A DNA stretch of 64,000 nucleotides from Thalia democratica (lineage: Eukaryota): assembly GCA_965202585.1 (NCBI GenBank), contig OZ241826.1, forward strand, positions 13,330,001 through 13,394,000, written 5' to 3'. Shown in pieces: positions 1 through 64,000 of the stretch (position 1 is its first letter; each line of letters opens with the position of its first letter). Position numbers and translations under genes: made by a program. The notes below the pieces were generated by a model that was not told the origin of the DNA, did not search any database, and worked only from the letters and a program-made list of their open reading frames with translations.

Positions 1-55
1 AAATCACATTAATATTTCAATCAACATGTTTTGTTTATATATTATAGAAAATTTT

Positions 56-260
56 AATCCATAGTAAACGACAAACACTTGTTTAGTTTTATTTTAATTT
101 TTATTTACCACAGTTTTAAAGCATTTTTTGTGTAACAAAAACATTTGTACATTTTTTAATTTTAGATTAAATCCAGAGTAAACGACAAACATTTGTTTAG
201 TTTTATTTTAATTTTTATTTACCATAGTTTTAAAGCATTTGTTGTGTAATAAAAACATTT
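56..260. repeat. Direct duplication, ~115-bp period
   Basis: aatcc(at/ag)agtaaacgacaaaca(c/t)ttgtttagtttt... starts at ~56 and ~171. Confidence 0.8.
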
Positions 261-1139
261 TATTTATAAGTATTTAACATTAATTTTGTCAGTGCAGTTG
301 TCAATGTGAGTTTTTTAGATTAAAGTAAAAGCTTTAAAAATATTTTTTTGTTTTAATTTAGATCTTATTTGTTTGTTTTTTACTTACTTATTATTTAAAA
401 AGTTTTATTAATTTTATGGTGGTACAATTAAACATATTTTAACTAATTTAATGTACCAAATTAAGTGAATATGACTTTTTTTTGTTGCACTATATTGTTT
501 TCTAAAAGCCATGAGTTTATGTATATATACATATGTTCAATGACTATTGGCAATTATGTTCTATTTAATTACTATGAGAAAATCTTTTTTAAAGCTTTAA
601 GAATAAAAAAAAGATTGTATCAGCAGTTTGAGTTTTTTTTTATTGCTGCAAAATATAAAACAAAATTTTGCAACCTTTTAATCTTGGAATTTACCTCAAA
701 ATGGAAAACACCAAATAAATAACTTTATGATTTGATTTTGTGTAGGTGTTTTTATTTGCAAAATTTTTTGGAGAATGTTTTTCAATGTTTACCCAATGTG
801 TTTTGTGAATAGCTATCAAAAAAACTAACAATTAAATATTTAAAAAAAGATTCCCATCTTAAAAGTATATGATTAAAAGAAAACTACATAACAAATTGAT
901 TTCATTGATTTCGTTCTATTTTTAGTTGAAAAGTTAAATTTAAAACTCTCAATTTGATTAGCGCTTTAAAAATTTATTTTCGTGAATTCTTTAAACTGTA
1001 AGTGCTGCAATTAAAAAAGATGCAAAAAAAAAATATCCTAAACCACTACAAGTGCAATAAATTTGAGAAAATCTTGAGAAAACTTCGCAACCGAAAACAG
1101 GCTGATTAATGAAATGAATGTTTGCTTTGTGAGAACACT

Positions 1140-1890
1140 TGCTGCAAACATTTTGTACCGATTGCAGTAAGATTTAAGCGAATGTGATTGGGTAAAATTG
1201 CTAAAAATACACCACAAGTTTTGTGATTATATTATTTTGATTTTCTTGCTTCAGTACAAATAAAAATTTTGAATGTATAGTTGATAAAAGGTATAATTAC
1301 TGATTCAAGTTTCAATATTAAACTGTAAACATTGGTTGCAGAAACTTTTGTATCAGAGACTGTAATTTGATATTTTGTTAAAAATTATCACCAATTTTTA
1401 AGATTTGTTTTGATTACTTATATATATTTTTAAACATTTAAAACCAGTTCAAATGATTAAGAATACTTTTAATATAATTATAATTATATTAGTATGTGAG
1501 AAAAATTCTGCAAAAACTTTGAACTTATTGCAGAAAATTTTGTATAAGCAAATGGGATAAGATAAGAAAATATACCAAAAGTTTTAGTGGTTGTTTCTTT
1601 TAAAATAAATTTTTATTTTTAGTATTAAAGCTAATATTAATACCACATATATATTTTAATATTTTTGCAAATATATATTTTTTGATTGCAGAACTAATTT
1701 TTGTATATGTGAATGTTGACTTGATGAATTACTTAAAATACAATTTTCTTATGAGTGGTTTTTCGGTTTTAGTTATAACAGAAATCTAAAATAAAATAAG
1801 TTTGATATAGTTATTTTTATTAGTAAAATAACTAGGAAAGCTCATGCAAGCAATTTTGCAATGACTGCAGAATGTTTTGTATAAGGAAAC
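1140..1890. repeat. Degenerate ~160-195-bp tandem repeat
   Basis: Recurrent TGCAGAA...TTTTGTAT core at ~1141, 1337, 1528, 1686, 1866. Confidence 0.5.
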
Positions 1891-4881
1891 AGTTATATAT
1901 AATCACATAAAAAAAATTAAAAGTTATGCAAAAAAGTTTTAGGTTCAAATGATTTAAATAAGATTCTTAGAAAAATTATGTTCTGAAGTTCACTTCCTTT
2001 TTTTCTATAGTATTAGTTATAACAACAAATTATTTATATATACATTATTAGTTTTAAAAGTAAAAATCATCTTAAGTTTGTGGTTCATTAGTTTTCTCCT
2101 TACATAAAAAATTTTCCTTTGCTACATATTTTTCATAAATATTTACAACAAATTGCTACATGATTTCTAAATTAAGCATAATTTAATAGCTTAATTGGTC
2201 TAAAATATAATTTTAAATGATCTCTTACACAGATTTGATATAGTGTTACATTATTATAATATTCTAATGTATTGAATTAGCAATTTAATCTATATGAATT
2301 ACAAAGTGCCTTCTATAATTATACCATTAATTTTTTTGGTCTACAATATATTAGTAAAAGTACGTTTTCAGAACAAAATTAAATGAAAAGTTCATGGTGC
2401 TTATCTTCTTTTATAATTAGTTTGTTACACAATAATATAAAATTCGTTTAATTAAGTTAATGTTTTAAGTTTAAGTTTATAATAATTGCATTCTAAACTT
2501 TAGATATCAAGTACTGTAGTTGAATTTAATTACAGGAAAAAAACATTACAAAATACATTGATTGATTTTAGTGTTTTGATCTAACAAAACTTGAATTTTA
2601 ATTTTTTAATTGTAGCTATCAATCAAATTATCATTGCAATAAATTAAAAAAAACAATTTATTTACTAAGTGTTATCTCAATATGTATCCGTTATAAATGT
2701 TTATTAATGTATTTGTTTTTTCTCAAAATAATGTGTTGACAATTTTTAGAGCCATTCTTAACAATAAAGTAAATATATCAGCTGTCTCTAAATTTTAAGA
2801 TGATTTATTTTATAAGATTGAAATAATTTTAAATTGTGAAATATTTTACTTTTTTCAGTCATTTTCTACTTTTTTTTGTGTTTGCTAGTGGTGGACACAA
2901 TTTTTTACATAATAAATTTGTAATTTAATGAAAATTGTTATTAATCATCTTAATTGACATAAGATAAATTAGATGATTAATTTTATTTAAGCTTGTAATT
3001 TTTTCTATTTATTTCTGTGATAAAAAAGCAATTGATTTAAAAGTAAATTATATATGATTTTATCATTTCAACTACTGTTAATACAGTATTGTTGTAAATT
3101 ATAATAAAAAAATATTTTTTATCTTAACTTTCCTAATCAAAACACTATGTATACATAAAAGCTTTGAATTTCAAAATCTAATACTTTTAACCTCAGAATT
3201 TAACTTTAAAATCTTATTGTATTTAAGTCAGCTTTTTTAAACGAATAAATTTTAAATTTGGTAATTAAATACCTAAAGTTTTTCTGTTGTGTACAAATGA
3301 AAATACTTTTCGATAAATTTTATACTAATTTTTTTTTGAGATATTAATTTAGTATAGAAATAGATGTAGAACATTAAACAATTTATTTATCAACAACATA
3401 AATAAAAAAAATATTTAAACTCCAATAACATCCTCAATTGACACATTTTTCCGTTTTTTAACACATTTATATTTCAGTTAGTTAATTTCTTTGATCACGA
3501 CACATGTTTAATTGACATGTTGTTTTCTAACGTTTTTAAATTAAATAAAAATGGTGATTCATTAAATTTAATTATTATTTTGCAAAAACATTTTTTTTTG
3601 TAAACAACATAAAAACTATGTTTTTAGAATAAATAAAAACGATGATTCATTTGGTTCTAAGTATAATTTATTTTTGTAACAAATTAATATTATTCAAACA
3701 TAAAAACCGGGTTCTAACTAACAATAAAGGTCACTTGATTTCATACAAAATTAAATTAGTTTTTAAAAATTTTAAAAGTTTGCTTACAAACAAGTTGATT
3801 ATCCATAACTAATTGTAAATATTTTTCACTTGGTTTAACTTTTGTACTTTTATTAAACTTTGGTTCAATTTTAGGTAATTTATAAATGTTGACAATTTAA
3901 TTGTTTTTCATTTTAGCATACTTTTTGTAATAAAGCAGTTATTGCTTAACTATTTTTCTTAATTTTTATTTTGAGTTTTACGTTTCTTTAATGTTGAAAT
4001 AACCTCTTAGTTGGTTTAACTTACTTTTAATAAAATGATCATGAGAATTAAACTTTTCAATTTATGAAGCTAAAAAGTTCTGTAAACTTATCTGTTTTAT
4101 TTTCAGTAACTAATACTTATTAAACGTTTGACAACTTAATTTCAACCATAAATTAATGTTTCAAAGTGCATTAAAGATTTGATGTTTATATATAGATTTA
4201 TATGAACATGTATGAGGTATTACAAGTACAAAAATTCAGGCTGTTTTGAACTTATAAAATCAACGGAATTAGACTAAACCTAGTTTGATGTAAATCAGGC
4301 TTGCTTTTTAATCTTAAAGAGTGGCAACCCTTCCAGACATCCTTTTATTTGTAGTTTAATATTTCCAGTTACATTAATGTTCATTTTTATTTTTAAACTA
4401 GCTTTGATTTAACTGTAAAAACAAAAAAACAAAAGAAACTTTAAAAAACAATTTATTAAAAAGTTCTATTTGTATTTACTTACAAACTCGTTTTTAACTT
4501 AGACCTGGCCACTGAAGTTATACACCTTGTTTTTTATTAAGTTCTTGAACCGTACATTATAATTATTATAAAGATTGTTTTTAGTAATATTGATTCTCTA
4601 CTAACAATTGTGCACTAACGTTTCCTAAGTTTTTAAATCCGATTTGTTTGCGAATAGTTTTAGAATAATAATAGTTGTAATGAAAAATTATGAAGGTATC
4701 AGTCTAAATGGCTAATATTATATAAACTGTTTTACACTTTTATTACAAAAATTTAATTGTTTATTGAATGACAATACATTTATATGAAGAAAGTTGTAAT
4801 GAAAAATTATAAAGGTATTAATATATTTGTACTTCGACTGTTTAAATACTTTCAAAACAATTTTTTTTTATTAACCAACAG

Positions 4882-5157
4882 AAACTGAGCATCCGAAAGT
4901 GGTTCAGCAAATAGACGAGCAGAACCAGCTCAAGAGGGAACAGGAACAGAAGAACCACGTTGCGAACAAGAACCATATTGATAAGAACCATTTTGAAAAG
5001 TACCACGTAGACAAGAGCTATGACAAAAACCATTTGGACAAGAACCATTTGGACAAGAACCACGTTGATAAGAACCATGTACAGCAGGAACCGATGAAAC
5101 ACAGTAAAAAGCACCACAAGAACAAAATACACATCAAGGAACAACAACTGATAGGAG
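4882..5157 (+). CDS. ATXN7: ATXN7-like exon with (D/E)KNH(V/L/I) pentapeptide repeats
   Basis: caacag acceptor, open frame of track ORF 4899-5171, phase-1 donor GTAAAA matching the next exon. Confidence 0.8.
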
Positions 5158-8100
5158 GTAAAACGACTTAGGATAATTTCGTTAATGAAAAGTAAAATAA
5201 ATCATGTATTTACAAAAAGTTCTTATATATGAGGTAATAGAAAATTTGTTTAACTCACTTTATTTTCGTTCAATTTAATACAACTCTGGCCTACGCCTTA
5301 ATATAGCTAACATAATTACTTATATTTGAGGATTTTAACAAGTAAATTTATAATGGCAATAAGCATTTTAACATAAAAATAAAAAACAAGTTGTACATTG
5401 CAGGAGGTATTTTATAAATATAATTATATATATTTATGACTTACTTTAACAAAATTTTTTCAAGACCCTACTTACATTAGAAAATTAAACTATCATATAT
5501 AGCTTAGCAGATTTTGTTACAAAACCATCAATAAACTTAATTAATTTTTCTAATAGGTAAAGAGAAACATCACAAAAAGGACAAGACGAAAAAGAAAGAA
5601 AAGAAGCGGCATTTAAACCAATCAGAAGCCTCGTACAAAAGTTCAGGGGACATCCCTTCAAAACCCCCCTTCAAGAGGGAAGTAACCCCGGAGAGGAACC
5701 CGGTTGCCAGGGAAACGCCTCCCGTCACCCCCATCAAGATCAAGCTGAAGCCAAACAACGCGGCGGGGGCGGCAGTAGTTAAAAAAATCCCCTTCGGCGG
5801 AAAACCCTCACCGTCACCGCGGAATCACTCTAGCGTAACGACTCCAACGAAACCCAATCAGGTTGTTTCCCCAAAAGTGGTCGCCAAGCAACGAGATGTG
5901 ACAAAGCACCGCCACAGTGACGTCATAAAGTCGCCGCTGACGTCATCAACCGAAGTTAGTGGCGGGAAAAAGAACAAGTCTCACAGCGGGGGAATTTTGG
6001 GAAAGGTGGGAAGGGAGTTTCAGAGCAAGAAGAAGTTGATTTCCAGTCCACCCCACAGAAACCATGACAACAAGGAAAGCAATCACCATGGTAACAATAA
6101 GGATTACAAGGTCAACCCCCAGCACCAGAGTCATCAGGGGATCAATCTGCTGAACAGCAGAAAGAGACCTGCCGCTTTGGAAAGGTGACATTTGATTCTA
6201 GCATTAAAAAATCTTTTATTGTCTTATTGACAGCAATACAGGAATCAGTTTTGATTTTACTTCAAAAATAAATGTTTAAACCAGTGGTTTTTAACCTTTT
6301 TTCATGTTTACCCCTTTTTTGAAGGTAATCACTAAGTTTACCCGTAATTTACAAGATAGTGTTTACATTTTGAGGCAAAAAATAGATTTTTTGAATCTTG
6401 AGAGTATATAATATAAAAATTGTAAACTTAAAGAATTCATTTAATTTTAAATAATTACATTTAAAAACTAACTTATAAACTAAAAAAGATAATTAATAAA
6501 GATTAATTTATACAACTTGTAATAAAAATAAACCCTAAAACAAGGGAATTTAGAACCACTAGCTTAAACTTTATCATCAAATTTGATAGTTAGTTTTTTT
6601 TCAAATTTTTTGTTCAATTGTTATTAATGTTTTTGGAGTTTATTTTATTTCTTTAAATGTTTTATCAACTTTCAGTTCAAGTGACGTCACTCAACCCAAG
6701 AAACCGACTTCGCTCAGCAGAAACGGGTTTTACCCTGAACCAAAAAAACTCCCCGAAACCAAGAAACACTTAATTAGCGACATCAAGAAGAAAAACTCCC
6801 CAACGACCCAAAAAGTTCCCCACCAGTTTCCCCATGGTAACAAGATACGCCGGGCCCATAGCAACCAGAACAAAGCTCCCACGGAAGGTTTAATAATGCC
6901 CACCAAGGTTGAGCCCTACAGAAATGCGCCCCAAAAAGCCCCTAATTCGGTACCGACTAAAACAAAAAGTTTGCACCAGAAGCTGGGTATTTCCCAAAAC
7001 AGTAATTCGTCCAGGATGTCAAATCACCATGGTAACAAGCACCACATGTTGGGGCAGGGTTCCGGGATGCAGAAGGTTGTCAAGAAGCAGTCCCCTTCAC
7101 TGCAGTTGCCTAGCAACAACAACAAGTTGCCTAGCAACAACATTAAATTGCCTAGCAACAATAATAAATTGCCTAGCAACAATAATAAATTGCCTAGCAA
7201 CAATATTAAGCTGTCTAGCAACAATTTGGTTGCTAAGCACAACAGTCACGTGGTTAACCATCAAGAGATCAAGAAAGAAAAGTTGAGTTTGAATAATTCA
7301 TCACCTCACACAGGTTTGTTTATAAGTTACCTTTTATATACAATATATTATATAAGTATATATACAAATATGTACTGTTTTAATCCCTTTTCTTATATTA
7401 ATAACTTTTTTATAAGTTAAATTAACGAACAATTTAAATGTTCTTTTATTTATAATTAAATTTATACATAAAGTACTACTTAAATTTTTGAAATGTTTAT
7501 TGATTTATTTAGTATTGTTAATTAAATTTATCAAACTTAACAGCCGCCCAATCGCCACGCCTCAACTTTATGTCGTCACAATCGTCGCAGCAAACCGATT
7601 GCTCCTCCCCGACTTCCAGTATTCTATCAGGGACTTCCCCTAAAAACATGTCACCTCTCGTGACGTCACAGAGGAGCTTGAATGACGTCACGACGAGAAA
7701 CATGAACCCGAACCTAATGAAGCAGAAAGTCATCCCGTTGAAAGGTTGGGGAGAATTACTTTATACTTGTTTTTAGCTTTCATACCTATTTATATACTCA
7801 TTAGCTGTTTATAATTTATTCTTTCACGAATTTATTGTCTTGAAATAAATTCTTGAAAATATTCATTACTAAGTTTCGGTCAAAGACCTCGTCAGTGCTT
7901 AAATAAATCTTATTAAAATAGAATAATTCTATAGAAATAGGATATTTCTCCTCCAGTAGTTGAGATCTCTCTATTTGTTTTCTTAAAGCCAAAACATATA
8001 ATACTAATTTATTATGTTATAAAAATATTATGGTTAAAGTTCTTTTTATAACTTTTTTTTCTTGAGAAACTTAAATGTACAGCTTAAGCCTTTTGAGTAT

Positions 8101-11100
8101 GTAATGTGTTAAGACTTAAGGTACTCTTGATATTTTAATTTCAAATGTCTATAAGTCTCATTAGATGGCCTCAAGAATCAATTTCTAATAGTAATCTAGG
8201 TACTGTTTTTGCAAGAAATTAGTTGCTAATAAGCATTTCTAATATAAAAACTAAGTACAGTATGTTGAAATATGCAATCCTCGGACTAGCTTTTTTGTTC
8301 TTTTTGCCCGAGAGCTTATCCTATGAATGTTTGTTTAAGTTTTTCACTGTAAATTTTAGTTAAAGTCTTTTGTTGTGCAAAAGCTATACTATAATAATGT
8401 TTGACTTTAAAAATTAAATATTACTGTATATTGTTTTTCCTTGGTCCTACTCTAAAATTAATTTTAATATAATTTGTTTTAATTCTCTCTTTTTTGTACT
8501 TTTTGTATCCAGGAAATAATAAACCCATAAGAAAAACCAAATGGATTGCATTATCAAGTAAGAATGTTTAATTGATTTGTACTTAAAATTTGTGTTAGTA
8601 ATAATATTGTGGTTATATTATTACTATTATAAAATTAGTAACTACTAACTAATTTGAACAAGTAGTTGTTGTACGTAATCTTTTGAGTATTGATGATCTG
8701 TGGCAAGGACACTTCCAAAGTGAAACTTTGATATATACACCTAGTTCAATGCAAAGTTTTTTATAATTACGTTCATATTGTTCATATTTACATTCCAAAA
8801 ACTTATTATTACAGTTATTTTTTGCTAAAGTACACATTCTGAACACAGCAGCTACTCTATAGAAAGTTTGTAACTATGAATAACTAGTCTACATAAAATC
8901 GAAACTTGACAGAAAGTTTTTATTTTGGTTCAAAATTGTGTACTGAATAAGAAGTGTGTACTAAAATGCGTACTACTCAAAATAAGTGAACTAAATACGT
9001 ATTTATCAAATATGCTTAATCTAAATTCTAAATGATAAATAATGGGAGAAATAAATGAAAGTGCATACTTAAAACGCGTACTTGAGAAGTAGGTAAAACT
9101 TAGACTAAAATTATATATATATACATATTTCTTAATGTAGAGCTAGAATACGACACGGACTAACATCACGGAGTATTTATATAAATTTTAGTATATTTAT
9201 TTTAATGTATTTGTAAATATGTAATGTATTCTATCAACTAATATATTTTTTCATTATATCAGAAAGAGAATACGATGCGGACAAACATTGCGGAGTTCAA
9301 CTTACGGGAGAACCCAGATGTTTGAGAAGTCTGACTTGTAAAACTCATACAATTACTTTGAAGAGAGCTGTTAGAGGTAGTTTGTCAAAAATAGTTATTA
9401 TAATGAAATATATTATTTGTGCAAACTTGCAAGAAACACACTATTACTCTGAAGAGATCAGTTAGAGGTTTTTTTATTTTTAAATATATTAAACATTTTA
9501 CTACTTATTTTTACTTGCAAAACACATACTATCACTCTGAAGAGAAGTGTTAGAGGTTAATTAAAAAGTATAATAAGTTTCAACTGATTATATTTGTTTA
9601 CGTTAACTTTCAAGACTCACAATGTTGCTATAAAAATAATTATAAAAGAGTATTTGTTTCTAGTTTATTTATGCATATTAAATTTAATGTTAACTACAAG
9701 TAGCAAGACACAAAAGTACTTTGAATAGATCTGTTAATGGTTATATATAATTATAGATTCAACAATATTGTTTAAGTCTAGTTAAACATTTGTTTACCAA
9801 ACTAATTTATATTTATTTATCAACAGATCGATCCAAATCATTCGATGAACTGTTGGCGGAATCTCGCGCAAGAACGCATCAAATGAAGAAGATCAGAGAT
9901 GAGCACAAGATCAAGATTAGTCAGGAAAAGTACAAGGGTGGGAAAGGGAGTGGGAGTCCTTATATGGGTTTGTAATTTGATAGTAGGTATATTATAACAA
10001 TGTTAACAAACATTTTGAATAAATTTCTTAAAAATAGAGATCCATATCTCGTAAAAATTAAAATACTCTCGTAATTATCAAAATAGTTAGTGTATAAACA
10101 CTTAAGATTAGTCAGGAAAAGTACAAGGGTGGGAAAGGGAGTGGGAGTCCTTATATGGGTTTGTAAATTGATAGTAGGTATATTATAACAATGTTAACAA
10201 ACATTTTAAATAAATTTCTTAAAATTTGAGATCCATATCTCGTAAAAATTAAAATATTCTCGTAATTATCAAAATAGTTAGTGTATAAACACTTAAGATT
10301 AGTCAGGAAAAGTACAAGGGTGGGAAAGGAAGTGGAAGTCCTTATATGGGTATGTTGATTTTTATTACATTTCAAACTTTCAAACAATTTGAGGTCTCTA
10401 GCTCAGAAGAGAGTAGTATTAAGGGGTCTGATAGTCTTTTCGTGTGTTAGTAAATTGATGCTTGGCATTTAATGAAAATATAAAAATACTTAAGATAAGT
10501 CAGGAGAAATTAAATGGTTTAAAAAGTAGTGGGAGTTCTTGTATGGGTATGTTTACTTAAGTAAATGTATTTTGCCTTTTTAAGAAGTATTCTAACTGTT
10601 TTAGGAGCTTTTCTGAACATTAGAGATCTCTAGCTTAGAAAGTATAAAAGTAGTTAATTTTTTTATTACAAGATTAGTGTAAAAGGATCAGGTCTTTATA
10701 TGGCTTAGTAAACTTTTACTAGGTATTTTCGTATACTGTAGACTTACAAAATATTAAAAAAATAGAGTTGGTAGTTTTTGTTTGAGCATGTTGATTGTTT
10801 ATTCTAGATTTGTGTGTAAAGTGAAAAGGATAACTGGATCTAGAAATCCTTGTTTTTGTATGTTGGTAGGTATATAAACTAAAACGTTTTATCAAGCTTG
10901 AAGATCACTGTATAAGTTTGCTGAAAGTCATTACAAAGTTTTTAAAGTTGATAAGTTTTTTGAAGCTATATATGGCAATAGACAATTACTAATATCTTTT
11001 GAACAGAAAATCATAAAAAGTTACTTGAAAAAATTATATAAGAAGATAGACCAGTACATGTACATTTTAATATAAATTTTATAAAATGAGCATATAAATT

Positions 11101-14100
11101 GCAACAAAGACAATGAACTCTTTCAACTTATTTGTTAAATTTAAAAACTGTTTGCATGAATTCAAAACCTGTTTAAATAAGTTGTCTTTTTCGTTCACAT
11201 TAGAACAAGTAGTATTTTTTAAATATCTTACATAATGTTTTTAACCATTACTACATAAAAACAAATCATGTGAGACTCTGTATCTAAAACATTTTAAAGT
11301 TAACAAAACATAATGTTGTAAAACTTTTTACATAGTTTTTGGTGTAATTATCTTATAAATTGTAAGTTTTCATGTAACATATAACAAAAACATGCTTTTT
11401 TTTGTTTGGTAAATTTAAAGATAAAAATTTGATTTATGTTTTAAATTAATATAAACTATTTATTTTTCTCTGATTTTTTGTTAACATGTTTTTTATTATA
11501 AAAATGAACGTACAAAAACTAAACTTTAAGATCTAAAGTCTGTATACAAATGAATAATTGATATTAAGAAAAAATAATTCAACAAGTGTTGTTGTATTTG
11601 TAAAATAAGATAGTTAAGTTTTGTGTTTTAAAAAGCAGCACAGATTTTACTTGTAATCTTATAAAACAAACACGAAAATCAAATTTTACTCAGAAATTAA
11701 ACCGCACATAGTTGTAACAAAATATGTTAGTTATATTTAACCATTTATCTAACTAAAGTTAGGATGTTTTATGCTGTAATCCAAAAGATATAATAATTTT
11801 GCAACCAATTTTTTACCTTGATTTAAATCAGTTTTACATTTTTTCAACTTCTTGATCTTAAACATGCATTTTAAAATTAAACTGTATGTATATATTTACT
11901 CATTTTACTAAAAACAAAAGAAAATCGAATTTGGTTTTTCCTTGTAAACAATTCAGTTAAACCAGTTTTTGTTGCATTTTTTGAAAATCATATTGTTTGT
12001 CATTAAGTACCAGTATTTAATTAACTTTAATAATATAAAAATTCCAAAATGACACTTAGCTTGAACTAAATCCCACCGGTTAATTTATAAATGCCTAATT
12101 AAACCAAATATCACGGAGGAAAAGCAAATAAAATTTCAACAATACCTAAAGTGTGTGAAAATTTCTGAAAACCTGTCAAATTAATATTTAAAAGTTTTTG
12201 TGGTTTTTTGTAAAAAGCAACTTAAAGTTAAAACCTCTTAAAAAATTATGTGTTTATAAGACATATGTTTGTCAATTAGGTATTGATTGAATAGAAAGTA
12301 TGTGAATTTCAAGAAGCTTTTTCTTTTATCTTATAATCTTGGATGACATTAATTTTCAGTAAATAAGCCTCTTTTTATGTATGGTTTTGTTTTTTTTTAC
12401 AAATTTTCTTTCCATTATAATTTTTAAGTATTTTCAGCACAAATCATTTTAAAAAGCAGTGAGAAAAAAGTAAATTTAAATTTTCCAAAGATATTTTAAC
12501 ATAAAATTTTTGTAATTTTAAAGCATGAAATTTTTTACTTAATTTAAATTTGTTTACAAAAATACACTAGTATTTAGTTTTTGTAAAAACCAAATCCAAT
12601 TTAAGTTTTTTATTCTAAGTCAATCTTCTTTAAAAACAGTATAAAGTTGAAAATTATTTTATTATATGGTGCTTTATTGAAAAAAAAGTTCTTGTTACAC
12701 GATTGTATAAAATTCGTTATAAATATAAAAAGTAATGGGTGTTATTTTGAAATATATGAAGTTAATTTCTACACCAATAAAAGTATCTTTTTTGATTAAT
12801 ATTAAAGTGTTTTATGTTTTTTTTTGTTTTACAAGTAACTTCTTACCTTCACAACTAAAACTCATTAGCATCACAATTTGCACATTAACTTTATTTGAAA
12901 ATTGCTTTGAGTAATTTTTAGAGTATATTTTTATGAAAATAAACTAGTTTTTACGTTTTATAAAATATATTCTTATTTCATGACATAATAAATAAAGTTT
13001 AACCTGGATATAATAAGTTCCGCACAAAACAAAATTAAAACAAAAACTCCACAAGGTAATTTCAAATTGTTTCGAACAAATTTTCGCTTCGTAATCCAAT
13101 TAACTTGTTTTTCTCTGTACAAGCTTGAAAACTTTCGTTTCCATTATAGTAAACATTCTATGTTTATATTTTCTTATTGTAAACTTGTATTTCAAGTTTT
13201 AGATTTAACCTTAAAAAAAACAGTACATGTTTAAAACTAATTTCACCAGAAGTTATAATAAAGCAAAACAGTGCTTCACTTTTAACTCACACTAGTAAAT
13301 AACAACAACAATAAACATTTACCAATAAAACATTATAAATTTGTAACGTTTAAACATTCATCTAAGGTTGACTTACATAAAATGAAAATATTTTGAACAT
13401 TTTAAGCTGAAGTGACGTAAAATCGGCAGGGTATGACGCAACAACATTTTGTTTTAAACGTAATAGGGTGATAAAAATGTAAAATATTACCTTACTTGAA
13501 TGATTATAAAATTTTGACGATAAAAAACAAATAAATAAGTAAAAAATTAAAGTTAAAGCAGAATTTTAATGGTTTTAGATTTGAATACTTTTACATAAGT
13601 TAAAGTGATATTAAGTAAAAAGTTAGTGTGTACTAAACAAATGTTAAGTATAGTATGAACCAAATCTTGTATTGTTAAATATTTATCACAAGTACACACT
13701 AACTTTTTACTTTAAATCACGTTAATTTATGTAAAAATAATTAAATCTAAAAACATTAAAATTCTGCTTTAACATTAATTTTTTACTTATTTATTTGTTT
13801 TTTATCGTCAAAATTTTATAATCATTCAAGTAAGGTAATATTTTACATTTTTATCACCCTATTACGTTTAAAACAAAATGTTGTTGCGTCATACCCTGCC
13901 GATTTTACGTCACTTCAGCTTAAAATGTTCAAAATATTTTCATTTTTTGTAAGTATATCCTGGATATATGATCTTAATTATGATTTCATTAATAAATAAC
14001 ATTGTTAGAGTGTACTTCAGGTAAAAATTCAAAATTTTGTTTATAAAAATGTATACATTGAACAATTTATTATATTTAATATACTCTAACAGGGTTAAAA

Positions 14101-17100
14101 CATGGATTCCTGAAAAACCTCGAATTTGACAATTTAGGCATAAAAAACCTATAAAAAGCTTGAATATTATAAATTTTGAAAAAAAAAAAACTGGAATTTC
14201 GAATAACTATCACTAAAAAACCTGGAATTAGAGAATTTTTTCATCTGAAGTAAGTAAAATTTCGAATAAATGTAAAAAATCTAACATAACTTCTTTTAAA
14301 AGTTAATTTATTTTTTTATCTAAAATTAAATTTAAAGTAGCTTTACAGTATCTATTTAATGTTGTTATATTTAAGACAGTTTTTTAACTTAAGTTTAATC
14401 TTGTATAAAAAATGGACCAAAAAGCTTGTTTTTAAAAACTTGGAAGAATTCAGAAAACCTGAAATGATTTTACTATAAACATTTGGTAACCCTTCTCTAA
14501 TATCCATGATGCCACATACTCACTTACATACTACCTATAACATTATCACATTACATACTTAGCTTTTCATCTTTACCTCATGTATTAACTGTAGTATTAT
14601 GATATCACATTATTAATGTCATTATTACGTCACATCTCAACCACATTATTACGTAACATAGGAGGCAGCAAGCACGGTTTGTCTTGTCGGGACGTTTTTG
14701 GTGGGAAAATTCAGGGTGGATCCCCGTTTTCGAGAAGGATGTCGCACAACGGAGAGAACAACGGAGTCTTTCCATTGTTAGTTTTGTTGTGACGTCATAA
14801 GTTTTGATAATGATAATACAGTTACAATTTAGTCAAAACGATTTATGAACAAGCTTTTTGGTAAATTGGTCAAGAAGTTGCAAAGTCAATAGATTAAAAA
14901 CGTTTTTTTTATTAGCTATTTATAATTAGTTAATTTAATTTTTATCTATAACTGTTACAATAATGTAAGACTAAAATTTTAAAGTTTATCAGAACAGACA
15001 TTGCTAATATTTTTTAATAAGGTCTTTTAAAACACTTTTAAATCTGTCTGTATTTATAGTAAATAAAAGTTTATATGTTTTTACGAAAAAAACAGTTGTT
15101 TTTAGGAATATGTTATCAATATTTCAATATTAAGAAAATGTTTACCGATTGTAACTTTAGAAAACTACATTTTATTGACTGAGTCAGTTACAGTAAATAG
15201 ATGTAAATGCAGTTATAAGTTTATTGTGGTTTTTAGATTAGCATTTAAAGTAACAAAGTAGATAAGACAAACGAATATATATAAAGTGATTTACAACATA
15301 AAAAATATCAAAGTACTGTTTTAATTTTGGAATTTTTTTTCTATAAGTTTGAATGATGTTTTTGCAAAATGTTTGGAATACCAGACTGCTTCTAAGAAGT
15401 ATTAGACATCGATTTTAAGTTTTTTATAAATATTTAAAATTTTTGAAAGCTTATTTTGAAAGTGAGTATTAAAGATTATGTATAAATAATTAAGCTAGAG
15501 AAAATGGTCTGAAGTCAAAAATAAACTTAATACTTTGAAATTGAGGTAAAATATATTATTTTATCTTTCATACATGCGACTGTAAAACATTTTAGTGGTT
15601 AGAATTTCATCACGTAAAATGTGTTAAACAACATATATTTATTTAATATTATCTAGATATTAGTTGTTTGAATATTTGATTTATTATTCTTTTAAACTTC
15701 AAATTATTTTCATTAATAAAAACACAAAAAAAATGTTTTTTTTTTATGTTAGATTTGTATCTAAAATCCTATAAATAAATTTATATAAAAAAAAAAGACT
15801 GATTGTTTACTGAAGAGTATTTTAGCTGCTTGATTTTGTTATCAATACTATAATTATTGTGTTTTTGTGTTGCTTACTTAAAATAGCTGTAAAAATATTT
15901 AAACAAATTCCCACATAGTTTGTCATTTAGTGATATATTTAATAACATTTAAGAATTCTTAGCTTAAAAACTTTTAAAAAATCTTCTTAAAGTTAAAATA
16001 AATTAATGTCCATTTTTCATTCGGTTTTAAAGTTTTTCATTCTGAATGTTTTTTTTTAATTTCTCTCTGAAAACTTAGTTTTTTGATAATCCTGATAAAA
16101 TTTATATGAATTAAAATCAGTATTAATAATTTTATCAAAAAATTATACTATTTAAAAAATGAATACAGTAAAAAGTGCTAATAGTTTAAACTTTATTTTT
16201 CACTAAAACAATATTTGAAATGTTTATCTGTATTTACTTACAATAAAACAAAATTAATGATGTTTATTTATGATGATAATTCAATTCATAATTACTACAA
16301 ACAGTCACGAAATATGCCGGGTGAAAAAAACATGATTCATGATTTTTATAATTGCAATTAAGTTTCATGTGCATTTATTTGCAACTACTTTTGTAAAAAG
16401 TGGATTTTTGCTAGACTAATTAAATTTATTTGGTTATATCAGTTAATTTGTATAATTTACTTAAATTTTTTAAAGTTTTGTATATCTACATAATTGAAAC
16501 TAAATTTATGTTTAGTTGCAACAAATGCTATTTTTGTAAAAACTACCATTTTTTTTTGCTAGAATATTTAAAACTTATATGGTTATATCACTTAATCTAT
16601 ATAGAAATTTTCTATTTCTAATAGTTTTTGTATATTTTTATAATTGCAATTAATTCATGTGCATTTAGTTGTAACTAGTTCTGTTTTTGTAAAAACAGGA
16701 ATTTTTTGCTAGAACAATTAAAACTTATATTGTTATAACAGTTAAATTATATAATTTTTTTCTAAATCTTAAAGTTTTTGTATATCTATGTAATTGAAAT
16801 TATTTTTGTTTAGTTGCAATAAAAGCTATTTTTGTAAAAACAGAATTTTTTTGCTAGAACAACTAAAACTTTTATGGTTATATCACTTAATCTATATAAA
16901 TTTTTTTTAAATTCTAATAGTTTTTGTATATTTTTATAATTGCATTTAATTCATGTGCATTTAGTGGCAATACTATTTTTGTAAAATGTGGATTTTTTGC
17001 TCGACTAATTAAGTTTTATTTGGTTATATAAGTAGATTTTTATAAAATAAAATAAAAACTATGTAAGTTTTTATAATTGTAACTAATTTCATGTGCATTT

Positions 17101-20100
17101 AGTTGCAACAAATACTTTTTTTGTAAAAACAGAATTTTTTTGCCGGACTTATTAGAATTTATTTGGTTATATCAGAAATATTATATAAACTTTTTTATTT
17201 ACTTGAAGTTTACGTAAGTTTTTATAATTACAATTAATTTCATGGGCATTTAGTTGCAACAAATACTATTTTTGTAAAAACAAAAATTTTTTGCCGGACT
17301 AATTAAAATTTATTTGGTTATATCAGTAAAGTTATATAATTTTTTTTATTTACTTAAAGTTTACGTAAATTTTTATAATTGCAATTAATTTCATGGGCAT
17401 CTATTCGCAACAAATACTATTTTTGTAAAAACAGGGATTTTTGCTAGACATATAATCGGTTATATCAGTTAATTCATATAAGGTTTATTTTTAAATTTCT
17501 TAAAGCTGCTATAAACTGTTATAAAAATGTTTATTTATAGGGTTTGAAAATTTTTAAACAACACTTTTTCTTACTGTAAAAATTTTGTAATTTCTAATAT
17601 ATGATATTAGGTTATATCAGTTGATTTTTAAAGGCAATTTCTTAAATTTCTTAAAACTTTTGTAAATTCTTATAAAAGTATTCACGTTATAGGTTTTAAG
17701 TTTTTTAACAAAATTTATGCTATTAAAAGAATTTGGTATTTTTAATATACCTTTAAACTTTAAAAAAATAAGTTTTTTTTTAAATTTGTTGTTTTAGTTT
17801 GTAATAATGATCATCAAAAATATTATTTATTTTTTAGTTTAGTAAATTGATTTAAACTTTTCATAAACATTTTGTTACATATTATTTATGTGTTTTGTTT
17901 TTATAATGTTAAATGGTGTTTAGTTATTTAATTTACAGTAAATTTTAATCTACATCTTAATACAATAAACAAAAGTTTCTTAAAATTAGCATAACTACAA
18001 TTATAATGCCTAGTTTTTCAACAATCGATAACATTAAAAATTAATTCTTTCGGTGTGTCATGTAAAATGTTTTTCTAGTTAAAATTTATATGGGTCATTT
18101 GAAACAGTCATGCTCTAGTTTTCAGAAACTCTGCAATAAAATATGGAAATGTTTGAATATTTCAGTTTGCTGACCTCCGAATATTTCCGTTTGTTTTTGT
18201 GGTCGTGATTTATGAGGCGTTGAAATATTTTAAAACTTTAAAAAGTAATTTCGTTTTTTTATTCTTATAAATAAAACGTACTAAAGTTTTGTTCTTATTT
18301 TATGATTAATAATATCCTATATAAAAAAGGTTTTAGATCATAGGTTTTTGAAAGTTTAGTTGTTTTAAAGTTTATTAAAGTTTGTATTTATTTTATGATG
18401 CCTTATTTTAATTAAGTATATAGTTTTAGTAGACTAAATTCAATCAAATGATTTTGAAAGTATAGTTTATTTATTTTTTTATAGTATAGTTTAAACAATT
18501 TTGCTTTAAGTTTATCGTACTTTATGTAGTTCAGTCATACCTTATAATAAAAGACTTTTAAGTGTTTTTTTTATTGCTTTAATACTAACTAGCTTATATG
18601 TATACATTTATGGTCTTAAAAATAAGCACTTTACATTATCACATGTTGTATAAATACTTGTTTATTTTACTTTCAAAAACTTTATTTTATACATGAATGC
18701 TAAAAATTTGTTTTTTTTTTTAATTTTTTTTTAGGCATTACAGAAAGTGAAATAATTTCTTAGAAGTTAAAAGTTTTATGTGTTTTTTATCTTAATAGCT
18801 TTCAAGTAGTTTATGAAAACTTAAAATAATATTTTATATTTCAAATTATTAATGTGGCATATGTGTTTTGAGTTCGTTGGATAAGTTCTAAAGACTAAAT
18901 AATTAAATAATTCAAATTTAAACAAAAAATATTTTTAACTAATCTTACTTATTAACGAGTTGATAACTTTGAAAACTTCAAGTAGATTACAATTTATTTA
19001 AATCAAATATTAAATAATTATTTAAACCTTATTTTCAACGAAGTTCTACTAATTAACAGATTATTTTTCATATATTCGTTCTTAAGTTAATATTACGTCA
19101 TAATGTATTTAAATCTGACATAAATAAGCTTCTTGCATAACTAGTCTAGACTGCTGCCAAAATTTGAGTAAAAGTATGAAATAATCAATTTAAAATGTGT
19201 TTTACTTTTTTGCAAGTTTTTTAATAGTTTAAAAATTTATCATTATACTACTACCCTATAATGCCAATAAATTATTTTATATGTAATTACAACAATATGA
19301 GAATAAAAGTTCTATAAAACTTTTCATGTAATTGGTTTTTAAAAGAAGTAACATAAAACCTTTAATGCACATTAAAACAGCCACTTGAAATTGTTATTAA
19401 AGAAAATCATTTTAATAAGTTTCAAATAAAATTTAGTTTTAAAATAGTTTAAAAGTGGTTAGAGTATGTTAACATCAAGTATAAATACATATAAGACTAA
19501 TTGATCAGCAAAAATAAAATTACATCACAATTCATTAATTTATAGAAGTAAGTTTTATTAAACTATTTTTATATCGTAGCCTGATGTTTCTTTTCTATCA
19601 ATCATTTACACAAATAATTCGGAAGAATAGCTATTTGAGTTAGTAAAAATAGTTTGGTTATGTTTTGGGTAGATGGTTTTAGTTGCTTCTGTTTGTTATT
19701 TATAAGTTTAGAATAACTAATGTATCATTGCAATTTAATGAAAACTGAAGCGAACTGAAGGTATATATTTATGTAAAAAAAACTATGTTTGGTTTGTGTT
19801 AGCAAAATGAATAGATAGGCTGAATGTTAACTTTCTAAAGAATAATTTTTTTAGTAACTTTTTTTCAACAGCATGCACTCTCAGTGTAAAACGATCAACA
19901 ATTTCGATATGAACAAATTACCACCAAATAATAATTATGAGGACAAATATTTGACTGAAAGTTTTATACCACACCATCCTAAACCTATAGCTGATGTTAG
20001 TTTTAATTAATTATTATTATTTTTTTAATATTTGACTGAAAATTTTATATCACATCACCCTAAACCAATAGCTGATGTTAGTTTTAATTTTTATTGTTAT

Positions 20101-23100
20101 TTTTTTTAGTTATAAATATTTGATTGAAAATTTTATACCACATCACCCTAAACCTATAGAGTTTTAATAAAACAATTTGTGATCCTTGTCTAATGCTGTT
20201 GATTTAATTTTTCTTTTGAAAACTTCATAAAACTGTCATAAAAAATAGTTAAGTTTTTAATTAATATTTGATAATATAAAACGTTTTTAAAGACTTTTAT
20301 TTATGAGTTTTTAACATCTAACCTTTATAATGGTTTGTAAAGGTTTTTTTTTTGTAATTTTTAATAACTTCATGTTTTACCATTGATGTAAGTTTATGTA
20401 TTATTTCGTGTTATTTTTTTGTTTTTGGTTTAACAATACCATAGTTTGTACTTACAAACACTATTAGTGAAAAATTTCATTTGTTGACTGTTATACAAGT
20501 ACATTACTGAGGATTTTATTACGTAACTATGACGTAATTATTCTTATTGTTACGTCATACAGACGTACACGCCGCTGTTGTCTCGCCTCAACAACGGACG
20601 GAGGAAACTGAAGATGGAATCCTCGTTTCAGTCGGGAACCAAGATCCAGTCGTTCCTGGAAAAGCTCAGGAGCAAGCAGTCCGGCGGTAACCACGGTAAC
20701 CTGAGCGGTAACCAGGCGAGTGCCCCCAGAACCCAGCACAAGTTCCGACCCCTCAACGACAAGTTGCTGCCCAACAACAGAAATAATTCCGGTTTGTTTT
20801 TTGTTTTGTTACTTTTTCTTCTGAATATTCAAACTAATTGTACCAGCAACAGAAGTTTTTATTTTGGTAATTTATTTGCTGAAAATATATTTCTTATCCA
20901 TGAAACAATCAGTTAAAAAATCAATAAAAAATATCAGTTTACTACTAGGTTTTACACAATTTATAAAACTATTTAAATTTGTTATTTATAAGTTTAGAAT
21001 AACTAGTGTATTATTGCAATCAAATGAAACCTGAAGCGAATTGTATTTATTAAAAAAATTGGTTGATTTTTGTTAGCGTGGTGATTTTTTTAAACATATC
21101 AGAGCAACAAATGTTATATAATTAATTTTTTTCACCTGTTGTTGACAATTAAAATTTAACTAGTTTTCACAGCATATTTAGTTTCTTTGTTATTTATTTT
21201 TAACTTTTTTTAATAAGATGCGTATTAGTTTTGAAAATTCATTCCAACAGTTCACCTACCAACCATGTCAGTGTACGATGGGCCGCGGAATCGACTGAAG
21301 GCCCCAACAATGGTCCCGGTGTCAAGGAAACGCCACATAGTAACGCATCAAGGGGGCGACGTTTCTAACAGCGGACCCCACAACAACATTAGCCGGATAC
21401 CCAACAACCAGCAACACGTTATCACTACGCAAGGTATAAAATATTTTCTTTTTTTTTCTTTATTATAAACAATTGATTACGTTGTTTAATGTAAGTTCTA
21501 ATATACATGTTAATTGAATATATTTTTTGTTTAAGAATTTTTATCACTACACAAAGTATGTTGCGATTTTCTCTTTGTTATAAACAATTGGTTATGTTGT
21601 TGTAAAATATTTTCTCATTATTTGATTATGTTGTTGTAATTGCCACTTTACCTGGAAAAACCTGGAATTTTAACAAATTTTGAACAAAAAGCACTAAAAA
21701 AACTTAAAATTTGAACAAGTTTCACATGTTCAGTAGTAAATTTTCAATTTGACTCAAAAAATCTATCATAGAAATTGAGAACTTTTTGTCATCATCAAAA
21801 AACTTTTTTATTTAAAAACATATTTAAAGAAGCTTTATGATATCTTTTCAGTGTTTTTATATCATTTAATACAGTTTCATATCTTAACTTTAAACTAAAT
21901 ATAGACCCAAAAATGTTTTAATTTTAAAAACCTGGAAGAAGTTTAGAAAACCTGTTAAAATTTTGAAAAAAACGAGTGGCAACCCTGTGTAATAATGGGT
22001 ATGTAAGTTCCAATATACTTGTTAGTTGAATTTATTTTTTGTCCGAGAATTTTTATCACACAAAAGGTATGTTGTAACGTGTTGGTTCATGGAAAAAATT
22101 CAGTTACTTTTACTGGTGCTTATATATTTTTTATTAAAAAAAAATATTTTTTTACGAACTGAGGTATTAACCAAGTTTGATGGCTAAAATAATTCACCTA
22201 AAATTGACTTGAAATTATAGTTTAAAAACTATAAAAACTAAAAAAAAAACTTTCAGGAGTTGGTAGCACCCTCAGTCAGGTGGTACAAGGTAGAAGGTTG
22301 TCGTCAACAACGTCATCACCTAGCAACCATCACCACCACCTGGTTGCTAAGAAACAGAAGCTGCAACAACAACACGTCAGCGCCATCAAGCGGAAAAAAT
22401 CTGACAACCCAACTGTTGTCACAACTTTGTTGGTTTTGTATTGATTTTGGTAATCTATTATTATTGTAAGTATTACAAAATTAATATTTGAAAAAGTTTT
22501 TTACTACTGTGTTTGTTTATTTTGTTAAGATTTATATTTAATTAAAAATCTGATAATACAACTGTTTTTACTACTTTGTTTATTACTGCATTTCATACTT
22601 AAGAAAATACTATTAAATTGATTAGACTTGTCATTATTTTGTTGACTTTTTTGAAGTTTTGTTTGTTATTCATATTATGATAACAAACTAAAATATTTTT
22701 TATTTTGAAAATTTATGCCTTTTTTTTGAATATTGTTGTTATTCTTTAAAAATCTAATAATCCCACTATTGTCACTACTTTGTTAGTTTTGTTTATTTTT
22801 ATCAATATATTTACATTATTTATTAAATCTCTGATAATATAACAGTTGTTAATACTTTGTATTGATTTCGGTAGTATATTATAATAGTAAATCCTACAAA
22901 ATTAATGATTTAGAAAATATTTTTTACTACTGTCTTTATTTATTATTTTAAAGCTTATAACAAATTATAAATATATTAATACAACTGTTTTTACTACTTT
23001 GTTTATTACTGCATTGCATATTTAAAAACATATTATTAAATTAAGTAGACTTGTCATTATTTTGTTGATTTTTTTTGAAGTTTTGTTTATTATTCAAATT

Positions 23101-26100
23101 GTGATTACCAATTAAAATACTGTTTATTTTGAAAATTTATATTTAGATTTTGAATATTATTATTACTATTCATTAAAATCTGATAATCAAACTATGTTAG
23201 TTTTTTTTAATTATTAAAAAATCAATTTTGTTACAAGTTTTGCTTTTGTTTGTAACTTATTTAATGTTACTGATTTTTATTACATTTTTATGTATTATGT
23301 TTTCTGGTGATAAATACTAATTATTCTAAAAAAATCTAAACATAAAAAGAGTCGTTTTTATGAAGATAAGTTTTAGCATATATATTTTGTTAGTATTAAA
23401 GATACTTTCTATGATATGTATCTAATTTTTATTCTATTTACAAACTTGATCTTCTACAAAAATATGTTAAACACATAAAACTGAAAAATACGAAAAATTT
23501 GAATTACTTTATAACTTGTATGGCTATTTAAAATAATATATTTGTTTTGGTAATTGTTTAAAATTTGATTTTTTCTTATTGACGTTTTTGTATTTTCAGA
23601 TTACCTCATTTTTTAAGTTTTTTTTTAGACTTTAAGTTTTATAGGCTACTTACCAAGTTAGCTTGTATTAAATAAATACTTAATTAACTTTCAGTATTGT
23701 TACTATGAATAATTAATTTGATACGCCGTTTATAAAATTTGACCAAGTATGTTAATTTGTCACCGTTTTAAGTTGTCAAGTTACTTGAGCTATGTAGATT
23801 TATAAATACAAGTTTTCAACTGTTTATATTTCCATCAATTATAGTTTTTTTTTCTAAATTACTTACTAATTTTTCTTATGGTTAACTCTTTTAGTGTTGT
23901 CAAAAGTTGCTTATATTTTGTCATATTTTTATTTATAAGACTTAAAATTAGGAATCTAAAAACTTTACTAATACTCTAAAAAAACAATTTGATAACTCAT
24001 ATAGAATTTTATTTCAAACTTTATTTAAAAGTCATTTTCAACAAATTATATATATAAAAAAGCTTTTTAGTCATATTTAAGATTAATTATAAATCCTAGC
24101 AAAAAGTATTTGTAGATTGAAAAAAAAATAAAGTAATAAAGTATACTAAAAACAAAAAAAGCTCTCACATTTTTACCGCTACAAAAACTAAAACTACTAA
24201 GCTAGTAACTTAATTTCAAAATTCATAACAAATTTTTTCTTCACAGTGGGGGAAATACCATCAACAGGACGTCATCCAATCAGCTTGCAACATTGCTTCA
24301 GCAACCAGTCAAGCACAAGGTGGCGCACCAGAGAGGTCAAGTTGTTTACAACAAATCGAACCAGGGACTGAATAATCAGAAACAGCAGAAGAGAGTTGGA
24401 GTTATAATCAATTCGACCAGCAATAAACCGACCATACCAAGGAGACCTATTGTTAGTTAATATTTTATTACGTAGTTTATTTTACTCCTAACTATTTAGA
24501 TTTGTGTTTAATATAAATGCTTTAAACAAAGTAGATCAGTTGTATATAGATTAGTGTTAATGATTACTTTAATAAATAAGGTTATTTAAAGCTTATATTT
24601 CTTCAAACTTAAACCTGTATGAATGAATATTCTTTTTATATCTCATGTATACCTAGAATCTTAAAGTAAGTAAAGTAAATTATTTAGTAGAACTACATAC
24701 ATTAAAATAAAATGAAGTAATTATTACTTTTCTTACTTACCACATATTTTTCTTGATCTTATTCTATGCATTTTTTCTGTTATACTTACTGTTCAACGTT
24801 TAATTATGGTTACTTTCTGTTGCTTTTTTGAAATGAAAAAGATCCACAAATTATAAAATTTTTCTAATAACTTGTATTTGTTTTGCAGACAACCACAGGA
24901 AACACAAGGATAATAACAGCAACTCAAAACAGAGAAAATAAATCCTACATAGTCAACAACAACAATAACAGAATGAACAACAACAATAACAGAACTATCA
25001 CTAACAACAACAGATTAAACAATAGCAATTTGTCTTCGATATATTCAGATCAGGTCACGGTTAATTCAGAGGTAAGAAAAATGCAATTAAACTTTTATGC
25101 TTTTAAAAACAAATTAATTTATGCTTAAAGTTTATATTTTTGTTTAGTTACAAATTCAGTGAGTCTAAAAATTTATATAAGTATAATTTTTTGATAGTTT
25201 TTATTTTAGTTCTTTAAAGAAAGTTGAAAGGAAGATTTTTATTGCTTAACCTACTAGTTTTTAGTAGTTGTCAAAACTTGTACTAATAATGAATATCATA
25301 GTTATTCTACCATTAGTTTTATAAGTTTCTTTACTTTTCTCTGTTATAAAACATATTTTCTTGTGAATAATAATAATATAAAATAAGTTCACACTTTAAA
25401 AAATGTTTTATTTAATAAACAGTGTGTTGGTACATCTAATAAAAAGCTTGTATTTTAATAAACAATAGTAATATTTAAATTATAATTATTTAATCTTTAT
25501 ACAGAGCGTTGGTACATCTTATTTAAAAAGTTTATTTGTTAATCAATTTTTAACTTTTTTTTTAAACATATTGTTGGTACATCTTAACTAATAAGTTTAT
25601 TTGTTAATTAATTAATTTTTTTTTTAACAGATTGTTGGTACATCTTATTTGAAAAGTTTATTTTTTAATTAATTTTTAATTATTTCTTTTATACAGAGTG
25701 GAGGTACTTCTTACAGTTTATTGGATTTGGTCGATCAAATCCAACAGAGTCCTGTTCAGAAAAGTTTAAATCAAGGTTTTTAATTTACTATTTGGAAATT
25801 ATATTTGTAAGTGTATTATACTACATTAGCGCATTATTTTTTTACTAATTAATCTTTAACTCAAGGTTAGTTTAAAACATCTAGTTGGTATTTAACTGAA
25901 AAAATATAATGTTTTATTTACTTATGTTCTATATTTAAAATAGTTTATCACATCAAGTTAAAACACTTAACTTAAATTATTTTTATTTAATTTTTTTTTC
26001 TATATATACAATTTATTACATTTCCAGGATGAACTAACTAAGACAACTAAATTTTTCAGTTGTTTAAGTTAATTAATATATTTTTTTCAAATGTTTAAGT

Positions 26101-26423
26101 TAATTAATATAATTTTTTTAAAATGTTTAAGTTAATTGATATAAATCTTTCAACTGTTTAACTTAATTAAAATAATTTTTTCAATTGTTTAAGTTAATTA
26201 ATATAAAGTTTTCAAATGTTTAAGTTTATTAATATAAACTTTTCAAATACTTAAGTTAATTAATATAAACTTTTCAAATGTTAAAGTTAATTAATATAAA
26301 CTTTTCAAATGTTAAAGTTAATTAATATAAACTTTTCAAATGTTTAAGTTAATTAATATAAACTTTTCAGGACGCCCGAACCCCCTTAAAGGTCGCAGTT
26401 ACAAGCAAAATGAAAAATACTGA
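4882..26423 (+). CDS. ATXN7: Ataxin-7 / Sgf73 family protein (SAGA deubiquitinase module), multi-exon, 5' end unresolved
   Basis: Exons at 9263-9376 and 9827-9967 translate to KREYDADKHCGVQLTGEPRCLRSLTCKTHTITLKRAVRDRSKSFDELLAESRAR, the SCA7 zinc-finger signature (human-like REFDPDxHCGV...CTRSLTCKTH...FDxLLAE). The downstream HHPKPIA motif also resembles the family. GT-AG exons with mutually consistent phases: 4882-5157, 5557-6184, 6676-7313, 7544-7744, 8513-8557, 9263-9376, 9827-9967, 14662-14776, 19872-19995, 20563-20791, 21251-21433, 22257-22428, 24247-24451, 24889-25071, 25697-25775, then 26371-26423 (or 26028-26032). Confidence 0.87.
5557..6184 (+). CDS. ATXN7: ATXN7-like exon, Lys/Pro/Ser-rich low complexity
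   Basis: taatag acceptor, open frame continuous into track ORF 5877-6188, AG|GTGACA phase-2 donor. Confidence 0.82.
6282..6561. mobile_element. hAT (Charlie-like) MITE
   Basis: TIRs CAGTGGTTTTTAA / TAGTGGTTCTAA; 8-bp TSD GTTTAAAC / GCTTAAAC. Confidence 0.7.
6676..7313 (+). CDS. ATXN7: ATXN7-like exon with KLPSNN(N/I) heptad repeats
   Basis: tttcag acceptor, same frame as ORF 6896-7420, G|GTTTGT donor. Confidence 0.82.
7544..7744 (+). CDS. ATXN7: ATXN7-like exon
   Basis: taacag acceptor, frame of ORF 7570-7776, G|GTTGGG donor. Confidence 0.8.
8513..8557 (+). CDS. ATXN7: ATXN7-like small exon (GNNKPIRKTKWIALS) preceding the SCA7 domain
   Basis: Long pyrimidine tract + ccag acceptor, GTAAGA donor, phase 1-1. 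Confidence 0.75.
9263..9376 (+). CDS. ATXN7: SCA7 zinc-finger exon
   Basis: KREYDADKHCGVQLTGEPRCLRSLTCKTHTITLKRAVR; H-C...C...C..H zinc ligands. Confidence 0.92.
9827..9967 (+). CDS. ATXN7: SCA7 C-terminal helix exon
   Basis: RSKSFDELLAESRARTHQMKK; caacag acceptor, G|GTTTGT donor. Confidence 0.9.
9920..10870. repeat. ~193-bp tandem repeat comprising the exon 3' end + donor + intron start
   Basis: aagattagtcaggaaaagtacaagggtgggaaagg...tatatgggt at ~9913, 10104, 10296, with decaying copies at ~10492, 10671, 10817. Confidence 0.85.
13371..13954. mobile_element. Foldback / long inverted-repeat element (arms ~264 bp, spacer ~56 bp)
   Basis: 13371-13634 is a near-perfect reverse complement of 13691-13954 (e.g. 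agctgaagtgacgtaaaatcggcagggtatgacgcaac). Confidence 0.85.
14091..14493. mobile_element. AGGGTT(G)CCA-type hAT-like MITE
   Basis: AGGGTT...TGGTAACCCT termini, imperfect 8-bp TSD actctaac/tctctaat; internal cctggaa/gaatttgacaatttaggc shared with other copies. Confidence 0.6.
14662..14776 (+). CDS. ATXN7: ATXN7-like exon (GGSKHGLSCRDVFGG...)
   Basis: GC-rich island in an AT-rich intron; phase 1 in, phase 2 out; GTTAGT donor. Confidence 0.75.
16343..17720. repeat. Intronic satellite, ~150-bp unit, ~9 copies
   Basis: tttataattgcaattaa...tcatgtgcatttagttgcaac...tttttgtaaaaac...tggttatatcag recurs at ~16343, 16486, 16635, 16786, 16931, 17068, 17221, 17372. Confidence 0.85.
19872..19995 (+). CDS. 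ATXN7: ATXN7-like exon (MHSQCK...PHHPKPIAD)
   Basis: caacag acceptor, phase 2 in, GTTAGT phase-0 donor; HPKP resembles the conserved HPQP motif. Confidence 0.8.
20563..20791 (+). CDS. ATXN7: ATXN7-like exon
   Basis: atacag acceptor, frame of ORF 20578-20916, G|GTTTGT donor. Confidence 0.8.
21251..21433 (+). CDS. ATXN7: ATXN7-like exon
   Basis: caacag acceptor, frame of ORF 21265-21468, AG|GTATAA donor. Confidence 0.8.
21635..21987. mobile_element. AGGGTTGCCA-type MITE
   Basis: Right TIR GAGTGGCAACCCTG, decayed left TIR, internal cctggaaaaacctggaattt as in the 14091 copy. Confidence 0.55.
22257..22428 (+). CDS. ATXN7: ATXN7-like exon (His/Gln runs)
   Basis: tttcag acceptor; frame GVGSTLSQ...NHHHHLVAKKQKLQQQ; phase-2 GTTGGT donor required by the next exon. 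Confidence 0.75.
24247..24451 (+). CDS. ATXN7: ATXN7-like exon
   Basis: tcacag acceptor; open phase-2 frame (GGNTINRTSS...RRPI); GTTAGT donor. Confidence 0.75.
24889..25071 (+). CDS. ATXN7: ATXN7-like Asn-rich exon
   Basis: ttgcag acceptor, GAG|GTAAGA donor, frame of ORF 24883-25128. Confidence 0.8.
25697..25775 (+). CDS. ATXN7: ATXN7-like exon (SGGTSYSLLDLVDQIQ...)
   Basis: atacag acceptor, phase 0 in, phase 1 out. Confidence 0.7.
26052..26370. repeat. 31-bp minisatellite, ~10 copies
   Basis: Unit ttttcaaatgtttaagttaattaatataaac, head-to-tail without spacers, ending in a real ttttcag acceptor. Confidence 0.9.
26371..26423 (+). CDS. ATXN7: Probable terminal coding exon (GRPNPLKGRSYKQNEKY*)
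   Basis: ttttcag acceptor followed by GC-rich sequence open in the required phase 1 to TGA; alternative acceptor at 26027 gives an immediate stop. Confidence 0.55.
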
Positions 26424-27573
26424 AGAAAGAAAACATTATTTTTGGGGAGGAAAAAATATAAATTAGAAATGAAAATATAGTTGAAAAATATCAGGCTTCA
26501 TATAAAACTGTAAATGTGGATCTCTGTGTAAAGTTTGGGGTTTTAAATAATCGATAATATAAGTAATCTCTGTTTAAAAATTGAAAAAACATCTCAGTGC
26601 TTAGGTTAATTTATACAGAAGAGAGTTTAAAAACTGTATCAACTAAATTTATTTATTCAACTTAATGCTAGAATGACTAAAATGAACACTAAAATGCTCT
26701 TATTGGTATTTACTTTATTTGAAGAACTATATACAATTTATATATGAAGTGAATTTTCCCTTTTTAAAAAATGTATCAACTAAATGATTTAGAATAAAAT
26801 TGAAATGCATTTTGGGTTTGTGACTTAGAAATTGAATAATGAAGTCACAATTAATTCTCGAATTGTTTTTGTGACGTATGAACTGTATTATGACGTCACA
26901 TTGATTATTAGTGTGCACGAATTATGCACATTTTTCTTAAATTTCAATTTTTGTTGCTTACTTAGACTGCTTTGAGACTTAGATTAATTTTTTGTTTTGA
27001 TTAAATTTACTTTTGTTTTGTTTGAAATTTACAAAGGTCATAAAATTTATCGTTTTTTTGAATCATTTTATTTGAATTTATTTAAATTATTTTTGTTGCC
27101 TACATGAGAGCTAGATATGTTCAAATAAATTTGTAGCAAGTTGTGATAAATTTATTTATTAAAATAATTATTTATTAAAATAATATATGTAGAATACTTT
27201 TTACAGAACTGTTGTTAGTAGAAATGTTTTTTTTAAATTGCTTTATTTTCCAGCGGTCCAAAATACTTTCTGAACTTATTTATTTGTGTCTTTTATCCGT
27301 AATAAAATATTTGCAATGCACAGTTTTTGATTATTTTGCAATTTAAAATAAAAAAAATTAATTAATTACACATTTGTTTTAACAATTAAGAACTACATTT
27401 ATAATTTGTTTTAACTTTTGTTACCTTTTTTATAATGTTGTCATTCTGAAACTATTTTGGTCTTAATTTAAAGTTTATTTTAAATTTACAAGATTAAAAA
27501 AAAAAGTTTTTATTTTTTAGTTCATTTAGACTTTTTGAGTAAATATTTAACAAAGTTAGCTAAAAACGTTATC

Positions 27574-27910
27574 TAGGGTTGCCAAACAACCTGGAACACT
27601 GGAACAAGCTAAAAATAACCTAGAACTTGACAATTAAGCAATAAAACTTGGAAAGTTAGACAAACTTTTACATCTCATGTATTAAATTTAGATAGAAACG
27701 AACAGTTTATCATAGACAATATTTTTAGTTGTATTTATAATTTTATTAACCATAAAACACATTTTAAGTAGCATTACAGTACCTTTTCAAAATTTTACTT
27801 AAATTAATTTAATACTATAAATGGACAAAAAAAAATTGTACTTTCAAGAAACCTAAGAAATTTATAGGACCTAGGAAATTTAGAAAAATGTTTTTGACAT
27901 CGCTGTTTAT
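27574..27910. mobile_element. AGGGTTGCCA-type MITE (right end decayed)
   Basis: TAGGGTTGCCA followed by cctggaa...cctagaacttgacaattaagc, homologous to the 14091 and 21635 copies. Confidence 0.5.
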
Positions 27911-29275
27911 ATAAAGAATTAATTTATGACAACAAGAAAGTAAGTTATCAATATTTTTAAAGTACATAAGGTTTTTATCAACCTACTAATAAACATGTTT
28001 ATACCAAACTTTAAACATGTACTTTACTTAAATACTACTAATTGTATATAAAAATCAAGTTTCTTCTTTATATAGTACTAAATGTCAAGTTTAAAAGTAT
28101 AATATTATATGTTTATTCATAAAAATTTCAACTTTTTGTAATTAATAAAAGACTAATTTTGTTTATCATTAAAACTTTGAATACTAATTTGTGATTTCTA
28201 AAAAAATATGAAGCTGTAGGTAATTACTGTTTTTACTTTTATATCAGACCAAAGATATTATTTCAAAAGTTCCGATGAAATAAAAAAAAAAAACCGAATT
28301 TTTTCAAAAACTAATGCTTAAGCTTAGCTAAACAACTGAAATTAAACTACTACTAAGAATACCCTAAATAGAAATTACCTCATATACTCTCTCTTCATTT
28401 ACTAATATGAAATTAAGTGTAAAAGCAAAAACTCAAATCTGATGTAAAACTTTCTATGGCTACTAGTTCCATGGAAAACAAACAAATAAACTTATTTTAG
28501 GCGGACTTTTAACAACAGTAAAGGTTAGGCAAAATAAAATATTTTCAATTAAGTGAACTCTTTTTATATAATAAAATGTTTACATATAAAATTTCAAACA
28601 TTTTTAGCTTTTAACTAAAAAAATATCAATTAGAAAACCCTCTCTAAAGTTTTTTTATAGCAGTTTAATACGTATTTCTCTACTTTTCATTAGAAAAATT
28701 TAATGTTTTGTTCTACTGTAAGTTTCTGATGAAAAGAAAAGACAAATTAAATAAAATGAAATGCAAATTAAACTGCCACAAAAAAATTTAGAGAGTGTTT
28801 TATACTTTTTATGTGTATAAAAAATGTGTAAACTTTATTATAGCTGAAAAATATTATTGTCTTTTTTACAGTTTTTACATAACAAACATCTAATTGAAAA
28901 GGTCATGAATTTTTTTAAACTGTTTTTGTTTAACTTTAATAACTATTTCTTAATAAATTAAAGCAATAAATAATGTTTATTATGTTTGTTTGCAGTAAAA
29001 ACTATACTTCAGATATCTTCAAAAGCATTGTGTATTCTAAAATAAAAAAAAAACGTGTAACCATATAAGAAAAAAAAATCATAAAAGCATTAAAGTAAAG
29101 AAGTTCTTAAAACAACCTTAATTACGCTGTTTCTAGTTTTATAAAATAATTACTATAACCATCTATAACACTTGTATTTTCTTAAGAACATATACGCCTT
29201 AAGGTTTTGAAGACAGTAAATAACTTTAATTGTTATTGCATCGGCCATACATTTAAAGAAAACTTGGTTTTAAAG

Positions 29276-29487
29276 CAGGGGTCGGCAGGTCAAAACGGAA
29301 CATTTTTTTATGTGCTTTAAAAAACATAATTAAAAACAATTTTTCTGAACATAAAAATTTATGCAATAGAATATCTTTTAAATATAAAACGAAAATTTTA
29401 TTTTTGTGTTTTCGAAAACATTAGTATATTTAACTAGTTGAATAAAAATTTTAATGTGGCCCGCGAGCCGCAGTTTGCCGACCCCTG
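29276..29487. mobile_element. hAT MITE (CAGGGGTCGGCA TIR)
   Basis: TIRs CAGGGGTCGGCA / TGCCGACCCCTG and perfect 8-bp TSD TTTTAAAG. Confidence 0.9.
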
Positions 29488-29907
29488 TTTTAAAGTATAC
29501 ACTTAAATCTTAACAAACTGGGAATACCTTGCAAAAACAACACGCTTTAAAAAATATCAATATAGCTCACACTTATTTTGATAAAAAGGTGTTCAAGTGA
29601 TAGATGAGTTTATTCTCTAGTTTTAATAACCTCATCAATATAAATTTTTGCTGTTGTTTTTTAGAATATTAATCTACAGATGTTTGGCTGCATGAAAAGA
29701 AACACCAAGTTTTTTTTTTTGCTTAAAGCAATTTCAATGTTAGAGCTGCAGAAAGTTTAAAGTCAAATAAAAATTACTGTAGTAATCTTACATACAGTTA
29801 AGAAAAAAAGCTGTATATTGTTCAAAACTGACCATTTTAGCTAGAGAAAGCTTACTTTATAATCAAAAAATTATTTTGACAAAGAGTTAATTTATGAAGC
29901 TTATAAA

Positions 29908-30190
29908 CAAAGGTTGGCAAACTGCAGACCAAATGCGGTCCGCGAAGTACTATTCAGCTCAAAATGTACTATTTAAAAGCAATAATAACAAAAGCTTATC
30001 TAGTAGAATGGTCTTAGCTAAAGTTATTCAATAGCTACTTCTCACTAGTGTTCTAGTATTGCTTATTTTATTACATTTTGTTTTAAAGCAATAATTATTA
30101 TTACTACAAGCAACTTGGAACAAGTGCGGCCTGCGAGTACGTTTTTTCATTGAAATTTGCTTGCGACTCACTAAAGACTGCCGATCCCTG
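29908..30190. mobile_element. Decayed hAT MITE of the same family
   Basis: caaaggttggcaaactgc ... actgccgatccctg termini and gcggcc-rich subterminal motifs; TSD not clear. Confidence 0.55.
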
Positions 30191-30424
30191 ATCTAAAGCA
30201 ATATATAAACTAAAATTGATGATATTTAAAGTTAAATAAGGGCCCCTTCAGAAAAGGTAAATTAAAAAACGATTTAAGTAATTTTAAATGAAACCTGTAT
30301 CTAAATATGATGTCATGACCCAGCAATACAAGTATAAACATTTAAATCAGTTTTACTAGTCCAAATAATCTATACAAACAAATTAAGATATTAGCTCTTC
30401 AAATGCATGCATCATTCAACAACT

Positions 30425-31300
30425 TTAGCAGGATTTCTTTGCCAACATGGCAACTGCTTTTCTGTTTCCTACAAACACACCATTCAGTATTCTGACACAA
30501 CTCCTAGCTGCTTCTGATACTTCAAAAGAAATCAACCCTTCTAAACCGTCAGCAGAAGATTTCAAGTTAGTATTTATAACATTTCCAAAACCTTGGAAGC
30601 TTTGTCTGACTTTGGTTTTTGACAATTTATGAGGCAAACGTACATAAACAGTGTTTGTTGTTTTTCTTTCATTAATCTCACACTTTGGTTTCAGAGCAAG
30701 TGTTTTCTTGTGTCTCTGGTTTTCAACTTGCCTAAAACTAGTGAATTTTGCAGAATTTTTTATAGGAATACTAGTTGTATTAAAAAATTCTGCCCTTAAG
30801 CTCTTAAAGTCTTCAGGGTCCAAACATCTTTCGAGAAACTTTTCATCCAAAGTTTTAAAAGATTCAGCATCTAAAAGTTTATCAATCACATCTTTAGAGC
30901 TTTTAATTTTATTGCGTGCTTTTTCATCAGATAAGGATAAATAATTAAAACTATCATTATTTCTCCTGACGTTAGCATGTTTTATAGTGTTTCTAATATC
31001 ATTTTGCTAAGGAATCCGAGCTTCCAAACAGCTAGAAACTAGTGAAGTTTCTTTCATGTTTTCAATAACACATAACCAATCTACTATTCTTTCTTCAGTA
31101 GAAAAAAACGGATGACTCAACAAAGAACCTTGAGAGTTAGAGCTCCAAGATTTATCCGAGCATCCTGAAGAATATAAAGAACTCATTGAAGTGGAACGAG
31201 AGTCCGAGTCGGTAGTGGTTGTTGAAATTTCTTCTTCGCTGTTTTTCGTTTTCTTCAAAACTTTGAAGAATTTTAAGATCTTTTGTTTTTCTGATGACAT
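30425..31300 (-). pseudogene. Intronless Ser-rich/DWL/RRM-like family member interrupted by a single in-frame TAG (31009-31007)
   Basis: ORFs 31007-31300 and 30425-30889 are in one frame; total 876 nt, equal to paralogue 59877-60752; the TAG aligns with Trp (TGG) in paralogues. Confidence 0.8.
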
Positions 31301-33573
31301 AATCGTTATTAAATTGATCTGATTTTTTTTAAACTATTTCCCAACTTATAAATAAAATTATTACCCAAAAACATGTTCTTTTATTTAGAATATATGGAAG
31401 TTTATCTATAAATAAAAAGAACTTTTCTATGTTATTTTTATTTCTACAAGTTTAAGTGAAAGAATCTTAGAAAATTGAAAATATTAAAAACACTTTAACT
31501 GCTGAGTCGTAGAAACTAAATAATGATCAAACCAATTATGAACACCTAAAATTAAATCACATATTTATATACTATAAACAATAAATTAGCTGACATTTTA
31601 TACAACTTATTACAATGTCGTTAATTATCTTAAATTATCACATAGTTTAATTAGTTTAAACACTTTTTATTTATAATTTGTTAAAAGCTACAACAGTTCT
31701 ACGTCGCTTTTAAGCTTTAGGTCCTACAATTTTCTTTTGATTTTTAAAAAATGTTAAGCTTCATATTCTTTAAATATCTTTGTTTCACTTCTTTTATGTT
31801 TAAAAAATATTTTTATACTTGAATAACTTTTTAAACACTTAACATACTATTTATATTTTGATAACTGCTCAATGTGTAACAACTTTATCCATATTTGTGC
31901 AAATAAATTTTATATATTTATATTTATTAGACATACATGCAACTATTACTGTTAAAAAATAGGAATTTATTGCTTTCAAAAATATATAAACACACTCTTC
32001 AGTATAATTAAGTGTGCAATTTTTAGCTATCTATTTTTATTTTTATAAAGAAATTAGACTTGCTTACATATAATAATTATACTTGCTTTATTTTATACTT
32101 TAAAAACTAAAAAAACAAACATTTAAATTTGTTATCATAATCCTTTTTCAAACTTTGGTATAAATTAAAACATTTTTTTGATTACACAATTTTAAATACT
32201 TTAAACAACATCTTAGGCTACTTAGTAACTTATAATTATTTGCAAAAGTAACATGCCATATAAAAAGAAAACTAGATTTGTGATTCTCAAAGTTTAGCTA
32301 ACAATTTTGATTATGAATTAGAGTTTAGTTTTAAATACTATGAAGTTAAGCTTGCTAATCTAACTATAAAGTTGTTTGAAACCTGTGTTGTTAAACTGTT
32401 TAAGTGATTTTCATTAATTTCCTAAAATAATTTGAGAGGAAAAGCTATTTTAATTAAAACTATTTATGCATTAAAACTACTTATTTCAAAATTTAGTAGT
32501 CATAGATTCTAATACTTTGTAATGACTTTTGTTTTAAAGTCTATAGTTTAAAATGCAAAACAGTGTAAAAAAGTACATACAAGCCTTAAAATTTAACAAA
32601 ATCCATTTAGCTACCTTTTAGTATCAAAACAAATACTTGTAGGTAAATCAAAAAGTCTTACTTTTTAAACATTTAACTTTTCTGTTTTTCAATGTAACAA
32701 AACTTCTAAGTATTATACAAGAAAGCAAGCGAATTTATTTTTACTTAATAAAATTCAAAGTATTATTCCGATTACAAAACATTATACAATTGTTGTTTAA
32801 TTATTTGCACTAATTTATACACTTTAAACTAATCAAAACTTAATTAAATAGTTTTATATTATTTTGTAAAAATAAACTTACTTATTTTACAATATAGAGA
32901 AAAAGTTTTAGCTCAGTATTATATTACATAAAATTAAAAATTACTTAAAAAAAAAGTTTTTGATGTATGCTATAGATCCTTTTCATTGTTTGCAATCCTT
33001 TATTATTATAGTAATCTGTCTGTATACGAAGACTAAAAATTATTCTAATAACCAATAATAGTAGGTTAAAAACATGAATACTACTACAATGTTTTATATA
33101 AAAATAACTAATTTTTCATTTGTCAATTATAACATAAGCTCGTTTTAATTTAAGAATAAAAATATTTAACTTTTTAAATCTAAAAGATATGTTTCAACTT
33201 TAAAACTTTTAGTTTTTTTAAATCAAAAAACATTATAAAGAAATGCAGAAACTCATAAATAATTGATCATTAGTTAACCAAAGTTTAAACTATATCAACA
33301 TCAGTTAAATTTGTTTACGGAATTGAAAAGTAAACATCTAAATAGTTAAACAATTTAAAAGATAAATATCTTCATATATTAAAAGCCATGTACTACATGT
33401 CAAAACTGATGTTAAAAAGATGTAAGCTTCTTAACTGAAAATTATTGTTTAATAAGCTTTAATGAAGAATAGAAATTGCACACTAAAATAAAATTTTAAT
33501 ACTAGTAATCTAAAACAGAAAAACAAGCAAGCTGTGAACCTAAAAGTTTGAATAATAAACGCATTGTTTAGAA

Positions 33574-33912
33574 CAGGGGTCGGCAGCCTTATCTAACTTG
33601 CGGGCCAATTTTCCTAAGAAAAAACTGCTCGCGGGCCGCACTATTTAAAATAATTGAGGGCCGCATTTATTTCAGAAAAAATTCTTGTAATCAGTATAAA
33701 TATATTATTAAAAACAAAAATATGATAAAGTAAGCAATATTAGAGCACTAATAAGGAGTTTTTTGATTTAAGAGCCTAACTGTAAGTTTTTATTACAAAT
33801 CTTTTTTTTTGTTTTTAAAGTATATATTTTGGGCAGAAAAGGAGCTCGCGGGTCGCAGATTTTGACTTTAAGGGCCGCATTTGGCCCGCGGGCCGCAGTT
33901 TGCCGACCCCTG
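33574..33912. mobile_element. hAT MITE (CAGGGGTCGGCA TIR)
   Basis: TIRs CAGGGGTCGGCA / TGCCGACCCCTG, TSD GTTTAGAA / ATTTAGAA, multiple GCGGGCCGCA subterminal motifs. Confidence 0.9.
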
Positions 33913-34980
33913 ATTTAGAATAAAATCAAACATGTTGTTAGAGTTTATTTTGTATCAAACGTCAATACCTAATTTATTTCCTTGCCAACGATTAATAATT
34001 CAATTTTACAACAATTTATTTCACCCAAAATCGTAACTTTTCAAAAAACTTTAAAGAGGTGTTAAACTATTCGAGGTTTATTTTAAACTACAAACAAGTC
34101 TGAGTGTTTAGTAGCATTTGCTTAGATAAAATTCACTCATTAAAGTGTTAATACAGTTTATTAACATTAAAAAAAATATATACTGTAAAAACATTAGAAA
34201 AAAGTATACTTTAAGTCAGCTTTAAATTACAAATAAAAATTTTGAATAAAAACATACAAAACTTTAAAAATCCACTGAACAAATAGTGAGATATCAGTAC
34301 TTATCTTTTATTAATCATTATGGCGAAGTTCATTGCTATAACTTCTAGAAATAAGTTTATATGTTTTTATGTATTATTAACCACATTCTAGTGGTTTTCA
34401 AATATTTACATTCGGACATTATAAAATGAACTATAATAACAACTTAAAATTTGAAAGAGAAATTTTAATGAATACTTGTTACAAAAACTTCATAAGTCAA
34501 GGAGAGTTTAAGTTTTATCTTATCAAATTCTTTCTTTAAAGCTGTGCCATTTATTTATGTAAGTAGGCTTTATGAAAGCAAAAAATAATTTATTTTATAA
34601 AACAGTAAGATATTTTGTTTTATTAAATACATTTATTTTCATACATATCAAGTTCACAATAATTAGTAAAAAATAATTGGTACTTAAAAAGCATAAGTTT
34701 GTGCACGTACAAGTAATTCTAATAAAGTTTTTAGTTTTTTTAAATGGTTAAATTTTGAAATAGATAAGTACTTTTTAAAACACCAAGTTCCAATTTAATT
34801 CATATAATAAAATTAATGTAATTATATTACTAAGAATAAGATCTTTTTATAGCTAACTACAATAGTCGTAAACTCGTAAGTTAGGAGTTAAAAAAAATTG
34901 CGCAACTTTGACAAAGATATCACGCAATGCAGTTTCACATGTATGTATATAAATTATCAATAAAGCTCTTATTACTGTGT

Positions 34981-35111
34981 AGCAGGATGGTTCGCAGCAC
35001 TACTATGCTGCCTGCCACTCACGCAGAACGAGCACTCGTGGGTTCGAATTCCATGAGCGCCCTCCAAATAAGGAATGTGATAATAAACAACAGGCGACGC
35101 TCGTTCATTTT
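34981..35111 (+). ncRNA. Pol III-like tRNA-derived or vault-like structured RNA candidate
   Basis: TATATAAA at 34946-34953; B-box GGTTCGAATTCC as a UUCGAAU T-loop on an 8-bp stem (35035-35057); 8-bp helix 35026-33/35099-106; T4 at 35108-11; no cloverleaf acceptor stem. Confidence 0.5.
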
Positions 35112-35873
35112 GTTGATAATTTAAAAATGTTGTGGTGTTGTAGATTTTGTGTTTCAAATGACAAGTAATGAACCCGGAAACGTAGACACTAACAATTAGA
35201 ATTCGTTTTGCGAAACCACTTTACACTATGTTTGAAAAATATGTACTCAACAAAATATATTATTTATTTGTTAGTATCATAAATAAAATATTTGAGTTTT
35301 TAATATTTAACTTGTAACACTTTGAGCAGTTATCAACATTTTAAGAGTGTATTAATTTTTGAAAAGGTCAAGTTATGCTATTCAAGGATATAAAACATTT
35401 TTTAAACATAAAAAAAATTAAACTAAAACATAAAAAGTTAATAAAGCTTAACATAAAAAAAAAAAGTCGTAGGAATTAAAGACTAAAAGTAACAGAGAAC
35501 TATTTTAGCAAATAAGAAATTAAAAATAAGAAGTGTTTAAACCACTTAAACTACGTGACTAACTAAGATACTGTGATAAGTTATATAAAACTTCAGTTGA
35601 TTTATTGCTTGTAATATGTAAGTTTGTGATTTAGTTTTAGTTTTTTATCATTGAATTGATCATTTTCTGTTTCTATTATTTAGCATTTCAAATGTTTATA
35701 GCATACCTAACATTTTTTCAATTAAACTTGCAGAAATATAAATTGCATAGAATAGTTCTTGTTTTTATAGAAAAATTTCTGTATATATAAAAAGCAAAAG
35801 AAAAAATTTTTAGGTAAAAACTTTATCTATACGTTGGTAAATAATATTTTTTTTGAATTATTAAATAATCATT

Positions 35874-36770
35874 ATGTCATCAGAAAAAGTAAATATTTTA
35901 GAATTCATCAAAATTTTGAAGAAAACGAAAAACAACAAAGAAGAAAATTCAACAACCACTACCGACTCGGACTCTTGTTCCACTTCAATGAGTTCGTTGT
36001 ATTCTTCAGGATGCTCGGATGATTCTTGGAGCTCCAACTCTCAGAGTTCTTTGCCGAGTCATCTGTTTTTATTTACCTAAGAAAGAACTAGAATAGAAGA
36101 TTGGTAGCGTATTATTGAAGGTAAGAAAAAAACTCTATACCAGATTCTAGCTGTTCTTAATCCCGAATTCCTTGGCAAAATGATATAAGATACACTAAAA
36201 TCTGTGCTAACGTCAGGAGAAATAAAGATAGTTTTAATTATTCATTTTTATCTAACGACAAAGCGCGTAATAAATTTGAAAGGTTTAGCTGCAAAGACGC
36301 GATTGATAAATTTTTAGATGCTGAATCTTTTAAAACTTATGATGAAAAGTTTCTTGAAAAATGTTTGGACCTCGAAGACTTTGAAAGCTTAGGAGCTAAA
36401 ATTTTTGATACAATCAATAATCTTATAAATTTTTTTTCAAAATCTACTATTCTTAAGCAAGTTGAAAATCAGAGACACAAGTAAACACTTGCAGTTAAAT
36501 CAATGTGTGAGATTAACAAAAGAAAAACAACAAACACTGTATATGTACGTTTACCTCTTAAATTGTCAAAAGCTCAAGTCAAAGAAAGCTTCCAAGGTTT
36601 TTGGAAATGTAATAAATACAAACTTAAAATCTTCTGCTGACGGTTTAGAATGGTTGATTTCTTATGAAGATTCAGAAACAGCTAGGAGTTGTGTCAGAAT
36701 ACTGAATGGTGCGCCTGTAGGAAACAGGAAAGCTGTTGTCATTTTGGCAAAGAAATCCTGCTTAAGGTGA
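35874..36770 (+). pseudogene. Decayed paralogue of the Ser-rich/DWL/RRM-like family
   Basis: N-terminal (35874-36080) and RRM (36462-36770) pieces match the 31 kb and 60 kb copies but are separated by several stops and frameshifts. Confidence 0.85.
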
Positions 36771-38067
36771 TGACTGTACAACTTATCAATGATGCATTAA
36801 ATATCTGCACTTACAAAACTATTTTACAATTGTACTTTTGGACTAGTGATAATTGTTGTAAGTGTTGCTCATAACTTTTTTTTTAAATACATGTTTCATT
36901 CGCTTTATAAAGCTTGAAATAATCAAACTGTTTTTTAATCTACAATATAAAGAAATATATGGAGACATAAATATACTTTAGTTATCGAGTTTTGAAGGAT
37001 AAATAAAGACGCTTAAAATATTTAGTCCTAGGACCTGATGCACGAAGAACATTTCGGTTATCGAGTTGCACACTACTTGGATACCTTTTAACTAGGACCA
37101 TAGAAAATCTTGATGACTATGATGTGTTTGATTTTAATCACAAGTATTTTCTTTTTAAAATCTCATGCATATTTCGAAACATATTATATAATTCTAAAAC
37201 AGTTCATCCAATAAACTGAAATATTTAAAAGCTATTTTAATTTGATAACAGTTTTTGGTTACAATAAAAATATATTAACTTATCTGATATAAGGCAGCAA
37301 ACTTTGCAAAAATGCTTTTTAGGTATTAAAAAATAATATTCGCTTATCCATTATTGTTAAACAAATTGGATTTAGTTGAAACTGTTATAAACTTTTAACA
37401 TGTTTATTGTTGACTCAGTAGTTCTTTGTTCTTCTGTTTTTAATTTTTAAGAAACTTATTTGTAGCTTTTATACCGACGTGAAAAATTTAGTTTTTTGTG
37501 CTTTCGCTGTATATATATTTCGCTGTATATTTTGTCTTAATTACACTTGTAGTACTTTTAAAACTAAAACAGTTTAGTATTTCAATTCATTAAAAGCATG
37601 CAAAATAACTAGTTGGTAACCAGCAATCCTTTTTCTTAACTACATATCAAAATTTATAAATTAAGCTTCAAAAAAATTTAGAAACATATTTACAACACCT
37701 CAGATATAAAATAAATGTCTTGTGAATAAACAAGAACAAATTGAGAAACTAAATTGTCTATAAAACGATTATATTAATGATTACAAATAAGTGAAAAAAA
37801 ATTATTAGATCATTATAGGCTGAATATGTAGGAGTCCGGTGCTAGCGGGTCAAATTTTATTTTTAGTTACTTTATGCCAAAGTTGTAGGGCCCGTTTAAA
37901 TGGTTCATTATTTTAAAAGTAGAAAACTCAACATTTACTTATTAACTTGAGCCCAAGCAACTAAAACACAGATTAACAAACTTATTAAAAAAAAAATTAA
38001 CTATTTCATTAGCTTTAAAAGCCAGCAGTTTGAGATACATTAAGAGAACACAAAAATTGAAACTAGA

Positions 38068-40089
38068 CTATTTCAATAAGTTGAAGTTTTTAAGAGTTGG
38101 CAGAAACTCAGCTGCATTGGTTAAACTGATCTTCTTTTCCAAACTTTTAGAGATAATACCTGCAGCACCTTTATTCAGGAGCTCTGATAATGAAATGAAA
38201 GTTACGTCTTCGCATCTTTCTCTGCCTGTATTCATTGATATATTTAATTCAATTATTTTAATTTTAATTTATGATTAAATTTTAATGAGTTTCGGTAAGA
38301 AGGGTTAGGAATGAGGTTATAAAATAGAAAAAAAATCAAAAACTAGCTTTAGTAAAAACTGCTGACTCTGCCTTTTTTTAAGTTCAGACTCATCTTCTGT
38401 ATACTATCAGTTGCGAAAAATTAATTTAACAAAAAATTTATGGAAGGATTAATTGGAAAAACTAACTTTATGCTCGAATTATAGTATTGCTGATTACAAA
38501 GGCAACCGTGGTATTTATTTGATATCGATATTCACAAACAAATTAAATTATTTTTATTGTAGGCAAATCAAAGGAATTTGAGTATTCTAGTTTAAACATA
38601 ACTTATTGAACTTTAGTTGTACATAACAATTGTCGTTAACCTTAAAAATACTCATTAACAATTTTTAAATTTACTGCCTAATGTAACTCATACTTTTAAC
38701 TTAATTAAAATGCTTTTTATTGCAAAAAAAATATTGTAACTGAAACTTTAATATTTTTTAACTATTATTATTGTTTTTAACGATAGCTTTTATATAAGAA
38801 AAAATAGTGTTTATTAAACACTTTAGGACCGATTTAAACTAAATCATAATTACTACAAATAAAAACACATTTTAGTCCTATAGGTACTATATAGTAGTAT
38901 TTAGATATATTTGTGACTTGTAACGGGGCCAAAGGGTACCATAATTCATAACTTTTACTATATTATCTAAAGTTTATGATGAATAGCAAATAAAAAAAAT
39001 TCATAGGCATACTTAAACATAGTTATTTTGATGTACAATTGAGGGACCACTGCATTTTCAATAACTTCAAAGGGGCCTTACCAAAAACAATTTTGATTTG
39101 CTCTTGATAGGTAGGGTAAATAAAAATAACTCACATTCTTGATTGTTAATCTCAGAATTTATCTCGTTCGCTATACCATCCTTGCAAAACTTGACATAAC
39201 CATGTTCATGTTCATTAGTGGATAATGTTTCATATTTTTCTTCCTTTTCTCTACAGGATTCGCAATCTGGCCCTTCTAAAGCTCTTTTTATTGCTTTATA
39301 TAAACTTTCTGTAAGATTTTATTTAAACTTAAATGTTAAAAACCAATTCAGTTTTATTTTATTAAGACTTCTTTTAGTGATGTGTATAGTTTTTTATATT
39401 TAAAAAAAAAATTGAAAAATATTTCAACTTTTATAAATATGTTTATATTAAAACAATATGTTATAAAAAAATCAAGTGTGAGTATAAATCAAACACTGAA
39501 ACTTGTTTTTTATGAGTTGGAAAAGTAAGTGACAATAAAAAAATATTTTACTATTACAACTTAATAAAAGCAAGAAAACTAAAGTATTAACTTACAAAAT
39601 TTTAATTATAATGTGGACCATCTGGCTAGACTATAGAATAAATTAATTTCTCTTTATTTTGTTGCTTTACAATTACATGTTAAAAATTTGTTAACTTATA
39701 TATTCTTTAACTAAATATATTATAAATAGAATACCAACTAGTATTTACTCATATATTTAAATTGTCTCAAAAATTTGTATTAACAACTTTAAACTAACTA
39801 CTTTATAATTTACACTAATACTTCTTAACTGTATTACTTTATTGTATAACTAAAATTAGTGCTTCAAAATCTTATTGTATGAACTATTTATTATTACTAC
39901 AATTGAGTCTTCATTCTGTTCTATATTAAATTTTGATTTACTTAAACTAAATAACTATTGATAGCATTTTAGTAATAAGCTAATACTTTACTCAGTAGAT
40001 TTTTCTGAATAAGTTCTATAAAAATCTACCTTGTTGAAGTTGGTCTATTCCCAATAAAAAATACTTAGACCTTTTGACATCAGCAAAAA
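38068..40089 (-). CDS. Putative spliced minus-strand gene fragment, unknown product
   Basis: Exon-like segments 40089-40030, 39308-39135 and 38225-38068 with AG/GT borders (one GTGAGT donor) and phase-1 joins: FADVKRSKYFLLGIDQLQQESLYKAIKRALEGPDCESCREK...NFNLLK*; no recognisable domain. Confidence 0.4.
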
Positions 40090-41899
40090 CTAAAATAAAA
40101 AGTTTTAATTAAAAAAATAATAAACACAGTTTTAATTATATAATAGAGTTCTAATACTAAAATTTCAAACTAAAACATTCAAGCTAATTTTAGTGTTTTG
40201 TACGTTGTATGTTACAAATGTATTTATTGAGCTAATATTTACAGTGGGAAATAATATTCTACAAGAAACGTCGATAAGGTACGCACTAAATTGCGAAAAT
40301 AAGTCAGTTTAAAATATTAAAATACAAAGACATTATTTAACATTATAATTAAATTTTATTTAAATTTTATTGTTAATAGTTATTTGTTTATCATCATTGT
40401 TTCATGTTAAATACCTTTGTATTGCTAAACTAAGCATGACTTTTATTTGTGTTTTATATTTCTAGGTGAACTAGTCAAACTAGTAAAATGGTTTTATTAA
40501 GTTTCTTTTATATTTTAATTAGTAATCAAAATAATTTTTCTGAACATTTTATTTTTGTGTATTATACGCGTTAATTTTTTTTTGTAATACATAGTTTTTA
40601 GTTCTTTGTATATAACTTAAACTTTTAATAAACTATATACTACATCAAGTTTTATTAGATTAAATTGGGAAAATTAAAAATAACTTTTACTGCAGTCACT
40701 TCTTTCATAATTTTGATATTCTAAAAGTAATATTATTTAAATATTTTTTGTTTATTGATCGACAAAAAAGCGCTCAAAAAGTTTGGTCTATCGACCTAGT
40801 TTACGAAGTAACCTTTTGGTTATTAAGTCTTACACCAAAATATACACCAATACAATCAATAACTACTTTTCTATTTTGTATTTATCCAGTCACATAAAAC
40901 TATATAATAAACGTTTAGCTTGAAACTTTTTTTTGATTGAGCAAGACTCTCAAAGTTTCTAAAAATATATAAAACTTATGTAAAAACTATATTAAAATAC
41001 AATAACATAAGTCAAAAAGTAATATTATCAAATTATACTTTTTAATAATCAAATAGTTTAGGTCGAATTTTTTTTTGTTATATCCAATATAACAAACACC
41101 CTCAAAAATTGTTTAAAAACAAGCCTTTTTTTTTCATTAGCCAAATTTTTTTTTTTTCATTAGACCCTATTTGAAAAATTTAAAAAGCAATAATATAATA
41201 AAAAGCACTTCTATAAAATTTCCCAAAACCTACCTTTAGACTTTTTTTCGCTCTTGATCACCAGCGCAAGAATATTTCGCGTAAGTATAAATGATGGCCA
41301 TAAAGCCCCTAAGGAGACCACTTAACCCATTTTGGGAAAACCTGGTTTTGTTTATTTAAAGTTGTTTAAAATATAAGTTGTTAATTTAGCTTAGTTTTTT
41401 TCATATCCCAAGCACTAGTTTAACACTCAACTCTATTCAAAGCAGATGTTTAATTTATGATTTTAACTCTTTATAGGATGACTTTAAAATTATAACGTAA
41501 ACAGTTGTGCAGTCGGTTTAAAATATTTTTTGATATGAGATAAAAATTAACTAATTCTTAAAAAAAACAACAACAATAATTATCAGAAATAGTTCATTTA
41601 TGACTAAGAAAAAATGTTTCACGTTTATACAACGGTAATATATGTTTTGATAGCTTTAAAACAAGCATTATACTAAGTAAAAGTAAAAATCTAAAAAATG
41701 TAATTTTTTTCAAACTTATACTCATAAATTTTACTTCTAAATCAAAAAATGATAGCTTAAAAACTAAAAGAAAAGCGTAGGCTGATAACATTCAATATGC
41801 CAGTATTTATTTAGGCCATCATCAACAAAGTTGAGATGTTTTATGCCATCGATAATAAACAATTATATTCACCGCATGATCAACAACGATAGCATCCGA

Positions 41900-41953
41900 G
41901 ACAATCCTACGACCGGTTTCGTCCTTTTTAGGACTCATCAGGCAGGAATAGTC
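41900..41953 (-). ncRNA. Type I hammerhead ribozyme
   Basis: GACUAUUCCUGC-CUGAUGA-GUCC UAAAAA GGAC-GAAA-CCG-GUC^GUAGGAUUGUC: complete core, 4-bp stem II, minimal palindromic stem III (ACCGGU), stem I CCUGC/GUAGG with extension. Confidence 0.9.
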
Positions 41954-42264
41954 GCTAGAATACGCTGTTGTGATCTAACCAAGCGGGCTTAAGTACGATG
42001 TACTGAAGCGACCGTTTGTGGGCAAAAGTTGACGCAGGCTAATCTTCACAGCCAAACGTCTTAGACATTGTCAGCTTAATATGAGATTTTACTCTCTACG
42101 CTCGTTTTATCAGTTTTAGTCAGTATTTATTTCGGCCGTCATCAACAAAGTTAAGATTTTTTATGCCATAGATAATAAGCAGTGAACTTAGACAATGTCT
42201 AGGACGTTGGGCTGTGAAGATTTGCCTGCTTCAATTTTTCGCAATCACAACAGCGGTTTCTCGC

Positions 42265-42318
42265 GACTATTCCTGCCTGATGAGTCCTAATTCGGACGAA
42301 ATCGGTCGTAGGATTGTC
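42265..42318 (+). ncRNA. Type I hammerhead ribozyme
   Basis: GACUAUUCCUGC-CUGAUGA-GUCC UAAUUC GGAC-GAAA-UCG-GUC^GUAGGAUUGUC; changes versus the other copy are confined to loop II and one U-G wobble in stem III. Confidence 0.87.
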
Positions 42319-44077
42319 TTGGATGCTGTTGTTGTTGATCGTGCGATGAAGTTCATTGTTTATTAATACACAAAATGTACATGGTTAGATAACATTGTAT
42401 AATTAAAATGAGATGTTTGTGCTCACTAGGCTTATAGTTTAATTTAATAACTTAATCAACTAAAAATTTTGAACTGATTTTACGATTTATATTTTCTTTA
42501 ATATGTAAAAAAGTCTTAATGTCTGTTTGTACTATTGACCATTTTTTCTTTAATAGATTTTTTTTTGTAAACATCAACAATTTTAAGTGGTTTAAACTTT
42601 GAATCTGATATATCAAAATAAATAAAACACTTATATTTATTAAAACGAAACTTTTTTGCTAAACTAATCAGAGAAAAAATAGTTTAGTTTAAACAAGTAA
42701 TCAAAAAATCGAACAAATGTTTGTGTTAGTTTGCTAAAAAATAGAACTTTATGCACAATTAAACGATTACTTTTTTAAATGTTCTAGTAAAAAGTTTTCA
42801 AATCAATTCAAACTTTTATGAAAATTTTTAAAACTAGTTCCTTTTTAAAGTAAGTTTGAAGTTCTATTTATTTTATGTTGTGTATACCTTCTAAATGTTT
42901 TGTAGAAATTTAACATGTAAATTTGTGAGAAATATGTAAACAATACTAAATTTAATATTAACGAAAGCTATTCATTAAACTAATTATAATAATAGTTGAA
43001 CTGAGTTGCTTTTTGTTTTATCAAGGAAGTCATTTAGTTTTAAACAAGTAGACAAACTTCATTGATTATATCTTTTCTAAATTTTTACTAAACTAAAAAT
43101 GGTTGAACTTATAAATTTATAAAGATAATTTAACTGGTTTTTTTATAATTTTAAATTGATTAATTTGTAAAACGAACTAAATAGAAATATGTGTGATTAA
43201 AATAATTGAAACAAAACATATCATAAACTAATTAGTTGAAAAAAAGTCTATACGCCAAACCTTGTACTTCTTAAAAATTTTGTTTTACATAAATACAAAA
43301 AAGTAACGATACATTTCAATTAGAAATAATCAGTTTTACAGATAAAAGCAACACAGTATACTTTATAATATTATTACAGTAAAGTCGATGTTTGAACTTT
43401 AAGCCATGGCTCAAATACTCAAGTATTTACTAATTTTACTTTTTATTTTCAAAACTGGAAATCATTAAAAAACTGTAAGGAATTTAAAAAAATTGCTTAA
43501 AACTTATATTTAAACTTTTATCAAAATTTTAATTATAACATTTAAAAAATAAATCTAAAGCTTAAGAAATTTGTAAGCAACTATTATGAATAATTAAACT
43601 TACTTTACAACAAATAAAATAACCTTATTTAGTATGTTTTTATTTCTTATATAAAACTAATTATGAAAGCAATATTAAATAAATTCTGTTGTGAAACTTT
43701 TTATAAGCGTAAACAATAAAACGAAAGTAAAAAACTTTCTATTTAAAAAATAACACTGCGCTACTTACAAAATAAGTTACTTGTTGTTCATAACAAATAA
43801 GAGAGAAAAACAAAACATTTTTAATCTCTTTCTCAAAGCTTTCTCTTTTTTTATCTTTCTCAAAATGTTTTCGAGAGAGTTTTTCTAAAAACCAAATAAA
43901 AAGAAAAAAGTCATGTGGAAAAGTACAATGTTTAAAATTAAATGCTTCATTTACGAATAGCAACAACTGTATCAGTTATTGTATTTAAGCTTTATGTATT
44001 TTTATTAAGTTTTTTTTTAGGTTTTTAAGATTAGTAAGATAGTTACAGTTATAGTAGTAAGGGTATACTATCAAAAA

Positions 44078-44272
44078 CCACCCGCGTTCAAAATGCACCT
44101 GATTTTTTAATATATTTTCTTTCATTATTAATTTATGTAATATGTTCTTTGAAGTTTTTTTATTTATTTTTTATTTATTTTACCTCTAAACCTTACCCTC
44201 GATCCGTAAGCGTAAGCGGTTCTCGTATTTGATTGGGTGTATTTTGACCAGATAGATTTTGAACACGGGTGG
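44078..44272. mobile_element. Small inverted-repeat element (MITE-like), partial relative at ~49830-49920
   Basis: 17-bp IR ccacccgcgttcaaaat / attttgaacacgggtgg (1 mismatch); internal ccttaccctcgatc segment repeated at ~49840. Confidence 0.5.
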
Positions 44273-46152
44273 ATTTTAAACGTGTCTCGTAGTAAAATAC
44301 ATTAGTTAATAAAAAACATTTCTAAGAGCTGTTATTTAAATCTCATAGATAACCTAGCTTATTTATTTTACTATAAACTATAACAAATTAATTATTTTAG
44401 CAAGTTATTAAAAAATACTTGATAAACTTAATAAAGTTTTTCGAACATTTTAAACTTTAACATTTTAATCTTAATTTAAAATCAAAATAATTGTGAACAA
44501 CATATTATAGCTAATACCCAGTCATATTAAGTATACTTTCTGTTGACATTTGTTTCATTAGTTGTCAGTCAAAAATCAGTTGAAAGATAAATTACCCATA
44601 AAAAATAACCTTTACACTTATATTGTTGTCATAACTTATAGAATAGTTCTAATTAACTTTTTTAAAAGAAAATTCTAGCTTTAAAAACATTTTATAGTTA
44701 TATAAATTAATATATCTTTCTTTTAAACTGGCTTTTTTCATTTTAAATAGGAAGTATAAACATTTATTTACTATACAATGAATTTTTTTACTAAAAATAA
44801 ATTCAGTTTCAGGCATTAAAAAGTAAAACAATATCCAATTAATTTAATATTTTAAAAAAGTAAAATATGTTTGGATTACATTTTTTAAATAAACGTATTA
44901 GCTGTTAGATGAGAAATAACTTATTGAAAGTTAGAATGGTTTTGGTTTGGTTTTGAAACAATATTTTTTACTATTGAATTTTTTTATAAGTTAAACACAG
45001 AAAGAAGTTAAGTTTAAAACTTTTTAAAAAAATATTAAGTGTTTTTCAACTTTTTCTTTTTAAAATTATTTACCGGTTTTTGTGTAACAATTAGTTTCAA
45101 AATTAACTGTATCAAGTTAGTATAATACAATTGTAAAGTATCTTAAACTAGTAGTTTTTTTAGTTCCACTGTGTTATAAATTTTGGTTACCAAAAAGTTT
45201 GACGTTAAATTATAAAAAGTAAAGTGAATGAAAAAAATTAAAGTATTTACTGTTCCTTTTGTTTAAATAAAAACTTTATAGTAGTTTTACGAAGTTTCAT
45301 AAAGTTAATTGTAAGTCTAACGAAGCTCTCTCTAATTATACTCTCAGCTACATGAAATTGGTAAACTTTAACAACTGAATATTTTTCTAGAATTAAATAT
45401 TTTTATACGATTAAAGTAAAAAAGTTTTTAATAATTTTATAAAGTTTTGGTAATAAACTTTTTATGTAAAATTTTCATATAACGAGTTAGGTTTGTTATT
45501 AAGAAAATAAGTTTCAATGCAAATAATTAAAACAATAAGCTTTAAAGCTTTTAATGTAATTATTTTGAAATTTTAGAAGTTAAACGAATTTAAAAGCGTT
45601 TTAAAGCAGTAATAATATATTTTACAGTACTTGTCTTTGCAAAAACAGTTTTAAATTTTTTAATGGTAATTACTTTTTAATGAGCATTTAGTGCGTAATT
45701 ACTTTATGCTCGTTAATGCATTTTAAAACAAATTTTTATGTAAATAAATCAATTTATGTGTGTAGGTAATTGATTTTATAAAAAGACTCTAAGTTTTACT
45801 TACAACATTCAATGCAATATTTGTAATAACAGCATTAAGGTAAAGTAATTGTAATATTTTTTATTTGGTAATAAAGTAATTATAAGTTGTACATTTGGCA
45901 CATTATGTAGGTTAAAATCAGTACATTATCACCGATGTTCTTTATACATTACATGAGTTTTACTGTATCAACTTAAACTGTCTAAATAACGATTTCCTGA
46001 AATTTTTCATAAATTAATTTAAAAAACAACATTAACAACTTATTTTCTATTATTTTATAATTAAGCGTAAAAAAAATTATAGCTGAATACAGCTATAAAC
46101 AACTTTTATAAGTTATTTCTAAAACAGATTTATACATTATCAAACTTATACA

Positions 46153-46158
<6 letters not shown>

Positions 46159-46196
<38 letters not shown>
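46159..46196. repeat. (TA)n microsatellite
   Basis: Uninterrupted TA run. Confidence 0.95.
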
Positions 46197-46199
<3 letters not shown>

Positions 46200-46420
46200 C
46201 GAACTTACAATCTTAAAAAAATGTATACTTACCTCTGAATAAATATTTAAATAATAATTCTCGATAATAAAACCAGTCTTAAACAAAATAAGAATTACTT
46301 TAAACAGTATTTAATGCATTTTTAAGTAACAATAAAGAATGTAATTTAGAAACAAATTAGGTTTTAGAGTTTATATTTTTTTTAGATAGAGCTACATCTT
46401 TTCAGAAATATAATTAAAAA

Positions 46421-47047
46421 ATGAGTTCTAAAATATACACCACTGAGGGAAAAAAAAAGAACTCAACTAGTAAAGTTGAAGCTTTGGGAACCTCGCAAGC
46501 AAAAGCTCACGAGAAAAGAGGTGTAAAAAGAGGTGCTTCTACATCATCCGAAACTTTCGAAAACAAAGCAAACGCTGAAACTGATCGTAGCCAGAATAGT
46601 CGGCAAGATAGACAAGCTTACTCAATTGAACAATTTGAGTTTCAGCTTCCAAAGCATATTGTAGATTACTACAACAAGCTGTCACCGGAGGAAAAAGCAA
46701 GCGTGTCAAGAATTGAAGATCCCGAACGTCGGGATATTTGTTGTGTCATCATGGCAATGGAAAAAGAACAACAATATCAACCCAATTCATGGGCAAATAT
46801 ACAATTGCGCAAAGAAGTGGAAGTTTTAGTAGAAGATATAAACTGTGAAAAGGATGATTTTGTTCCTAGAATACTGCAGGTCTTTGAAAAATTTGGCAAG
46901 GTAGAATATCACAACTTGTTTATGGACAATAATAGTTTGAAAGGACGAATTGGTTTAGATTCGCTTGAAGCTTGTGACAAGGCTGTCGCGGAAATTAATG
47001 GCAAAAGAATCGAAAATTTAGTGTTTCATGTAAAACAAATTTTCTAG
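46421..47047 (+). CDS. Intronless 208-aa protein with a C-terminal RRM-like domain
   Basis: Long ORF in AT-rich DNA; VLVEDIN...ILQVFEKFGKV...GRIGLDSLEACDKAVAEINGKRI fits the RRM beta-alpha pattern (F..FG.V, A..A...NG); ttttcag acceptor 15 nt before the ATG. Confidence 0.75.
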   Translation: MSSKIYTTEGKKKNSTSKVEALGTSQAKAHEKRGVKRGASTSSETFENKANAETDRSQNSRQDRQAYSIEQFEFQLPKHIVDYYNKLSPEEKASVSRIEDPERRDICCVIMAMEKEQQYQPNSWANIQLRKEVEVLVEDINCEKDDFVPRILQVFEKFGKVEYHNLFMDNNSLKGRIGLDSLEACDKAVAEINGKRIENLVFHVKQIF

Positions 47048-49159
47048 ACGAATTTCATTCTAGGATACTATTTTTATGAGCATTTAACTTTCACAAATAA
47101 AACAGTCAAGTCTTCTGATTAATTACTTTTTTTTATAACTTTAGACTTTAGATATACTTATATAAATAGTATATATGCTGTTTTTTGTTTGTCTTTTACT
47201 TAATAAAACTTCCTTGAACTTTGATATATGTTTATTTTGCTTAAAAGTAAAACTATTGTACATTTTTTGATAACTTTTTCTCTTGATAAAATTGTTTAGA
47301 AACTGAAACTATGTTTTATTGTACATAGGGTCACCTGATAAGAGTATTATTAGTTAGTTTTTTATACTTATTGTATTATTTTGAATTAAGAAACAAAACA
47401 ACTGAAAATAAAAAATGTAAACCATTTAGATATTATTTGTTGGAGTTATTTAGATAAGCTAAACTCCCCTAAAATCTTTAAGCTTTAAATCCTCTAAACA
47501 ACAAAAAACCTTATCATTAACGCAGTATACCAAAAGAAAATATTTTTAGAAAACTTTGTTTTCAAAATAAATATGAACAAACTAATAAATTTTAAAAACA
47601 CGGTGTTAGTTAAAGTGTTGATTAAATTTAAAGTTGATTAGCAGAAAACATATAGTTTTTAGCCTGAAATACTTAGATTAAGGTATGGTTTTAAGCTCAA
47701 GCTTAAAATTATACTTTTTCTGCGAATAAATTAATAAAAGTAATACTTTTTACAAATACTAACTTTAAGCAGTGTATAAATTTCAACCATAATAAAGCTC
47801 ACTTAAAAGTACCAACTACTTTATAAAAAAAAAATTTCGGTAAGAACCAAAGTTAATTCCATCAGATATTTAATAAAGTTCTGTTATAGTTTGGTTTTAG
47901 TACTGGTTTAAACTAAAAAATTTAAACATAACTCACTCATTTTCGAAAAAAGTTTGTTAATTAATTTCGTTTAGCTCTTCTTCGAAATAATATTGCTAAA
48001 AACTATTAATATTATTGAGCATTTTTAGTTATATACAATGGTATTGAAAAAATAGTCATCGTCTTGTCGACATATGAAAAATATTCTCTTAAAATACAAT
48101 AAATTTTGAAGTATTTTATAGTCACTTGACTGTTGTTTTTGTTAACTTTAGTTGTTTGAAAGTTAGATGGTTGACCGATTTTTTACTGAAGTCTTGTAAT
48201 GAACAATATTACGTCATACTGTTTTTTGTTTTTTTATTATTTAATTTTTACTTCTATGTTTAGCAAAGTGCTTTTTATTTTAAATTTAGCTGGCTGAAGA
48301 TTAAGGCGTCTAGTCTTATGAAACACGTGTACCAGCATTTTTGAAGTCTTATTTTTCAATAAATTATTTAAAAGCCCTATAAATGTGGCCCAGTATAAGG
48401 TGTTTAAGTTTAAATAACATCCTTATTTTATATATATATATTTATTTATTTATGTAATTTATTGAAAAAGTACCATTTTTAAAAAACGGGTAGATATTTT
48501 TCAGATGTTAAAGATCAACATATGCATAGTTGTTCATAGGTGTTCAAGTTTGAACAATAACCTTATATTATATATTTATGTATATTTAAATATAGATATA
48601 TATATATTTATTTATTTAATTATATAAAAACTATAATTCAAACAGCTGTTTTACACATTGAAATGTAAAATTTCATGTGATCTTCAGTGAGTTGTAGTTT
48701 ATTATAATAGTAAACAGAAATTTCGATTTTAGAATTTTTTATGGTAATTATGACGTAGTAATGGTACAGTCTATTGTACGATTAGTTGAATTTGAAATAC
48801 GCTGTAAATGTTATTCTATGCTTTTTAGGAAAGTTTAAAAAGGTTATTTTGGAAAAAATGTTTTAAGCTATTAGAAAAATTTTTTAGGCTGTTGGGAAAA
48901 ATGTTATAAAATGCTATAAAATACTCGTGTTTGCCGCTTCGATTTTATTTTGTTTTATTTTGCTATAAATTATAAAATTGCACAAATAAACAAATAAATA
49001 GAGAATTTATACTTCGAGTTTAAAAAAAATTTCTAGATTTTAACAGTTTTTTACATTAATAAAAATCATAAATGATAAAATTGTATAAAATTAAAAAAAT
49101 TAAGCTCCAATTTGATTTGTCGAGCACTATCGATCAGAACTTTGAATAAAACCTTTAAT

Positions 49160-49161
<2 letters not shown>

Positions 49162-49202
<41 letters not shown>
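49162..49202. repeat. (AT)n microsatellite
   Basis: Uninterrupted AT run. Confidence 0.95.
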
Positions 49203-49207
<5 letters not shown>

Positions 49208-50079
49208 TATAAAAACAAAACATTAATTTAAGGCAAAATACACTGTCGCATGCTTTAATTTTAAATACATTGTTGCGTTTATTCGATACTGATTATTGTA
49301 ATTTTTATTGAAATTCGTTAAGACTACAAAAGGACAAAACTGCTTATACTTGTTACATTTAGGGTGTGTAAACAAAAATTGAAATTTTTTTTCTTCTATT
49401 AAATCTTATAGTTGAAAATATTTCAATTGTTATTTTTTTTATATGTCCTTTTAAAAGGCCTTTCAATAATTCTGAATTTATTACCAAACTCATAAGTTTA
49501 TATTGCCTTAGTGTTTTGTCACATATGTTTATTTATTTAACTATGTACTTTTTTAAATATATTTTATGTCAGCGATTAATATTTAAACAGATTGTTTACA
49601 CTATAAAGTATTTCATAAACCGTTTCTTTCATAAAAAATTTTATTATTTAAAATAATTGATCAAAATTAGCTTAACTGGTAACCTTGGAATTAGCCACAT
49701 TGCTTCTAACAATATCCAGAAGTATGTTAATAAAAATCAACTTAAATTTTCAAATACTTTATTTATTAATTATTTCATATATTTTTTGCATTCTTTTTAT
49801 TCATATCTAGCTTATTTTTCACTACACTGTTACCTCTAACCCTTACCCTCGATCGGTTAGCGTTCTCGAATTTGACTGAGTGGATTTTGATCGCTGGTTG
49901 ATTTTGAACGTGTCCTCGCAATGCAACTTTGTGTTTTTCAATGTAGATAAAAATGTAGAGCTTAAAATTAGCTGAGAAATTATTTCTACTGATAAACAAG
50001 TTTAAGCTTAAGTTTTAGTATTAAATATAAATTGTTTTATGTACAACTAAATAAAACTAAAAAATAGAAATGCATTGAT

Positions 50080-50770
50080 TCAATATCTAATAGAAATGCT
50101 AATATATAAATTAATATTATTTGTATGATATCTAATACAATGGAAATAATTACAATAAATGAAGTATTTTATATAGAATAATGCATAGATTGCCTATTCC
50201 AAAACTATTTCATTTGCATTAAAACATCAGGGTTATATACTATAAAACATAAGGCTTTACTGTAACTCAATCACTTTAAATATCAAACATATGTTTGGAA
50301 ACTTTCAGTTATTATTATAGGTAAATATTATACTTAAGACTAAAGTGAAATATTCTAAAAAATTAATTAAGTTTTCACTGATATATCCGCGGAAAAGAAT
50401 GCTACAACCATTGATAGAAGAGTTTTGTATGCAAAGAAATTGATCTTTAGTATTAGTTATCATGAAGTAATATCTAATACAATAGAAATAAATTACTATA
50501 AATGAAGCAGTTAAATAGAATGATACATAGATTGCCTACTCCAAAACTATTTCATTTGCATTGAAACATCAAAGTTTTATACTTTAAAACACAAGGCTTT
50601 ATTACGGTCATTAGGAGGACTTTCGATATTTGTGAAAAAGTTCGTAAGCGAGAAAATTCAAAGAAATAGATCTTTAGTATTAATTATCATAAAGCGATAT
50701 CTAATAAAATAGAAATGAGTTAAAATAAATGATGTATTTCATATAGAATAATACACAAATTGCCTACTCA
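50080..50770. repeat. Degenerate dispersed/tandem duplication
   Basis: atatctaatacaat(g/a)gaaata...catagattgccta(t/c)tccaaaactatttcatttgcatt at ~50129 and ~50470, partial at ~50697. Confidence 0.7.
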
Positions 50771-51556
50771 ACAAATAATTACTTAAACAAAAAGTACAAT
50801 AAAATTTAGTTGATTTTTAACACATACATATTATTGAACAATAACTGTTTTCGTTATATTATGAGACAACTTTGTACAAGATTTTGGTAAAATGTAAGAT
50901 ATTTGGAAAATAAACTATTTTATTTTTTCTATTGCCTTAGCGCAATACATTAGCTCTTTTAAATAAAAGTTAATGCATTCATCGCTGGCTTCGAGCTAGA
51001 AAAATGAATACTATTTTAAAACAAAAGTAAATAAAAATATTTTTTATTACTTAACATTATATTAATCAAAAATATTTACTTAAGCGAATTTTATGTTTTG
51101 AAAAATAGTTAAGATGTATACTCATAGAAAAGTAAAAGCCGTTAATACAGGTATTCTAAATTCATGACGTGTTAGGTTTTAATACAAACAAATACTGTAA
51201 TTTTTTAACATATCTCAAGCTGTTTGTTTAACGGTGTAATAGCTCTCTTTTCATGAAATATTTGGTATTTAAAAACCACTGGTATGTGGTTACAATAAAA
51301 TAATTATGATTTGAATTTCTAGTGCGAACTTATAAATCATGGTGGTGCGTACAGTCCAATTTTGAAATTTCAACGTAAAACAACTATGTTGTTGCATAAA
51401 TAAACAATCGGTGTGTTTCAAATACTTTTCGAAATTAAAAAAATATACACAAAATTGATTTTAAATAATACATTGAAAAAAAAAAGTTAAAAAAGTATAG
51501 GATTTATGAAAAAATTGTGTGAAAAAAAGAAGTTACTGATCAGAAATTGAAAGGAC

Positions 51557-51830
51557 AAAAAAGTGGGCGCTGGACAGCCTGCCTGTTTGATTTCGGCTGC
51601 CTGTCCTGCGTACCAAGTTCACGTCCCAGTGGAATTACAATCTCCTTCTGAAAAAACGACCTAACAAGGTTAGCAATCTAATGCACATCGCGCTAACAAG
51701 AGTGCTAGCAGCTGATCGCATTCTTATATACTTGCGTGGTCGTCCCCATAAAGGAGCGGCCGACGGGACTCGGGCTCGGGACGCAGGGCCGGCAGTCGCA
51801 TAAGCAAACCGCTGGGCCATACAGGCGCCC
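51557..51830 (-). ncRNA. Candidate Pol III ncRNA gene, copy 1 (tRNA/vault-like head)
   Basis: TTTATATA at -29; A-box TGGCCCAGCGG (51819-51809); B-box-like AGCCCGAGTCCC (51776-51765) at exact tRNA spacing; T6 at 51656-51 and 51562-57; ends GGGCGC/GCGCCC complementary. Confidence 0.55.
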
Positions 51831-51977
51831 GCCTGTCTACTCTAATTACTGTATATAAACCATCTATATTCAAAATTGATTTTAAATATTACATTGAAAA
51901 AAAAAAGTTAAAAAAGTATAGGATTTATGAAAAAATTGTGTGAAAAAAAGAAGTTACTGATCAGAAATTGAAAGGAC

Positions 51978-52251
51978 AAAAAAGTGGGCGCTGGACAGCC
52001 TGCCTGTTTGATTTCGGCTGCCTGTCCTGCGTACCAAGTTCACGTCCCAGTGGAATTACAATCTCCTTCTGAAAAAACGACCTAACAAGGTTTGCAATCT
52101 AATGCACATCGCGCTAACAAGAGTGCTAGCAGCTGATCGCATTCTTATATACTTGCGTGGTCGTCCCCATAAAGGAGCGGCCACCGGGACTCGGGCTCGG
52201 GACGCAGGGCCGGCAGTCGCATAAGCAAACCGCTGGGCCATACAGGCGCCC
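51978..52251 (-). ncRNA. Candidate Pol III ncRNA gene, copy 2
   Basis: As copy 1. Confidence 0.55.
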
Positions 52252-52398
52252 GCCTGTCTACTCTAATTACTGTATATAAACCATCTATATTCAAAATTGA
52301 TTTTAAATATTACATTGAAAAAAAAAAGTTAAAAAAGTATAGGATTTATGAAAAAATTGTGTGAAAAAAAGAAGTTACTGATCAGAAATTGAAAGGAC

Positions 52399-52672
52399 AA
52401 AAAAGTGGGCGCTGGACAGCCTGCCTGTTTGATTTCGGCTGCCTGTCCTGCGTACCAAGTTCACGTCCCAGTGGAATTACAATCTCCTTCTGAAAAAACG
52501 ACCTAACAAGGTTTGCAATCTAATGCACATCGCGCTAACAAGAGTGCTAGCAGCTGATCGCATTCTTATATACTTGCGTGGTCGTCCCCATAAAGGAGCG
52601 GCCACCGGGACTCGGGCTCGGGACGCAGGGCCGGCAGTCGCATAAGCAAACCGCTGGGCCATACAGGCGCCC
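52399..52672 (-). ncRNA. Candidate Pol III ncRNA gene, copy 3
   Basis: As copy 1; upstream box TTTATATG. Confidence 0.55.
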
Positions 52673-52819
52673 GCCTGTCTACTCTAATTACTGCATATAA
52701 ACCATCTATATTCAAAATTGATTTTTAATATTACATTGAAAAAAAAAAGTTAAAAAAGTGTAGGATTTATGAAAAAGTTGTGTGAAAAAAAGAAGTTACT
52801 GATCAGAAATTGAAAGGAC

Positions 52820-53093
52820 AAAAAAGTGGGCGCTGGACAGCCTGCCTGTTTGATTTCGGCTGCCTGTCCTGCGTACCAAGTTCACGTCCCAGTGGAATTA
52901 CAATCTCCTTCTGAAAAAACGACCTAACAAGGTTTACAATCTAATGCACATCGCGCTAACAAGGGTGCTGGCAGCTAATCACATTCTTATATACTTGCGT
53001 GGTCGTCCCCATGAAAGAGCTACCACCGAGACTTGAGCTCGGGACGAAGGGCCGGCAGTCGCATAGGCAAACCGCTGGGCCATACAGGCGCCC
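52820..53093 (-). ncRNA. Candidate Pol III ncRNA gene, copy 4
   Basis: Perfect T-arm CCGAG-CUCAAGU-CUCGG. Confidence 0.55.
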
Positions 53094-53239
53094 GCCTGTC
53101 TACTCTAATTACTGCATATAAACCATCTATATTCAAATTGATTTTAAATATTTTATTGAAAAAAAAAAGTTAAAAAAGTGTAGGATTTATGAAAAAATTG
53201 TGTGAAAAAAAGAAGTTACTGATCAGAAATTGAAAGGAC

Positions 53240-53513
53240 AAAAAAGTGGGCGCTGGACAGCCTGCCTGTTTGATTTCGGCTGCCTGTCCTGCGTACCAAG
53301 TTCACGTCCCAGTGGAATTACAATCTCCTTCTGAAGAAACGACCTAACGGGGTTTACAATCTAATGCACATCGCGCTGACAAGGGTGCTGGCAGCTAATC
53401 ACATTCTTATATACTTGCGTGGTCGTCCCCATGAAAGGGCGACCACCGGGACTCGAGCTCGGGACGAAGGGCCGGCAGTCGCATAAGCAAGCCGCTGGGC
53501 CATACAGGCGCCC
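53240..53513 (-). ncRNA. Candidate Pol III ncRNA gene, copy 5
   Basis: B-box AGCTCGAGTCCC; 5' GGGCG pairs with CGCCC 77 nt downstream followed by UUU; internal T6 broken (TTTCTT). Confidence 0.55.
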
Positions 53514-53799
53514 GCCTGTCTACTCTAATTACTGTATATAAACCATCTATATTCAAAATAAATTTTATATATTTTATTGAAAAAAAGTTAAAAAAGTATA
53601 GGATTTATGAAAAAATTGTATGAAATACACCATATATCACCGTGTGTATGAGATAACAAGTGTATGAGATACACCGTATTATAATAATTTTTAGTCTCAT
53701 AATATTTATTCAAAAAAAAAATCTCAAGATTAAAAAAATTTAAAACATACTTTCTTTTAATGAACTTTGTTAATGATGCTCAAGAGTTAAAAAATATAT

Positions 53800-56030
53800 T
53801 ATTCGTAAATTAAGCATTTAATTTCAAACATAGTACTTTTTCGCATTACTTTCTTTTTATTTTTTAGTTTTTAGAAAACATTTGCTCGAAGATATTTTGA
53901 GAAAAATAATAAAAGAGAAAGGTTTGAGAAAGCGATTCACCCAAGTTTTTTCTCTCTTTTTATCTTTATGAACAACGACTTATTTGTTTAACAGCAGCTA
54001 GTTGCTATTTAAAATATAAAAAGCTATGTTCCTAACATTAATTTTATTTTTTGTGCTCATAAATAGCTTTACAAATATAATTGGTTTATTGCTTTCATAG
54101 TTAGTTTTATATTGGGAAATAAGAACATATCAAATAAAGATACTTTATTTATCATAAGTTAAGTTAAGTGTTCTTAACAATTGCTTTAACTTTCTTAAGC
54201 TTCAGCTTTATTTCTTAGGAACTTAGTTTAAAGTTAAAAATAAACTTTAAACAAGAGTTTCAAGCAAATGTTTAAACAATTCTTTACGATTTAAAAAAAT
54301 ATCTCAGTTTTTAGTAAGAGTAAAATCAGTTAAAAGGTGAGTATTAAAACTAACTATAAGATTTCTGTTTACCTGTTTTAAAATTTAATACAGCTTAAGT
54401 CAAGTATTTGTAATATTATTGATCTTTTAAGTTATTAAATAAATATTTGTTTTGCAACTACATTATTAATGGTATATAGCAGAAACATCAACTTTATTGT
54501 AAAAATATTATTTTGTTTACTAAGGCAATTCGATAATGTACAGCTGATTATACCTAATTAGAAAATGTTTTTTTGTTTAAATTATTTTAACCAAACACAT
54601 TTATATTTAAAGTTATAAGAAAATAGTTAAACTTTTGTTTTTAATCTTGAAGTCAAGTTTTTAGTTTTGTAAACATTCAGTAAAATTATAACATTAAAGT
54701 TTGAATTACCTATTAAATACTAAATGACTTCCTTGATAAAACAAAAGCAACTCAGTTCAACTTACAAAACAAATAGTTTAATGAAAAGTTGTCATTAATA
54801 TTAAATTTAGTTTTAATATATACTTCTTACAAATTTAAATATTAAGTTTCTAATTAAATTTTAGAAACTTTTTGCAACATAAAATAAATAAAGCTTTAAA
54901 TCTACTAAGAAAGAACTAGTTTAAAGATTTTTCATTAAAAATTGAGTTGATTTGAAAACTTTTTATGGCAGAATTAAAAAAAAAGTATACGTTTAAATGT
55001 GCACTTCATTTTATTTTTTAGCAAACTAACACAGAAAATTGTTTGGTCATAACAATACTTATTTAAGCTAAACTGTTTTTTTTTTCTTTGACTATTTAAG
55101 CAAAAAAAAATTGTTAAAGTGCATATTTGAAAATAATTGTGTTATTAATTTGTACTTAACATATTTAAAGTTTAATTTATTTAAAGTTGTTGCTGTTTAC
55201 AAATAATAAACTAATAACGCAAGAAAATTTTCAGTAATAGAAACAGACTATAAGTTTTTTTTTGCATAAAAAAAATTGTAAAATTAGCACAAAGTTTTTA
55301 GTTAATTAAGTTATAAAAAGTAAACTATAAGCCTAGTGAGCACAAAAAGCTCATTTTAATTATACAATGTTAGCTAACGATGTACATATTTTATTTTATC
55401 AGTGTTTTTTTTTTAGTTTTTAAGTTATCATTTTGATATCGAAGTAAAATTTAAGAGTATACGTTTTAAAAAAATTACATTTCTTAGATTGTTACTTTTT
55501 TTAGTATAATGTTTGTTTAAAGCTGCTAAAACTTATATTTATCGTTGTGGCAACGTAAATTTTTTTTTGTTAATCATGAATAATTTACTTCTGATAATTT
55601 TTATTCATGTTGTTATTTTGAGATTTAATTTAATTTTCTCTCAAATTAAAATATATTCTAAACCAGCTGTATAACTGTTTACGTTATAACTTTGAAGTCA
55701 TTCTACAAAAAATTAAAATCAAATAACACATGTGATTCAAAACAAAAACGAATTTAAACGAAAAACTGCTTTGAATAGATTTGAGTACTAAATCAGTTCT
55801 TGAGAAATGATGAAAACTAAGCCATAATAATAACTTACATTTCCAAAAATTTAAAATAAACAAAACCAGGGTTTTTCAAAGTAGGCAAGTGGCCTCCTTA
55901 GGGGCCTTAAGGTCATCATTTAAACACACGCGAAATATTCTTGATGAAGAGCAAAAAAGGTCTAAAGGTAGTTTTTTTGTTGGGAAAGATTATAGAAGAG
56001 GGTCATTGCTTTCTAAAATCTAAAAGGGAG
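53800..56030. repeat. Right arm of the inverted segmental duplication (partner 41160-43960)
   Basis: Reverse-complement collinear with the left arm but lacking the ~570-bp hammerhead insertion. Confidence 0.75.
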
Positions 56031-56127
56031 TCAACTGAAAAATAGTTTCGGAAAACTTGGTAATTAACTTTCATAAAATAAACTAATTATTTATGACTGT
56101 ATTTTTTAGGTCATTGTGATTAACAAC

Positions 56128-57042
56128 ATGAATTCTGTAAAATCCACAGAAAAAGAAAACATTTTGGATTGGCTTCGAATCCTTAAGGGAATGAAAACAA
56201 AATTGAACGACGACACATTTGAGTCTTTCTATGAAACAACTTTTCCGTTAAAAAATTTAAACTCAAAACCTCAACATTCAAAAAGCAACTTTCCAAATTA
56301 TCTTCCTTCAACAGCAAGTTCAAAACCTCGTTGGTACGAACACCCGAGCTCATCTTTCCGGCCTCTCAATCCTGATAACAATTTTTCACCTGAAAAATCG
56401 AACGAAGTTATTTATTTAGAATATTTGCAACGTAACCATAATAGTTGGACTTTCGATGATGCGAGAACAGGTGATCGTCAGTCTGAAAATCCCGACAACA
56501 GTCTTTCTGCGATCGGCAGTGAAGCAGCTGAAAAATTCAGTAAATATAAGTTTGCAGATGCGAGTTTTGTTGACGAGTTAAAGAAGTTTACGAGACACCC
56601 TCCGAAATTCTTGAACGAAAATTTGGCTGATAAAAATCCTTCTGCAATTGTTGGTGAAGCAGTTGAGAATTCGAACAACATTGATTTTGATTACCCAGAG
56701 TTTGCAAGACACCCTTGGAAATTCTTGAATGAAAATAAAAATCATTTTGCAGTTGAGAAAGCGAGCAACGTTGATTTTGAATTCCCAGACTTTTTAAGAC
56801 ACCACCCGAGCTTCGGGTGCGAACAAGCTATAACAATTACTTGGCATGAAAAATTTATTTCAAAAAATGAAAACTTTTCTTTACCTTTCCCGCCAAAATT
56901 TTACGCTGAAAATGATTCTGAACGAGGAAGCGACGTTGGAACTTCAGAATATTTGCACGATGATTGTCATCATGATTCAACTTCAAAAGATGCAGGTTTG
57001 AGATCAGATGAAAACTGTTTTTACGACCGCTTGCTAAGTTGA
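56128..57042 (+). CDS. Intronless orphan protein with a DWL motif and internal RHP-KFLNEN repeats
   Basis: Open ~305 codons (first ATG 56128; track ORF from GTG 56116); EKENILDWLRILKGMK matches the family motif; ttttttag acceptor at 56109. Confidence 0.72.
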   Translation: MNSVKSTEKENILDWLRILKGMKTKLNDDTFESFYETTFPLKNLNSKPQHSKSNFPNYLPSTASSKPRWYEHPSSSFRPLNPDNNFSPEKSNEVIYLEYLQRNHNSWTFDDARTGDRQSENPDNSLSAIGSEAAEKFSKYKFADASFVDELKKFTRHPPKFLNENLADKNPSAIVGEAVENSNNIDFDYPEFARHPWKFLNENKNHFAVEKASNVDFEFPDFLRHHPSFGCEQAITITWHEKFISKNENFSLPFPPKFYAENDSERGSDVGTSEYLHDDCHHDSTSKDAGLRSDENCFYDRLLS

Positions 57043-59876
57043 CTGGCGTAAATGAGTTGGCTTGCTGAGTTAAGTGGCGTGAATATAAAAACTCAGAACA
57101 ATATTTTAAAGACAGTTAAAGGTATTGATTAGATTAAATTATTTAACATCAACTTTAATAACATGTTTAGTTTACTTTTAAACTTTACACTAACTTAACA
57201 GCTTGCTTAGTCAAACTTACTTTTTTCTTCTTCAACTTTCTGCTATTAACATTAAGTCTTTTGTTTTTCACTTTTTTAACTGTTCTATTTAATTATGAAA
57301 TATTTAATTAATTTTTTCATTCATAATTTCGTTGTGGTTTTTATTCATAACTTAAGATTTAGTAGGATTTTTTTTAAACCCTTATTGATTTTTTACTACT
57401 TATGTATCCATTCTGGAGATGAAGTTTTGTTGATGTTACTTAAACTTTGGTTTATGAAACAATGATTGTCAATTTTTTAATATTACATACTTTTACTTTT
57501 AAACTAAATTGAGATTAAGCTATAACAAACAAATACAAAATGTGTTACTTTAGTATTATACGTTTGGTTTTGTACGAAAATATAATACAATATTTTAAAT
57601 TATTAATCGTAGTTTTAACATACTACAAATAGTGCTTAGGATAAGTCAATTTTAAGCATAATGTACAAAACATCAAAATAAGATTACTATAATAATAATA
57701 AAGGATTACAAATAATAAAAAATCACTATAGCGTATAGCAAAAGTGCTTTAAGTAGTTGAGGTAAATCATGAATTAAAATAATTTAGTTTCGTTTAGTAT
57801 CGAAATGCATAACTTAATGTATAAATTATAACATAATAGAAACGGTATGTACTATTCTTTGGTTTTGTTAAGACTGAATGATAAACAAACTTTTCACTTA
57901 ATACAATTTTGCTAGTTTTTTAGTCAAAAAAAAAATTTTTGTGACATTTAACAATTGCAAAAAAAAATACTAAATATACGACTTGTATTTACTATCTTAA
58001 AGTTTAATTAACATTAAAGATGGCTGATTTGATTTTTTTGAATTTTGGATACTCAAATGTATTTTTTTTGTAGTGTTTTGTTTTTAATTATTGTTTAGAA
58101 ATAGAAGTCGTTATAAGTTATTATTACGTTTGACTAACAAATTTTTCAAGCAAATAATTGCCATATATTAACAAATTTCATTTGATGCTAGTTTGTTTTA
58201 TTTAAAAAAATCAAGAAAGTTAATTATAAACAAAAATAAGTACAAAATTAAGAAAACAGTGTTTAAAAAATAATTTTTGTAAAAAAGTTAGGCAAGCTTA
58301 TAAAATATAAAAGTAAACTGTGTTTACTAATTAACTTTGTTGGCTTAACTCTAAAAGCTGAACTAGTTTACTGTTTTTAGATTCAAAATGCTAATTAGAT
58401 AACTAATATTTGAGTGTTTAGTTATTTACCATGCAACTAACTTGAAGAAAACAATATCATATAGTAAATATAAGCTTAAGATGTACTATGTAATTAAGTT
58501 TTTTCAGAATTTTAAATTATATTGTAAAGAAAACAAATAGTTCAAAATTATTAGTAGCTATCATGAATTAGTTAAATTTTAAATTAAACTAGCAAAAAAT
58601 GTTTTTTTTGAAAGTTTATATTAGTAAACTTGTTCTTTAAAACAGTATAAGAAATTGCACACTTATTAATACTTAAGAATAATTCTACAAATTGTATTAA
58701 GTATGTAATAACTATTTCTGATTTTTGACAATCTTAGTTATTAAGTTTAATCTTTCCATTATTTTTAGTCATCAACAATCTTTTAGCTGTGGTCTATTAA
58801 GTAGTTATCAAAGTGTAGAGTGCTACTAAGTTTTGACGATAGTAAAAAATGTACACTGTTATTGGAGCTAATTTCATGCAGTATTTTTTGAACTATGAGA
58901 AAATAATTTATAGCTTTCCTGTGAATTTTTTTTATCAACTTAAAATTTCCTTTAATTTTGGTAAACTGAATGGTTAGTAATATCGGAATTGTGCTTTAAA
59001 CCTTTATTAAGAATATTTAGCATAATTGAAAGTTTTTAAAATAAAAACTAATATGTTTCTGATAACATGAACCACCTACAAACGACTAAAGATTTTAATT
59101 TGTTAAACATTTTACATATAGGTGCTTATTAAAATTTTTTATTAAAATTCTAAATTGTTCATTCTTAAAAAATCGTTGTACTAAATATTTAAGTGTTCTT
59201 GCAATTTTTTACTAAAATGCTTTAATTTTTTGTATTTATAACAAATTATTAAAATTAAAATCTACTTATAGATAATGATCTCTAAAGCTATATAGTGCCG
59301 AGCTACTAATAAATTTAGATAAAAAGCAGTTATATTTAAACTCTTTAAGCTAATTTTGAAACATTACCTATCCAAGCAGTAATTTATTTGCACAAAAAGT
59401 AATTATATCAAGTTAGTTTTATTACTAAGCAAAAGCGTTCAAGGCTTGGCTTAAAAAAACATTGCACAAGTATTATAAATTACTATAACGTATTTGCTTA
59501 AAATTATGTGTCATCAATTATTAGAATTTTTCAAGCATATGTATCAAACTAAACAAATCAGATGTATTTTACTTTTTTTACATTGTTAGTTTAGTTTTTT
59601 CTATATTCAATATCTATTTTTGCTAAAAATGTTTGAAAATACTGTTTATTTTAAATTAGTAGCTTATTAAGTGCAATTTTGTTTATTAGAAATCTGGTTA
59701 AGGTGGATAAGTTTTTTTTCATTTTCATAAATAGAAATTATAAACTATAATTTTTGTAACAAAGAAAACATAATATAGATACAAATGCATATTTTTAAGA
59801 GCAGTAATTTTAAGAATATATTTTTTTTATTGAACTGAGAAATAATTGTGTATTTTTTCAGATTATTTTAACAAAC

Positions 59877-60752
59877 ATGTCTTTGGAAAAAGAAAAAATT
59901 TCACAATACCTAAAAATTTTGAACAAGATGAAAAACAGTAAGAAAGATTCATCGAAAATTTCTAGGAGCTCATTTTGTTCTTCCGAATCGCAAGGTTCAG
60001 GCTTTTCAAGATCACAGGATTCAGGTGACTCTTGGAACGGTTCCAAATCTCAGAGTTCTACATCGTGTTCACATTTTTTTGTTTCCAAAGAAAAACAAAA
60101 AAAAAAGGATTGGTTGCGAGTCATGGGCAACATGAAAGAAAAGTTACAAGTTTCAAATGGTTTTAATGATCAAGCGTGGGAAGATTACATTAGAGACACC
60201 AAAATCTCTGTTGATGATGAAATAGAAGATAAAAACTTACAAGTTTCTGGTGTTCAAAATGTTCAAGCGCGTAAACCCAACCCAAGTAATGAGGTTGAAA
60301 TATCGAGTTGCAAAGAATGTTTTGATAGCTTAAAATCTGAAGTTTTGGAAGCTTTAGACGCAGACTTTATTGAAAGATACTTTTGTCCTGAAAACTGCGA
60401 AAGCTTGAGAACTGAAGCTACTGATAGAACAAATAAGTTCACTAATCTTAAGCAAGTTGAAAATGAGAGGCATGAGAAAACACTTAAATCAGAGTGTGAG
60501 ACTATTGAAGAAAAAGTAACAAACACTGTGTTTGTGCGTATACGTAATAAAATGTCAAAAGCCCTAGCCATGGAAAGCTTCCATGGTTTCGGAAATGTGA
60601 TTGATATCAATTTGAAATCTTCTGCTGACGGCTGTTTGGAGGGGCTGGTTTCATTTGAGTATGTTGAAAAGGCCAAGTTCTGTGTCAGATTGCTAAATGG
60701 TTTGCCCGTGGGAATCAGACCTGTTGTCATGTTGGCCAAGAAACCCAACTAG
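59877..60752 (+). CDS. Intact intronless 291-aa Ser-rich/DWL/RRM-like protein
   Basis: NTVFVRI...ESFHGFGNVIDINL...EGLVSFEYVEKAKFCVRLLNGLPVG is RRM-like; paralogous to the 31 kb and 36 kb copies including the 3' flank; ttttcag acceptor 15 nt before the ATG. Confidence 0.82.
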   Translation: MSLEKEKISQYLKILNKMKNSKKDSSKISRSSFCSSESQGSGFSRSQDSGDSWNGSKSQSSTSCSHFFVSKEKQKKKDWLRVMGNMKEKLQVSNGFNDQAWEDYIRDTKISVDDEIEDKNLQVSGVQNVQARKPNPSNEVEISSCKECFDSLKSEVLEALDADFIERYFCPENCESLRTEATDRTNKFTNLKQVENERHEKTLKSECETIEEKVTNTVFVRIRNKMSKALAMESFHGFGNVIDINLKSSADGCLEGLVSFEYVEKAKFCVRLLNGLPVGIRPVVMLAKKPN

Positions 60753-61544
60753 ATATGTTGACTGTATTGTACATTTGCTGCGTTAAATATCTGTGATTCT
60801 TAACTTTTTTGTATTGGTTTTTTTGGACTAGTAAAAGTGATTTAAATTTTGATACTTGTACTTATATTTATGGGTCATAACTTTTCTTTTAGATTGATGT
60901 TTCTGTCGTTTTATAAATTTAAAAATTTTCAAACTACTTTCTAATTTACCTTTTCTAAAGTGGCCCTTACTTAATTTTTATCGTCATCAGTTTTAATATA
61001 TATTGTTTTAATTAAAGCAATAAATATAAGTGTTGGAAACATTTTGTAGAGGTCGCAGGTTAATTTTCAAACTAAAAAAAACAATAAAACTAAGCTTTTT
61101 CTTTAAAAAAAAATATCAAAAAAAGTATGAGCTTCATTTATATATTTCAAAGCGTATCTTTTCCGAAATATAATTAAGAATAAAGAATTTTTTGAAAGCA
61201 AAGTTTTTTTTATGTATGGACTGCACAATAATTAATTACTGTCTGATGATATTTTTGCAACAAAAATTTCTTGACAATGTAATTACTTTCTCTAAATATT
61301 CTTAAAAAATGCAAATTTTAATTACAGTAAATAACAACTTCTACTAACATTTTGTGCTAAAAATATTTTGTTGGTTCTTTGTTAATAAATTTGTAATTTA
61401 TTGAAGCTCAGTTAACAATTTCAGTCTCAATACCATAATTTTGTATTTTATAAAATATTTACCTATACCTTACGTAAAATTTTAAGTCTTAATTTAACAA
61501 ACAAAATACAAGCTTTTTAAAAAACAAGCATCAGAGTCCTCTTG

Positions 61545-62822
61545 AATTTACCAAGATAAAGTATACTTCAGATAAGTAGAAATGCTATATACAACAAACG
61601 TCATAAAAATTATCACAAAATTCCCCAGAGAATTTGGATAGTCTGTTTAAGAAAGTTAATAGAAAAACTATCTGAGTTTTTATAACTACATAGTTGATTT
61701 TTTGAACTTCAAGGACGAAAAGTTCAGGCTAAATTTATCTTGTACATTTTTCATATCTTAACTTGTATAGTCACTTATTTTGTTAATTTCTACCAGGTTT
61801 TTAAAATTACACATTTTTGGGTCTACCTTTAGTTTAAGATTAAAAAAATATTTTAAATAGAATAAAAAAATTGAATGTAAAGCTACTTTAAATATGCTTG
61901 ATAATAAGAAAAATGATGATGACAAAACATTTTTATATATATGGTAGATTTTTAGTGTCAAATTGAAATTACTACTATACATGTAAAACTTGTTTAAAAG
62001 TTCACATTTTTTAAAATAAATTTTTGGTCTAGTGGCCACCCCGTGTAATTATACATTACCTGTAAACATTTGTGTGTAACAAAGTAAAATTGATAGAATG
62101 CATTAAGTAAAATATTTTTGATAATAGACTCAATTGTTTCCTCTGTGGTAAATATTTGAAAAGTGTTGTTATTAATATTTTAACATCTCCACAACTTTTT
62201 TTATAAATTGTGAAACAACTTCCAAATTTTTAATTATTACTGTTTAGTTAAATGTTACACATAAAATAATTACTTACATTAATTTGATAAAAAATTAAAA
62301 CTCTCAAAAAGCTGTTTGATTGCCAGTAAAAAATAAATTTACGTTTCTCACAAAAAAAACACCTAAATTTAGCCATTTAAAATATATTTTAGCACTCACT
62401 AAAGGCTTAATATAAACTGACATAAATCAAAATACATTCTAAAATAAACATTTTGTAAAGCGTTGATTCTATTAAAGTTTAATAAGAAACACCATAAACA
62501 TTGTCAAAATATAGAGAATAACTTTGATAGCAAACAAGTCAGCTTTTAAATTTCAAATAGTTTGATGTTTTAAATTTTTTTTAACTAAAAATTTAAACAA
62601 CCACACGTTTTGAATACTTTTTTAATTTTAACTATCAGAGTAAAAACTTTATGAATCTACTAAAATGCCATAGAATTTTACACATTAAAAAGCTAATTTA
62701 ATTTCTTGTTTATCTAAAAGATTGTATTCAATAAGTTAACAGAATAATTATAACATAAATTAATACTTCTTCTTCACAAATCTCTTTCCGCTGTACATGC
62801 AAGTCTTTACTTTTCCATCGTC
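61545..62822 (-). other. Isolated exon-like segments of a possible neighbouring minus-strand gene
   Basis: 62822-62767 (ttttttag...gtatta) and ~61642-61546 (YPNSLGNFVIIFMTFVVYSISTYLKYTLS, hydrophobic, GTAAAT donor); the phases do not join directly. Confidence 0.25.
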
Positions 62823-64000
62823 CTAAAAAATATAAACATATTTTTAAAATGTTTTAAAAGTAGTTATTAAATTTATTTATAACTTTAAAGTTAGTTAAAA
62901 TGTAAAACCATTATATGATTAATCATCATACCAAATATAAATAAATAACATATAAAACTTTAACTAAACTATAACATTTAGGTATTTGCATTATCTAAGA
63001 GTAGCTAAATAAGAAGTTAAAAAATTATAAAAATGCAAATTTTGCTTTGTGAAATATGATAACAAAATACCATAAAAAATACAAAAAGTCTTCAACTTAG
63101 TTATGTTATAAGACTTAGCAAAAATATTGTGAAATGATTCAAAACATATACTCTTAAAATTACTCTACTATATTATCACAAATAATATTATAGAAATTCA
63201 ACAAGTTTTTATGTTACTACATTTTCAAAGAAAAATGTCAGAATTGAAATCTAAAAAAGTTTATTTTCATTTTACTTTATATTTTTTAAAATGAAGTCAG
63301 TTTAATTTTCTCAAAAAGTTAAGTTAAATAACAACAAATTAAATCAATGATATGTACAACTTGCTTGACTTGATTAATAATTGAGATACAGTAACTTATA
63401 TACACAGTCTAATAGTATCAAATGTAAATGTGGTTATCTTAATAAAACTTTTCAGAAATTTTATGGATTTATTTGAATTAGATTATATAATCTATTAAAA
63501 ATTAATTATTTCAGAAAAGAATAAAGTTTATTTCGGAAGATTATATAAACTTGAGTTAAAAAGTTTTCTAGGTTACGGTCATATGGGTGTTTAACTTGAT
63601 TTTCACAAGTTTAAAACATTTTTGAAATTATTAAATATTAATTTATATATATTAATACAATTCAAAGCAGTTTTTAATACATAGAGATCATAGCTGGCGA
63701 ATTCAATAGGTTTTATATGGAAAATTGAAAATTGAAGAAACAAAAAACCGCTTTGTATAAAAAAAAACTAGCTTCTGTTTATTTTATAAAAAGTAAACTT
63801 TAAACATTTGAACAGTTTGTAATTTACCATATTTTAGTTTATAAATTGCCTTATTGTTTCAAGTTTGAAAAGAAAGCGGATTTGAACAGCTACTTTTTAA
63901 AGTCTTAGTTTCAAAAACAAATATTTGAGTAGAAACCCCCTTATAGGAAACTCAGCTTAAAGCAAAAATTAAATGAGCCTCAGTCAGCCTGAGTCTAACA

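Follow-up and report, generated by a model that had tools for sequence, protein, structure and literature searches.

A candidate multicopy family of palindromic Pol III transcription units in Thalia democratica with strand-specific T>C changes

Introduction

Xenopus satellite 1/OAX and Schistosoma Sm-alpha are examples of satellites that RNA polymerase III (Pol III) transcribes or that are derived from SINEs. The limpet satellite PcH-Sat is reported to derive from a Nin-SINE (PMC11121367). The rodent 4.5SH genes likewise occur as hundreds of copies in tandem repeats and combine the A and B boxes of a type 2 promoter with a required TATA-like box at -31/-24; the ~94-nt RNA is encoded in a 4-5-kb repeat, is derived from 7SL/B1 and acts against antisense B1 exonisation (PMC10137851).

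Here we describe a tandem array in a 64,000-nucleotide stretch of the genome of Thalia democratica (contig OZ241826.1, positions 13,330,001 to 13,394,000), referred to as the window. With a probability of about 0.55, we consider this array to belong to a multicopy, lineage-specific family of Pol III transcription units, of which it forms one locus. The hundreds of tandem copies in the family, each with a TATA-like box at -30 followed by A and B boxes, reproduce the layout of 4.5SH, which is also lineage-specific and related to a SINE-type module. However, the repeat measures only 421 bp, contains a 281-bp palindromic unit with a tRNA-type head and is known from DNA sequence. With vault RNA genes (RF00006) the array shares internal A and B boxes, a TATA element at about -30 and clustering, but its unit is two to three times longer, the head panhandle is not conserved, hundreds of copies exist and the covariance model is not matched. 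Pol III-transcribed or SINE-derived satellites also consist of tandem monomers, a few hundred bp long, with a tRNA-type Pol III promoter, whereas in our array Rfam detects no ribozyme, gene and spacer evolve at very different rates, and the monomer is an inverted dimer. Finally, a conserved Pol III gene, a variable non-transcribed spacer, multiple arrays and orphons are reminiscent of 5S rDNA, from which the family differs in promoter type and in its palindromic unit.

Results

The five-copy array proposed in the initial annotation was recovered by two methods. TRF detected a head-to-tail tandem array of 5.2 copies with a period of 421 and 97% matches, and a repeat search returned five copies with spacings of 421, 421, 421 and 420 (Table 1). 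Each 421-bp unit consists of a 281-bp GC-rich block on the minus strand and an AT-rich spacer of ~140 bp; the GC content of the window is 25%. Searches for taxonomic markers returned no arthropod cuticle domain, no GH6 and, among 57 scored of ~167,000 candidates, no let-7 above cut-off; an Atlas look-up with a protein of the window likewise had no result.

Table 1. Coordinates of the array and its elements in the window
Feature	Position	Strand	Remarks
Array of 5.2 tandem 421-bp units	51450-53625	minus	TRF and repeat search
Unit copy 1	53240-53520	minus	TATA 53535-53543, predicted start ~53513
Copy 1 boxes	A box 53492-53502, B box 53449-53460	minus	
Copy 1 T runs	internal 53334-53339, terminal 53240-53245	minus	internal run degraded to TTTCTT; terminal T6
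Unit copy 2	52820-53100	minus	TATA 53115-53123 (GTTTATATG), predicted start ~53093
Copy 2 boxes	A box 53072-53082, B box 53029-53040	minus	B box degenerate (GAGCTCAAGTCT)
Copy 2 T runs	internal T6 52914-52919, terminal T6 52820-52825	minus	
Unit copy 3	52399-52679	minus	TATA 52694-52702, predicted start ~52672
Copy 3 boxes	A box 52651-52661, B box 52608-52619	minus	B box GAGCCCGAGTCC
Copy 3 T runs	internal T6 52493-52498, terminal T6 52399-52404	minus	
Unit copy 4	51978-52258	minus	TATA 52273-52281, predicted start ~52251
Copy 4 boxes	A box 52230-52240, B box 52187-52198	minus	
Copy 4 T runs	internal T6 52072-52077, terminal T6 51978-51983	minus	
Unit copy 5	51557-51837	minus	TATA 51852-51860, predicted start ~51830
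Copy 5 boxes	A box 51809-51819, B box 51766-51777	minus	
Copy 5 T runs	internal T6 51651-51656, terminal T6 51557-51562	minus	
Copy 4, main transcript as predicted (unit positions 8-187)	52072-52251	minus	promoter head and ~90-nt central hairpin; inferred extent
Copy 4, 3' arm (unit positions 188-281)	51978-52071	minus	decayed antisense head copy, downstream of internal T6

The promoter elements that had been noted are present in every unit. On the minus strand, all five carry the A box TGGCCCAGCGG, a B-box-like GAGC(T/C)C(G/A)AGTC that is spaced from the A box as in tRNA genes and, 30 nt upstream of the GGGCGCC start, GTTTATAT(A/G). The T runs described at +175 and +270 are correctly placed when counted from GGGCGCC. 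The terminal T6 occurs in all units and the internal T6 in copies 2-5, copy 1 having TTTCTT instead. Of 107 family copies, 87 have an intact A box, 53 a canonical B box, 87 the internal T6 and 91 the terminal T6; the B boxes of the units in the window are degraded. A minority of family copies carry T4 near +80, and no unit in the window does. In this genome, 7SL, vault RNA and the array unit are all preceded by GTTTATATA, at -29 to -32. The likeness to tRNA is limited to the A and B boxes and their spacing: ARAGORN, applied to the window and to the family copies examined, predicted no tRNA, in line with the unpaired acceptor and anticodon stems reported before, and no Rfam tRNA model matched at E<=10.

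The 281-bp block is an imperfect palindrome, in which the head recurs in decayed antisense form as the 3' arm. Aligned with its own reverse complement, the consensus scored 62 (shuffles -6.6 +/- 8.8), and intact boxes were retained only on the promoter-bearing arm. The previously suggested pairing between the 5' and 3' ends is real, but it follows, as does the rod-like fold, from the palindromic nature of the block. By contrast, the proposed closure of the first 78 nt on themselves is not conserved across the family: positions 76-90, which are needed to close the head, are the most variable part of the unit.

Given this architecture, the unit could encode a Pol III hairpin precursor of small RNAs, from which the tRNA-like head is removed and a ~90-nt hairpin or ~130-bp rod is diced. 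The tRNA-miRNA units of murine gammaherpesvirus 68 and Pol III-dependent miRNAs provide models for such a pathway. A consensus-like copy folds with -129.7 kcal/mol (z = -8), the RNA of unit positions 8-187 is predicted to end with a 90-nt hairpin, and a weak, sub-threshold match to mascRNA, a tRNA-like minihelix, was obtained (16.7 bits, E 0.94). However, the substitutions disregard pairing, and U-A pairs are broken by T>C changes, so that we consider a hairpin precursor improbable. Neither RNAalifold nor pair counting on 89-107 copies and 11 array consensuses yielded covariation in support of the fold. Changed pairs were broken as often as in slid controls, and the pair differences between arrays comprised 16 breaks, 4 half-compatible changes and no compensatory change. 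A single clean swap, C34-G39 to G34-C39, was observed in an old dispersed subfamily.

No Rfam family matched the array at the gathering cut-off or at E<=10, either in the window segment 51400-53700 or in the consensus-like copy; the sole returns were at chance level (ZNRD1-AS1_3, ARRPOF and mascRNA). This agrees with the earlier assignment to a Pol III-type gene with a hybrid promoter of TATA element and A/B boxes that falls outside the described families. The resemblance of its head to vault RNA, on the other hand, did not hold. The Vault model RF00006, with an Rfam gathering cut-off of 34 bits, gave no match at E<=10 on the window copies or the consensus-like copy, and with the same model canonical vault RNA genes of ~100 nt were found elsewhere in the genome at 55-59 bits. 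The head aligned to the genome's own vault RNA with a local score of 14, which is at the level of shuffles (13.5 +/- 2.0; 14 was reached by 223 of 500), and the two have only the promoter boxes in common. A vault-type panhandle, i.e. an RNA of ~86-140 nt closed by its 5' and 3' ends, was not found, as the closing stretch at 76-90 is the variable one. A second family scoring with the Vault model is located on chromosome C6, and an MVP gene on C7.

The signal recognition particle RNA (7SL) was also considered as a candidate, as suggested by the length and the common 10-mer GGCGCCTGTA. The array gave no RF00017 match, and this reading was rejected because canonical 7SL genes with 250 bits are present elsewhere, on C10, C4 and C2. 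A vault-like or another divergent housekeeping Pol III RNA (7SL, 7SK, MRP, P) would account for the hybrid promoter with A and B boxes, as in vault RNA genes, and for a length near that of 7SL. Still, Rfam gave no hit at E<=10, vault RNA and 7SL have canonical genes elsewhere in the genome (59 and 250 bits, respectively), similarity to the genome's own vault RNA is lacking, and hundreds of copies exist, which makes such a relationship extremely unlikely. Rfam found no ribozyme in the array; a hammerhead is present elsewhere in the window.

The array units are genuine copies of a previously undescribed family of about 200-320 members. A first look returned 318 matches, and all 40 that were scored were full-length at >=94% identity; pattern searches for the unit gave 105 and 135 matches. 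Most copies reside in arrays with a period of 419-430 bp on at least nine chromosomes (C1, C2, C4-C10). In JGI metagenome contigs, scanning with a conserved 24-nt word gave no match, and four exact motifs of the unit were not found in the literature.

Isolated copies reach into spacer at either end (two examples run from -49 to +416 and from -109 to +421) and therefore spread as DNA rather than as retroposed SINEs. The locus had also been discussed as a SINE master, whose RNA is retroposed, and the tRNA-type internal promoter followed by a body would suit this proposal. However, every isolated copy examined extends into spacer and/or promoter beyond the RNA ends, no copy running from an RNA 5' end to a tail was found among them, and a LINE-like or A-rich tail is lacking. 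Membership of the family is limited to ~200-320 copies, and the dispersed copy count that had been called for showed no excess of the head alone over the whole unit (195 first-look candidates by head-only BLAST). A SINE master locus is thus very improbable. Old dispersed copies with 70-76% identity still retain the segment from -35 to +281.

Another explanation is a satellite that bears a Pol III promoter: a tRNA-type, SINE-like module would have dimerised in inverted orientation, been amplified in tandem and spread at the DNA level, with incidental transcription and no host function. This would agree with hundreds of tandem copies, with inverted arrays that meet at the unit centre and truncated edge copies, with the palindromic unit and its terminators inside, with the lack of structural covariation and with a k-mer depth of thousands-fold and many variants in a sequencing run of another organism. 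Yet the uniform evolution along the monomer that is expected of a functionless satellite was not found over 28 array pairs. Between arrays, the block together with ~35 nt of promoter evolved 2-7 times more slowly than the spacer; the ratio of spacer to gene divergence was 1.2-7.2, mostly 2-4. Near-identical genes adjoin diverged spacers on different chromosomes, as in the arrays of chromosomes 2 and 9 (gene 1.9%, spacer 13.7%), and nucleotide diversity (pi) was 0.067 in the gene and 0.14-0.20 in the spacers. The confinement of intact boxes to the promoter arm and the -30 element, which is the same as in bona fide Pol III genes, likewise speak against a satellite, which we regard as rather unlikely while giving it real weight. 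If the family were a plain satellite, it would be a clear case of an inverted SINE-like dimer turning into a tandem repeat.

The family also displays an asymmetric pattern of change. Derived T>C changes are clustered on the sense strand only and are confined to unit positions 8-187, i.e. the zone from the predicted start through the internal T6. Within this zone, 43 of 54 T sites were changed as opposed to 1 of 31 A sites, whereas the 3' arm (188-281) was spared, with 3 of 19 T sites changed (Fisher p=2.9e-5). T was ancestral at 43 of 47 sites, and the spacers are symmetric, without strand bias. The changes accumulate in individual copies, in which 16, 19 or 11 of the 54 T sites inside the zone were changed and 0-2 outside (p=1e-5 to 1e-9). 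In the window, copy 1 has 11 derived T>C changes, all at positions 8-187, and three other changes, and copy 4 differs from the family consensus by six T>C changes and nothing else. The sites have an ADAR-like sequence context with a 3'-G bias, and hot spots lie at unit positions 35, 64, 83, 87, 88, 131, 137, 139 and 171. In the 7SL copies, differences were too few for the same comparison.

Discussion

The findings remove the tempting claim of an invertebrate vault-like RNA. Instead, they define a family that has no match in databases and whose palindromic Pol III-type unit, with gene and promoter under constraint, occurs in arrays on most chromosomes. If the units are transcribed, as we favor, TFIIIC would bind the A and B boxes and TFIIIB/TBP the GTTTATATA element at -30, and transcription by Pol III would begin with the GGGCGCC run at unit position ~8. 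The main stop would be the internal T6 (182-187), giving an RNA of ~175-180 nt with a tRNA-type promoter head and a ~90-nt hairpin, and read-through to the terminal T6 could give an RNA of ~270 nt that zips into a long imperfect hairpin. Of the products predicted earlier, those of ~175 and ~270 nt are thus retained, and one of ~80 nt could be formed only by family members with T4 near +80. The 281-bp block probably originated when a ~135-nt module of head and body was duplicated tail to tail in inverted orientation, with a working promoter kept only on the sense arm. Because the sequence is constrained and the pairing is not, the putative stable small RNA would act through its sequence rather than its fold.

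Several observations weigh against a transcription unit: the 3' arm beyond the conserved internal T runs is as conserved as the rest, covariation is absent, the B boxes of the window copies are degraded, and hundreds of copies with a palindromic unit are also satellite-like. In each of two RNA libraries, a single contig spans the entire 421-bp unit, spacer included, and wraps round, a pattern that DNA carry-over or read-through could also give.

More unusual is the mutation pattern, which affects one strand and one base change, is clustered per copy and is bounded by the predicted start and terminator. We read the T>C clusters as a putative heritable germline footprint of the Pol III transcript, for whose predicted extent they offer indirect support. 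ADAR has been shown to deaminate dA in DNA/RNA hybrids in vitro (PMC5389660). The A>G changes that this reaction predicts on the RNA-paired DNA strand fit the array in strand, extent and 3'-G bias. An ADAR-type deamination of template-strand adenosines in Pol III RNA:DNA hybrids, either in R-loops or in cDNA hybrids followed by gene conversion, is therefore a possible source of the clusters, which we propose only tentatively. The animal has two proteins with an A_deamin domain. Such deamination of hybrids is known from biochemistry and engineered editors. To our knowledge, heritable ADAR-type footprints have not been described at a natural Pol III gene. Should template-adenine deamination prove true, the family would offer the first evidence from a natural genome of a reaction that is otherwise known only from in vitro work, and a case in which an RNA-editing enzyme edits germline DNA in nature. 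The mutation pattern alone would then map the transcript from its start site to the first T6, so that RNA ends could be deduced from DNA only. Transcription-associated mutagenesis at tRNA genes is reported to have a C>T/G>A spectrum (10.1101/229906), from which the T>C spectrum of the array family differs.

Results

Unit structure and predicted fold

The array (51450–53625) has a period of 421 with 5.2 copies and 97% matches in TRF, and a repeat search of the window found five in-register copies with 93–100% identity. In the sense orientation, which is the window minus strand, each unit comprises a GC-rich block (unit positions 1–281, the gene) followed by a spacer; window copies 1–5 are numbered from 53520 down to 51557. 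Together with the boxes and the terminal T6 in every copy (see table), these searches uphold the initial annotation of the array as Pol III-type units. The spacing between A and B boxes in the window copies is that of class I tRNA, the B box carries C-for-T variants, and copy 1 reads TTTCTT where the others have the internal T6.

Features of the array and of other elements in the window and the assembly
Feature	Position or sequence	Strand	Remarks
GC-rich block	281 bp; begins GACAGGCGGGCG, ends CCCAC+T6	minus	followed by ~140-bp AT-rich spacer
Upstream TATA-like element	GTTTATAT(A/G), 30 nt 5′ of GGGCGCC run	minus	all window copies
A box	TGGCCCAGCGG	minus	all window copies
B-box-like motif	GAGC(T/C)C(G/A)AGTC	minus	all window copies
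Internal T6	unit positions 182–187	minus	window copies 2–5
Terminal T6	unit end	minus	all window copies
T>C changes, extracted region L029	16/54 T sites inside 8–187; 2/90 outside		A>G 0
T>C changes, extracted region L031	19/54 T sites inside 8–187; 0/88 outside		A>G 1
T>C changes, window copy 1	11/54 T sites inside 8–187; 0/84 outside		A>G 0
Canonical ~100-nt vault RNA genes, at least seven	C6:22593858–22675300; C783:13848–13947 (L057–L060, positions 1501–1600)		49–59 bits for RF00006 (best 55–59); GTTTATATA at −32, TGACG motif further upstream, T8 terminator
Further Vault-model matches, >35	C6:12.39–13.01 Mb		117–124 nt, 34–46 bits; dense clusters, ~0.85–3 kb spacing
Major vault protein (MVP) gene	C7:28.936–28.939 Mb
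Type I hammerhead ribozyme	41905–41947	minus	34.9 bits (Rfam cut-off 34)
Intronless ORF	30425–30889	minus	local paralogous family
Intronless ORF	36462–36770	plus	local paralogous family
Intronless ORF	46421–47047	plus	local paralogous family
Intronless ORF	59877–60752	plus	local paralogous family

The family profile (nhmmer) matches the antisense strand of every copy, and the consensus aligns with its own reverse complement end to end at 63.5% identity and a score of 62 (shuffles −6.6 ± 8.8, maximum 22). The 3′ arm (unit positions 188–281) is thus a diverged antisense copy of the promoter-bearing head plus body, in which the B-box-like motif is nearly intact but neither the A box nor the upstream TATA is left. 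This palindrome accounts for the previously noted pairing between 3′ and 5′ ends as well as for the strong predicted fold (z = −4 for window copies; −129.7 kcal/mol and z = −8 for a consensus-like copy). The fold is without covariation support: within 107 sense copies, the changed pairs of the old copies comprise 16 compensatory, 57 half-compatible and 154 broken, and those of the other copies 8, 207 and 484, respectively, both sets being indistinguishable from structures slid by 1–3 columns. Of the differences between 11 array consensuses, 16 break a pair, 4 are half-compatible and 0 are compensatory.

At C9:43540090–43540150 (L038:5590–5650), a near-perfect inverted repeat links two opposed family arrays at unit position ~151–156, where the palindrome of the unit itself has its centre. 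The junction looks as if it had arisen by fold-back or template switching and hints at the origin of the inverted dimer unit.

Relationship to known RNA families and to SINEs

The Rfam search proposed in the initial annotation was run on the array, with no family at threshold and no meaningful match at E ≤ 10, and on a consensus-like member with an intact B box, with no Vault, tRNA, SRP, 7SK or MRP match; the best match of the latter, to the tRNA-like mascRNA model (16.7 bits, E 0.94), is not a confident one. Neither the window nor any family copy examined gave a tRNA prediction with ARAGORN. 7SL can be dismissed, as the SRP model is silent and canonical metazoan 7SL genes (~250 bits) sit elsewhere in the same genome. 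The genome also has its own vault RNA genes on C6 and C783, and the array head is no more similar to them than shuffled sequence. The vault-like 5′ domain thus does not hold, and the proposed resemblance reduces to shared Pol III boxes. The canonical vault RNA genes would be noteworthy should the animal lie outside the deuterostomes; a shallow let-7 search, which scored 57 of ~167,000 candidates, found none above cut-off. The further Vault-model matches on C6 form a second candidate Pol III-type family.

A BLAST search of the 802-Mb assembly with one gene gave 318 first-look candidates, and among the matches scored 40/40 were full length at ≥94% identity. Two conserved words occurred 105 and 135 times with ≤3 mismatches (controls 0). 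Copies drawn from 60 assembly regions lie mostly in tandem arrays with a period of 419–430 bp on C1, C2, C4–C10 and small contigs; some are inverted arrays that abut at the unit centre, and copies at array edges are truncated. The proposal of a SINE master locus fails on several counts. Isolated copies run into spacer on both sides (e.g. −49 to +416, −109 to +421), retroposon ends were found in no copy from the 60 regions, and the head alone yielded fewer first-look candidates than the whole unit (195 vs 318). An old dispersed subfamily (70–76% identity) still keeps the stretch from ~−35 to the terminal T run. The family is tandem, has orphons and spreads at the DNA level; the array belongs to a previously undescribed family of palindromic Pol III-type genes that is neither vault RNA, 7SL nor SINE.

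Six dispersed copies at C6:16.65–17.04 Mb (L017–L022), 15–230 kb apart, all lack unit positions ~8–80, the promoter head, and keep spacer and remainder; a larger duplicated segment probably carries them.

Promoter, constraint and RNA libraries

A serious rival explanation is a plain satellite that carries a Pol III-type promoter. Against it stands the 9-mer GTTTATATA, common to 7SL genes (at −31) and vault RNA genes (at −32) and found 5′ of the unit's GGGCGCC run at −29 to −30, a distance that makes a start at unit position ~8 likely. Diversity also argues against a satellite: substitution-only pi in 91 units aligned with flanks was 0.067 in the gene and 0.14–0.20 in the spacers (0.10 at −40 to −1). 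Spacer divergence between arrays is 1.2–7.2 times gene divergence; for one pair of arrays, on chr2 and chr9, the gene differs by 1.9% and the spacer by 13.7%. The A box is intact in 87/107 copies and the canonical B box GAGTTCGAGTCC in 53/107; internal and terminal T6 are found in 87 and 91 of the 107, and T4 near +80 in about a quarter. A transcribed (predicted), sequence-constrained small-RNA gene family is the best-supported model.

Two RNA libraries recorded as 'marine metagenome' (one oligo-dT transcriptome, one metatranscriptome) each contain a single contig that covers the whole 421-bp unit including spacer, wraps round and carries the consensus T states; DNA carry-over or read-through would also yield such a contig. 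In a run of another organism, 450 contigs match the unit with a summed depth of 26,000–47,000 across most of the gene, against 1,000–11,000 in the spacer, a difference that may stem from spacer divergence as well as from expression.

A T>C pattern bounded by predicted transcript ends

The most interesting part of the finding is a mutation pattern bounded by the predicted transcript. Scored against the family consensus on the sense strand, T>C occurs in at least one copy at 53/73 gene T sites and A>G at 10/59 A sites (Fisher p = 1e-10); within the gene, C>T and G>A occur in balance, and spacers have no T>C/A>G asymmetry. T is ancestral, since old dispersed copies carry T at 43/47 T>C sites, which agrees with A as the partner base in the other arm. 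The T>C changes are confined to unit positions 8–187, where changes in at least two copies affect 43/54 T sites vs 1/31 A sites (A>G); positions 188–281 have T>C at 3/19 T sites (p = 2.9e-5). They cluster within single copies (L029, L031 and window copy 1; p 1e-5 to 1e-9), and window copy 4 departs from the consensus by six T>C changes and nothing else. Singleton variants are symmetric (9 T>C vs 8 A>G), so the changes represent bursts rather than a steady bias. Once T>C is masked, the unit shows even diversity along its length (0.047 in 8–187 vs 0.045 in 188–275). Assembly errors are not the cause, because the variants (positions 35, 87, 131 and the window C states) are also present in contigs based on short reads from another run.

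The 3′ neighbour on the A-bearing strand was G at 10/11 hot sites and U at 1/10 (p = 3e-4), and A or U was favoured on the 5′ side. ADARs prefer the same neighbours, 3′ G and 5′ A or U. The genome encodes two A_deamin-domain genes. In vitro, DNA/RNA hybrids are substrates for ADARs, which deaminate the dA in them and keep to their usual sequence context (PMC5389660). We infer that the T>C pattern is a deamination footprint of the predicted Pol III transcript: the DNA strand paired with it, in an R-loop or cDNA hybrid, would be deaminated, and the changes would mark its extent from ~position 8 to the internal T6. The few changes at positions 201–226 and 276 may reflect rare read-through. The mutation spectrum reported at tRNA genes, C>T/G>A (10.1101/229906), is unlike the T>C of this family.

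Across all copies examined, sense-strand A>G per A site is 0.0014 inside 8–187 vs 0.010–0.017 in the flanks, a ~10-fold deficit that mirrors the T>C excess.

Other elements in the window

The protein of one window ORF gave no usable match in an Atlas look-up; the paralogous ORFs have a common C-terminal motif, NLKSSADG...LNG...VGNR, that resembles an RNA-recognition motif. The hammerhead ribozyme is the only gathering-level Rfam match in the window.
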